Assembly: GCF_000315625.1 (NCBI RefSeq)
Contig: NW_005434628.1
Span: 519,385 to 583,384 of the forward strand
Direction: 5' to 3'
From: Guillardia theta CCMP2712
Lineage: Eukaryota; Protista; Cryptophyta
DNA: 64,000 nucleotides
This document shows positions 1 through 64,000 of the stretch, in pieces. Every line of letters starts with the position of its first letter. Positions within the stretch are counted from its first letter, which is position 1. The position numbers and the translations under genes were made by a program. A model generated the notes under the pieces. The model was not told the DNA's origin. It saw only the letters and a program-made list of their open reading frames with translations, and did not search any database.

Positions 1-586
1 CACAAAGAAGTCCTCGAGCAGAGGAGACTTAAGATCGCTGCGCTCCCAGCTGCTCACAGCCTTCGTGTAGACCCTACGTATGTCCTGGATCCTCCTGCTG
101 ACCTCCTCCGGATCGATGACCCTGCGGGGCTCGAGGTTGGGCTCGGCCCTCTTTGACAGGTGGACATCGTTGGGGAAGCGGAGGAAGGGTTTGAACGCCG
201 AGTCATTGAAGCGCTTGGCAATGCTCGTAAACGCCTCAGCGTTGTCGGTGTTGGTTGCGTCCTGCAGCTGCGCTATCGTGCCGCCAGTATTGAGTCCTCT
301 TCCTTGTTGTCGCCCCCTGCTGTCCTGCTTCCGCTCCTCCTGCACTCAGAGTCGAGGAGGACGGTTGCGTGGCGGTCGGCATCGTCGGCTGGATGAGGCA
401 AACTACCCCACCACAGTTGTTGTTGGACCAGTTCTCGCCATTCTTTCGAAGGAGGCCTAGCCAGCACTTGTTGCAGAGTCTGTGCTTGCACACGCTGGCA
501 AGGGGAGCGGCAGAGGGGTCGATGGGAGCGAGGCATTCTGCACAGAGGCTGTACCCTCGCATCCCGTACGTGTAGTGGAACGCCAT
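1..586 (-). CDS. RING-finger protein, probably spliced, running off the window start
   Basis: N-terminal CAEC...CKHRLCNKCW...CGGVVC fits C3HC4-like spacing. A different frame continues open (…FLRFPNDVHLSKRAEPNLEPRRVIDPEEVSRRIQ…) to base 1. Confidence 0.55.
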
Positions 587-742
587 GAATGCTAGCTACT
601 GGCGGGATTCAGCCCGGGTCCGCGAACGCCGGGAGACCGGAGACAACAATGCACAGTCTGCCAGCAGTTTGCTGCCAGGTCTGCAGCACAGTCTGCTGCA
701 CAGTTCGATCAGTGTAGCAGAGGTGCTGCTCACTGTTCTGTG

Positions 743-2288
743 ATGAAGCGAGCTGGTGCAGGTGGACGGAGGGGAGCAGCAGGAGCAGGAGGAGCAGCAG
801 GGGCAGGAGGAGGGGCAGGGAAAGGCAGTGAGGTAGAGGAAGTGCGGCGATGGGCGCTGGAGATTGCGGCGAACGTGGCACGCCTGGTTGATATGGAAGA
901 GGTCATGCTGGAGGCTGTGGTGGAGATGATGTTTTGGGGCTTCATGGTCGTCGTCGTGATCTCTATCATCCTGTACCTCCTTCCAGTGGATGACAACAGA
1001 TGGAGGATGCCGAGGGACGTAAGGAGAGCTGAGAGCTATGGTGCGGTGTGAGTGGATCATGGCAGGTGGAGCTGAGCTACATGACGACGAGAGACCTGTG
1101 CAAGGTTCCATACTGGAGCAAAGGGAACGGGCAGACCATCATTCTCGTGCACTCCGTCGGCTGCTCGTCGGTCATCTTTTTCTTCCTCTTTAGAACGTGA
1201 GGAGGCCTGAAATCCTGCCAGAGATTAACTTGTTGCAGATTGACTGCAAAGGGATACCGGGTCATAACTTACGATCTCCGTGGACACGGGATGTGTTCGC
1301 ACTCAAGTCTCTTCACAGCCAGCATCTTGGTACTTGTGTAAACTTTCTTGTAAGACCCCTGAGCGAGCTGATATCTGATACTCTCCCTCTGCCATCCGTC
1401 ATCTCTGCATGATGACGAACGAAGTGTGACGATTTACTGGACCTTATTGAACATGTGAATGCGGACCAATGCTTCTTGTTAGGTAGGTGAGAGAAAATCT
1501 TGACTGCTCGTTCACCTTGTTCTTGTAGGCTATGGACTTGGTGGTTATCTCATCCAAACGCTCTGCATCCGCCATGCCCAACAAGTTTCAAAGAGAGTGA
1601 AGTGATATTATGCCTTGCTGTAGACGTGGTAGATGACTTTGTACCCAGAGGGATAGTTCTGGTCAGCAGTTTCCCTGTCTCACCTGCACGGGTAGAGTCG
1701 TTCCCCTGGCTCTACAAGATTTTCAGCTCTTGGGGATTCCTTCACGTCTTCTTCCGATTCCGCACCCTCGCCAGGGTCATCGCTCGTCCATTCTTCGGTC
1801 AGTTCGTAAACAAGACAATGCAAGTGAGTGGGCGAAGCTGATTGATGTAGGAGCGAGCTGACCTGCTGCCTGAAGGAAGAGCTTAGGAGGAGCTTCCTCT
1901 CCTGCCCGAGACACATATGGGCAAGAGGACTCGCGGCAGGCAAGACTGACGCGCGTTCCCTTCATGTTGTCTGATGGGCATCGGACAGGAGACGTGGACC
2001 TCACTCCCGACTTGAAGAAGATCGAGGCCCCTTGCCTTGTGGTGTGCGGATCCGATGACAAGTTTGCATTTGGTCTGCAATGTAGATATGAGAACTCGAA
2101 CACGGGAAAGGTGAGGAGGAGGATGTTCTACTCGCAGTGTCTTGTTGCTCGACCCTGTTGACCTGCTGCTGATGACTATGGCAAAGGTTATTCGGTTGGA
2201 GAGGATGGGCCACATGCTGCCCTGGGAGGCCCCAGATTCCCTCACTCAGCTTGTCAAAGAGTTCATAACCACGAACATGAATGTATAG
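743..2288 (+). CDS. Alpha/beta-fold hydrolase with N-terminal TM helix (multi-exon; start uncertain)
   Basis: Spliced segments GNGQTIILVHSVG, GYRVITYDLRGHG, DLTPDLKKIEAPCLVVCGSDD and LERMGHMLPWEAPDSL are typical Abhydrolase_1/6 motifs. Stop TAG at 2286-2288. Confidence 0.8.
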
Positions 2289-3319
2289 TAAACTTATTTC
2301 ATTCGATTCACTGTGAAGCAGAAGATGCCGTGCATCAATCTTAACGGTTGACTCGAATGAGCTCATCGGATCGTCGCCGGGACATTTTGGCCTTTGTCGG
2401 ACTCGCCGGGCGGCGGCGCGCCACCGTGCCGTCATCCGGGTGCCGCCCACTGGTAGTGCTACATAGGCGGCCCGGCCCGGCACGGGACAGTGCAGGTGAT
2501 CCGATCACATGCCGGGCCAGCCGTGCCAGTCAGATAGCCCCGCCGAGTTAACAAAAACTCTCCCGTAAACTAAGGCCCCGCGGCGACTCTGACGTGTTTC
2601 AAGGCAGCAATGTAGTACGTGCTGACCGGAAGACTCCGGGAGGCTTTCCTGGCCGTCACTTCAATGCTAAGGTCCTCTCATGTCCGATCTGGATACTCAC
2701 AGAGTCAGTGGGTTTAACATCCGGGCCTGCTCAGCGGCATACAGTACTCAGGCTAGCATACAGTCTATCTCTCATGTGCTCCGCAATTCTAGTCAAGTTT
2801 TGTGTGCATGAAAGTTAAACTTCGGTCTTGTGCAAAAACTGTCTTGTTACAACTAAGGTCGATGTGATATCTGCGTTACTTTTGGCATAGTACAAGTCTA
2901 ACAAACTTGTGCTCCGTCTCCCGGACTCCCGGCTCCCCGGGCCCGGCCCCCGGCCGGGCCGCCCGGCCACTGGCAGCCCGGCAGTCGGTCACGGCGGCCC
3001 GGCCGGGCCTAGCAACAAGAAAGTTCGCCTCGGAATGATTCCCTAAATGATGCAGAGGACAGCAATCGTAGTGGTGTGAACAAAGGAAGAGAGCCTTCCT
3101 AGTCTTCCACGTTCAACATGATGATGGCCGGGTCAAGGGCGAGGTACAGGATGGAAGAGCTCCTTCGGTCTAGCAACATGATCAAGGTTCCACGATGGCT
3201 GACCATGAGAGCAAGAGAGGTACGTCCATGCTGCCATGTCCTGTCTGTCTGATCGCTAGTCGCTCTAGAGACTTGCGGTCAGTTCTGAGACGTCGAGATG
3301 CCGTCTGGGAGGTGCACGC

Positions 3320-3640
3320 GGCTTCATGACAGAGGGAGGGATGAAGGGGCACACGGATGAGAAAGAGGATCCGATGGTACTTCATGACTCACACATGCTA
3401 CGAGTCTTCCATGCTAACTCAATCAAGGTCAGGAATGCTTGGATTGCAACCCTAACATGTACGAGCGCCATGTTCGGAGGAGGCATTGCGTTGGGATACA
3501 ACACGCTGCTTCCTGTGATGCATACGTGATCTTTCCCTGCGCTCTGTTTGACTCTCGTTCAGGCATGGGCGACGTTTCACGCGGGAGGAGTTGTTGCATG
3601 CTCGTTGAAGAAGCAGCCTTTCGAGATCGCCATGCACGGT
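3320..3640 (+). pseudogene. Possible membrane-protein gene fragment
   Basis: GT-AG-flanked exon-like piece VRNAWIATLTCTSAMFGGGIALGYNTLLP. No coherent continuation found. Confidence 0.2.
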
Positions 3641-4818
3641 AAAGTCGTCCAGTCGTTAAGATGGTCATAGATGTCGATTTGATTGTTATGATTACCAGCT
3701 CTGATTTTCTCTGGAGTGATGCTGTACTGGACCGGTGAGTGACTAGAATCTCTCTTCTCCATGATTGACATCTGTGTATGATCCTGCCGTTCTTGGTCTT
3801 GCTGTTTGCCACATGAACTGTGACTGATCGAACTCTGTACGAAGGTTATTGGGGAGGTGAAACATCACAGCAAAGGGCTATTGGAAAGAATGGGGAAGAG
3901 GATGATAGATGAAGACGAAGCGAATGTGAGAAGTGATGAAAGAAGTCTCGGCAGTCTAATCCTAGTAGTAAGGCGAATCCTGATCATATGGAAGTTCAGC
4001 CGATTATGAACAAACGTGTCACGTGTCACGTGTTGTTATTCCTTCAATCATATCAGTGTATGCGAGTAGTGTACAACTCTGAGCAACGGTCAGCGTCCTG
4101 AACAGGCTGCTTCAAGGCTTTGAGGATTCAAGCCGCTTCCGAAGTTGAGGCCCGGCCCGGCGCACTGAATGATTCATAGTGACTGCTGCGTACGGTAACT
4201 ACTTTAACCGTTGGAAAGCATTCGGAAGCTCGACTGCCGGAGTAACTTGACAGTAGTGTGGTAGTAAACCACGCGGCGGCCTGTCAGTGTGACAATTCGG
4301 ATCAGGCTGGCAGGTCGACCGTACCGTGACTCAGCCCGGCCGGACTGACTCTGCGGCGCGCCGCGGCGCGGGCCGGGCGGCCTCGGGCCCGGCCGGTGCC
4401 GGGCCGGGCCCTCAGTAGTACGGTACGGTAACTCAGGGCCCCGGCCGGGCCGCCGGTGCCTCCGAATCGCGCGCGGAGTCGATTTAACTGATTTTTTCAA
4501 AAGAATCGATTCGATTCACACTTGAAAACATTAAATCGATTCGATTCAATGATTGGAGGTGACGTAGAGGGATTGGCAGGTGATGGTGTATTGGGTAGGG
4601 GTCCTTTTATCAATGGGGGTCCGTTCAACAGGGTAGTAGAAGCTCAGGGTAAAAACGATAAGAGGGGTACTATAGCGAATACTGATATGGCTTCATTCGA
4701 TAAATCAGTATTCAATGTACACTCAAAGTCACCTCACAATAAGTAACAGCATTGTAGGGGTAGTATGACTTGGATCGGTTGAACTAGCAGGGTGGGTGTG
4801 GAGGAGCTGCAGGGCGGC

Positions 4819-6366
4819 ATGGCGCACGGGAGACTGGCCATGAAGGCGGCGCAGGCGGCCATGGTGATGGTTTTGTTGAGCTCTTCTGCTATGGCCCAAC
4901 AAGATCTCAAGGTGTGAAGTAGACGTATGCTTGAGATCCGCCACCACGATATTTGCGACTGATGATGCTGATTGCGAGTGATGCTTTCCAGCTGGTGTCG
5001 GCGATTGTTGTGAGCAAGTAGAGTGGATCGAGTTAGATTGACCGTCATGGCGGATTGATATGGAAGATCATGATGTTTGTTGACTGCAAGAATGATATGA
5101 GACAGGATTTTCTTGTTGATTTGACATTTTTCAATCGTCAAGAGCTCAGCGAGTCTAGCGCAGCATCTTGCATGCCTGACATATGCTTCCAGCTCAGCAA
5201 GAATGCAACAAGTGCATCAAAGGATTCCAAGTCCTCCATCGGAGGACACATCATCTCTGGATACGCAGATGCCTTCATCTCCTCGCTCATGATGATCATC
5301 GTGTCCGAGTTGGGTGATAAAACCTTTTTCATCGCCGCGGTGATGCGACTTGTGTAGAAGTCTCCCACTCACTTATTCTCAGATCATGGCCATGAAGCAC
5401 TCTCGTTGGATTGTTTTCTCTGGAGCCATAGCTGCGCTCGCCTTGATGACTGTCCTTTCATGTACCGCTTTTAAGATTGACGAGTGCATTGATTTTGACT
5501 AATACTTTCTTTTCAGCTGCATTCGGATACCTTTTGCCGAACATACTTCCCAGGGCATACACGCACTATGCCTCGATTGTTCTCTTCATCATCTTCGGAG
5601 CGAGACTCTTGAAGTGAGTCGGGAGCTTTGCCTTGCTTGCTTTGACATAGTTGCTCTTCCTTCCTTGCAGGGAAGGGCTCGAGATGGAGTCAGGGAAAGT
5701 CTCCGAGGAGCTGGAAGAGGTAAGTAATATCTGACGTGTTTTGTTCTTAACGGTTTGCCAGGTTGAAAACGAATTAGCCAAAGTTGGAAAGAAAACAGAT
5801 GTCGAGACTGCTGGTGTGCGATGTTGCTTTGCGATTTTTCCCTGACGCCGTTGATGTAGACGGGAACAATCAAAGCAATGACAACGTTTCCTTTACCAAC
5901 GGGATTTTGTGGCAGTCTTTCATCTTGACCTTCCTTGCTGAGTGAGATGCAAACCTTTTGCAGTTTGTGACCACTTTGACCTGAGCGATCCGGACAGGTG
6001 GGGCGATCGATCGCAGATTGCCACCATCGCTCTTGTGAGCTCCTTGTCTTTCGAAGGTCCCATCATGGTTTGACGTGTACCTTGCTGCAGGCTGCGCACA
6101 AGGATCCCTGGGGAGTAACGATCGGCGGAACATTGGGGCATGCTATCTGCACAGGGCTCGCTGTTCTTGGAGGGAGGATGCTCGCCTCACGGTAACCTGT
6201 GAGACCCAGAAGCCTCTGTGCTGACACTTGCGAACAGAATCTCAGAGAAGACCGTCGCGCTGTCCGGCGGAACTCTCTTCTTATTATTTGCCATCCATGG
6301 AATCCTGCAGGTATGGGTTCCGGGATGTCACTTCGGTGGTTGGATATGCCTTTAGAGACGAAGTGA
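4819..6366 (+). CDS. GDT1: GDT1/TMEM165 (UPF0016) Ca2+/Mn2+:H+ antiporter, multi-exon
   Basis: Both UPF0016 motifs are present (SELGDKTFFIAA and EWGDRSQIATIAL), plus PWGVTIGGTLGHAICTGLAVLGG and a signal-peptide-like first exon. The exact stop is approximate. Confidence 0.92.
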
Positions 6367-7798
6367 GTCGTTCTCCCCTCCTCCTGGTGATTTAGCATAC
6401 ACCGAACTCTCCTGTTTATGAACACTGTGCCCGCACATCAGCTATGTTAGTTAGTTATGGTTCGAATCGCACGCCTGTTGTGTTCCGTCCAACTTCGATT
6501 GTTCTTCCGAATGGCAATATTTCTACAGTAACATCTTATGGCAGATTTTCTAAATGCGCTGCAATGGATAGCTCCAACATCTCAGATCCTGATTCAGAAT
6601 GTCGATGGATAGGCTCAGGCTCTCGTCAAGGTTGTAATGATAGATGGAATCATAATGAATGCAAGATATTGAACACACCATCCCTCACCAATGAATCTCA
6701 ATGGCAATGACTTTACTAACTTCTCACCAAAGATAACACTCATCTCCTTGATACAGCCGGATGATCTACAACGGTTTCCAACCTGCCGTACAACCCATCA
6801 GCGACAATCTAAATCCTTTCGGAGGGTGGACTGGTATGGAGGATCGCTTTCAACATGTAAGTCTTGATTATACCAGCGACCCATAATAGATCGCCGGGGC
6901 GAACAAGACTAAGATCTAGGGCAGCCGCCATTTGATCGCCATCCATGGGCAAAGGATGAGAAATTGGTAAAGGCACCCAGGGATCGAAGCGTGCAACCAA
7001 AAAGAATCATGTTTCTGTCACGCTAATAACGATCTAGATGGATGAGAAGTTTGAGGGATCTATCTTACACGAAGAAGAAGCTCTGACCCACATTTGATCT
7101 ACGTCATTTCTTTGCTCCTCTTCGATCTTTCACTGATTCATCTTCTGTGACCATCTTTCACCAAGCTTACTCTGCAAGACGCTACAAGACGCTATCTTGC
7201 CGTCAACAACACTTTCATGGCATCGCACACTTGTCACCATCTTCTTCCCTTCAGAACATTTCCTTCCTTTCCCCTCCTCTCACATACGATCTCATGTCGC
7301 CCTCTCCCACCATCGTCTCCCTTGTGTAGCTGCCATACCTGATTTGTGTGCTCGTGCAAATCGGGGATGTGCGAAAGCACGTAAAGCTGCCCTGCAAATG
7401 TTTGAGATTTTTAACCCCAATAATGCTTGTTAAATTTGAAATTTACTGATGTAATTATCCATATCCAACAACATTTCAAGTTTGTTTTTTTTGGTTCTTT
7501 CGCATGTTCTGTCCCATTCTTAGACTACCCTACCCTCATTCAGATTAAATCTCATCGAGTACCCACAATTGCAGTTAAATATAAATTTAAAGTACGGGTC
7601 CACAAAGTACCCCACCCATCCTCACGGTGAGGCAACTTGCCGTTCCTCGCTCCACCGTTCCTGCTCCCTCTCTGTCCCCCTCCTTCTCTTCCCTTGCCTT
7701 CTCTTCCTGCAAACACCTCCTTGCTCTACTCCCTCCTCTAGCTCTACTCCCTCCCTCTCCTTCCCGTACATCTAGTAGATCAACTTAATTCCTTCAGC

Positions 7799-8557
7799 AT
7801 GCACTCGAGCCCGCCCTTCCTGCGGACTCTCAGTGGCGATGGCTGGATTCCTCACAAGAACCATCCAGCAAGACAGTCCGTCGACTCCTCCAAGTTGCGA
7901 GAGCAGCTCGGAAGAGTAGGCAGCCTCGGAAACATGGACTTCATGCAGATCCCCTCTGATTTCGGCAACACCGCAAACGATTTCGCCGCACTGAACATGC
8001 GTTCTCTGAGAGACGAGATTGAGAACTCTTTCCTCAGCTACAGCTCTCCCAACTCCTCTCCCCGGAAAGTGGAGGAAGAGAGACCGAGAAGAGAAGAGGC
8101 CATGGAGGATAGTGCACCAGTCATCTCAGGGAGCCTCGAGCTCCTTTCAGAGCAGGGCAGTGTCAATGGCATGCAGGTCCTTTGCTCCATCTCGAGTGAT
8201 GGCTCGTTTCGCATCTTCGAGGGGAAGAGGAGGACTGCGATCGCCGAGCTGCGACTGGTCGAGACGGTCGTGGGCTTCAGGAGGAGCGACACCAGGGGCT
8301 TCATCCTGACCAGCAACAAGCGGTTCCTCTTCGATGCCTCCAAAAGCCAGGAGTGCTTGTTCATCCACTGCGACGAAGAGGAGCAGGGGGACTGGCTGGC
8401 CGCCATGGTAAAGCTGGGGGCTGCGTCGGTGGAGATGGACGGAGAGGAGGAGGCGGAGGCTCCCCGGGGGCCGAGAGGAGCACGCGGGACGAGGGAGCGA
8501 GGGGAGAGCAAGTCGATGTCGCCCGAGCCTCGAGGGTTCTTGTCGAGATTTTTGTAG
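7799..8557 (+). CDS. PH-domain-like protein, 252 aa, single exon
   Basis: SGSLELL...FRIFE...AELRL...FILTS...LFIHCDEEEQGDWLAAM has PH-like strands and the C-terminal helix with conserved Trp. Confidence 0.6.
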   Translation: MHSSPPFLRTLSGDGWIPHKNHPARQSVDSSKLREQLGRVGSLGNMDFMQIPSDFGNTANDFAALNMRSLRDEIENSFLSYSSPNSSPRKVEEERPRREEAMEDSAPVISGSLELLSEQGSVNGMQVLCSISSDGSFRIFEGKRRTAIAELRLVETVVGFRRSDTRGFILTSNKRFLFDASKSQECLFIHCDEEEQGDWLAAMVKLGAASVEMDGEEEAEAPRGPRGARGTRERGESKSMSPEPRGFLSRFL

Positions 8558-8772
8558 GGAAGAAGGTGAGAAGTCAATAGACAACATGAACATCATCGTG
8601 CTTGTTCCCCCCCCTCCCATCCCCTTTCGCCCCTTTTCTCCCTCTCCTACTCGTCCTGTAACAGTGACGAAAGTATCATCGTGCTGGACCCCTCTTCCCC
8701 CACCCTCCTTCCCCCTGCTCCCCCGTCTCTCCCTGTTACAGTGACGATAACATCATCGGGCTTGTCTTGTTG

Positions 8773-11020
8773 TCATAATTCAGAGTCATAGTACTCCTCT
8801 CCCTCCACCCGCATCTCCTGTATCCTCAACAGCGCGCAAGCTCGACTGATCTTGTCGCTGCTACTCGTTGCTTTCCGTGAGCAGAGCTCCCTTAATTTGC
8901 ACTCCCTGTCCCTGCAGCCTCCTGGAGCTTCTGATCTCTCCATGCTGCCCGTTTGCACCTCAACCTCCTCCTTTGTGATCTTCATAGCTCCTCCTGTATT
9001 CTTCTTCTCTCGTGTGATTCCCTTCTCTCCTCCTTGCTTCAAACCCTGCTGCTGCTCTTGCGCCTTGGTGAAGTGATCCTCCCCGCTCGACCCCTCTTGT
9101 TTGTGCTGTTCTTGAGATCGAGTCCTCCCGGCCGCGACGTCCTCGTCCCCAAACTCTCTCTGTGAAGTTTTCAACTGGTTGCTCCTCCTCTTTTTCGCAT
9201 CAACTCGCGCTTCCTCTCTTCCAGGATCGTTCATGGGACGTTGCTGATGTGACGCCCCTGCCTCGTTCTTTCCACTGTCTTCCTTCTCCTCTTGCTTCCT
9301 CTCCTCCTGCCTGGTCCTCTCCTTGGGACCGTCGTCTTGCTCCTCCCTCTGCTCAACCTGTCCCTCCTCCTTGCTCCTCGCCCTCCCTTCCTTTTGCTGT
9401 TTGTTCTTGTCTTTCGGTGGGCTCGCCCCCTTGGTACCTTCTGTCTTCTGCACCTTTCCTTCCTCCTTCCTCCTTCCCTCCTCGCCCTCCGATCGCTCTC
9501 TGCCTCTGCCCTTGTCCTGGAGCTGCTGCGATGTTGACATCTCGGGTGAATCCTTCAGCTCTCGTGGGTCCTCCTTTCTTGTGTTGCTCGTCCCGCCCCT
9601 CTCCCTCCTCAGGGGCTCTAGTAGAATTCTGCTCACGTTGGCAGCCAAGTCCTTGGAGAGAGGCAGGAGGGAGGAGAGGGAGGAAAGGTCGGGCATCCCC
9701 TTGCTCCATTCCTTGGGCTTCCTCCTCCGGATCGTCTCGATTGAGATCTCCTTCTCGGATTCTCCTCCTCCTCTCCTCCTCTTCAGCTCCTGCTGGCGAT
9801 CGCGCCATCCTCTATCCAGCTTCGCAGCCTTTCCCACGTACTTCATCCCCAAGCTCACATGCCCGGCGTCAAGGAGCGTGGTGCCGAGGTTGCCCAAGAA
9901 CCTGGAGGTTGGTGAGATGGAGGCGGCAAGGCAACAGGACGGGCTCACTCTGCCTTGGGCTCCAGCATGGCCGCATGCGCGTACATGCTCGCTGCGTCCT
10001 CCCACCTGGAGAGCTGAGTGAAAGCGCTTCCTGCGTTGCTGTAGGCGCCCACGTAGGTCGGGTCGAGCTGGAGGGCCAGCCCGTACCAGAGGATGGCTCG
10101 ATCCAAGCGCGGGGGGGAGGAGGTGTGCCAGTGCGCGGCGATGCTGTTGCAGGTCTCAGCAGAGGTGGGAAGCAGCTCTAGAGCCATAGACAGCGACGCG
10201 GCTGCCTCCTCCACGTGCCCCTGAGCTGAGAGAAGGTTGCCAAGAGCATGGTACGCCTGCAGAGAACGAGGCGGAAGAGAAGGTCAAGGATGATTATGGT
10301 GGTGGTGGTGAGGAGGAGGAGGAGGAGGAGGAGGAGGAGAAGGAGGAGGAGTAGGAGGAGAACAGACAAGGAGTGAGGGGCAGTGAAGAGAGGAGAGGAG
10401 CACGAGGGAGAGAGCAGGAGGAGGCAGAGCCGTCTTAGTGCAAGTTATCTTCATCACCTTGGCATAGTCCGGACGGAATTTGACCGCATCAAAGAAGGAA
10501 GAAATGCTTGTCCTCAGACTCTCCTCCCTCCTCATCTTCCCGCTCTTCTCCTACATACCCGAGTCAAGACGTAGTGCTCCCTCCCTCCCTCCTTCCCTGA
10601 TCAACCCGTCTCCTCCTCCTCCGCCACTACCTCCTCCTCCTCATCATCATCTTCTCTCACCATTGCTTGACTTGCAATCCCCAGCCCGTAATGTGACTCA
10701 GCATGCGCTGGGTTGGCGGCGATGGCCTGCTGGTAGTGCAAGAGCGCGTCGGAGTGAAGAGATTGCTCCATCATCAGGGCGCCCATGTTGTTGTAGCCGT
10801 GAGCATAATCTAGACAAGACAGTGAGGAGAAGAATCATGTATCATGCTAACATGAGGAGATAGAAGCATGAGAGAAACGGAGACACCGAGGCAAGAAGGA
10901 TGAGGGTGTTACATTGAGGGGGCATTGATGGTGCATCATCGTCATCATCATCGCCATCATCATCTCCATCATCATCTCCATCATCATCTCCATCATCTCC
11001 ATCATCATCTCCATCATCAT

Positions 11021-11051
<31 letters not shown>

Positions 11052-14000
11052 GTCATCATCATCATCATGTATTTCTTCTTCTCTTCCTCACCTGGTTTCA
11101 CGATCGTTGCCTTCTTGTACATATCGAACGCTTCTTGGCGCATTCTATTCGCCTGGTATGAGTTGCCGAGAGAGTTGAGGATGATGGGGCTGTCTGGCTG
11201 CAGGGCCGCCGCCTGCTCAAACATCGACCGAGCCACATCTGCAGAAGGAAAGGGAAGAAAGAGGAGGCATCGAGAGGGGAAGCAAGGATGGGAAGAAAGG
11301 AAGAGAATGAAGGAGGGAGAGGAAGCAGGGAGAGAAGGAGGGAGAGGAGGAGAGAGTAGAGAGGGAGCAGGCAGGAAAGACAAGGGGGAGGAAAGAAGGA
11401 TAAAAGCGTCACGCAAACAACTCGCAGCATCTTCACGTCTCTTGCCTGCATTGCCGGCTGCGTCATGGCAGAAACCGAGGTTGTAATACGCTTCTCCTAG
11501 TTGCGGCTGCACCTCCACCGCCCGCAGGTACAAGTCCATCGCCTCCTCCTGCCTCCCAGCCCGCAGCTCCATGCTCCCCAGGTTAGCAAGAGCCTGCATG
11601 ACGTCAGGGACGAAGAGGAGCCAAGTCAGGGAGTCAGACAGCGATGGTCCGGAGGAAGAGGGCGAAGGGTGGGTGGGTGGGAGGGAGGGCAAGAGTGGGC
11701 GTCACCTGGTAGTAGGAGGGATGGATGGAGATGGCAAGCTGGTAGTGCCTCCTCGCCTGCTCGACGCTGCCCATGGCGGAGAGATCGTGCGCAAGGTTGT
11801 ACCTGACCTTGGCGCTGCGAGGACAGACTTTCACTGCGCTGAGGAAGAGCGAGGACGAGTTCTTCCACTCCCCGTTCCTCCTCCACGTCAGCGTCAGGTA
11901 CCCCACGAGTAGCGCGAGCATCGCGACCGGCTGCATCGCTCGGGCAGTGAAGCGAAGAAAGAGGCGGAAGAGGCCGACGCGGCGGAGCTTCTTGTCATGG
12001 GAGAGGGCAGGAGCAGAGCAGAGAAAGGAGGAGGCGAGCGCGCAGAAAGCGACGCTGGGGAGATAGAGGAGCCGCTCTGCAACTAGAGTGCCGACGGGGA
12101 TGACGTGGGAGGCGGGCAGGAAAGTGATGATGACCCACAGGAGCAGACAGACGATCTTGGTCGCCCTCCTCCAGTCCTTGGACGAGTCGTTGCCATCGGT
12201 GAGGAGGGAGTAGAGAGGAGAGAGGTGGAGAGTGAGGAGGAGGAAGAGGACGAAGTACAAGGCGATGGGAAGAAACATTCTCACGTCCTCGATCTTGTTC
12301 ACCTGCACCGGCTCTTGTCAACATCTGCTCCCATTTCTCCCCCTCCATGTCGACCTACAAATCCTCGTCCACTCTTCAATCAAAACTTTCCACCACCACC
12401 TCCTCCTCCTCCACCACTACCTCCACCACATCCACCACATCCACCACCACTACCACCTCATCCTCCTCCTTTGCATTCTCTTACTCCGCCCCCTCTTCTC
12501 CTTCTCCTTCTTCTTCTCCTCTCTCATCACCATCGGGATACAGTCGTAAGAGTAGTCCGCACTGAGTCCTCGCCAAGGCCATAGGAGAAGAGTAGCATAG
12601 ACACTGTGAACCTACCAGGAAATTTACTTTCTCCTCCTTTCCCCTCCCCTCCCCTCTTCCTTCTTCCTCCTCTTCCTCCTCAACCTCTCCACCCCTCTTC
12701 TCTTCCTCCCTCCTCCCTCCCCCAGCATCATCCGCACCCGTCCTGCTCCATCCCGCTCGCTGTTTCTCACCAGTGCGATGCTCGAGTACCTCGCCCGGGG
12801 GTCGGAGATGGAGGGGATCGGGTTGTCGAGGTGAGAGAAGGACGGGAGGTATTTCTCTCCTGTGAGCAACTTGCGGAGGAGGAGGAGGAGGAGTATCAGG
12901 GCTCCTCCAACCAGCACCCTCACCAGCGTCCACGCCTGATACTCCAACAGCTTCTCCTTCACCCTCTGGACCTCGTTGCCATCCAGACAGCACGGAAACC
13001 ACGGCTTACTGACCACAGACTTGAACTTGACTGACCTCCCTCCTCCCCTGCCCTCCCACGATGAGTTTTGACTGCAAGGGGCGAGCAAACTTTAGCCAGA
13101 ACTCACGCAGCAGGGATCAAGTCTTGCAAGTCGTCCTCTTCCTCGCTCTCCTCCCACACGTCTCCATCACTCTCCTCGCCACATGACGAGCTCTCATCCC
13201 GGCTCTCAGCTTCATCGCTCCATGAGCATCGGCGGAAGATCCCCTGCAGGTTCACAAGTTCACTTCCTCCTCTTACAACCCCAGCTCATCCTCACCTGGT
13301 ATGCCAGCACAGACATCAAGTCCTGCACCAAGAGGTATCCCAACACCGTGATGCCTGCGAGGCAAATCCCTCACAGCCCGTCAACCAGCACTCGTTCTCA
13401 CCAGTCTCCTTGCACAGGAACGACAAGATCGCCAGGGCCGATCCAACCAGCAAGCAGCGGACATGGCGGGAGGAGGAAGAAGGATGAGCTAAGAGGACAT
13501 GCGCTTCGTCCTCGCAGACGTTCCATGCCGGAGGAGCCTCCTTTGTGAAGGCAAGCAAGGACAACAATCCGAGCAGGGCACTCAGGGTCTGCTGTAATGG
13601 TCATGCTCCATGCCGCTCAAGCACACAACACAGACGTCAGCTCGTCCTACGATGGAGCTCACGGCCTCGCAGTGGACCTGCCATCCTGCTCTCAGGCCCG
13701 CGACCTTCACAGTCTCTCCCTTACAGGATGCAAGGCAAACAGCAAAGCAGCACAAAAGGCCGCGACGGGACCCAGAAACCTGATAAAGAAAGTTGTGTTA
13801 TGACATGTCATGTCATGAAATGATGTTTCGTCATTCGAGATGGCCAATGGAGCAAGACATTGACGACTTCACCTCTGGTAGACGAGGCAGGAGACAGCAG
13901 AGACGAGGGAATGGAACACAACGTTGAGCACGTGGTAACCGAAGGGATCCAGCCCTGCCTCGCGAGTCATGGCAGGCGAGGCTGCAGCAACAGATCACCA

Positions 14001-14607
14001 TGCACGATATGATTGAGACGAAACGTGAGGATTGTGAGAGGACGATACGACTTATGAGATCTTCGCAATCAGTCAGAATCTTCCTCCTCTCTCCCCTCCT
14101 CTCCCCCCCCCCTCCCCCTTCCTCCTCCCCCCCACCGTCCAACAACAGAAATCTAATCCTTCTAAACCAGAAGGACCTTCTCCCTCCCTCTCTCGATGAT
14201 CAAAGGCCTCACTCGTTCGAGGCTATCGGATCCCCCCAGTAGTCATCGAAGAACATCTCGTAAATATGCTTCTTCCCCAACACATCCCTGACACCTTCGT
14301 CAGCCTATTGACCTTCAACAAGAACAGGTTACGGGTTTCTCTGCACGGCATGGACATCGTCGAAGACCATGTCTCCATGCAGGGAATTCATGTACGCGAG
14401 CCCCCCTGAGGAAATGACACAATCTCGTCATGCCATGTTGCTTTATGGCTTGCGATCAAACATATTCATCTCTTTGACTTGAACATGTCTTTGTCTTCCG
14501 ACCATGTAGATTACCCTCATCAACATCCTACACCTTCCTGGTCTGCTTCCCTCACCTGTCATCGCCGCCAGCGTCGCTGCAATGGTTACGGTGGAGCAGC
14601 ATTGCAT
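8773..14607 (-). CDS. TMTC: TMTC-family protein O-mannosyltransferase (TM region, DUF1736, TPR repeats) with long charged C-tail, many introns
   Basis: YMNSLHGDMVFDD, FFDDYWG, SYRPLT, FLCKETG, LDNPI, LSADYSYDCIP, VGTLVAERLLYLPS and WKNSSSLFLSAVKVCPRSAKVRYNLA, followed by several TPRs. Confidence 0.9.
10933..11068. repeat. (CAT)n/(CATCATCTC)n microsatellite inside a TMTC intron
   Basis: Direct reading. It produces spurious poly-His and poly-Met ORFs. Confidence 0.9.
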
Positions 14608-14931
14608 GTCGGGCCCAACAGGCAGAGGCGGGCTCAACTCAAAGTTTAGTTGGCATACCCGGCGCCATAAGTAGCTGGATGGCCCCCGGCCCGCCTCAGC
14701 CCTGGTGAAACTTGATACTGGCCAGAGATCAAATGAGGGGTCACTAAAGAAACCACAAGACAAGCCTTGCTGGCATGCCCTCTCCTGCTGCTCCCTCTCT
14801 CCTTGACTCTTTATATCATGCAGGCGGTGGGACGATACACATAGTCGCACAGTCACGTAATTGGCAAAGATCTCAAGGATTATCCAAAGGGCAACAAATA
14901 AATTGCAATATCTTCAACGTTATGAAGTCAC

Positions 14932-15697
14932 TCATGGTCTTTTAATTGGGCATTCATATGCAAACGAGCCCTCTTCCTCGCCCTCTTCCTCGCCCTCTTC
15001 CTCGCCCTCCTCGAGCTCTCCCTCAATATACCACCGTAGCCACTCCTCCTCGATTGCATACTCCCACTCATCCCTCGTATCTTCCCGTCTCTCTCCCAGC
15101 TCCGCATGCTCCGGACACGTCTCATACGCTTGATCTGCCGCGTGATCGGTCGGGCGAGGCTCCATCACCTTCTGCTGGTCGGCGAGAGCCTTTGCTCGGC
15201 TCTGCCTCGGGGCCTTTTTCCTCGAGTATGGCCACCGCCCGAGCCCGAGCGCCTTGCAAGCGTTCTTGAGGGCAGAGAGAGAGATGCCCTGGGAGGGACG
15301 CAAACAATCAGCCGCCCGTCGTCATCGGAGCAGGGACAAGGAGAAAGAGCGAGGAGCACAGTAGGAAGAGAGTGGGCACGGGAGACCTCACCAGGTGACG
15401 AGCAGCGTCGGTTTGCGTCAGGTGCGTGAGCCTGAGGGAGTGAAGGAGCTCTGAGGTGATACGGCAGAAGGGTTGCGATCGATCAGATTGGGAGGGGGAA
15501 GACTTGCGAGGGTAGACAATGCGAATGGTCTGAGGAGGCTTGAAGATAGGAGTCATTGGAAGAGGAGTAGAGGAGGGAGGGAAGGAGGAGGGAGAGGAGG
15601 GAGTGAGGGAGGAGGGAGAGGAGGGAGTGAGGGAGGAGGGAGAAAGGGAGGAGGAAGAGAGGGAGGAGGAAGAGAGGGAGGAGGCAGGAGAGGGCAT
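14932..15697 (-). CDS. RWP-RK domain transcription factor (2 exons)
   Basis: ITSELLHSL...TQTDAARHL|GISLSALKNACKALGLGRWPYSRK across a GT-AG intron at about 15289-15392. Acidic C-tail. Confidence 0.88.
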
Positions 15698-15931
15698 GGC
15701 AGCGATGGGAGAGAATCGATGCGGAGTGGCGATCCGAACAGAATCCGTGTACTAAAAATCTCGTGTGGGGAGATTGTGACCGAACCCCGTCAAAAGTTTC
15801 TTATTCGTATCTCAATTCCGGCCCCCTCCGCTCTCTTCAACTCCCTCCACGTGCCTTGCTCGAGGCGTTTCGATTTCGCGTCGTTCAGCCGCATATCCTC
15901 TCAGCAAAGTCAACAGCAACTTGAGTCAAGA

Positions 15932-16011
15932 TCCCAACGGCTTCGTTATCCCCCTATCGACGGTCACCGACTCTCAGGGAACCGTTGAACGGTCGATAAC
16001 CGTTTAACGGT
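15932..16011. promoter_or_regulatory. Cluster of AACGG (MSA/MYB-like) motifs between divergent genes
   Basis: CCCAACGGCT at ~15933, and palindromes ACCGTTGAACGGT (15981-15993) and ACCGTTTAACGGT (15999-16011). Confidence 0.4.
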
Positions 16012-16171
16012 CGCCGGGCCCGGGGCCGGCCCGAGGGGTCCGACGGTCAGCCTGCCAGTGTGACGGTTTCATAAAGTCAAAACTGACCTCCAAGTTTGAC
16101 ATGTTTTTTTACTACCCTACCCTACTCCAGTTCAATGCCTTTTCCGGTCGAAAGCACCCCTTCTCGCACAC

Positions 16172-19100
16172 AATGGCGGTGGAAGCGAGGATGATGCGGC
16201 GGGCGATCCGCATCTGGGGGGAGAGCGGGAAGTGGATGAAGTGGGCGAGGACGATGGAGGGGCTAATGCGCTCGAGGAGGGAAAGATCCACCTTGTCCTG
16301 GGGGCTCCGGGTATGGGGAAAACGGCTGAGACTGGCGGTACGAAGCAGCTTTCATCTGCGATCTCATCGTCTTCGTTTGCTGGGTAGAACGCTGAACAGT
16401 CTGCGCAATCATGCCATAGAGCAGGCAAGGTCAAGCCATGCAGCTCGATTGAACAGCTCGAGGAAGTCTCAGGAGCAAGTGCAGCAAAGTCTGCAGGAGA
16501 TGGAATACGTAAAGGCAGAAAACGACATCCTTAAAGCGAAAATGAAGTCTCAAAGCACAGAGTGCCAAGCGTTGGAAACCAACGTGACGAGTTTGAAGAA
16601 GCAAGTCATGCAGCTGAATCTCAAGACTTTGAGCACGAAAGAAAAACTTTCGAGTATGAGCAAAGACATCAAACGAGCACGGAGAACTTTTGGCTTAGAT
16701 ATGAACCGTTTGATTGGCGAGAGCATTGAAACCATTGACGTTTCCCTGGAGATTGTCAGTGTGCAGAGCACTCAAAGTAAGATGTTGAACGATCGATATC
16801 TCTCTCTACTCCAGAGTGTTGAGAGCCAGTATGATATCGTTGAGGAGATGTGGAAAAGACTTGTACTAGTTACCCCGAAGTTGGGTCTATCGCAGCCGTC
16901 TGCCGTTCCCGTCTCAGATACAATGGAAGACAAGACGAGCAGGTTGAAGGAGGTGCGAGACATGACCTATGATAGCATTGAGATGCTCGAGTCTCTGACA
17001 AGCAAGAATAAGCATCTACAGCAAATGGTTTCGGGGAACGAGGAAGTGTTTGCTTCCATGCAGGCGCACATAGACGATCTGAAGAATCAGATCAAGTTCA
17101 TCGAGTCCGAGCGAGAGACCCTTGCAGGGAGAGAGGAGTGGAGGTCGCGCCATGAGGAGGAGGACGAAATGAGACGGTGTGCACTGGAAAGGCAAGTGAA
17201 CGACTCAACGACGAAGTTGCGGTGCATCATGACTGAGAACGACGAGCTGAAGAGACTGATAGCTGACATGAAAAATCGGCAAGACCTCCATGAGAGAAAT
17301 TGCGAGGAAATGGCTGAGATTGTGAAGAGGAAGCTGCAACATGCGCACGAGATGGAGAAGGAGAGGATTGAGCACGCGCACCGAGCAAGTCTCGGGGAGA
17401 AAGACAAAGTCATCATGGCGTTGCGAGAGAAGCTGCTGATTGCAGAGACATCGTTGAGATGCTCGACCCATGATCCCCGGGTTTGTACAATTTCTCACCT
17501 CTTATCCCGTCCATCCTCACCAGAGTTTTCTTGAGCAGGTGATGGAGGAAAGCGAGAGCGGCGATGAAAATGGAGAGTTCGACCAAGAGGGCTCGAAACA
17601 AGGAGAGGAGGAGGAGCAGGAGTTGGCCATGGGTGGTCAAGCTCATATTGGTCTGGAGATCGCGGACAGCAGGACAATGCCAGGGAACGCGTACGTGCTG
17701 AGAGTGGTGGACTTGATGGACAGAGAGGGGAGGAGGCAGGGGAGCGAAGGGTATGACAACGAGGAAGTCAAAGTCAACGACGAGCTGCTAGAGGTCGATG
17801 ACATTCAAGTCCGAAACCTTTCGGCCCGGCAAGTCCGCGAGACTCTTTGCGGGGACTCAAACACCCTTGTCAAGTTGCGACTAAGACGTCCAGCTGAATC
17901 GTTGGAGTTCTCAGTGCTGGTCAAAAGACACGTCGGAGGCTCTCTTCTGCAAGGCTCTTGCCGCGAAGGCTCTGGAGCCTTGAAGCTGCGTCTGCTGGCG
18001 GCAGAGCTGGAGGGGGAGAAGAAGAAGCACAAGAGGACTCAAGGGGAGCTGAGGGAGCTGAAGGCGGACTATCAGAGCGCCTCCTCCTCCTACCAGCAGC
18101 TGCTTCAGACCATCGAGAGGAAATTCAATGTCTCCTCCCTTCTCCTCCCTGAACAGCCGTCCTCTCCTCGTCCCTCCTCCTCCTCCTCCTCCTCCTCCTC
18201 CTCCCAGCCCTCGCGCAGTGTCATCGTAAGGAAGATGGAGGAGGTCAAGCAGACTCTGTCATCCCTGCCGCAGTCTCTCGATCTGGTGAACCTCAGCTGG
18301 ACCAAGAGCGAGCTCAGCGCGTGCCAGGAGCGGCTCACAGCCATTCTCGGCGACTACAAGAAGCACAAGGAGGAGGCCCAGGCAGAGACGAGGAGGCTGA
18401 CGGCGAAGCTCGCCAAGAGTGAGGAGGAGAGGGAGGAGGCGAGGAGCTCGCTGAACAAGGCCTGGAGCAGTCTTGAAGTCCTGGAAAGGAAGCACACGGA
18501 GCTGGGGAAGGAGCACGCGAAATGTCTGCGTGAGAGGAAGGAAGCGACCGAGGAGGTGGAAAGTCTGCGGCAGGAGTCCGCGAGACTGGAAGAGGAGGTG
18601 GAGAAGTGGAGGGCGAGGACGATGAGTCTGATGGAGGACAAGGAGGGCAGACTGGAGCAGACAGAGAGGCTGAAGCAGCAACGAGATGAGGCGCAACGAA
18701 GTTTGAGATTCTCCTTCCTCAAGATCGACAAGTGTCAGGAGTTTGTCGTCAAGGAGCGAGAGCGATGGCTGCTCATGAGCGTCTTCGAGGAGTTCTGGCT
18801 CAAGACTTGCTCTCCTCTCGAGAAGTTTGTCGCTCGTTCCGCCGCCAACAACTCGAGGCTGCAGCGAGAACTTCTCGTCCTCTCCGACCGACGCAAGTCA
18901 GCCGAGGAGGAGGCCCTCAGGCTCCAAGAGCAGGTCGTCGCCCTCCAGCACGAGCAGGTGACTTGTCAGCTGTCCAGGAGAGAAACTTGCGTGTTTCTTC
19001 AGGGCCTCTGCATCCAACTCGCTGCTCTCAAGCAGCTCCCCCTCCTCCTCCTCGAGCTTCTTGCATCTCTCTGCGCTGATGTCGCAAGGCTAGTCGAAGC

Positions 19101-20069
19101 GGAGGAGGAAGAGAGAATCAAAAGGCAGGCAGGAAATAGAGGAGGAGGAGGAGGAGGAGGAGGAGGAGGAGGAGGAGGAGGAGGAGGAGGAGGAGATCTG
19201 CTGCAAGGACTATCGCAGGCAGAGGGCAAGGTCAGCAAGCTCCTTGCAACAGTCTCGGTCCTGCAGTACGAGTGGAGGATGCAGCATGAGCGATGGAGCA
19301 GCACCAGCCGGCAGTTTGCTGAGGATGTGCAAAGAGACGTTGCTGCTTGTTGCGCGAGTGTGCGCGATCTAGCGGAGGAGGCGGCGAAGAGAAGACGGAG
19401 AGAGGAGGAGGCGGCGGAGGCGATGAGGAGGATGCAGGAGCATCTGGAAGTCTCCGAGCTTCGCTTGTCGTCCTCACAAGATCGCTTGTCCTGCCTCTCT
19501 GAGAGCCTCGAGCACTACAAGAAGTTGTTCGCGCACTCCAAGCTTGAGCTCCAGCATAGCAGTCAGGACATTCAGACCCTCCGCTCCTCCATTGCTGAAC
19601 TGCGCGAGGAGGAGAAGGTTTCCTCGCGCGTGAAGGAAGAGCAGAGCAGGGAGCTTCTCGTCTTGCGCGGGTCAAACGCCTCTGTCCTTGCCCGGTATCA
19701 GGCGATCAAGCAGGAGGTTGAGAGGAGCCTTCGCTCCATGCTGCCCCTCTTGTTCGACAGTCTGCAAGACATACAGGGGACACGGCAGGAGACGAGTCGT
19801 GAAGAGGAGGAGGAAGAGGAGAAGACTCGCTATGTCACTCAGGGTTGTCTTGATCAAACTGACAGCATCCTCGTCCTCCTGGAGAATGTGCGAGGGATTG
19901 GGCTTGTGTTGCATCAGGTACGTTTCTCCTCTCTCCTGTTCCCTCTCCCTTCCTCTTTCTGCACCTTTCCTCCTCCTCCTCCTCCTCCTCCTCCTCCTTT
20001 TCCCATCATCATCATCATCATCATCTCCATCATCTCCATCATCATCATCTCCATCATCATCATCATCAT

Positions 20070-20115
<46 letters not shown>

Positions 20116-20871
20116 TCCATCATCATCATCTCCATCATCATCATCACCACCACCACCTCCTCCTCCACCACCACCACCAACACCGCCATCATCTTTATCT
20201 TCTCATTCTCATTTCCAGAGCATTATCTTGCTGTCTTTATCCCTCCGATCGTGACCATATGACAGGAGAACTCAAAGCTCAAGCACAGCAATGACAAACT
20301 CACGGCGCACAACAGGTTCACTTCCTCCTCTCCCTCTTCGTCTTCGTTGTCTTTCTTCAGTCCATCTCTCTTCCTCTCGTCACGCGACGTCCCAATTCAG
20401 TCGTCCTAATGCTGCAGCAGGAAGCTCAGGAGTGTTGTGGATGCTGTTGGCAACGTGGGGAGAAGCTACGGTGACAAACTCAGCTCACAGATCCCGCGGG
20501 TCGAAGGAGCAGGAGAGGACAAGTGAGGGGAGGAGGAGGGAGGAGGAGGAGGAGGAGGAGGAGGAGGAGGAGGAGGAGGAAGGAGAACTTTCAAAGGTTT
20601 AATCAAATAAAATGTATATGAAGATGTGCGCGTATGCACTCGGCAAGTCTCCTCCTCCTTCGCCGCTAGTGCTCTTTCCCCCCCCACACGATATTCTGCG
20701 CTTCGATGTCGTCGGATCGCATCACGTACTTGGGTCCACCACCTTCTAGGAGAGGGCGTGAGGTTACAGGGGGAGCGACACAGGCGGGTCGCTAGAGCCC
20801 TGGAAACAGCACAAGCCGAGTTTGCGAGGAACAAGAGACGAGAGGGCCAACAAGCAGAGGCGAGAGCTTGA
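16172..20871 (+). CDS. Large coiled-coil protein with central PDZ domain (multi-exon)
   Basis: The 477 aa and 930 aa ORFs join through a GT-AG intron at ~17481-17538. HIGLEI...VKVNDELLEVDDIQV...LCGDSNTLVKLRLRR is PDZ-like. Long heptad regions and a Trp/Arg-periodic N-terminus. 3' exons are tentative. Confidence 0.7.
19968..20190. repeat. (CCT)n + (CAT)n + (CAC)n compound microsatellite in an intron
   Basis: Follows the donor CAG|GTACGT at ~19918. It explains the poly-Pro/Ile tail of the 930 aa ORF. Confidence 0.85.
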
Positions 20872-22763
20872 GGAAGAGCACAGGCTGCAGACGCGCATCA
20901 CTGACCTCCTCGGTATGACTTGAGCCGGCCAGGACGAGAGCGACGCCATGCCAAGAAGCCGCCGACGCCCTTGATGGTTTCGATCGACAATCAATACGAG
21001 GAACACAAGGTTGAACCCGACAAGGAAAACAAGCAGATGGTAAACATGGTGGCTTACCAACAAGACTGCCAGCCCCGCTAACGTGCTCGTTGACATCCCC
21101 CGCGTCTCCGTCGGCTGCTCCAGCCCGAACTCTCCGTGCGACAGGCTGTACTTGGCTCGCTCCACCGCAACGCCATGCTGCACGGCCCGCTGCAGGTCTG
21201 CCTGCCCCTGCTGCGCACGGTACTTGAAGGGAGCCGGCTCGGTGACGGAGGAGGCGGCGGTGTCTGACCTTGAGGCAGCGGAGGCTGGCGTGGTGGTGAG
21301 CGCATGGCCTGCAGAGGAAGTAAGAAGGAGCGCACGGGGAGCAGAAGCTCCGCTCACTCGGTTGCATGCTTGTTGCCATCACTTCATGCAGCATGATCCC
21401 CAGCGCCCATTCGATCGGCGTGTCCTGCACCTCCCCGAGCACGCGCATCTTGTACGAGTGCGGGATGCCGATGCCCCTCTCTGCGCAAACATGAGAGGTG
21501 AGGAGGAAGAGGAGGGCAGTGCAAACCCAAGAAGGAGGACAGGTAGGCCATGCTGAAGCAGAGCTTGTTGTCCTTGTCTTTCTCCATCAGCGGGTACAGC
21601 CCGTTCTCCGCCCGCTTCTTGATCGATTCCCACCTTGTCAACGGCATGACAACCACAACGCCTCAGAAGCATGCTCACCTCAGGGAGCAGAACTTGGACC
21701 CCTCGACTAGGAAGGAGTCTACCGTCACTCCGGTCTCCATGTTGGGCATGCTCAGAGCTCGAGAGCTGTGGAAGAAGTTCTCGAACAGCACGATGCCCTT
21801 GGATTGCTTGCTCTCCCAGAACCGAGGCTGATGGACCCCCGCGAACGAGCAAGGAGGAGTGCTGCACATCTTGTCGGATTTGAAAAGACGATCAACGTTC
21901 CTCTTGCAATGAGAGAAATTCCCCGTCCCAACCACAGGGCCGCCTGACCTCCCCGCGTACTCGTCGCTCTTGATGGTCGCGTCTTTCACGTATCCGGCGG
22001 GAAAGCAGGGGTCTTGCTCGTCGGTCACCATCTCGTTGTACTTATGTCTCGCTTGCTCCTGACCGAACCCAAGGTACGAGTGCACGTAGAGCTTGTAGGT
22101 CTGACCGTCCAAGTGCAGCTGATATGTCGTAGGATAGCTGTCCTCCTCGCTAGCCACCTCCCGTCCGATTTGCACAGTCACTTGAGCCGAAGCTCCCCCC
22201 ATCTCGATGGTGCCCACCGTTCCCAGCGAAGCGTCCACCATTCCTTCAAGCCGTTTGAGCAGGAAGTTCAGGCTTAGCCACCCGAACGCTCCCTCGTCCT
22301 GTCCAGATATGATTGAAATCTTCTCGCGCTTGATCAGAAACGGCGAGTTCTTCGACATGTAATCGTAGCAGCTGTCAAGGATCAGCTTAGCTGTCTCGGT
22401 AGGCACCATTCTCAGCCCTGCAGTGGCGGCCAGGCGTACTGGGGTAGTGGCGTGAAAGTTTTTCGGGACATTCTCCATCGCGAACGCGATCAGTCCGGCC
22501 AAGGACGCTCCAGCATCGCTGGGGTTGGAGGCGAAGGAGGACAAGCCAGGGCTTTTCTTGAGCTTCTTGTCGGGGAGAGAGATGGTAGGAAGTAACTCTC
22601 CTCGGGCAAAAAAGTATCGGTAGATGTGGATACGGCAACCGCTGCTTCCTGCATCGATCACAATGTAGTACTTGACAGCCTCCCCAGCTTCATCTCCTAT
22701 GGTCGTCTGCGAAAAGAGCAGAAGCAGCAAGGGCAACAAAAGGGAGAAGCCCTTCCTCATCAT
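20764..22763 (-). CDS. GDA1/CD39-family apyrase (NTPDase) with signal peptide and C-terminal TM
   Basis: ACR1 IDAGSSGCR, ACR2 ATAGLR, ACR3 GQDEGAFGW, ACR4 EMGGASAQ and ACR5 EWALG. The 3' end is uncertain. Confidence 0.92.
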
Positions 22764-23109
22764 TGCACCAACAAGGCCCCTAAAACCACTCCCACATCGC
22801 CACCTGTTCGCGATACCAGTCAGCGATACATGCCCTTCAATACATGCACTTCAATACATCCCCAGGGGAGAGCCCCTATCATTACCCACCATTTGTTCAT
22901 CTTCACACCTCCCATCTCCCTCCTTCCCCCTATGTCATTTCTACTATTCAAAGCGTCGTCTGAAACACTTGCTTTTTCATCCGTTTTTCCACTATCAACC
23001 TTCTAATGCAGCAAAGATCCAGTCCAACCGAGTTTACTTCTCTTCCTGTCCATGATTCCAAAAATCCTCTATGACCCTTACTGACTCTACTCCCTCCTCC
23101 ATGTCAGTT

Positions 23110-23311
23110 ACTCAACCCCTCTTACTCCTATTCCTGTTTCCTCAACCCCTCTTACTCCTACTCCTACTCCTACTCCTACTCCTACTCCTACTCCTACTCC
23201 TATTGCTCAGGATAGCAGTACTCCTGTTACTACTGCTGTCACTACTGCTGTTACTACTGCTGTTACTACTGCTGTTACTACTGCTGTTACTACTGCTGTT
23301 ACTACTACTGA
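23110..23311. repeat. (CTCCTA)n and (CTGCTGTTACTA)n microsatellites
   Basis: Direct reading. It gives a spurious poly-Leu ORF. Confidence 0.85.
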
Positions 23312-24960
23312 TCCTACGTCACTACAAGTGCCATCTGTCCTACAGCCTCCTTCACTTCCCGCTCATGCCACATCCTCACGTAGAGACCCCTACCCCCTCA
23401 ATTTGTCCCTTCCCTACCCTACCCTCACACCACGGACCCCCCTTCAGAAGGAACCCCACCCTGGATTCAAGCCTAGTCTAACCCGTCATGCATAACACAT
23501 TGTAACCACCCCACCCATGTTGGGGATGTCCAACTCCTCCACGCTATCTTCTTGACTACCCTACCCCTCTTTCCTCCTGCATCCTACCCCCATGTGGGAG
23601 CTCAAACGGCGGAGGTGTAGCTATTGGGGTCATTTACCAGGGGTAGTATTGATATGCTGGTAAACGCATATGGAGGGGTGGTGAATGAACTCCATCCTCG
23701 ATATGTGACATGGCCTTGAATCATGGGGTCCACGAGGGTGCGGGTGCCTGGGGTAGGGTGAGGGTAAGGGGTGGGGTAGGCAAGAGGGTGACCAACCTGC
23801 TGGGCGGGTGTGGAATGAGAGAGTCCCTCGTCACCGCGCAGGCCCCCTGGAAGCTGAATGAGTGGAAATGCTGATGAGACTGCGAGGAGGGAGGGAGAAG
23901 AGAGAAGAGGAGGACGCAAGAGGGAGGGAGAGAGAGAATTAAGAACGATCACTACGTGAAAGTGAAACATCTTCGTTGGGGAAGTGTTCTACCTGAAGGA
24001 AACCATTGAATTCGATGCAAGGACGTCACAGCAAGTCACCATTCAAACGCACGAGGTTACCGAGGTGGAGTAGGGAGTGGATGTAAGAACAAGCTAGGAT
24101 AGGAAACTAGATAGATGGCAAACCATGATGAACGGAGGGAGGAGGAGTGGATAAGGGCAAGAAAGAAATCAGGGTTGCCATCTACAGTGGAGATATTGGG
24201 ATTCGATGCCCACATGCACACACATGTGGGAAGCTGGAAGAAGTTCAAGGACTGAGTGGATCGCAGGACTAGTATGAGCAGACAAGGGCATCATCCTTAT
24301 GCAAGACCTTCGCCACAAAAGGTAGAGCCCCTTGGATTGTAACTGATTGTCCACTCCTCTTACACCTTTGGGCAGGGGGAACCTCAACAACCAGGTCATA
24401 TCAGCATTGTCCTCAATACTCCCCTTCTCCTCTCCCCAGCCCCATGTCCCTCCTCACCCCGCTTCTCCCCACATCCCACCATGCCTTCCTTCTCCTTCCG
24501 GCCCCTCCTCCCCAAGCTCTTGCCCGTCCCCCCTCGCCTCATTGTAGTGATACTCCATAGGTCTCTTGTAACTTCGATTGCAGAATCTCGACCAGGTGGC
24601 GATGGCAGCGTGGGCAAGTGGCGGAGCGCGAGCAACTTTTCAGGTTTTCATGCACATGAGGGCTGGTCTCTGAATGATGCCGTTTGTCTGACTCATCCCT
24701 CTCGTCAGATCGCCCACCCCCCTCGATGGAACTTCACCCTGAGACGAAGAGGTGATAGCAGCCTGAAGACGTTTCTCTCTTCTTGTCCTGCTCGAACTTC
24801 TTCCCCTGCTGCGTTGCATCTTCTTTCCTCGTTTTCTCCTCCCTACCGCATATGTATCTGTGCACGATCCCTTCAGTCTTTCTCCTCTGACTCATGTTTC
24901 AGTGGTTTCGATAGATATCCGTCTCCCTCTCGAGGAGCTCCGCGTGCAGAACTTGACCAT

Positions 24961-27134
24961 ATGTCGTCTCCTCGAGGGCCTGATAGAGGGGCAGGAGGAG
25001 GAGGAGGGACAGGAGCAAATTCCGGCATCGATGGTCGGAGAGAGAGCTGGGGTCGAGAAGATTTCAAGTCTCCCAGGTTCAGGGATGCACCAGGTTTCTA
25101 CTCCTACGGACGTGGTGGACATGTTCCCCACGACGTGCACGGCAGGAGGGACGTGCCGGGTCCGAGGTCCTCTGCAGATCCCAAGAATCCTCTGAGCTCG
25201 GGTGGACCTCCACTCGTGCCCAACCAGGGTCCTCCCCCACCGTACCCCCATGCTCACGGCCCTCCTCCTGGGTATTCTCATCCTCCTCCCCATCCCCATG
25301 GACCTCCTCCTGGTTTCCCTCATCAAGGCCCACATTTCCCTCATCAGCCTCACTTCTCCCAGCAGTACCTTCACCCTATGCATGCTCCAATGCACCCCCA
25401 CCACCAGCAGCCAAGGCAGGGCTTGTCTTCGGCCCCTCAAACCCCATCCCTGCAACAGCCAGCAAGACCCCCCAATTTTCAACAGGCGCATCCAGCCAAG
25501 CAGACGCCATCGCAGCCGCAGCAGTGGCAGCATGAACAAGCAGTTCCTCCTCCCCGCAGCTCTGATCCAAGCGTGCAAGGGGTCTCGTATAATCCTCCCA
25601 AGCCTAACCCATCGCTTGCTCAGCAACCGCAGCCGCCACCGGCGTACCAGAGCAGGTTTAGCTATGCTCCTCCTTACGGTTCTAGCCAGCAGAAGCCTCC
25701 TTACCCTGGTCAGGGACAAGTCGTGGGATCAGGTGGCGATCGGAGTTGGCAAGGCAATGCCAGCCCACGCAGCGGTTGGGACCAAGGAGGAAGAGGAAAG
25801 CAAGGAAATTGGGATCAGCAGCATCCGGCTGCGCCATCAGAGGAGAAGGCAGCGGCTGGCGAGGGTTTGGGGGCAGGCAACGAGGGCAGCGACAAGAAGA
25901 TGGACAAGACGTTGCAGGACAGCAATCGAAATCTACAGGTGAACATCCCAAACAACCCTCACGTGCCGGGCTCGCCTCGCACGCCCTTTCGCACCGGTCA
26001 CAACAACTTCTCTCAGTCGCCGCACGCAAACTCGGCGAGCTCGACGAGTACAGGTGACGTGGCATCTCCCCAGATAGGTGCTGGTGGATGACTTGTGCCT
26101 CAAGACTTGGCGAGCGCGTCAGCTCCGGGACCTGCAGGTTCAGGTACGTCTGACAAGCTTTGAGACGCGAAACGGTGACGTTGAAGTCAGCCCAGCAGAG
26201 TCACAGCTCGACTTCCGGCTTCTCCTCCGGCACCAGTGAGCCTTCTCCTCTTACCCTCGGCCCCTCGCAGGCTTCACGGATGGGCTTCAGCCCTCACCCA
26301 GGGTTCCCCCCAGGCGTCACGGGTCTGAAGCATGAGCGGCAAGCAGGAGGTTGACATCGCTGACAGGCACCCCCACACGAGTAGCAGCCTTGAGGCAACA
26401 GGTACCACTTCCTCCTCCTCCTCCTCCTCCTCGCCTCTGGCTCCACCTCATCGTCCTCTTCAGGGCTCGATTGCCCCAGGCAGCCCGCGAACAATGTGAG
26501 CTGCTGATTCTCGGCTGAGTTCATCTCACCCTCATCACCACAAGGTCTCCTGTACCTAGCGGCTCCAACCCAGGGACTCCCAGGATGATTCCTCAGGTCG
26601 TCTTGCTCGCTTCTCCTCTGTCCCCTCACGCTGCTGCAGGCCTCTCCCTCGGATGTCGTGTGTTGTTGAGCGACGGCTCGCGGGATTGACTGACTCTCTC
26701 ACCAGGCTCAGACGCCGAGAGCCGAGCTCTCAGTCTTCTGCTCGCTTCCTAGCGGGTTGTCGGAAGAGGTTAGGAGCCGTGTCCAAGCGATATCAGGTTA
26801 CAATGAGCAGGTGGACAAGCTGGAGATTCAGCTGAGGATGGCTCGGAATGAGCTCAAGGAGCTGCAGGTGAGTCACAAGAGTAGATTGTAGTGTAAAATA
26901 GGCGTGTGAACAAGGCGTGGTGACTTGAGGGCTGGGGCAGGCAAAATCATTCGATGCGCTTGTGAACAGGAAGAGAGCTGAGTTCAACGTTCTTTCTGCC
27001 GAGCTTGAGGTTGAGAGTCGAGATGATGTTGTGGTGTCGGTGATTTGATTTCACAGCTCGAGATTGCAGACGAAGTCTACAAAAAGATTCAAGAGAAACT
27101 GGACGAACTTCAATATGAAGCTTTGAATTCATGA
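24961..27134 (+). CDS. Hypothetical protein: P/Q/H/G-rich low-complexity N-terminus and C-terminal coiled coil (multi-exon)
   Basis: Long first exon MSSPRGPDRG...; late exons read EEVRSRVQAISGYNEQVDKLEIQLRMARNELKELQ|AKSFDALVNRKRAEFNVLSAELE|LEIADEVYKKIQEKLDELQYEALNS*. Confidence 0.65.
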
Positions 27135-28646
27135 ATGAAATTTAAAAATATGAGAGTTTGAACCACGGTTTCTGATGGTATCCATGATTGCTCAGCTCTT
27201 GGTACCTTCAAGGGTCCACCTTTCAGCTTTTTACGGTACTCAAAGTTTCTCGGCATCTGCATGACGTCAGCCCTGGCAACAACCAGCGTGTCAACCTGTG
27301 GCAGGGAGGGCGATCGGGCGGGCACACGTGACGTGTCAGGTGCCTACGCAGGCAAGTCAAGCAAGCTAGCAAAGGCCTTTTGCGTCACCGTCGCCAAAGT
27401 CGAAGGCGCGAAGACAAGAAGGCGGCGCGGGTTTTGTCTTGGAAGCCATGCTGGAAAGCACCAATGAGAGAGTAGTGCAAGCATGCCGTGCTACCACAAG
27501 GTCCGACCGCCAAGCCTTGCGGCTTGACGTCAGGAGCTTCCATGCATTCATGGTGACGCGTTGACGGAAGACGCACTGTCGAACCTCGTCCATATGTGAG
27601 AAGAGCAGCAGCGGGAAGATTGTGTCTACCTCGATCACATGACGACAAGATCTGAGACGGCTTCGGCTCAAGCAAGTCGCTTTCAGTTCTCGCAGAATCG
27701 TCATCAACCTATCTCGTGTTCGCCGGAATTGAAGTCGCTCAACCTCCTATTTCACTGAGTGTCAGCACCAACCAAGCCACCACTCTCCATGCCCTCACTT
27801 GCATCATTCGTGATGAGTGCTGCAGCTTTTCCTTTTGCATGTGTCAGGTCATCACACATAGATCATCTTTCTTACGTATTCGCACAATGCTGATGTTCTC
27901 CGCAAGAAAGCGACAAAAACTTCGCGCGCCATTGTCGCCTCTTCTTGAGGCATGTAGGAATCGTCATCACCATGGCCTTGGATCTGATCGCCGTGTTCCT
28001 TTACCATCGTCGATCGGTCTGACGCCACTTTGATCTCTTCGCCCTCTGCGCGTGAAATCTGAGGCGAGGGAGGAGACGCTTCGTGGATTTCACAGTGGCT
28101 ATTTGATTCCGTGACTGAACTGACAGCTTCTTCAGCTGTACAACACTCTGACGCATGCTTGTTGGGCGACTCGACGAATCTGTCTTGATTCACTTCACTC
28201 CATACTTCACTCAATGAATGCTGACGCTCTGGCAGCTCAGAAATTTCCTTGAGGCCGTGCAGTCGTTTACTCCTTGCTAGGAGAACTCGATCAATGTGTG
28301 GGTATTGCGATCTTCTAGTTGCCTGTACTTGTATGGGGTCAACCAAGCCACTCCATCGACTCAACAATAGTTCGCTCTTGATCTCTTTCACTTGCGACTT
28401 GTCAATTTTCACAAGTTTATATGCATGCGATTGCGATTGTGCATGCATGGGGCTCGGTGTGGATTCAAGAAGAGAGATGAGGTGAAGCCGATGCTTTTCG
28501 CTCTGGAAAGACTGCATCAAGTTTGCATACAAACCATCACTTGTTCGACAAATCTCATTGCAACGATACTGACTCGCCTTCAAGAAAGAAGAGAATACTT
28601 GTGCTTGTTGCATGAACTCATTGATTACACAATTGTCTCCGTTCAT
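27110..28646 (-). CDS. Hypothetical protein (multi-exon)
   Basis: 264, 113 and 71 aa same-strand ORFs separated by short GT-AG-bounded gaps. No recognisable domain. Confidence 0.5.
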
Positions 28647-29362
28647 GATTTCTGGTGTTGATATGAGAAACAGATGATGTAGACGAGAGGTAGATTCGTT
28701 AGTATTGATAGAAAGAGGACAGGCAGGAAGTTGTGGTGCCTGACATCGAAGTGTACAACATCACGGAGGATGAGGATGACGATGGAGAGAGACTGGGACG
28801 ACCTCGGGGTGGGTTAGAGGAGAAAGAGGTTGATGTGGAGGAGGAGATCGCCTTGCTTTCCGCCAAATACTGGTTCCGATTCGAACAAAGAAATTGAAAA
28901 AAAAGAAAACTAAAATAAAAAAAAAGATAACTAACCACTGTAAAACTCATGCCAAGTTTTACTTCACTTTCTAGAGAGACTCCTGACGAGTTGCCTGTTG
29001 GACTTGAAGAGAAGACGTTCGACTCAAGAACAGGTTGGAATCGCGTTCAAGTTTGAGTTCAACACGGCTATCTGAACATGTTGTTCAAGTTTGAGTTCAA
29101 CACGGCTATCTGAACATGTTGGTTTGGCAAACGTGCACCGCTGCAGGACCCATCAAAGAATGCGATCGCTACATCTTTTGCTAAACAACAATTACTTTAC
29201 TGTTAATTGCCATTGGAAATTGCTTTCGAATGCCGGCCGAGCGAATTCCACACTGTGTGAGACAAGTAATGGCGAATTCTGTTTTCTGGTTCAGAAAGCG
29301 AGATATGTATCCATATTTTACTCATACAGATTAATGTCAGGGGTGTGCACAGGATGTCAGAA

Positions 29363-30512
29363 TCACTTTCTTCGTGAATGTCCTTTTTGTCTTCGCTCTT
29401 TTCCTGGTCGTTGTCCTTTGCCTTTCTTGGGCTTCCCTTTGAAGTCAGGTTTCTTGACTCCTGCAACACAAGAGGCCGTGAGAAGAAATCATACAACGAA
29501 GCATCGAAATTTTCAATGCGACAAAACCTGGAGGCAGCTGCTTGTTCCTCTTGGCAGAAAATTCAGACATGTCATGCGAGCTTTCAAACGTATTTCTCTT
29601 TGCTAGAGTCCTTGCTCTTCCTCCTCTCCCATACCTGTATGCAGAAATTAGGAAGCTTGGCAATCAAGCATCGTATCTTCACTTCTTATCGGCCGCAACT
29701 CTCTTGGCAGATTTTCGAGGAGAAGCGTCACTGAATCTTCCCTTCTTCTCATTGACGAATTCTTCCAGACCCTTCTTCTTTTCTCGAGAACCTGCAAAAC
29801 TCAAGAGTTCCTCTTCCTTGTCCATGTCTTTCTGCAAACTTTGATTCTTCCTCCATTTTGAAATGCTTTCCAGCTCATCCTTCTTTCTTTTGTCCTTCTC
29901 AATCTTTCGCTCAACTTGTAGTGCCTTGCCGTACTTCTTGGCTTCTCTCTGCTTCCTGCGGATTTCTGCCGCCTCGACCTTTGCGGATTGCTCAATTAGC
30001 TGTTTTTTCACCTTGAGCATGTGGTCATCCGTTTTTACCATCTCAGCATAGAAGTCTTTTGGTCTTTCATAAGGAATCCCTGAGCTTTTGCACATTTCTT
30101 GACAATCCTTCACACCTGCAAGTGCAATGTCGTAGAACGCCAGCTCTCGTTTCAAGTCGTCATTCACATCTTCAACCAGCGACTCTGCAGTAGTGCGTGC
30201 AGTGACACAGAATGTTTCTACCCAAGGAACTTTCTGTTTCCCTCCCAGGACAATGTCGCCCAGCTTCTCCATGATAAGCCCGGTGTTGTTGATCTTGGGC
30301 ATGCTGGCTGTCGCTGTCGCCAGAAGAGCGGCCTTCTCCATCTCAAACTCCTCCTCGTCATCCTCCTCGTCGTCTTCGTCCTCCTCGTCCTCATCGTGAC
30401 CTCCCCCATGCTCTTGGTCTTCTTCTTCACTGTCGTATTCGGATCCGTCAACCACCTCTATCTCCTCCTCCTCCTCCTCCTCCTCCTCCTCCTTCGAACT
30501 TTTCTTCCGCAT
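29363..30512 (-). CDS. EBP2: rRNA-processing protein EBP2
   Basis: VNDDLKRELAFY, IPYERPKDFYAEMVKTDDHM and KKYGKALQ. The spliced end reads QRPGKERRQKGHSRRK*. Acidic N-terminus. Confidence 0.93.
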
Positions 30513-33500
30513 GATCACGCGCACGTGAAGTCGTTTCGCCCGCACACCTTTTGCGATTAGACTACCCCCTTTGATTACTGTCAAACTACCGGCTCTTCTA
30601 GGGTCACCGTGGACCCGGCGCCACCCCGCGGCCCGGCCCGGCCACACGCCCGCCGGCGGCGGCCCGGGACCGCACGCCGCCGCCGGGTCACGGCACGGTT
30701 TGCCAGCACTGGCCGGTCCTAAAGGTCCGATCCGACCGTCTGAGCCCGGCCCGGCCCGGTCACTCAGTGCCACCGTCCGTGAGCGGCCCGAGTGCCCGGC
30801 AGCGGGGCCGGCCTGTGCACTGTGACTCAGCGCCAGCGGCGGGCGGGGGCACCGTGGCCCCGGGTGTACGTAAGTCTCACGCGGGGGGGCCGGGGCCACA
30901 TTTGAAATGCTAGTATATGAGTCGGACTATCTGACCTTCAAGCAACGTGGCGGCCGCGGCCCCCGGGCCCCCCGCCGGGGGTGACGGTCGTCACACACCG
31001 AGGCGCCGTGCCGCCGCTGGGCGGCTGGGCGGCCAGTTTTCCTTTTTTTGTTTAATTTTGATAGCTAAACGTGACGACACAAACCATAAAATTTCAAAAT
31101 GTTCAGAACATGTCGTGCTGGTAGAGACATGTAGCAGTGACCGGACTCTCCTGCCACCGATTGTCCTCGTACTGATTTTTAACTTAACTTTGAGTAAAGT
31201 GACCGGACAATGAAAAGACTATTCATAGCAGCATTGTCCATCGCGAGACTACTTGATACGGTCCGACGGTCTTTTACCGTTCGGGGTGTCTACCACACCG
31301 CGATCTCGACGTCACGGTTTTTGAGATCTCAAGCATTATACATAATACCCTGAGCTTATGTATAATACATAATTCTCGTGACTGCTCCTCAAATGGCAGA
31401 GGGGAAACATGCAGGGTTCGAGAGTGAAGGGGTGGGGGTGATAGGCATGCTGGAGAATAATGGGGTACAGGGAGTATGTCAGTGGGGGTAGCGACTTTTC
31501 GAAGTAGTTTCTGGGGGTGGGGTAATCAAAAGAAAGAAGAGGACTCTGGCAGAGCGGCGGAGGCAAAGCGAAATGGTCGTGAGGTAGCGGAGCATACGAC
31601 CACATTCCTCTGCATGTCGTGCGGGAGGCGGAGACAGATTGCTGCAGACCAGCATAAGTCGCCAGAAGACTTGTCCAATAGCATCGTCATTCACTGTGTC
31701 AACGATTCATAGGTCGGTGTTCATGGTTTGCTTGTGCACAACCATGCTGATTGTGGAAATGCTTTGATTTCCTGCCACAATGATAATGCTCCCGAAGCTA
31801 TTCAGAGTCACATGCATTTGTACTACCTCAAAGAACATTCCTTGTTATCTGTGTTAGTGTACACTTTCATCACTACCTGATTGTATTTACAGGGGATAAA
31901 ACTGGGTTTGCCACCTTTTCGAAGACGTTTGCAAGAAAGTAAGAAACCATGCTCAATCTATGTGACGAAATAATGCGAACCCAAAGCCGTTGATGAGCCC
32001 TTCAACAATGTCTTCCACTTGATGTTCAGTGATGAAATTTGCCATCACCGTCCTGCTATCTGACTGGCTTTGACGAAGTTTCACAATCTGAATACCTCCA
32101 CGAATGTATTGCAATCTGATGTGCTTTTATGCTTATTTAGGAAAACAAATGGAGATGGTGCGCTCGCCTCGCCTCGACATACAAAATCGTGTCGTTGCCA
32201 ACCATCATTTTACATGAAGTGAAAACGCTTTCAAGCTTTCGCGCTTCACGCCGGTTTAGAATACATTATTTGGTTTGAGATGGTTCGAATCTCATCATTC
32301 TTCTGGGTGTAGATTTTTCGTAATGCATATATGAGCACTTAAAACTCGACCTCAGAATCATGTAAAAAGTTCACACAGTTCACCATGTAAATGTTCTTGC
32401 TGTTAATTTCTCCAGTCTTTGTCTGTCGTTTCTTCCTACGTATCTTTTCTATGCTTGATCGTGCTTGCTTGTAGATTGTGTGTGTCCTGATACCGAAAGA
32501 AAGCCTAGCAAGTTCAAGGTACCCCACCTTGAGGAAGTTGTCATGCTGACCAAGTTGTCATGCTAGGTCAGCATGACATGCATATCAACAGCAAGCCATG
32601 AATTACTTGATTGGAGCTCGGAAACAGAAGATTTGTTGTGTCAATCTGTCATTCGTTCGTACAATATGCTAATGAGCCACCCGTTTACGGCAATCACACC
32701 GAGGCTGTTCTCCAAATCCTCTTTCTGCTGATTGACTGGAAGCTGGAAATCAAACCGTTCAAAAGTTATGGATAAAAATCAAAACGAACACGGCTGCATT
32801 GCTTTCACTCAAACTCTGTTGATGACTTTGAGTTTGTAGAGCTTGCTCTTCCATAAGGCGGATCTTGACAGGCTTTGCTTTCTTGTTGGGTGATGTATCC
32901 AGCAGAGAAGAAGGTTGGAGCGAACATGCTGCTGAGGGGCTCCAATCGGAGTTTTGAGACTTCCCGACAGCACACCTTGACCCCAGCACTGCCAACACTG
33001 ATAACCGGCAGCATTATGATTGCCAGCTGTGCGTTACTCTTCCTTGGCTGCTTTTTGTGACGTTCTTGTTGTGCATGCTACCAAGATCAGACTGAAAGTG
33101 TGCATGCTACCAAGATCAGACTGAAAGTGCGCACAGCGATTTGTTCTTGTCACAACATTTGTGTGATGACATGGGAGGATGAAATGCAACAATCATCGAT
33201 TATGGCTGTGCTGCAACTCAAGGCGTTGAGTATGAGCAGCAAGCAAGTCAAAAAGAGCTGAGGTCAGAGCCGGCAGACAGTCTTCTCTTCGAGCCCAAGC
33301 CAAACTCAGCTTCGTCGGACTCATTTCGAGCTATTTCTGCAAAGCAACATCTTGTACATCCCCTCAGCCTAGGCTACTCTTTACTTCTGCTCAATCTTGC
33401 CACCGTTCTCTAAAGCCTTCTGTATTATGCTGTAATGGTCGATCCTTTTTGTTTGAAATTCATAATTGATCGCTTTTCTCTTCCTGTTTTTGAGGTTGCG

Positions 33501-33808
33501 ACACCAACCAACCCATCTCCACTTCAATGCGCTCACGTGCCGGATCGGATCTGCATGAATTCTAAATCGACTTTATCACCACAAGATTTCTCTCCTCACC
33601 TGGTCTTTGGTAGTGCAGAACAACCTGGACTGATACCATCTTCTATCTCCGATGAAGAGCTTGTCCTGGGTGCGGCAAGTCACAAGGTTATGATGTCATA
33701 ATCACAAAGTATACTCATTCACTCCATCTCCTATTGGGTTTGTTGATTTTCGTGTAGGAAAGGGCAAGCAACATGCCGCGCTCTCCGAGTAAGAAGGTAA
33801 AGGATCAT

Positions 33809-36800
33809 TCAACAGCCTGCAGATGATGTTATAATCATCTTACTTGAGAAGAAACGATTCTCATACCTCCGTTCAATCAATGTTCTACGACGCGCGCGAT
33901 TCACCGGGTTGTAAATTTCTGTTTTTTGAAAGTATTCTCGTTTCGAATCAAATTTTCCTAAAGTTTTGTTTACATCCATACAATTCTTTTCCACGGATGT
34001 TTCTGTGACGGCTTCTGTTCCAATTGGTTTGTCCAGCAACAGTTGTTGGTTCTCGCCTTGGTTGTCGTATTCTCTGACTGTACAATCGTCAAGCTTATTT
34101 TCTGAACCATTCAAAGCACCACTTGGATAACTAAAGACACGTCTTCCTGTCTTCTCCATTGATTGCTCAGCTACATCCAAGCCGACTTCCTTAATCGTAT
34201 CACCAAAACGAGTCTCATTCACAGTCTTGAGAGGCTGGAACTTGAAGTCTGAGTTTTGAATATACGAAGATAACAATCCTAGTTCCATTTCGATTGATAT
34301 GCCTTGTTGCGATCTGCAGATTCTATCAGTTCCATTGCGGAAAAGAAACGACATGATGGGTCTTACCTTCTTCTATCAGAGAATTTCTTCCCTCTAGTTT
34401 CCCTTCGCTTCCAATACCGTAGTACTCGTTCAAAGACGTTGGAACTATGATCCGGGAACATGTCAGGCCCAAACTCGGCATGGTCAGAGAGATCCTCGTC
34501 GCCGTCAAAGGATGCCCCGATCCCATCGTATCTTGAGCGATGTCTTGACGGCCTGAGGGTTGGCCAGCGAAGCAAGTCATGTCGGACCCGGTCAAACGCT
34601 CGAGCCCCATCCCCTGAGTAGAGCGCCGCATCCTCCAGCTTGCCCAACCTCCGCCCTTGTTTGGGTACAAACTGACCATCCATCAAGTATCCGAAAGATG
34701 CTTCTGCTGATATCTGACGCCTGCAGTGCAGCTCTTCAAGCCAAGCTGGTCGATGAGGCTCCTTCACAAGCTTCGAGAAGAGGAGCTCCGGTCGCTGGTG
34801 GGCAGACCCTTCCGACAGCATCGTCGCCATACCTCCTGACAGATCGGGGGTACTCTTGCTTGTCCTGGCAAACTCCTCTAGATGCGGCAACGCTCTTTCA
34901 GGTTGCTCAAGAAGCTTCGAGAAGAGGAGCTCCGGTCGCTGGTGGGCAGACCCTTCCGACAGCATCGTCACGTTTGAAGGAGAGTCTTGTGTATTGTCAA
35001 GCTCACATGATGCAGGCTTTTGGATGCGGCAACGCTCTTTCAGGTTGCTCAAGAAGCTTCGAGAAGAGGAGCTCCGGTCGCTGGTGGGCAGACCCTTCCG
35101 ACAGCATCGCGTGTGTTGCTTCCGATTGTTGGTCAGAGCTTCTGGCTATCTCTTGAGTACTTGAAGACGCTGTGGAGTTGCTAGATTGACCACCAGTAGT
35201 AGAAGAGCCTTCGAGACTGCACAAACCTTTTTCTATTTCATGGTCCGTGGAGCAAGAGCTTGCAGTGAGAGCATCCTCATTTGAAGTGCTTAGCTGCTCC
35301 TGAAACCCAAACTTCCCTAGAGTTGACATCCTTCGGATTGCAACTGTAAGGTTTTTTGCGACATAAGCCTTGTTTCTTCTCAAAGCAAATACCAGGATCA
35401 GACTGCCACAGCTGGCACCAACGATACTGAGGATGACATGAAGCTGTGGCCCTGCTTGCTTCTGGTTCTCTTCGACGATTCTACTTTGTACCTTCACCCG
35501 CCATCCGAACCTCTTGAAGAGGGCGTCTGCGAGGTCATTGTCTGCCTTGTACTTCAGTTCATTTGCATTCTCAGTGGAGACAGCAAGTATACGGAAAGAT
35601 GGCTGGACAATAGTTGATTGCCTGCGATTCAACCCCTGGAAGGAGAGTGTAGTTATTACTTCAAGCCATGTTTTCAGAGTCGTCGCTATCGTCTCCACTG
35701 TCGGATCAAGCTGGCTGATGTCAACGTTTTTCGCGTCATCGGAAGACATGATGAGGTCTATCAATAAGTAAGCAAACGGCTTAACCAGAATATTCTTTGA
35801 AGCGACTGAACTTTCTCTGCCAAAACAGCAGGTCTTTGCCTGGAAACTTGATGATGCGAGAACAATCTTGACGACGCTATTTGATGTTCTGTCAGTGGAA
35901 GGACATGCCAGGCTTTCGTCGTTTAGGCCTGCAGCAATGCTACACATGTCGGGCAACCCATTGGCATTCACGACAGCGTAGGACTGATAAGCTCCATTCG
36001 TGTCCTGTACTCCCACAATCCTCAAGGAAGGAGCCAACGGCAAGATTTCAACGGGAGTCGTCGTAACAAAACCTTCTTTCACACAAGCCAAAGCACTAGT
36101 CGCACCCTCAACGAAACTGTTAGTCCCTTCCATACAAGGCGTACATTGACTGTTTCCGACAGTGTCCTTGTAAAACCCTTTTGAACATGGAGAGCACGAG
36201 CTCAAGGCATCCTTGAAAAACCCTTTTGAACACAAGCAGTCACTCAAAGATGTCGAGCCAGCACTTGACGTTGAGTTTGGGAAACATTCATAGCAGGCAA
36301 CAGAACCAGAGGAAGCAGGAATTCCATTGTACGTGCCTGGCGGACACATTATACACTCAAGCCCACTTGCCGACAAGTACGTTCCTGCACCACAGGGTCG
36401 ACAACCTCCCGCCTTGTCTAAAGAAGGAACTGAGCCAGGAGAGCAAACGCAGTCGGACGGTAACGAGCTCCCCTCAGCTGAAACCATATATGATCCACAA
36501 CTCACACAACTACTTGAAGCAACACGACTGCTGTACGTGCCGGGCGGGCATGCTGAGCAGCTCTTGAGGCCTTTCTCAGGCTTGTAGTACCCCGGCGGAC
36601 ACATCCTGCAGGCTGCGTACCCGGGCGTGGTGTTTGACGTTGGGCCGGAAGGGACGACCTGCAAGCTCAGGTTGGGCCCAGGCACGAGGCTTCCGTTGCC
36701 CGGCACCAGCATGTAGCCTGCCTCGCATCCGCAGTCGGCTTGTGACACGCTGCCCGCCGCAGACGAGGAATGCGGGGGACAGGCCGTGCAGCTCGTCGCT

Positions 36801-39800
36801 CCGCCCTCGGACGCGTATGACCCCGCCGGACAGTTCGTACATGTCCCGTTGCCGGGCCCCGGCTTGTAAGTTCCTGGCTGGCACGGATCGCAGCCGAAGC
36901 GATCGAGGGGCTGCTGCCCGCCTGCGGAGACGTTGGCAAGCCAGCCAGGGCTGAAGCCCGGCAAGCACTCACAGTCGCTGATGGATGTGCTCTGTGCGGG
37001 AGAGGTTTGATGGCTACCGCATCTCTTACAGTACGTCGCTCCAAGCTCGTCGTTGTAGTGTCCTGCTGGACATGAGCTGCAGGCAGTGGAGCCATTCGGA
37101 CTGCTGAAGAAGCCCAAGTCGCACAGACAGTCGTGTATGCTGGAGGATCCGGCTTGCGATTGCGTGTGCGACGGGCAGTGTTGACAGAAAGTAAGTCGGC
37201 TCTCGTTGTTGTACGTTCCTGGCAGACATGTGACGCAGTCACCACTCTTGGGGTCCATGTACATGCCGCTCATGCATTGACAATCCAGGCGGTCGATCCC
37301 TGGAGGTCGCTGTAGGACCCAGCAGCGCACGGGCTGCAAGCTGGGCCCCATCGCCTTGCGCCCGACAGGTTGGCCAGCGGGCTGGCGTCGTAGAAGCCGG
37401 CATGACACTTGCACTCCCATACAAACGAGCTGCCTGCCGCCGAGACCGCATTGGCAGGGCACTGCGCACAGACGGAGGAGCCCGTGCCGTTGCTGTAGCT
37501 TCCCTCAGCGCATGGCCGGCAATCTGGCCCGCCCGCGCGGGAAGCGTTCGCAGCAGCGTTGACCCCCTGCCTAGTCATCGACCCCGCCCCAGCGTCGTAG
37601 AAGCCTCCCTCGCAGATGCAGTCTGCCTGCGACGAGCTGCCCCGGAGGGAGGTCGAGTGGGTAGGACAGCCCGTGCATCCCGTCGCACCCCAGGCCTCGA
37701 GAGCAGCAGACGAGCTGCAGTTACCGGAGCAGGAGGCGGCGCGTGACCCGTTGCTGTACGTGCCGGGCGGGCATGCTGAGCAGCTCTTGAGGCCTTTCTC
37801 AGGCTTGTAGTACCCCGGCGGACACATCCTGCAGGCTGCGTACCCGGGCGTGGTGTTTGACGTTGGGCCGGAAGGGACGACCTGCAAGCTCAGGTTGGGC
37901 CCAGGCACGAGGCTTCCGTTGCCCGGCACCAGCATGTAGCCTGCCTCGCATCCGCAGTCGGCTTGTGACACGCTGCCCGCCGCAGACGAGGAATGCGGGG
38001 GACAGGCCGTGCAGCTCGTCGCTCCGCCCTCGGACGCGTATGACCCCGCCGGACAGTTCGTACATGTCCCGTTGCCGGGCCCCGGCTTGTAAGTTCCTGG
38101 CTGGCACGGATCGCAGCCGAAGCGATCGAGGGGCTGCTGCCCGCCTGCGGAGACGTTGGCAAGCCAGCCAGGGCTGAAGCCCGGCAAGCACTCACAGTCG
38201 CTGATGGATGTGCTCTGTGCGGGAGAGGTTTGATGGCTACCGCATCTCTTACAGTACGTCGCTCCAAGCTCGTCGTTGTAGTGTCCTGCTGGACATGAGC
38301 TGCAGGCAGTGGAGCCATTCGGACTGCTGAAGAAGCCCAAGTCGCACAGACAGTCGTGTATGCTGGAGGATCCGGCTTGCGATTGCGTGTGCGACGGGCA
38401 GTGTTGACAGAAAGTAAGTCGGCTCTCGTTGTTGTACGTTCCTGGCAGACATGTGACGCAGTCACCACTCTTGGGGTCCATGTACATGCCGCTCATGCAT
38501 TGACAATCGAGGATGCTGGTGCTGCCCGTAAGCCTGGACGTCATACCTGCGGGGCAGGCTGTGCAGGCGGTCGATCCCTGGAGGTCGCTGTAGGACCCAG
38601 CAGCGCACGGGCTGCAAGCTGGGCCCCATCGCCTTGCGCCCGACAGGTTGGCCAGCGGGCTGGCGTCGTAGAAGCCGGCATGACACTTGCACTCCCATAC
38701 AAACGAGCTGCCTGCCGCCGAGACCGCATTGGCAGGGCACTGCGCACAGACGGAGGAGCCCGTGCCGTTGCTGTAGCTTCCCTCAGCGCATGGCCGGCAA
38801 TCTGGCCCGCCCGCGCGGGAAGCGTTCGCAGCAGCGTTGACCCCCTGCCTAGTCATCGACCCCGCCCCAGCGTCGTAGAAGCCTCCCTCGCAGATGCAGT
38901 CTGCCTGCGACGAGCTGCCCCGGAGGGAGGTCGAGTGGGTAGGACAGCCCGTGCATCCCGTCGCACCCCAGGCCTCGAGAGCAGCAGACGAGCTGCAGTT
39001 ACCGGAGCAGGAGGCGGCGCGTGACCCGTTGCTGTACGTGCCGGGCGGGCATGCTGAGCAGCTCTTGAGGCCTTTCTCAGGCTTGTAGTACCCCGGCGGA
39101 CACATCCTGCAGGCTGCGTACCCGGGCGTGGTGTTTGACGTTGGGCCGGAAGGGACGACCTGCAAGCTCAGGTTGGGCCCAGGCACGAGGCTTCCGTTGC
39201 CCGGCACCAGCATGTAGCCTGCCTCGCATCCGCAGTCGGCTTGTGACACGCTGCCCGCCGCAGACGAGGAATGCGGGGGACAGGCCGTGCAGCTCGTCGC
39301 TCCGCCCTCGGACGCGTATGACCCCGCCGGACAGTTCGTACATGTCCCGTTGCCGGGCCCCGGCTTGTAAGTTCCTGGCTGGCACGGATCGCAGCCGAAG
39401 CGATCGAGGGGCTGCTGCCCGCCTGCGGAGACGTTGGCAAGCCAGCCAGGGCTGAAGCCCGGCAAGCACTCACAGCCAGAAGTTTGATTTTGTGCTGTTA
39501 ATGGAAAGACACACACTGGAATCCATCCTGTTGAACGTTCCTGACAATTGGTTCCCCAGACCTGCTGGACATGAGCTGCAGGCAGTGGAGCCATTCGGAC
39601 TGCTGAAGAAGCCCAAGTCGCACAGACCCTCTTCTCTCCACGCCTCCTCTGATCCCCTTGGTCCTGCACCTCCTGCACCTCCTGCACCTCCTGCACCTTC
39701 CTGCACCTCCTGCTCTTCCTGCACCTCCGCTTTCCTTCGGCCTACTGACCTGCATGAGCTGTCCTTCCCGCGACACCGTCCGTGTCCGCTGCAGTTAACT

Positions 39801-42800
39801 TTGGCTATGCACCTTCCTTCACACTCGCCGCCGTATCGGTTTCTTGTGCAAGCCTCGCACATCATGCCCGAGTATCCTCCGTAGCACTCGCACCGACCTT
39901 GCACGCATCGCCTCCCGTCTCCCAGGCAGTCCATGTCGGACCGACATGTTCCGTTGTGATCTGCCGTACTGTTGGCTATGATGTCCGAGCAGTTGGGTCC
40001 TGTGTATCCCCTGAAGCACCTGGACCGACCCCGTCAGTAAGGTACAGGAGCGGCAAGCGGGAGGAAAGAAGACCCCACAGTAAGCAGAACACAGCAGGAC
40101 CAAGGCTCGCGCCCTCTCTAGCCTCCTCTGATCCCCTTGGTCCTGCACCTCCTGCACCTTCCTGCACCTCCTGCACCTTCCTGCACCTCCTGCACCTTCC
40201 TGCACCTCCGCTCTCCTTCGGCCTACTGACCTGCATGAGCTGTCCTTCCCGCGACACCGTCCGTGTCCGCTGCAGTTAACTTTGGCTATGCACCTTCCTT
40301 CACACTCGCCGCCGTATCGGTTTCTTGTGCAAGCCTCGCACATCATGCCCGAGTATCCTCCCTAGCAATCGCAACCGACTTTGCACGCATCGCCTCCCGT
40401 CTCCCAGGCAGTCCATGTCGGACCGACATGTTCCGTTGTGATCTGCCGTACTGTTGGCTATGATGTCCGAGCAGTTGGGTCCTGTGTATCCCCTGAAGCA
40501 CCTGGACCGACCCCGTCAGTAAGGTACAGGAGCGGCAAGCGGGAGGAAAGAAGACCCCACAGTAAGCAGAACACAGCAGGACCAAGGCTCGCGCCCTCTC
40601 TACCCCCCTTCTTCTCTCGCTCTGCTCTCCTGGCCTCCTCTGATCCCCTTGGTCCTGCACCTCCTGCACCTTCCTGCACCTCCTGCGCCCTCCTGCACCT
40701 CCGCTTTCCTTCGGCCTACTGACCTGCATGAGCTGTCCTTCCCGCGACACCGTCCGTGTCCGCTGCAGTTAACTTTGGCTATGCACCTTCCTTCACACTC
40801 GCCGCCGTATCGGTTTCTTGTGCAAGCCTCGCACATCATGCCCGAGTATCCTCCGTAGCACTCGCACCGACCTTGCACGCATCGCCTCCCGTCTCCCAGG
40901 CAGTCCATGTCGGACCGACATGTTCCGTTGTGATCTGCCGTACTGTTGGCTATGATGTCCGAGCAGTTGGGTCCTGTGTATCCCCTGAAGCACCTGGACC
41001 GACCCCGTCAGTAAGGTACAGGAGCGGCAAGCGGGAGGAAAGAAGACCCCACAGTAAGCAGAACACAGCAGGACCAAGGCTCGCGCCCTCTCTACCCCCT
41101 TTCTTCTCTCGCTCTGCTCTCCGAGCCTCCTCTGATCCCCTTGGTCTTGCACGTCCTGCACCATCCTGCACCTCTGCACCTCCTGCACCTCCTGCACCTC
41201 CTGCACCTCCTGCACCTTCCTGCACCTCCGCTTTCCTTCGGCCTACTGACCTGCATGAGCTGTCCTTCCCGCGACACCGTCCGTGTCCGCTGCAGTTAAC
41301 TTTGGCTATGCACCTTCCTTCACACTCGCCGCCGTATCGGTTTCTTGTGCAAGCCTCGCACATCATGCCCGAGTATCCTCCGTAGCACTCGCACCGACCT
41401 TGCACGCATCGCCTCCCGTCTCCCAGGCAGTCCATGTCGGACCGACATGTTCCGTTGTGATCTGCCGTACTGTTGGCTATGATGTCCGAGCAGTTGGGTC
41501 CTGTGTATCCCCTGAAGCACCTGGACCGACCCCGTCAGTAAGGTACAGGAGCGGCAAGCGGGAGGAAAGAAGACCCCACAGTAAGCAGAACACAGCAGGA
41601 CCAAGGCTCGCGCCCTCTCTACCCCCCTTCTTCTCTCGCTCTGCTCTCCGAGCCTCCTCTGATCCCCTTGGTCCTGCACCTTCCTGCACCTCCTGCACCT
41701 CCTGCACCTTCCTGCTCCTTCGGCCTACTGACCTGCATGAGCTGTCCTTCCCGCGACACCGTCCGTGTCCGCTGCAGTTAACGCGACACCGTCCGTGTCC
41801 GCTGCAGTTAACTTTGGCTATGCACCTTCCTTCACACTCGCCGCCGTATCGGTTTCTTGTGCAAGCCTCGCACATCATGCCCGAGTATCCTCCGTAGCAC
41901 TCGCACCGACCTTGCACGCATCGCCTCCCGTCTCCCAGGCAGTCCATGTCGGACCGACATGTTCCGTTGTGATCTGCCGTACTGTTGGCTATGATGTCCG
42001 AGCAGTTGGGTCCTGTGTATCCCCTGAAGCACCTGGACCGACCCCGTCAGTAAGGTACAGGAGCGGCAAGCGGGAGGAAAGAAGACCCCACAGTAAGCAG
42101 AACACAGCAGGACCAAGGCTCGCGCCCTCTCTACCCCCCTTCTTCTCTCGCTCTGCTCTCCTGGCCTCCTCTGATCCCCTTGGTCCTGCACCTTCCTGCA
42201 CCTTCCTGCACCTTCCTGCACTTCCTGCACCTTCCTGCACCTCCTGCATCTCCTGCACCTTCCTGCACCTCCTGCACCTTCGCTCTCCTTCGGCCTACTG
42301 ACCTGCATGAGCTGTCCTTCCCGCGACACCGTCCGTGTCCGCTGCAGTTAACTTTGGCTATGCACCTTCCTTCACACTCGCCGCCGTATCGGTTTCTTGT
42401 GCAAGCCTCGCACATCATGCCCGAGTATCCTCCGTAGCACTCGCACCGACCTTGCACGCATCGCCTCCCGTCTCCCAGGCAGTCCATGTCGGACCGACAT
42501 GTTCCGTTGTGATCTGCCGTACTGTTGGCTATGATGTCCGAGCAGTTGGGTCCTGTGTATCCCCTGAAGCACCTGGACCGGCCCCGTCAGTAAGGTACAG
42601 GAGCGGCAAGCGGGAGGAAAGAAGCCCCACAGTAAGCAGAACACAGCAGGACCAAGGCTCGCGCCCTCTCTACCCCCCTTCTTCTCTCGCTCTGCTCTCC
42701 TGGCCTCCTCTGATCCCCTTGGTCCTGCACCTCCTGCACCTTCCTGCACCTCCTGCACCTCCTGCACCTCCTGCACCTTCCTGCACCTCCTGCGCCCTCC

Positions 42801-45251
42801 TGCACCTCCGCTTTCCTTCGGCCTACTGACCTGCATGAGCTGTCCTTCCCGCGACACCGTCCGTGTCCGCTGCAGTTAACTTTGGCTATGCACCTTCCTT
42901 CACACTCGCCGCCGTATCGGTTTCTTGTGCAAGCCTCGCACATCATGCCCGAGTATCCTCCGTAGCACTCGCACCGACCTTGCACGCATCGCCTCCCGTC
43001 TCCCAGGCAGTCCATGTCGGACCGACATGTTCCGTTGTGATCTGCCGTACTGTTGGCTATGATGTCCGAGCAGTTGGGTCCTGTGTATCCCCTGAAGCAC
43101 CTGGACCGACCCCGTCAGTAAGGTACAGGAGCGGCAAGCGGGAGGAAAGAAGACCCCACAGTAAGCAGAACACAGCAGGACCAAGGCTCGCGCCCTCTCT
43201 ACCCCCCTTCTTCTCTCGCTCTGCTCTCCGAGCCTCCTCTGATCCCCTTGGTCCTGCACCTCCTGCACCTTCCTGCACCTTCCTGCACCTCCTGCACCTC
43301 CTGCACCTTCCTGCACCTCCTGCGCCCTCCTGCACCTCCGCTTTCCTTCGGCCTACTGACCTGCATGAGCTGTCCTTCCCGCGACACCGTCCGTGTCCGC
43401 TGCAGTTAACTTTGGCTATGCACCTTCCTTCACACTCGCCGCCGTATCGGTTTCTTGTGCAAGCCTCGCACATCATGCCCGAGTATCCTCCGTAGCACTC
43501 GCACCGACCTTGCACGCATCGCCTCCCGTCTCCCAGGCAGTCCATGTCGGACCGACATGTTCCGTTGTGATCTGCCGTACTGTTGGCTATGATGTCCGAG
43601 CAGTTGGGTCCTGTGTATCCCCTGAAGCACCTGGACCGGCCCCGTCAGTAAGGTACAGGAGCGGCAAGCGGGAGGAAAGAAGACCCCACAGTAAGCAGAA
43701 CACAGCAGGACCAAGGCTCGCGCCCTCTCTACCCCCCTTCTTCTCTCGCTCTGCTCTCCTGGCCTCCTCTGATCCCCTTGGTCCTGCACCTCCTGCACCT
43801 TCCTGCACCTCCTGCGCCCTCCTGCACCTCCGCTTTCCTTCGGCCTACTGACCTGCATGAGCTGTCCTTCCCGCGACACCGTCCGTGTCCGCTGCAGTTA
43901 ACTTTGGCTATGCACCTTCCTTCACACTCGCCGCCGTATCGGTTTCTTGTGCAAGCCTCGCACATCATGCCCGAGTATCCTCCGTAGCACTCGCACCGAC
44001 CTTGCACGCATCGCCTCCCGTCTCCCAGGCAGTCCATGTCGGACCGACATGTTCCGTTGTGATCTGCCGTACTGTTGGCTATGATGTCCGAGCAGTTGGG
44101 TCCTGTGTATCCCCTGAAGCACCTGGACCGGCCCCGTCAGTAAGGTACAGGAGCGGCAAGCGGGAGGAAAGAAGACCCCACAGTAAGCAGAACACAGCAG
44201 GACCAAGGCTCGCGCCCTCTCTACCCCCCTTCTTCTCTCGCTCTGCTCTCCGAGCCTCCTCTGATCCCCTTGGTCCTGCACCTCCTGCACCTTCCTNNNN
44301 NNNNNNNNNNNNNNNNNNNNNNNNNNNNNNNNNNNNNNNNNNNNNNNNNNNNNNNNNNNNNNNNNNNNNNNNNNNNNNNNNNNNNNNNNNNNNNNNNNNN
44401 NNNNNNNNNNNNNNNNNNNNNNNNNNNNNNNNNNNNNNNNNNNNNNNNNNNNNNNNNNNNNNNNNNNNNCGCACATCATGCCCGAGTATCCTCCGTAGCA
44501 CTCGCACCGACCTTGCACGCATCGCCTCCCGTCTCCCAGGCAGTCCATGTCGGACCGACATGTTCCGTTGTGATCTGCCGTACTGTTGGCTATGATGTCC
44601 GAGCAGTTGGGTCCTGTGTATCCCCTGAAGCACCTGGACCGACCCCGTCAGTAAGGTACAGGAGCGGCAAGCGGGAGGAAAGAAGACCCCACAGTAAGCA
44701 GAACACAGCAGGACCAAGGCTCGCGCCCTCTCTACCCCCCTTCTTCTCTCGCTCTGCTCTCCGAGCCTCCTCTGATCCCCTTGGTCCTGCACCTTCCTGC
44801 ACCTTCCTGCACCTTCCTGCACCTCCGCTCTCCTTCGGCCTACTGACCTGCATGAGCTGTCCTTCCCGCGACACCGTCCGTGTCCGCTGCAGTTAACTTT
44901 GGCTATGCACCTTCCTTCACACTCGCCGCCGTATCGGTTTCTTGTGCAAGCCTCGCACATCATGCCCGAGTATCCTCCGTAGCATTGGCATGTTCCTGAA
45001 TGACACATTGTTCTGTTTGTATGGATGCAATCTAGATTGGATGCACAAGTGTTTTGTGCTGATCGCAATGTCAATTTTTGCTTTGTTCTTTGCGGAAGAT
45101 GTTTGTATTTCATTTCAAGACTGGGCGTCAATTTTTCAATCAGATATTTCATCTTCAAGGTTTCTTTTTCCTGTCTCTGATTGTTATCTTCGATTTGGAT
45201 ACAAACTTGCAGTATGCTCAGGATTATGATTCCCTTCAGCTTCATGTTCAT
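33809..45251 (-). CDS. Giant type-I membrane cysteine-rich protein: signal peptide, EGF/laminin-EGF exon array, GCC2/GCC3 (ephrin-receptor-like/TNFR-type) repeats, TM, cytoplasmic tail. Frame-disrupted as assembled.
   Basis: First exon MNMKLKGIIILSIL…; repeated CECYGGYSGMMC/CSGHGRC; CxxCPxGTY…C repeats; TM LHVILSIVGASCGSLILVFAL. Frame breaks at ~40370, ~39630, 37285 and ~35020. Whether it is one gene is inferred. Confidence 0.6.
34760..35110 (-). repeat. Three copies of a unit encoding MLSEGSAHQRPELLFSKL
   Basis: aagcttcgagaagaggagctccggtcgctggtgggcagacccttccgacagcatcg occurs at ~34768, ~34913 and ~35054. Confidence 0.9.
36530..39475 (-). repeat. 1278-bp (426-codon) coding tandem repeat, ~2.3 copies
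   Basis: Identical ORFs recur at 36576, 37799 and 39077 (periods 1223 and 1278). One copy lacks the 55 bp corresponding to 38509-38563. Confidence 0.95.
39640..44987 (-). repeat. Tandem array of ~480-570 bp exon+intron units (at least 10 copies, spans an N gap)
   Basis: Exons at 39750-40019, 40231-40501, 40724-40993, 41251-41520, 41733-42032, 42303-42572, 42831-43100, 43361-43630, 43853-44122 and a partial one to 44633. Confidence 0.95.
44297..44469. other. Assembly gap (N run)
   Basis: Run of n. Confidence 1.
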
Positions 45252-45827
45252 TCTCTATCCGCGCATGTGGATGCCTCGTGTTTGACCACAAGAAGGATCG
45301 GCTGGCTCAATTTTAGGTTGAGGGATGTACGTTGTTGAATTTGCTCTCGGGCCTTGCAATATTTGCTATACCAAGACTACATGGATCAATTGCCCTTTGA
45401 GCTTTCTTTACAAGGTTGCTTTAGCATTATAGCTAGCTCGCCAACCACGGATAGAATATCAGGATCATACAGTCAAAGGGTCCTGCTGGAGATGGGGGTG
45501 GACAGATCTACACAAGGGCCTACTGATCCAACACTTGTTCAACAGGAGCCGGGTACTCTTTCGGAAATCGAAGGGTAGGGGTCCCTCCCCAGGTCTCTTT
45601 GAAGCGTTCGGAGAGTACAGGGGTACAGGTAATGCAAAACGAAAATAGACTCTTTGAGGAAATCTTTTTTTGACCACAAAGCAGAACGACGCATGTTTAC
45701 ACAAGCCAACATTCCGGTGCACGGACCTAGCGGAGCCCAGCTGCTATATAAATATTTAGAAACTAAAATCATTTTTTGCTTGCCTTTCTGAGTCGAGTTG
45801 ATTGTGCCCATACGAAATTAGGGAAGA

Positions 45828-45940
45828 TACACTGCAATCAGACACACTTGCACATATTGCCTCAAGACCACTCCAGATGCGATTTCAAGTTCCCTTAAAG
45901 TATTAAAGGGAGCTAGATGGCCTCCCTGAGCCACACACAA
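45828..45940 (-). pseudogene. Degenerate partial duplicate of the C-type lectin domain
   Basis: Closely matches ~46738-46840 (VAQGGHLA…RELEIAS…VLRQYVQV) with a 2-nt insertion (gacacacttg vs gacacttg). Confidence 0.7.
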
Positions 45941-46007
45941 CCTATCGGATATTCGTTAGATACTTTTGTTGGCCGACTATTGTTTGCTCCGGTTTGCCTT
46001 TTTAATT

Positions 46008-47081
46008 TCAGTCATTAAAAGAAAACAGTTGCAGATCTTTGTTTGCTCCCCATGGAACAAAGGTTTCTTTACCCTCATGATAGATGAAGCAGAAGTAAGC
46101 ATCATCATGAACCGACGAAGCAGCAGCGCAGCTATGGTCGTTTACGCAAACCCATGATTCGAAATCTTCGTCCATCATTTGACCCAGTCCACCTGTCACG
46201 AATTCCTGATTCATCTCGCCTTCAATAATCTCGGACCAAGAATACGGCATCGTACAGTTTGAATATTCCTCCCAGAAGTTGCCAGTCCAATTCGAATTGA
46301 CTGATCGTAAATCTGGTTCCACAGGTGTGTTGGGCACACATGTGATGTTATTCGAGGAGAGCAGGGCCTTGTGATACCCCTGTTTGCATTCCCAGTCACA
46401 GCCAAAAGTGTAGCTAGAAAAACTGGGGATACTGATACTGCAATCCACACATTGACTCGAAGTCGTTACAGATCCAGTGAAGGTACAAACGAAAGGGAGT
46501 AGAAACCAAGATGGATTGTCATTTATCCAGTAGTGTGTTTTGTTTCGAGGAAGCCTGACAAAGGAGTTAGGGCCCCATACAGAGCCAACCAGCGCAAGAT
46601 AGTCCTCAGAACCCGCATCTGATGGATGGAAACGTATCGCCGACGCATTAAAGGGAGATCCATCTGTCCACTTAAAGTCCCCTTCGAGCAATCTATCTGT
46701 CCCTCCAATCCACACAAACACGCAGGAATAAATCACAGTGCAATCAGACACTTGCACATATTGCCTCAAGACCACGTCGGATGCGATTTCAAGTTCCCTA
46801 AAAGTACTTAAGGAAGCTAGATGGCCACCCTGAGCCACACAGCTTGACTCTGCATTTGACCAAGTTTTCAGGGTGTTATAAAGTTTAAAGCATTTAAATT
46901 CCTGTTTGCTTGCATCCTTGACGACACAGTCATGAATTCCAAATTGTAGAGCTTTGCCTAAGCTCATAGTCACATCAATTGTTGTTCCAGGAGGACATAT
47001 AGTATTGTTTGAGCCTTCAGTGATGATACTCGACAGAGCGCTCAAAATGTGATTGGAGATTACAAGAAGTGCGAGTATCAT
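46008..47081 (-). CDS. Secreted C-type lectin domain protein, 357 aa
   Basis: Signal peptide; CFKLY…TWSNAESSC…GGHLASL…VWIGGTD…EGDFKWTDGS…LPFVC. Confidence 0.85.
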   Translation of the reverse strand: MILALLVISNHILSALSSIITEGSNNTICPPGTTIDVTMSLGKALQFGIHDCVVKDASKQEFKCFKLYNTLKTWSNAESSCVAQGGHLASLSTFRELEIASDVVLRQYVQVSDCTVIYSCVFVWIGGTDRLLEGDFKWTDGSPFNASAIRFHPSDAGSEDYLALVGSVWGPNSFVRLPRNKTHYWINDNPSWFLLPFVCTFTGSVTTSSQCVDCSISIPSFSSYTFGCDWECKQGYHKALLSSNNITCVPNTPVEPDLRSVNSNWTGNFWEEYSNCTMPYSWSEIIEGEMNQEFVTGGLGQMMDEDFESWVCVNDHSCAAASSVHDDAYFCFIYHEGKETFVPWGANKDLQLFSFND

Positions 47082-49568
47082 CTGCCAGGACGGCCAAGTT
47101 TTGCTACAGCGCTTCTAGGATTGAGATGCCCAAGGTGGATGACCAGGTAGAAGACCAGGTTGCCTCCTTCCTTGTTGGCCCCGCCGTTGTCATTACTACT
47201 GTTCAGCATTATGTGTTGTAAAGACGCTAAAACTATTTAGTTCTGTTGGTCATCAATAGGTCCGCCAATGCATTCTATTCGTGGTTGGCCGCGGTCGGAG
47301 CTCCGGCATGGGCGCCGTGACACGCGATCATTAGGCAACTCACAGTAAAGGTCCAGTACTTTTTTAGAGTTGTTTTAGAGTAGTAATAATCAACGACTGT
47401 CTCAGTTAAGTGAAAAATCAGTACGAGGACACTCTCAGTGTGTGTATACAGCCGTTAACTAACGTACCGTCACGGGCCCCGCGGCCGGGACTGAGTATGA
47501 GTCAAGTTAGTTGGACTCACCGTGGCATCACCCTGACCGTCACCGGCGTGGCACTGCGGCACGCCGTCGGACAGTCGAATCACATTATCGGATGCCTACA
47601 GTATCATGTCACTTGAGTTAGTGTAGCTCCAGGCCTCCCTCAGTGTCCTGCGCTGCCATCACAGAGTCGCGGGGCGGTGCATTCCGGTATCATGGTATCA
47701 CGTTTTTGGCATTCCGAGGCTTCGGCCACAGCCCGCGGCCGGGCGCTGGCCGACCGTACATCGCCGCTCAGCCGACATCCCGCCGGCGGCGCGGCGCGCG
47801 GCCGGCCGCCGGCCCGGACCGGAAGTTCATTGAAACCGTACCGTTGAACTTCAAGCGAGTCAACGGACAATTCCCGGCCGCCGGGCGGGAATCGGATCTC
47901 TTCCTTTACTCAAATCTCATTGAATTGGGCCTGCGCGCACCGTCACTGTTAATTGAACTTGGAAGGTTCGCCGGGCCCGAACGCCGTCGGAAGGCCGCGG
48001 CGGCTGAGAGTCCGAGCGGAGTCACACACCCGGAGATGCCAAGTTCGGTATCGGGGATGGGTATGATACTTGTTACGGTTATGGAGTGGTAGCCAGCTTG
48101 GGGTAGCTGTCGCCATGTCCTCTTGAAGCTCTCCCACCCAGCTTCCCTGGGGAGGTGAAGGAGCCTGGCAAAGGGTTTTCTTCTGCTAGCATCTTGTCCT
48201 CTATGGCATGTAGAGTTGATATTGTCCCCGGTTTTGTCTTGTTGTCGATCATTTCCCAGCTAATTGTTGTCTTCATTCTCTCTGCTATCCATAGTGCAAT
48301 TCTTTCGGGGCCCCTGACCTCGTCATTTTGCTTTGTAGTTGAGCTATCGTTTGGCACCCCCACTGGGTACACCAAGCCTTTCACTAAGTAATACCCTAAA
48401 CCCGTAAACGGAGAGAGAGAGAGAAGAGAAGACAGGACCCCATGCTTTATATACAGCCTGATAACCAGGGGTAGTATTGCCCCCCGGGCCCCCCGAGGAT
48501 GCTTCCTCTGGTCCGATTCCATCAAATATTCAGTGACGGGCCGGCGTAATGGAGTACCGTACCGTTGCTCCAAAACAGTTACAATTTATCACTGAGTCTC
48601 GGCTCGGCAAGTCTGGGCTCTAATACGATCATTTGGCGGGCCCGGCGTGCTGAGCACACAGTAAAGTGCTATTGGCACGGTGACCTGGTCAGGGTCGAGG
48701 CCCAGTACTGTCATATAAAAGTTAAGTGTCTGACAGATGCCGGACACGAGCATAAGGTCTTGTCCGGCAGGGAGGGCAAAGTTGAGTAAATATTTTGTCC
48801 TGCATCTTCAATGAATGCCAAATAATACCTTTGGAAAGCAGGGCATGATTTTACTAGGGTACTTGAAGTATTTAGTAGGGGTAGCATAAAAATTATGCTA
48901 CTTATAACAATTCTTATATAACAGATGCCGGACAAACCAATTAGTGCATTAGTTTTACTCAACTTTGGAACCTCTAATTGCTCCTACCCCCTTGCCCTGC
49001 ACTGTCCGATCTTATAGAAATGTGTGGCCCCACCACCCCACCCCCTTCCACAAACAGCTTCGCGCCATTCATGGCTTCTTCACACACATGCTTGTTTGGC
49101 AATCAATGCAAGGTACATGATGAAAGCATTCGATTGTATCAATGCTGAAGATGCAAGCCTGATGTGCCATCATCTTTGCGTGAATGAATATGTTGATTCG
49201 GAAGGATACACCAGCTGTGAGTGTGAGCAACGTGGGAAAACAGCCATTCCATCAATTCCTCAAGATGCACTTGCTTGCAAGAAGTCATGTAGAAGGATCT
49301 AATCATGGCACAGAGTGGATGATGATGATGATGATGTGATTTTGATGATGCTGAGGAGGTGGTGGTGGTGGAGCACGAGCTGGAGCACATGCAACAGGAC
49401 GAGGACGAGGAGAGGACGAGGACCGTACGGAGAAGAAGGGTGCCTTTGGGGAATGGAATCTGTAAGAGATTGGATGGGAAAGAGATTGGATCTGTAAGAG
49501 ATTGGTCAACCCGAAGACCTCCTCTTGGAATTCTGTAAGCCAACTGATTACTTGTGTGAGAAGAGAGC

Positions 49569-50520
49569 ATGTTGCTTGTCAGCTTCGGAGTTGAGCACGA
49601 AATCGCAGTCCAACCCCTGAGAAGATCAAGAGTTGCTGGCAAGACGGGGGTTGGTTTCTTTGTACATGAGGAAATGCTCGCACCAGCAAATGTCTTCGTT
49701 GCTGATAATGAAGCAAAAAGCTACTTGAAGTTTCAGTCAAACATGTCTCTAAGGTCTGGCGTCAGGCATGTTTACAGAAGGAACAACCACTCAAAGACTT
49801 TCGGTGGAAGATTGATACAACCATATATTGGAGTCCTACAAAGGTCTTCATAGATGAGGCGGCAGATGGTGTCACGAAACTCAGCTCGGGAAAGGATGCA
49901 AATCCGTTGACGGAAGAGAATTACATATGCATCTGCATAGGCATAAGAAGATAGGATCGTGGGCAGCCTGACATATGTCACATTGAGTTGGGATGTCATC
50001 TGTAGATCCGTGAATACGGTTCAGATCCTGCTGCATGCAACACATCTGATGGCAAGATGATCATATGTTCGTTGGTGTTCCGAGCCTGGAGGATTTGAAA
50101 CGCAACATTGCAGAAAACAACGATTCAGTCGCAGGCATGCTGAAGGAGATCCCGGAGATAGGGCAACATGCGACAGAACACCAGGAACAGGAAGAGGAAC
50201 CTGACCTCGGAGACGTAAAAGCTGGCGCACTGCTGAATCGGAGCACTGTACAGTGTGTCAATGGCGATCGAGCTGGCGTTCGTCACACTGTGACTCAGAC
50301 TGATCAAGCTGATCTGAAAACGATTCGAATTTCTGGTGAAGCGAAATGTTTCAACAGTGCATGGAATCTGTATCACTCTGGCAAACATGCCAAAGGGATA
50401 CCTCCTTCGGAGAAACTGCAACGAGCAAATTTTAACAGAGCATGAAGCAAATGGTTTGCAGGCATAGCTTATCTCATGAAGTGCTTTGACCAATTCATCC
50501 GGCGAAGTGTAATGGAACTG
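49569..50520 (+). mobile_element. Decayed Crypton-like tyrosine-recombinase transposon remnant
   Basis: Frameshifted pieces in the expected order: SLRSGVRHVYR, SSGKDANPLTEENYICIC, LTYVTLSWDVICRSVNTVQI and AWNLYHSGKHAKGIPP. Similarity is recalled, not computed. Confidence 0.5.
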
Positions 50521-51228
50521 AATTCCTTCTTTTTTATAGTCGGTGAGAATCTTTGATGTTTTTAAGGCCGAGATGAAACATTCAAGAAATATCCAAAGGA
50601 TTTCATCTCGTGGCTCAATCAGAGAGAAGGGGCAGAGAGCTCAAGTGATAGGAGTGGGCAGTTTGCACAGGCAACGTACTTCAAGAAAATGCGAAAGAAA
50701 GAAGCAACGCGACTAGATGAGATCAGGTGGTCGTTCGAAATGCGAATGATAACGAGACTGATGGCTTAGATTTTGCCTGTAATTGGATGGTTTAAGGTTT
50801 GCAAAACATATAATTCATTGTCAAGTGACAGTGAGTGATATCATAAGTTGTAATAAACACAAGTTGCTCTGGTAAATCTTGTGAAACCTCGTTAGACGTT
50901 GCTCAGTTCTGGGTCAAGCAGCGAGATGGAGCTCAGAAATTTGGCTAAGTGTTTTTGAGTCTTGGACCTCTGAGGCGGGTGTGTAAGTGTTTGAGGGTAG
51001 GGAGGGTGGGTGGGTGAGGTCCTAAACTGGTCTTTGGGTGGGGTAGGGGTCATATTCGGAAGAAGTTTATGTGAATGAGCACTAAACCTCTCAAAAAACT
51101 ACAAAAGTGTATATATTTGTCCGGACTATATCTTACACCTCTAAGTTAAAAAGAAAGCGGCTAATGCACATGAGATGAGCCAGGGATATTGAAGTCCTTC
51201 AGTACGCGCTGAAAGAGTGTAGGTAGAC

Positions 51229-52430
51229 ATGCAGAGAAACATGTTCTTCGTGATGTATCTCATACTAAGCATCATCCCTCTGCATGGTGAATCAACACAG
51301 TGTTCTCCATTCATCTTGCCAATGCCGAAGAGAATCGTTGCTGTCGGAGATTTGCATGGAGACATTCATGCGACAAGGCAGGCCTTGCGACTAGCTGGGG
51401 TTTTGCATATGAAGCGAGATGAATGGATCGGAGGAGATACATTCCTGGTGCAGGTAGAGTATGTGTTTCCTTGAGAATGATTGACGTGACAAGTATAAAC
51501 AGGTTGGAGATCAAGTTGATAGGGGGGATGATGAAATTCAGGTGATGTCGCTTTTGCATCGCTTGGGCAAGCAAGCGCGAGCCGAAGGAGGGAGGGTTGA
51601 GGTTCTTGTCGGGAACCATGAGCTAATGAGCGCACAAGGAAACTTCAGATACGCCACCAAGGGAGCTATGAGGAACTTTCAAAGGTGGTCGAGTATATGT
51701 CGTATCAAACGATTGATGCCACCTTTCTTGTCACGTCATTTTGGTTGTGATATCTACCATGGCATGGAGGATTGTGGAGATGATAGTATATGCACTCGGA
51801 GGCTAGACAAACTTGAATCTGACGCTCGTGCAAGATATCTTTCCTTGAGATCTGGAGGGACGTTTGCATCAAAGTTTCTCGCCGAAGAGCGAAAGGCAAT
51901 CCTGATTGTTGGTGACACGGTGTTTGTGCATGCTGGTCTCCTTCACAAACACTTTAAAGGAGAGATATCATCGACGGAAGCAATCAATGTATTGAATCAA
52001 GAGGTGGCTGCCTTCTTGAAAGGCGAAAGGCGAGCTCCTCCTTCAAAAACATGGGGGAATGATGGAATATTGTGGACTCGACGATTCTCAAAGATCGATT
52101 TGTGTACGGACACTTGCAAACAACTTAAGAAAACCCTAAATCGACTTCCAGGAAACGTGAGGAGAATGGTGGTGAGTGTTCTTTCCTTGTGAAATTTCCT
52201 TCAATGCCGGTTTCTGTCAGGTCGGACACAGCGTACAGCGAGATGGTATCAGTCCTGCTTGTGATGCATCGGTTTGGCGGATTGACGTTGGTATGAGCAA
52301 GGGCGTTCTAGCAACTTCTCCGCAGGTATCTCAGATTTTGGTTGAAAATCTCTCTCATGCTGATCCACAGGTGCTTGAAATCAAGCAAGATGGCAGCGTG
52401 AACATCCTTGGAAAATCGATTGAGACTTGA
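51229..52430 (+). CDS. Shewanella-like PPP metallophosphoesterase (SLP/Shelph), 4 exons
   Basis: GDLHGD, VQ|VGDQVDRG, GNHE, VFVHAG, GILWTR, MV|VGHS and RIDVGMSKG (SLP-type I-D-x-G motif). Hydrophobic N-terminus. Confidence 0.9.
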
Positions 52431-52835
52431 GAATCATCCGATGGATATGGTTTTGCTAGAATCAAATTTGAATCATGAATAGTTTGTGGATGATTGTTTT
52501 TGAGTAATTTGACATGTGAAAGTCTCTGCAACTACTGCATGGGTAATGTTGATTTCCTGATTCTACGCAAGCCGAGGAGCTATTTGATGTTGCAATCGAT
52601 GCTGTATGACAATTTTCAGATTGTTTGACGAATTCAAAGAATCCAAACTTGAATAGTCGAGTTGGCACACAGTTACGTTTCAGTGCATTTCCTGATGTGT
52701 TCAAGGATATCTTCTGGCATTTTCATGAGAGAACTGAGTGATGCATTCAGTTTGGAATGAGTGATCGTCAGGAGGGGGTAGATCAATATGATTTCTAATT
52801 GCATAGAAATCTCTACATTGCAGTATGATAACCAT

Positions 52836-53006
52836 TTAGGGGTTGTTCATAGTGCCACTCCAATTACCAGCCTCGGAGATCACAGCAGGGGCAGCGTTGC
52901 ATGCAACATCCCCAGCAACGCAGGAGTAAGCCTCGATCTCAGAGTGGGTGTAGGTAGACATCTCCACGGGACCACTCCAGTACTTGGAGACGGTAGGGGT
53001 CACGTC
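52836..53006 (-). CDS. Possible last exon of a small hypothetical protein
   Basis: GC-richer open frame after CAG: DVTPTVSKYWSGPVEMSTYTHSEIEAYSCVAGDVACNAAPAVISEAGNWSGTMNNP*. Confidence 0.3.
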   Translation of the reverse strand, partial: DVTPTVSKYWSGPVEMSTYTHSEIEAYSCVAGDVACNAAPAVISEAGNWSGTMNNP

Positions 53007-53388
53007 TGAGGTGAAAGATTACATGGTTTCACTTTGCAGCCAACTTTCGCAGTTTTACCATTGAAGAGGGAAACGTAGCAGCGAATGTCCTGAAACATTC
53101 TGAAAAGAACAGTCATTCTTGCAAGATATCAAGGTAGGGTGACAAGACAAATGGATGAAATGAAACATGTGATATTTGATGAGTTGATTGAAATTCAAAA
53201 ACATTGTGCTTACGTTTCCAAACAAAAAATGATGAGTGTGCTTGTACAACAGTTTTGTTCAACAATGATATTGTATTGGAATGCTGCCCTCACTCTTTCA
53301 CCTTTGACACGGTTGTCCGTCTGATCTCGCTCTTATTTGTCTACCTCTACAAGCTGTTTGTGATAAACTTATAGCTCAGGACTGTAGA

Positions 53389-54071
53389 AGGGTTTAGGGT
53401 TTGCCCGTGTATTTCAGGCACTATGGCTCCGCGCCAGGTGTAGGGGAAGCCGCCAGGGCGCGGAGGAAGCTGCAAGCAAAGGTTTGGTATAGTTCAAACA
53501 GCCTTCTAAGTTTGGTTTTTCAGTTTGATGAAAGTGTTCGCAACCTGCTGTATCGGAGATCATGCCAATACACGCAGGGGAGCTTGTAGATGCCTCGACG
53601 GTCCTCGTAGCTGATCTGGTCGAGGATGCACCCCAACGGCTATCGCAAAAGCCATACGCTCGACATGTCAGCAGGCACGACGTGTTACACTCTCTGGATG
53701 CGATGGAGTGACGCATCCAGATAGTGGTTTATGCAGCAGATGAAGGAAGCCAAGAAGCAGAAGGTCGAGACATACACTGCCACAGCAGGCAACGAGGTGA
53801 CTTCCTTCATCTCCATGACTCTCCTGGGTATCTCCTCGGTGTATGTCAACCACGAAGAGAAGCTGAAGAAGAAGTTCCGAAGAGATCGGACTGATCGTAG
53901 ACTCAGTGCAAGAGAGTAAAGCGATCATGTGGAAGGCTCCGTATCACGGCATAGATCCGAGATAGCGAGTGCTGATGAGATCCCGGTGACTGTTTCCTTC
54001 CTCCGCAATGCACAAGCGGAGAAGCTCTGGCAGGGAAGAGAGGACTTCAAGATCGACGGTCGCAAGTTCAC
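53389..54071 (+). mobile_element. Truncated, frameshifted copy of the telomere-repeat-headed element
   Basis: AGGGTTTAGGGTTT followed by sequence colinear with ~61741-62474, with internal deletions. Confidence 0.8.
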
Positions 54072-54667
54072 CGTACGGTCCGCCGTGCCGTGACTCCGAT
54101 CACTCGATGATGTCATCAATTCGAGCCTGCCGAGCTCGGAGCCAAGAGAGTGCAGTATGTCAAAGTGTAACTTGCAGACATCATATTTGAAGGCAATGCC
54201 TTCAGCCTGGCAGTCATCAGGGTTGTCACACATCCTTTTCTTCTTCGTGTGTGGAGAGAGCGACACAGAGAGCGACACTGGAAATCACACACACAGGCGG
54301 ACTCCGAGTCAGCCGCTGAGCGGCCCGGAGTCACTCAGAGTCACACTGCCAGGCTGACTCACGTTGGCAGGCCTAAAAGTTCCGAGGGTATCCGTTACAA
54401 CAATTTATTGTAACGGCGGTCCGATGGTCTCGCCGAGGAACGTGCCCTACCCCACCCGGGTCGAACCCATCACATTGATTATTCAGTGGGTGGGTGGGGG
54501 TGAGAGGAAAAGGTTTTATGGAATCTGTCTAGTGGGTAGGGTGATCATCACACCGGTCAATTACAGTCAACTAAAAGGTCTGGCACAAGGGTGGGTGTTT
54601 TGAGTTGGGATCCTTGAAACCGTGCAAAGTCGTATGAGAGGGTAGGGTCGTCGAGGAAGAACGAGCC

Positions 54668-55430
54668 ATGGCGGTGATCAAATCAACAGGAGTCGACGTG
54701 CGAAACCTGATGTACAGGATGGTATTCCGACGAACATCCACGACCCTCATCTTCGTGATGGGTGAGTATACCGACCCATGCTTTTGTTGTATGCCGCTTT
54801 GTCCATCTCAATCGCGTGAACTTGTTCATTTTCCTAACGCCTCTGCTTGCTTCCACGCATGCAGCCACACCTGCATGTAACCAATCCCCTTAGTTTTCTT
54901 AAAATGCTTTCGAACTCTTTTGAGATTTTGTTACACGATTCATCTCTACCCTGATCGTCTTCCTTTCCAAGCGTCCCCCCCTCTCTCCCTCGCTCTTTTT
55001 GTCTTAGTATTCATGAATTTGGAAAATTGAGACTGAATGATCAATCAATTGTGCTGTATTATTCATCATTACGTTTTGCTTGCAATTGCAACTTTCAACA
55101 AAATCAAGAAAAGCTCTTGTGATGACGTGCATGAAAAAGCTCCGATTGGGCATAGGACATCGTGTAGCACATGGTCTTGAAGATTGATTTAATGTAGATT
55201 GTTGTTTTATCAGTGCACCAGATGCTTGCACTGGCTTTACGTTTGGGCAACCCGTATTGATATTTCACAGGTGGAGCAATCGCAGGAGAATGGGCATTGA
55301 ATAAGGTATTTGATGATCTCTGGGAGAGAGCCAACAAGGGGGTGAGACGCTCCAAAGCATTTGTGATGATACCTTATCAATTCATTCTCAGAAATTGGCG
55401 CATCATCAACCGTGGTTTCAAGCCAAGTAG
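54668..55430 (+). CDS. QCR9: Cytochrome bc1 complex subunit 9 (QCR9/UQCR10); exons 54668-54761, 55271-55341, 55392-55430
   Basis: Spliced product MAVIKSTGVDVRNLMYRMVFRRTSTTLIFVMGGAIAGEWALNKVFDDLWERANKGKLAHHQPWFQAK* matches the UCR_UQCRX_QCR9 pattern (Y…FRR.S…GA…E…W…NKGK). Confidence 0.85.
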
Positions 55431-55617
55431 TCTTTTCAATCTTATGGCTTAGCGGTATGCACTTCACTTCTCGCAATAAACGACGATTTGTCTGGGAGTT
55501 TCTTTGCTTCTGATTTTTCCCAAACTAAGTCTTCCCATATTTTGCCATGTTTAATATGTTGTTGTGACGTGAAGCCACCATTATTCCATCCAAAAAAAAT
55601 TGGTTTAAAGTCAATAG

Positions 55618-58600
55618 TTAAAGTATAGTAAGGTTTATGCTAGTAACAGGAGCTCGTACAAGCTTACAATCCTTCGTCCATGTCATGCACAGAGCTGGGT
55701 GTCTGAAAGCTCGCAAATTAGCAGCTCTCAACAGCATACAGTCACCACACCTGCTTGGAAGATTCTGAGGATTGAGCGCGGCTGAAATCGAAGAGAGAAG
55801 CAGGAAGGAATCGCTGAAATACACCGAGGACAAGCGAAACGGAACCTGAAAGCTATCTCAACACAACCAACGACAGATAGCCACTCCGCATCTACCAATG
55901 GCAAGGCACAGAACCCAATCATATACGTCAATTGGAACTGTTCGGAAAACTTGTCCTCCATAGTTGACAGACAAGACCTACAAACCGCCATGCCTATGAT
56001 ATTGAGAAGCTCGGTTGCAATTGTGTTACCTGGACAATGGCGCAGAAAGTCCAGATTCCAACAAAAATAGGATTCTTCAGAACTCCATCAATCATATTGA
56101 GCTCGTTGTAAATCCGGCGGCAGTTAATTTCGTTAAAAAGCTGTAGAGATTGAGGCTACATTTTCTTCAATTCAAAGCATCACCTGCATCCAAACAAACG
56201 AGTTGTAGATCACAGTATCTCTGTAATTTCCGTTCGTGTTCTTTCCTTGTCCATTGGGCTACATCTTGATTTCACAAACAAGAAGGACAAACAGAACCAT
56301 TCATACCAACAGCGGAACACATCCAGGCACCTTGGAATCTGAATGCTCGGAAAAATTAGTACATTTGAGGATAACAAACAGAATCACCGTTGGTGCAATC
56401 TACCAAGAAAGAAGCTCCAGCCCAAAGCAATGAAAGCTGAATGACCAGTTGAAAGATGGACTGAATGTTCTCAGTAAGAGGATCTCTTGATATGTCACGG
56501 TGTTTGGCAACCTGAACTGTGATATTTCGCCACATGTACGAGTTGAGCAGTTTGTCGTTCCTTCCATATGGCTTTCCTGTTGAAGACGTCTGAGAACGAT
56601 GAATGCATTACAGATGTAATTACTGTCAAGTAGATCTGGGGTTGGTTCTTCTGTTGCCAATGCTAGTGCTCCGAATGTGTCCATGATCAAATTCACCCAC
56701 AAGAGCTATTGACTGAGTCAGAACACTCGTTGCAGCACAATCATATTGTCATGAACCTGAACTGGCTTCAAAGGAGTGCCAAAACCAGTCACAGCGCCGA
56801 CCATACAGATTCCAAGGGCGACGACATTCACCTTGTCACCTTGTCAACATTAAATGCTTTTCATGAGAAACGTACCGTCAGCTGAAATTGCAAAAATCGT
56901 CTAATATTATCATAGACTGAGCGTCCCCACATAACCGACTAAATGAACAAATAGCATTACATGAATAGAAGTAGAAATGATCGTGCACTACCTTCTCGAT
57001 GGATGAGAAATTGTCGTCCATGATTACTATATCGGAAGCCTGATGGACAAAGCTTGAGTTCACGACTTTGAGCTTCAACACGACCTCTTGCGCAACAGCC
57101 GTTCCCGAGATTCCCATGGACAGGCCGACATCCGCTTCCTTGAGAGCTAACGAATTCTTAAGTTCCAATTTGAAACTTTTTGCAAGTAAGTTGAACCTGG
57201 AGCATCATTGGTGCCATCTCCTGTGACAGCAACGACCTTTCGAATACATCTCTTACTGTCTAAATGTCGAGGAGAACATAACTTACCTCTCCCATCTCCT
57301 TCAACCTTTGCACAAGAGTGAATTTATCCTGAGGACTGCATCGCGCCAAAACCTTTCAATCAAGTAACCATCAGTGAACGACTGTAGAGCCAAGGAAGAA
57401 CCTGAAGGGTTTGGATTTCGCCGTTGGGAAGTTCTTTCACTTGAAGAGCTTCTCGTTGTACCTGAGAAGGAAAACAAAGTGAATTCATTCGTGGGTAAAT
57501 TCTGAATCAAAACCTCTGGAGAAAGCCTACGGAACATGGGCCCTTCCATGGCAGTCCCTTCCATCGTCAGGATTCCACATTCCTGAGGATAAAGAATGAG
57601 GATTATTGTACAAGCGTCAACACCTAGGACCTTGGCAATGTTCTTTGCAGTGAGCAAACTATCGCCAGTGCACATTCTCACGACGATACCTTGGAAAAAA
57701 GTCCTCTTCAGAAGAAATTTCGCAGGACATGGACAGTAGGCACCAGCTCGTCGACATTTCTTCACAGCATCCGTTACTTCCTTCCTAAGTGGATCTTTGA
57801 TTCCGCAGATACATACGCAAACCAGCTCCTTTTCCAACGCGTCCGAACCCTCTGCATATCTAAAGCAGGTGTAAACCTTTACCGTACACTCTCAGAGAGA
57901 ATTTACGTTGGTATCGCTTCATTTTCAGCAAGCTCTCTATATGCGCATGTTAAGGTTCTCAATCCCTGAATGCAATTGTAAGGTAGTCAAAGTCATGAAA
58001 AAATTACCTGTGAAGCCATCTTTGAAATATATTGCATTACTCGTCCCCGAAGCTCATCCGGAAATGGCTTTACAACTCCATCATGATCGACATACTTGTC
58101 ACAAATTTGCAACATAACTTCTGATGCACCCTTCGTGAATAGCCTCTTTTTTTCACCATTCTGGACGATCGTGCTCATTCTTTTCTTCAAAGATGAAAAC
58201 GGATAAGAACGAACAACAGGATACTTATCTCTGATTGAACGATAATCTAATCCAAGAGTGCGAAGGAAAAAAAGAAGTGCTCCTTCTGTTTTGTTGCCGA
58301 TGATTGTCGGGTTACCACGTTTGCCATCAATTCCAATGTTTGCCTTCGAGTTACAGGCGATCGACTCAGCAATAATGCTGACTGCGTTGGTTGACAATGC
58401 CGGGCCAGGTCCAGCTGGATTGGGCAAGTCGCCTTCACTTGCCCATCCAGCGAAGTACCCATCGGTCACAGTCATTTGATTCTGTGTCAACGTCCCTGTC
58501 TTGTCCGAGCAGATATTGGTACAACCTCCCATTGTTTCGCAAGCGGCCATCACTCTCACCAGATTCTTGTCCCTTTGCATCTTCTTCACTGAGTACGCAA

Positions 58601-60346
58601 GTGCAATGGTAACTGCAAGTGGTAGCCCTTCAGGCACTGCGACCACTATGATGGTAACTGAATCGATGAAAAAGCTAACAAGATCTTTCAGTTTGACGAA
58701 ATTCCAGTTTTGAAACGAAGTCATCCAGAAGCATCGATATTTCCCAACTACTGTATTGACACATTGAATTTTGTCATTGAGGCCGGGATAACCCAATTGG
58801 CAATTCTCTCGAGGAGAGGGATTTCCAGCATCATCGGGATAGAAGCAAGTCTCTCTTCCCAAATCGATAAACCATATGACCAACTGGGCAAGAAAACACA
58901 AAATTGCCACTAATGTGCCCATCTTACCAATATCCTCTGCCAGGACAGTCAATTTCTCTTGCAATGGTGTTTCATCCCGTTCAGTGGTGAGTTCTGAAAG
59001 GATTTTCCCCCATTCTGAACGATATCCCACTGCAACGACTAAGAACCAGCAATCGCCACTTGTAACAATGGTTCCGGAGAGAATGAATGGATGATCTTCG
59101 TTCTTCGCAACTTCATCTGATTCGCCAGTCATTGACGACTCATCAACCTTGCAATCATTTCCCTTCACAAACACGCCATCTGCTGGAACCTAGAGGCAAT
59201 TCAGAAGAAAGCAGGGTATGAATATGATGTACTTTAGCTCCAGCTTCGAGGAAAACCAGATCGCCAACCATCAACTGCTCAGCCGACAGCCTGACCTGCA
59301 ATTCACCTTCATTTTGCGAGATATCGTGTCTTGATCAACCTCAATTCCATTTCGCTTCACAGTAACATCACAGTCATCTTGCTGTGCTTGAAGGGCTCGA
59401 AATTGTTTTTCCTTGGCCATCTCGTTCCAAGCAGTGATGTTTCCTACAATCAAGCATGCGATGATAATGGCTGCTCCGTCAAGCCAACTTGAACAAGCTC
59501 TGTCTGAGAAATCTTCTCTGGAAAGATCCACAGGTCCACCCCAAATGGGTTTGCGCGGGCAGGATGCCCCAAGATCAGCAACGCACACGAGCACTCCCAA
59601 AGAGATGCTGGGCTTTCCAGTCAGGCAATCCAAAACGGAGTAGAAGTTCCTTACCTGACGGCTGCAGCAACCAGCAAGATGATGACAGTAGTATCCTGCA
59701 TAGCTTCCAAGAAGAGGCCGATGTATCTACTCCCTTTGTTACCTCTTCGCCAAAAAAGTGCGATCTACACGATTTTGCTTACGTAGGTGGAGGAGGCCTT
59801 TCCACCTTGTTTGCACCATACCTGTTATACGAAAAATCCAAATAACCCATTCGTCAAAGAATTTCCAAGACTTTCTCACTTCAATTTGCGTTGTATGTCA
59901 TCAGAGCCAGTGAGGCCTTGCTTGAGACTTGATCCCAGACCTCTATCACAGGAATGTATCAATGTGCAGCATGCGCTTCAATCAAAAGAAAACCTGGCGA
60001 GGGCCTTAACGCCACCCAGTTCGTCGATTCGAGCCTTGCAATCCAAACTTATGAGACTGAAAACATGTGCAAGACAAGGCCACCTTGTTTTTATCAGATA
60101 CAAGCTCTTCCAGCATTTCACTGCTGAATAGCATGTTCCCAAGGACCTGGCACGAGTTTGTCAGTGCAAAATCATAGTGCTTCTGTCTCTCACATTGTCT
60201 TGGTGTCCCAGCTCATCCATGAACGCAATACCTGCTGCTGCGCTAATGCGTTTGAGGAAAGACGACCCACTGGAGGAGCCCTTGGAAGACTGTGTCTTGC
60301 GAAGAGGTATCAAAGGTTCGTCCATCTCGTGTGACCTTTGGCTCAT
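55618..60346 (-). CDS. P-type Ca2+-transporting ATPase, type IIB (PMCA/ACA-like), many introns
   Basis: [53 protein letters not shown] and [19 protein letters not shown]. The 3' end is approximate. Confidence 0.95.
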
Positions 60347-61654
60347 CTTGAAGAGAATTCAACCTATGGAATACATCATTAGGTTCAATGTTAATGATCT
60401 TTGACTGAAGGTCTTTGAGTGGTCGTACAAGGGGCTGAATGCATGATTCTTCTTATGACAAGAGGAAGGGCAAGGAGATGGGAACGATATGAAAGTCATT
60501 TAGTTATAAAACGACTGGGGTAGTGAGACAATGATGAGAGGAAGGTATTGAAGAGAGGATGGGGATAGAAGATACGACTGCAGAGATCGCAAGTTAAAGG
60601 ATGAAAGTAACGTCTGCAGAGATCGCAAGGGTAACAAACAACACCCACACTCAAAGCACTAAACCCTAGACAATCAAAGCACATGCAGGCAGAGCGCATG
60701 CACGCGAGAGCTCATCGCCGAGGAAGAGGCGCATGAACCGAGGAGGGACGTAATATTAGCCAAATGTGCGGCACTGGCGCGGGCCGGCCGGGCCGCGGCG
60801 GCGCGGGCGGACGTACCCGGCGTACGGTCACGTACGGTAGTACGCCGGTCTCTTTACTCAAAGTTAAGTTAAAAATCAGTACGAGGACAATCAGGAGAGT
60901 CGAGGAGGCTTGACCCTGACACTGTCGCACAGGCCAAACGGCGAGAAGAGAAAAGACAGCGAGAACCAAACCCAATCCCGAGAGAGAACAAGCAGAAGAA
61001 ATCCTTGCGCAGTATCTGCAGGCGAGCGTCATCTCGGCAAAGCTCGGGCAGGAGCAGGCAGGAACGAACAGGGAAAAGGAAAAGGCCTCCAACAAGAGAA
61101 GGAGAGGAGAACGAGAGGACAGCGCACACGAGCTATCTCCACCCAAGAAAATAGCCAGACAAAACCAAGGGAGAGAGGAAACTATCTTTGACTCGGCAGC
61201 CGCACACAAAAGAAAACAAATCCTCAGACCCAACAATAGAATGGTTGGACTCTCAGCGTCGCTGGACTCGGCCGGGCTCCCTTCACACTCGTCTGCACCA
61301 AGGGAAGAGGACGATAGCAATCGAAGAGACGGCAACCAAAGAACCCATCTAGCAGAGATCAGATCACAGAATGCGAGACTGACATCAGTTCCTTCCGCAA
61401 CTGGCCGATCCTATACGCACACCCTCAAGCTCTGGTGACAGACAAAGCCTCGGAGCCAGGGAGCCACACAGAGCGGTGGTCTGGATGGACAAAACGGCGT
61501 GATTCCGCGAGCAAATTCTGGACACAGTACAGGTCATTCTGCTAGGATAGAAGAAAGTTACCGGACGGATTTCAAGTAATCAACCGATTCCCAAAGGGCG
61601 CCCAGATAGCCTACGCAGCAAACTATTGGAGGACAGGGAATCGCGGCCTAACCC

Positions 61655-61742
61655 AGGTTTATGGTTTATGGTTTAGGGTTTAGGGTATAGGGTTTAGGCC
61701 GGTTTAGGGTTTAGGGTTTAGGGTTTAGGGTTTAGGGTTTAG
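61655..61742 (+). repeat. Interstitial telomere-type (TTTAGGG)n array, ~12 units
   Basis: TTTATGG x2, TTTAGGG x2, TATAGGG, TTTAGGCCGG, then five perfect TTTAGGG plus TTTAG. Confidence 0.95.
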
Positions 61743-64000
61743 CGCCGGTTATTTCAGGCACCATGGCTGCACGCGTGGTGTAGGGGAAGCTGCCAGGGCG
61801 CCAAGGAAGCTGCAAGCGAGAGGTTTGTATACTTCAAATAGCTTTCTAAGTATGGTTCTTCAGTATGATGAAAATGTTCGCAACCTGCTGTATCGGAGAT
61901 CATGCCAATACACGCAGAGCGGACTTGTGGATGCCTCTGTCCTCGAAGCTGATCTCGTCGAGAGGGTGAAGAGCTTCGCGAAGCGTTATCCGAACAGCAG
62001 GACAGCCCAGGCTTGCAAGGCTGTGGAGGGATGCACCCCCGACGCTATCGCAGAAGCCATCCGCTCGACATGTCAGCAGGCACGACGTGAGCTTCTCCAA
62101 GAAGCGATGACTGGATGGAGTGACGCATCCAGAGAGTGGTTTATGCAGCAGATTGAAGAAGCCAAGAAGGAGAAGGTCGAGACATACACCGCCTCAGCAG
62201 GCAACGAGGTGACTTCCTTCATCTCCATGACTCTCCTGGGCATCTCCTCGGTGTATGTCAACCATGAAGAAAAGCTGAAGAAGAAATTCGAAGAGATCGG
62301 ACTGATCGTAGACTCAGTGCAAGAGAGTAAAGCAATCATGTGGAAGGCTCCGTATAGACCCGAGATAGCGAGTGCTGAGGAGATCCCGGTGACTGTTTCC
62401 TTCCTCCGCAATGCACAAGCGGAGAAGCTCTGGCAGGGAAGAGAGGACTTCGCGATCGATGGTCGCAAGTTCACAGCTGTACATGTGAGCATCGTGCACG
62501 ATCGATCTTTCAAGATTCGAGCCAAGAGAGGACCCTGGGGCAAAGGGGGCAGCTTGGCAGAGCTGACTCACCTGCTAACCTTGGGCGGCATGACAACGGC
62601 TGAGATAGCTGCCGTCTATCGCTATCAGCTGCTGCGCCAGTCCCTTGCAGCGGTCCAACTCCAGCCGCTGGCAGGCATGCTGGTCGCTGGGGCGCCAGGA
62701 CAGCAAGTCCACAAAGGCTTAGGTCAGAAAGGCTTCATCGCTGTAGGGGCCAACGTCATCTGGAGACAGAGGGAGGTGGAGTGGATCGTCTCCTCGAGCT
62801 GCCCAGAGGCGAATGATACAGCATTTCGAGCTTTCCGAGAGAGCGAAGCGATGGAGGGAGTACACCTGACTCTGTTCAGCGAGGACCCGAAGATCAGAGA
62901 GGCGCTCGCAGTCGAGTTGACAGCTGATCGCTTTGTGTCCAGAAATAAGTTGAAGAAGGCATCAAGGATGCAGAAGAAGGCAGGCGGCAAGGACGGCAAG
63001 GAGATCAAGATCATCATCAAGTCGACGGCGGCATCTGGTCGCTTCACGAGGAAGGAGATGGAGGGGCTGTGCAACGGCGGCAACACGTCTATCGCAAGAG
63101 TCAAGAGAGTCTTCTTGGAGATCGCTAACAGGCTCGAGATCAACGTTGAAGGCATCGACATGGAGGAGGATTTGAACACCAAGTCCTGGAACGGGTCCAA
63201 GCTATGCATCCTCCTCGGCTCCACGGAGGATGCTCGACGCATGATGAAGGAGCTGCCCTTCTATCTCGAAGGCGCAGCAACCAAGCTCGAAGCAGTCGGC
63301 TTCGACAAGGAGCCTGACTCTGAGGCGGCTGGTCAGCGGGGCACCAGCGACGCAGCGCAGCGACCGGAGGAGAGCGAGGGAGAGTGGCTGGAGTTTACAG
63401 ACCTGGAGAGGATCACAATGGAGGCAGCATCTCCGTCAAGCCAAGAGGACATGCAGCTCGTCAGCGAGCTGTCAGCAGTCATCGAAGATGCAGCTTCTTT
63501 GAACGAGGCAGGGACGAGCGAGCCGATCAAGCTGGTCCTGGACAAGGCCGTTGGCAACCTCCACGACACCTTCTACTCTCCGGGGAGCCTGGAGTTCATG
63601 TCGCTGGGAGAGTGGGCGAAGATGCCAGAGGAGCAGGGAGTTGGGCGCAACGCTCTCAAGGAGAAGCTGGGGAAGTGGCTGCAGAGCAAGCGCTGGACTC
63701 GCGTGCAAGGAGAGAGCAAGAAGGCAAGGAGAGGCAGCGCGTTCTCGCCACGGGCAACGGCAGCTGCTGAGCTTGAGCAGGAGGCGGAGAGCGACGACAT
63801 AGAGCGTCGATCTCTTAGCTTCCTGTTTATAGCACTGAGTAAATTCGCAGAGATGCATGTGCTGGCCTGCTCGCTGAAGGTGGACAAGAAGGACCGACTG
63901 CGAGTGGAGATGAGGGAAGATGACGAAGAAGAGGAAGACATGGAGGAAGAGCAAGGCGAGGGCGAGGAAGAAGACGGGGCGAGCCCGTACCGAGCTGAGC
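61729..64000 (+). CDS. Long stop-free frame of unknown function (first in-frame ATG 61852), open at the window end; putative mobile-element or subtelomeric-family ORF
   Basis: Manual translation finds no stop after TAG 61726-61728: …QYDENVRNLLYRRSCQYTQSGLVDASVLEADLVERVKSF…EEEQGEGEEEDGASPYRAE. It is missing from the ORF track, presumably because no stop falls in the window. Confidence 0.8.

Follow-up and report, generated by a model that had tools for sequence, protein, structure and literature searches.

Features at the end of the contig

The window, that is, the whole 64,000-nt stretch of Guillardia theta DNA analysed here, ends with the last base of contig C46 (583,384 bp), and at this end (61655-64000) an array of telomere repeats is followed by one minisatellite unit, a leader and a long intronless ORF. 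The initial annotation, made from the sequence of the window alone, had already recognized the telomere array abutting this ORF as well as a second copy of the same 5′ end further upstream, and both are borne out. The features are as follows:

48032..48377, minus strand: LINE2-type ORF2 relic in inverted orientation, 87% identical
53389..54071, plus strand: old decayed second copy of the element, 87-89% identical, breaking off at 54071
60981..61641, plus strand: relic of a LINE2-type telomeric LINE (ORF2 region), 72-84% identical, 3′-truncated
61656..61742, plus strand: telomere-repeat tract of about 12 units, with variant units proximal and perfect units distal
61743..61760, plus strand: one 5′ minisatellite unit, CGCCGGTTATTTCAGGCA, directly adjoining the telomere tract (other copies have 0-37 units)
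61761..61851, plus strand: 5′ leader of 91 nt (CCATGGCTGCACGCG...), conserved in all copies
61852..64000, plus strand: intronless ORF1-like gene interrupted by the end of the contig (715 aa where complete)

The two-unit telomere motif occurs five times in the window and not once in 100 shuffles. The tract at 61656-61742 is the target that received the element, and it caps the truncated older LINE relic at 60981-61641, which runs straight into it and represents an earlier layer of the chromosome end. The second copy at 53389-54071 retains 13 nt of telomere repeat ahead of a single diverged minisatellite unit, the leader and the initial portion of the ORF, and has suffered frameshifts and an internal 66-bp deletion.

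The ATG at 61852 opens a 716-codon frame that extends up to the final base of the window, and other copies, with the upstream in-frame stretch included, have open frames of about 750-840 codons. The stop codon of other copies is TGA (L003:3753-3755), at a position matching the last few bases of the window; the window copy shows no stop because six base pairs (TGAGCT) are absent there, and the 3′ UTR of about 430 nt and the (AAT)n tail are missing from it because the contig stops.

Organization and genomic distribution of the element

The complete unit, known from other copies, is 2.7-3 kb long with a single ORF, and consists, in order, of telomere repeats, 0-37 minisatellite units (19-22 bp each), the leader, the 715-aa ORF, a 3′ UTR of about 430 nt, (AAT)n and telomere repeats. 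All 30 fetched copies were colinear over the 5′ end, the ORF with its stop codon and the adjoining part of the 3′ UTR, without an ORF2, and full-length copies, which have a 3′ UTR and an (AAT)n tail of their own, terminate about 430 nt past the stop codon. Since the ORF passes into the 3′ UTR uninterrupted by an ORF2 in 30 of 30 copies, the element is complete and ORF1-only.

Because the window ends inside the ORF, and full LINEs with a 700-aa ORF1 lie at the same chromosome ends, the locus could also be read as the 5′ part of an autonomous LINE whose ORF2 is merely cut off by the window. For the copies seen this is refuted, as no ORF2 follows the ORF where the sequence goes on from the stop codon to the 3′ UTR and tail; moreover, the LINE ORF1s are about 30% identical to the element ORF and fall into separate clades (100/100 support). 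We thus regard this reading as extremely improbable. The initial annotation had proposed the ORF1 of a telomere-repeat-specific element, which holds for the LINE ORF1 homology and for the specificity to telomere repeats, but not for a longer element truncated by the window.

At least 166 ORF starts were found genome-wide (89 on the plus strand and 77 on the minus strand), together with 104 intact 3′ ends, and the element copies are 99% identical. Almost all copies lie at contig ends and point outward, plus-strand copies at contig ends and minus-strand copies at contig starts, and nearly all are flanked by telomere repeats, in agreement with the mobile element that the initial annotation had suspected from two copies. 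In terminal copies, 85-470 bp of telomere repeats form a cap at the end of the contig. Internal copies lie at C60:377465, C47:562553 and C17:967975. The sense strand of the element is always continuous with the G-rich telomere strand, so that the ORF points to the chromosome end, and a tandem array of units was found with telomere repeats between the units.

Coding capacity, selection and expression

Pfam and PDB sequence searches with the 715-aa ORF returned nothing meaningful. Neither a reverse transcriptase (RT) nor an endonuclease was found by Pfam in this ORF, the only one of the unit, so that the absence of both reported for the visible part extends to the whole element. A helicase domain was likewise absent (Pfam, PDB sequence search), and Pfam gave neither a zinc-knuckle domain nor a sequence-level RRM match. 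Direct comparison aligned the ORF with the ORF1 of LINE1 (29% identity over 699 aa, E 8e-85) and of LINE2 (31% identity over 717 aa, E 1e-84), two LINE families of the same telomere repeats, so that the ORF is a LINE ORF1 homologue. The ORF1s of the element and of the LINEs formed separate clades with 100/100 support. A second ORF1-only family is 59-61% identical to the element, and the ORF1-only lineage groups with Hanusia phi sequences; judged by these relationships, the lineage is old.

Pairwise difference among 26 full-length ORFs is 0.6%. Variants among copies number 23 nonsynonymous and 51 synonymous, against a neutral N/S of 2.46 (omega about 0.18, binomial p 1e-12), singleton variants alone show the synonymous bias (p = 6e-9), and 38 of 40 copies lack an internal stop. 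The ORF is under purifying selection. The strength of this selection and the intactness of nearly all copies, the restriction of the element to chromosome ends and the age of the ORF1-only lineage might also indicate a telomere component serving its host, in which selection acting on the alga retains an ORF1-like protein for end capping or lengthening beside telomerase, the element being a mutualist rather than a parasite. Nevertheless, selection for a cis-acting ORF1p in a fast-turnover niche accounts for the same numbers, and telomerase is present and caps the ends (a match to the telomerase RBD is found in the G. theta genome), so that we consider a mutualist role very unlikely.

AlphaFold2 (AF2) modelling from a 4-sequence alignment gave an unusable model (pLDDT 49), and a 26-sequence alignment gave pLDDT 71. 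With the latter model, Foldseek retrieved the four-RRM protein Prp24 (E 1e-5, probability 1.0), and residues 384-483 adopt an RRM/ferredoxin-like fold with middling scores (Z 7-8.4) against RRM and ACT folds. The ORF product is therefore predicted to be a multi-RRM-like RNA binder, an assignment limited by the moderate quality of the model and by the middling Z scores. One protein derived from a transcriptome matches the element ORF at 100% identity, a Hanusia phi transcript is homologous to it, and 10 or more small runs, whose RNA nature is a guess, contain 75-86% of its words; transcription of the element is likely.

Putative partner LINEs in the same repeats

Two LINE families of 10.7 kb occupy the same telomere repeats in the same orientation as the element. 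The partner LINE encodes an ORF1 of about 700 aa and an ORF2 of 2,503 aa with APE (E 4.8e-8) and RT (E 3.8e-35) domains, and the nearest solved structures to its RT are R2 (E 1e-22) and L1 ORF2p (E 1e-18). The N-terminus of ORF2 gave a weak Ulp1/C48 peptidase-like match, a weak zf-RVT match was also obtained, and no second nuclease besides APE was seen in the partner LINE. The partner RT was found in at least 13 identical copies, situated at contig ends and with long open frames; in LINE2-type copies the open frames reach 2,261 aa, and an intact 10.7-kb LINE2-type copy (L073) carries both ORFs and the same (AAT)n tail as the element.

The 3′-terminal boxes are common to the element and both LINE families, and the (AAT)n tail is common to the element and LINE2 only. 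RNAalifold predicted no conserved pairs in the last 150 nt of four families, the likeness being one of sequence boxes. The RT and endonuclease used by the element probably come from the separate 10.7-kb LINEs at the same ends; which LINE family mobilizes it would be a guess. Identity between the ORF1 of the element and those of the two LINEs is only about 30%, and therefore no close autonomous relative was identified.

Junctions, truncations and proposed mechanism

The 28 distinct 3′ ends comprise 1-7 uninterrupted AAT units, and in 22 of them a telomere repeat follows the tail at once and in the same phase, while most of the remaining six have merely an interrupted tail or a base change. After the tail, the telomere repeat resumes in a single register, the junction falling between T and A of the repeat unit. 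The 5′ junction, in which the minisatellite count varies, is of at least six types. Since the target is a 7-bp repeat, a target-site duplication is indistinguishable from the flank. The usual LINE signature of 5′ truncation is rare, with one copy found, 149 bp long and with telomere repeats on both sides. ORF starts (166) exceed intact 3′ ends (104), and the 3′-truncated copies are in some cases capped by telomere repeats and in others fused directly to the minisatellite of the next element.

An architecture with tandem units, telomere repeats between them and an ORF pointing to the end resembles yeast X-(TG)n-Y′-(TG)n, and the nearly constant 5′ ends, the losses at 3′ ends and the 99% identity of copies could all be expected of a Y′-like subtelomeric family, of host origin or a long-dead element, spread solely by recombination or by break-induced replication primed from interstitial telomere tracts, without reverse transcription. 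However, tail length varies among copies at an otherwise exact junction, the 5′ junctions differ and so do the minisatellite counts, and a 5′-truncated copy lies inside telomere repeats. Furthermore, the ORF is a LINE ORF1 homologue, LINE boxes and a LINE-type tail are found at the 3′ end, a helicase domain is lacking, and the synonymous bias even in singletons is more readily reconciled with repeated cycles through a functional RNA than with passive copying of DNA. Given the junction, tail and homology results, a unit spread by recombination was dropped as the main reading, and we hold it to be decidedly unlikely. Recombination between chromosome ends surely also moves element units.

We are fairly confident that the sequence at the contig end belongs to a non-autonomous, ORF1-only non-LTR retrotransposon of G. 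theta whose insertion is specific for telomere repeats. The copies are static ones in a single 2012 draft assembly with collapsed repeats, from which we infer retrotransposition. In the mechanism we propose for this retrotransposon, its RNA would be transcribed, probably from a start within the minisatellite, and coated by its own, predicted multi-RRM-like protein. The ORF2p of a partner LINE could then recognize the common 3′ end, nick the C-rich strand within CCC/T/AAA and reverse-transcribe from the (AAU)n tail, which would be target-primed reverse transcription. Successive insertions, together with terminal erosion and re-capping by telomerase, would give rise to head-to-tail arrays with short telomere tracts between units, and the same processes would explain why 3′-truncated copies, which have lost the distal end, are common.

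Implications

To our knowledge, telomere-specialized retrotransposons are textbook cases in insects only, namely HeT-A, TART and TAHRE of Drosophila and TRAS and SART of Bombyx. In the literature searched, we found no published description of nuclear telomeric retroelements in Guillardia. Our results suggest that a distant eukaryote combines both known strategies, site-specific insertion into telomerase repeats and an abundant ORF1-only dependent. The ORF1-only element outnumbers its presumed RT donors, and several families are built from the same kinds of module, namely a 5′ minisatellite, an ORF1 and conserved 3′ boxes. The G. theta system could provide a second, independent case for studying how transposons settle at chromosome ends, and for testing whether the emergence of ORF1-only dependents there is predictable and how such elements coexist with telomerase. 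It could also explain why the G. theta annotation contains dozens of gene models labelled ‘hypothetical protein’, and why many G. theta contigs stop at the points where they do.

A more far-reaching proposal, which we put forward as speculative and rather unlikely, is that in a telomerase-positive cryptophyte telomerase shares the maintenance of chromosome ends with a guild of telomere-repeat-specific retroelements. The ORF1-only element would then be a long-established partner retained by selection, with an RNA-binding protein that acts in the protection or lengthening of ends, an independent HeT-A-like symbiosis outside animals.

Comparison with known systems

By analogy, the closest known systems appear to be SART1 with respect to target, position and orientation, and HeT-A with respect to coding capacity. 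The insertion point of Bombyx mori SART1 lies between T and A of the G-rich unit, and the sense strand of SART1 takes the G-strand orientation (PMC7265360). SART1 and TRAS1 (R1 clade) resemble the Guillardia element in occupying one fixed position inside telomerase-type repeats, and SART1 has the same T/A site and orientation; they further resemble the Guillardia system in their APE-type endonuclease and RT (here in the partner LINEs only), in the importance of 3′ UTR motifs and in their coexistence with telomere repeats. Unlike them, the Guillardia element is without any ORF2, ends in (AAT)n instead of poly(A) and has a variable minisatellite as its 5′ end, and the partner LINEs differ by an ORF2 of 2,500 aa with a possible Ulp1/C48-like N-terminal domain and by their cryptophyte host.

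HeT-A of Drosophila (Jockey clade) is like the element in encoding an ORF1/Gag-type protein only and depending on the RT of another element, in its occurrence in head-to-tail arrays at chromosome ends only, in being the most abundant family there, and in the truncation of the distal end by terminal erosion. However, HeT-A, whose host has no telomerase repeats, is joined to the bare chromosome end with the 3′ end on the proximal side, whereas the 3′ end of the Guillardia element is distal and its target is the telomerase repeat. The Gag of HeT-A has zinc knuckles (CCHC), whereas the Guillardia protein has none and is predicted to be RRM-like. The Drosophila I factor also has a 3′ end of a few TAA/AAT repeats rather than poly(A), but is autonomous and not telomere-specific. 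Besides HeT-A, further ORF1-only telomere-specialized elements are described from drosophilids (PMC13534243).

Yeast Y′ and the fungal telomere-linked helicase genes are comparable to the element as subtelomeric tandem units with telomere repeats between them and a long ORF reading toward the end, but the Guillardia unit has a LINE-type ORF1 in place of a helicase domain, a simple-repeat tail and variable junctions. Zepp (Chlorella/Coccomyxa), GilM/GilT (Giardia), MoTeR (Magnaporthe) and the Athena/Coprina Penelope-like elements are likewise retroelements accumulating at the telomeres of protists, algae or fungi; according to their descriptions, they are set apart in that all encode their own RT, and in addition MoTeR uses a restriction-like endonuclease, Athena has none and Zepp is not repeat-specific. 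The initial annotation had pointed to telomere-targeting retroelements, including MoTeR and Athena, and the comparison is apt, but these two appear less close to the Guillardia element than SART1 and HeT-A.

A layered chromosome end

The window closes on the last base of contig C46 (583,384 bp), so that the element sits at the very contig end. As the initial annotation had claimed, a TTTAGGG array there adjoins a long intronless frame: the telomere tract at 61656-61742 (+), with variant units proximal and perfect units distal, is followed directly by CGCCGGTTATTTCAGGCA, a leader and an ATG at 61852, from which 716 codons run without a stop to the last base. The frame is open to the end because 6 bp (TGAGCT) are missing from this copy at the stop position and the contig ends there. 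The two-unit telomere motif occurs five times in the window vs none in 100 shuffles. The second copy that had been claimed at 53389-54071 also proved real, a 13-nt telomere remnant preceding the same 5' end; this older copy has 87-89% identity to the element, carries a 66-bp deletion and stops short at 54071. The window's end reads as a layered chromosome end.

Layers at the window's end, reading outward
48032-48377 (-): LINE2-type relic
53389-54071: decayed element copy
6.8 kb: single-copy DNA
60851-60978: dispersed repeat, 128 bp
60981-61641: LINE2-type relic, 3'-truncated
61656-61742 (+): telomere tract
Outermost: young element

The ~128-bp repeat at 60851-60978 has more than 40 copies (96-100% identity) inside many contigs and on both strands, and resembles a young MITE or SINE. 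At 39640-45251, the window also contains arrays of a 9-10-bp TCCTGCACC repeat, recurring every 500-530 bp.

Structure and location of the complete unit

A genome-wide search with window:61745-64000 as the query against the 87.1 Mb assembly (669 contigs) returned at least 40 copies of ~99% identity. Most are no more than 1 kb from the end of their contig, and some form tandems with a spacing of 2.7-3.1 kb. Their ORF appears repeatedly in the annotation of Guillardia theta CCMP2712 as 'hypothetical protein GUITHDRAFT_...'. The order of the unit's parts could be read from a complete tandem pair on contig C157 (sequence piece L003).

Parts of the unit, 5' to 3' (L003, C157)
1: telomere repeats
2: 13 minisatellite units, 19-22 bp, GCGCCGGTTATTTCAGGCA, CCA added in some
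3: leader
4: 715-aa ORF, stop TGA
5: 3' UTR, ~430 nt, holding 1-3 repeats of 76 bp
6: AATAAACTCACAT, then (AAT)n, then telomere repeats

In each of the 30 copies examined, the sequence was colinear from the 5' end to beyond the stop codon, with no second ORF, in agreement with the earlier remark that no RT or endonuclease was visible. The ORF-start 36-mer (up to 2 mismatches) occurs 166 times in the genome, 89 on the plus and 77 on the minus strand, and the 3'-terminal 26-mer (up to 1 mismatch) 104 times. Among the 100 places listed, all minus-strand copies but one lie in the first 35 kb of their contig, and plus-strand copies lie near the contig end in every case of known contig size, with the exceptions of C60:377465 (internal), C47:562553 and C17:967975 (both 30-35 kb in) and C72:441004 (inverted). 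This distribution indicates that the sense strand is continuous with the G-rich strand and that the ORF points toward the chromosome end. Beyond the terminal copies, telomere repeats extend for 85-470 bp to the contig end. At C15:1023160-1032000, ~9 kb reading as N separates two copies.

Junctions and truncated copies

The 28 distinct 3' ends carry 1-7 uninterrupted AAT units, and in 22 of them the telomere repeat follows the tail directly and in identical phase, placing the junction at the T/A step of the unit; the other six mostly have an interrupted tail or one base changed. The commonest 5' junction reads repeat...TTTAGG and then AGCGCCGG. At least five other start points fall inside the first minisatellite unit, and the number of units varies from 0 to 37 per copy. 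One 5'-truncated copy of 149 bp is flanked on both sides by telomere repeats (L015). In several 3'-truncated copies, a telomere-repeat cap follows the break directly (L003/L014, L024, L022), and others run straight into the minisatellite that opens the next element (L012, L027). These junctions and truncations probably arose by insertion of the element into telomere repeat, loss of its distal (3') end through terminal erosion or target deletion upon the next insertion, and re-capping of the eroded end by telomerase. The genome contains a telomerase RBD match at C21:562211 (51 bits, above cut-off).

The encoded protein, its selection and probable expression

The element ORF had no match by Pfam or PDB sequence search. 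Its AlphaFold2 model, built from a 26-sequence alignment (pLDDT 71), found its best Foldseek matches among multi-RRM proteins, namely Prp24 (E 1e-5, probability 1.0), followed by raver1, SFPQ/NONO and PUF60, and residues 384-483 matched RRM and ACT-type ferredoxin folds with Z 7-8.4 and rmsd 2.1-3.1 Å over 71-81 residues. The model suggests, short of proof, an RNA-binding ORF1p. Among the element's copies, 26 full-length ORFs differ pairwise by 0.6%.

Variants among the 26 full-length ORFs
Singletons: 11 non-synonymous, 30 synonymous
Shared variants: 12 non-synonymous, 21 synonymous
All variants: 23 non-synonymous, 51 synonymous

Against a neutral N/S expectation of 2.46, omega is ~0.18 (binomial p 1e-12 for all variants, 6e-9 for singletons only), and internal stops are absent from 38 of 40 copies. 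Even the youngest ORF differences have been filtered, which fits fast end turnover with each surviving copy derived from a functional RNA.

A transcribed homologue of the ORF is present in Hanusia phi, and at least 10 small same-organism runs, guessed to be RNA, contain 75-86% of the ORF's words. The transcriptome-derived protein P0013, filed under Heterocapsa arctica, is 100% identical to the element over 461 aa, probably reflecting carry-over of Guillardia RNA or transcriptome cross-contamination.

An ORF1-only lineage and its proposed partner LINEs

Among 1.84 billion representative proteins, a profile search retrieved only 57 relatives, so the protein family is narrow. Family B (P0015, 716 aa) shares 59-61% identity with the element (family A) and has ~20 copies at contig ends, with the same unit size. 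In the ORF1 tree, A, B and two Hanusia phi sequences group with 100/100 support, and the LINE1, LINE2 and third-type ORF1s fall outside this group. A and B belong to an old ORF1-only lineage. One family B copy (L052, C210:1-6000, reverse complement 2889-5480) ends ...GAACGTGAGTCCC right before telomere repeats, lacking (AAT)n; this copy is 3'-truncated, or else the 3' end of family B differs.

A genome scan for RT (PF00078) was headed by a family with at least 13 identical matches, all near contig ends and sense outward, with open frames reaching ~2,500 aa. LINE1 and LINE2, telomeric families of ~10.7 kb, are proposed as donors of RT and endonuclease. A complete copy of the top RT family, called LINE1, lies at C15:1035720-1046527.

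Layout of LINE1
Proximal part: telomere tract, ~30 own 20-bp minisatellite units, ORF1 (703 aa), ORF2 (2,503 aa)
Distal part: 3' UTR, (CTA)n tail, telomere repeats

Its ORF2 contains APE (PF03372, E 4.8e-8) and RT (E 3.8e-35) domains. Among solved structures, the partner RT comes closest to R2 (E 1e-22) and L1 ORF2p (E 1e-18). LINE2, present at C181 and C183, has the 5' minisatellite GGTTCCTTATTTCCTGGCA and the 3' end ...GTCTAATAAACTCAAAT(AAT)n, and open frames in its copies reach 2,261 aa. A JGI sample contains LINE2 intact on a contig of 10.7 kb (L073; ORF1 712 aa, ORF2 2,573 aa), with the same tail and junction. The element ORF is 29% identical to LINE1 ORF1 across 699 aa (E 8e-85) and 31% identical to LINE2 ORF1 (E 1e-84). 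All families start 5' with a family-specific 19-22-bp minisatellite right after the telomere repeat, and the element, LINE1 and LINE2 have in common the box TCTAATAAA(A/C)TC just 5' of the tail and (C)CC.T(C/T)TAGAC ~70 nt upstream. The (AAT)n tail is common to the element and LINE2 (32 nt at 97% identity). RNAalifold predicted no common 3' structure across families.

The telomeric LINEs have an exceptionally long ORF2 of 2,503-2,575 aa (L044:3492-9998 plus L046:2-1000, C15:1038491-1045999; P0095, P0096; L073:2253-9974). The ~450 aa upstream of APE match Ulp1/C48 peptidase weakly (PF02902, E 0.004), a domain also on record for 47-48% identical relatives; a weak zf-RVT match lies near the C-terminus, and ~1,000 aa downstream of RT carry no assigned domain. 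In L005 and L022 (reverse complement), beyond a short telomere tract distal to the element, a further telomeric family begins with the 5' minisatellite GGATCCCTTTATCTGAGG, resembling the GGTTCGCTTTATCTGAGGCA units at the L073 start, which brings these ends to at least 5 or 6 families. At L009:3308-3500 on C150, a dispersed repeat of 193 bp, represented by at least 20 internal copies of 95-100% identity, closely precedes a LINE2 3' end that is 5'-truncated to 336 bp.

Comparison with known systems

No published description of the element was found in the literature searched. Having no ORF2, no poly(A) tail and no zinc knuckles, it belongs to none of the SART1, HeT-A and I factor families. In its (AAT)n tail it is similar to the Drosophila I factor. 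With SART1 of Bombyx it shares the target, the insertion point (T/A of the G-strand unit) and the orientation (PMC7265360), and it is like HeT-A in its coding capacity and its proposed reliance on the RT of another element.
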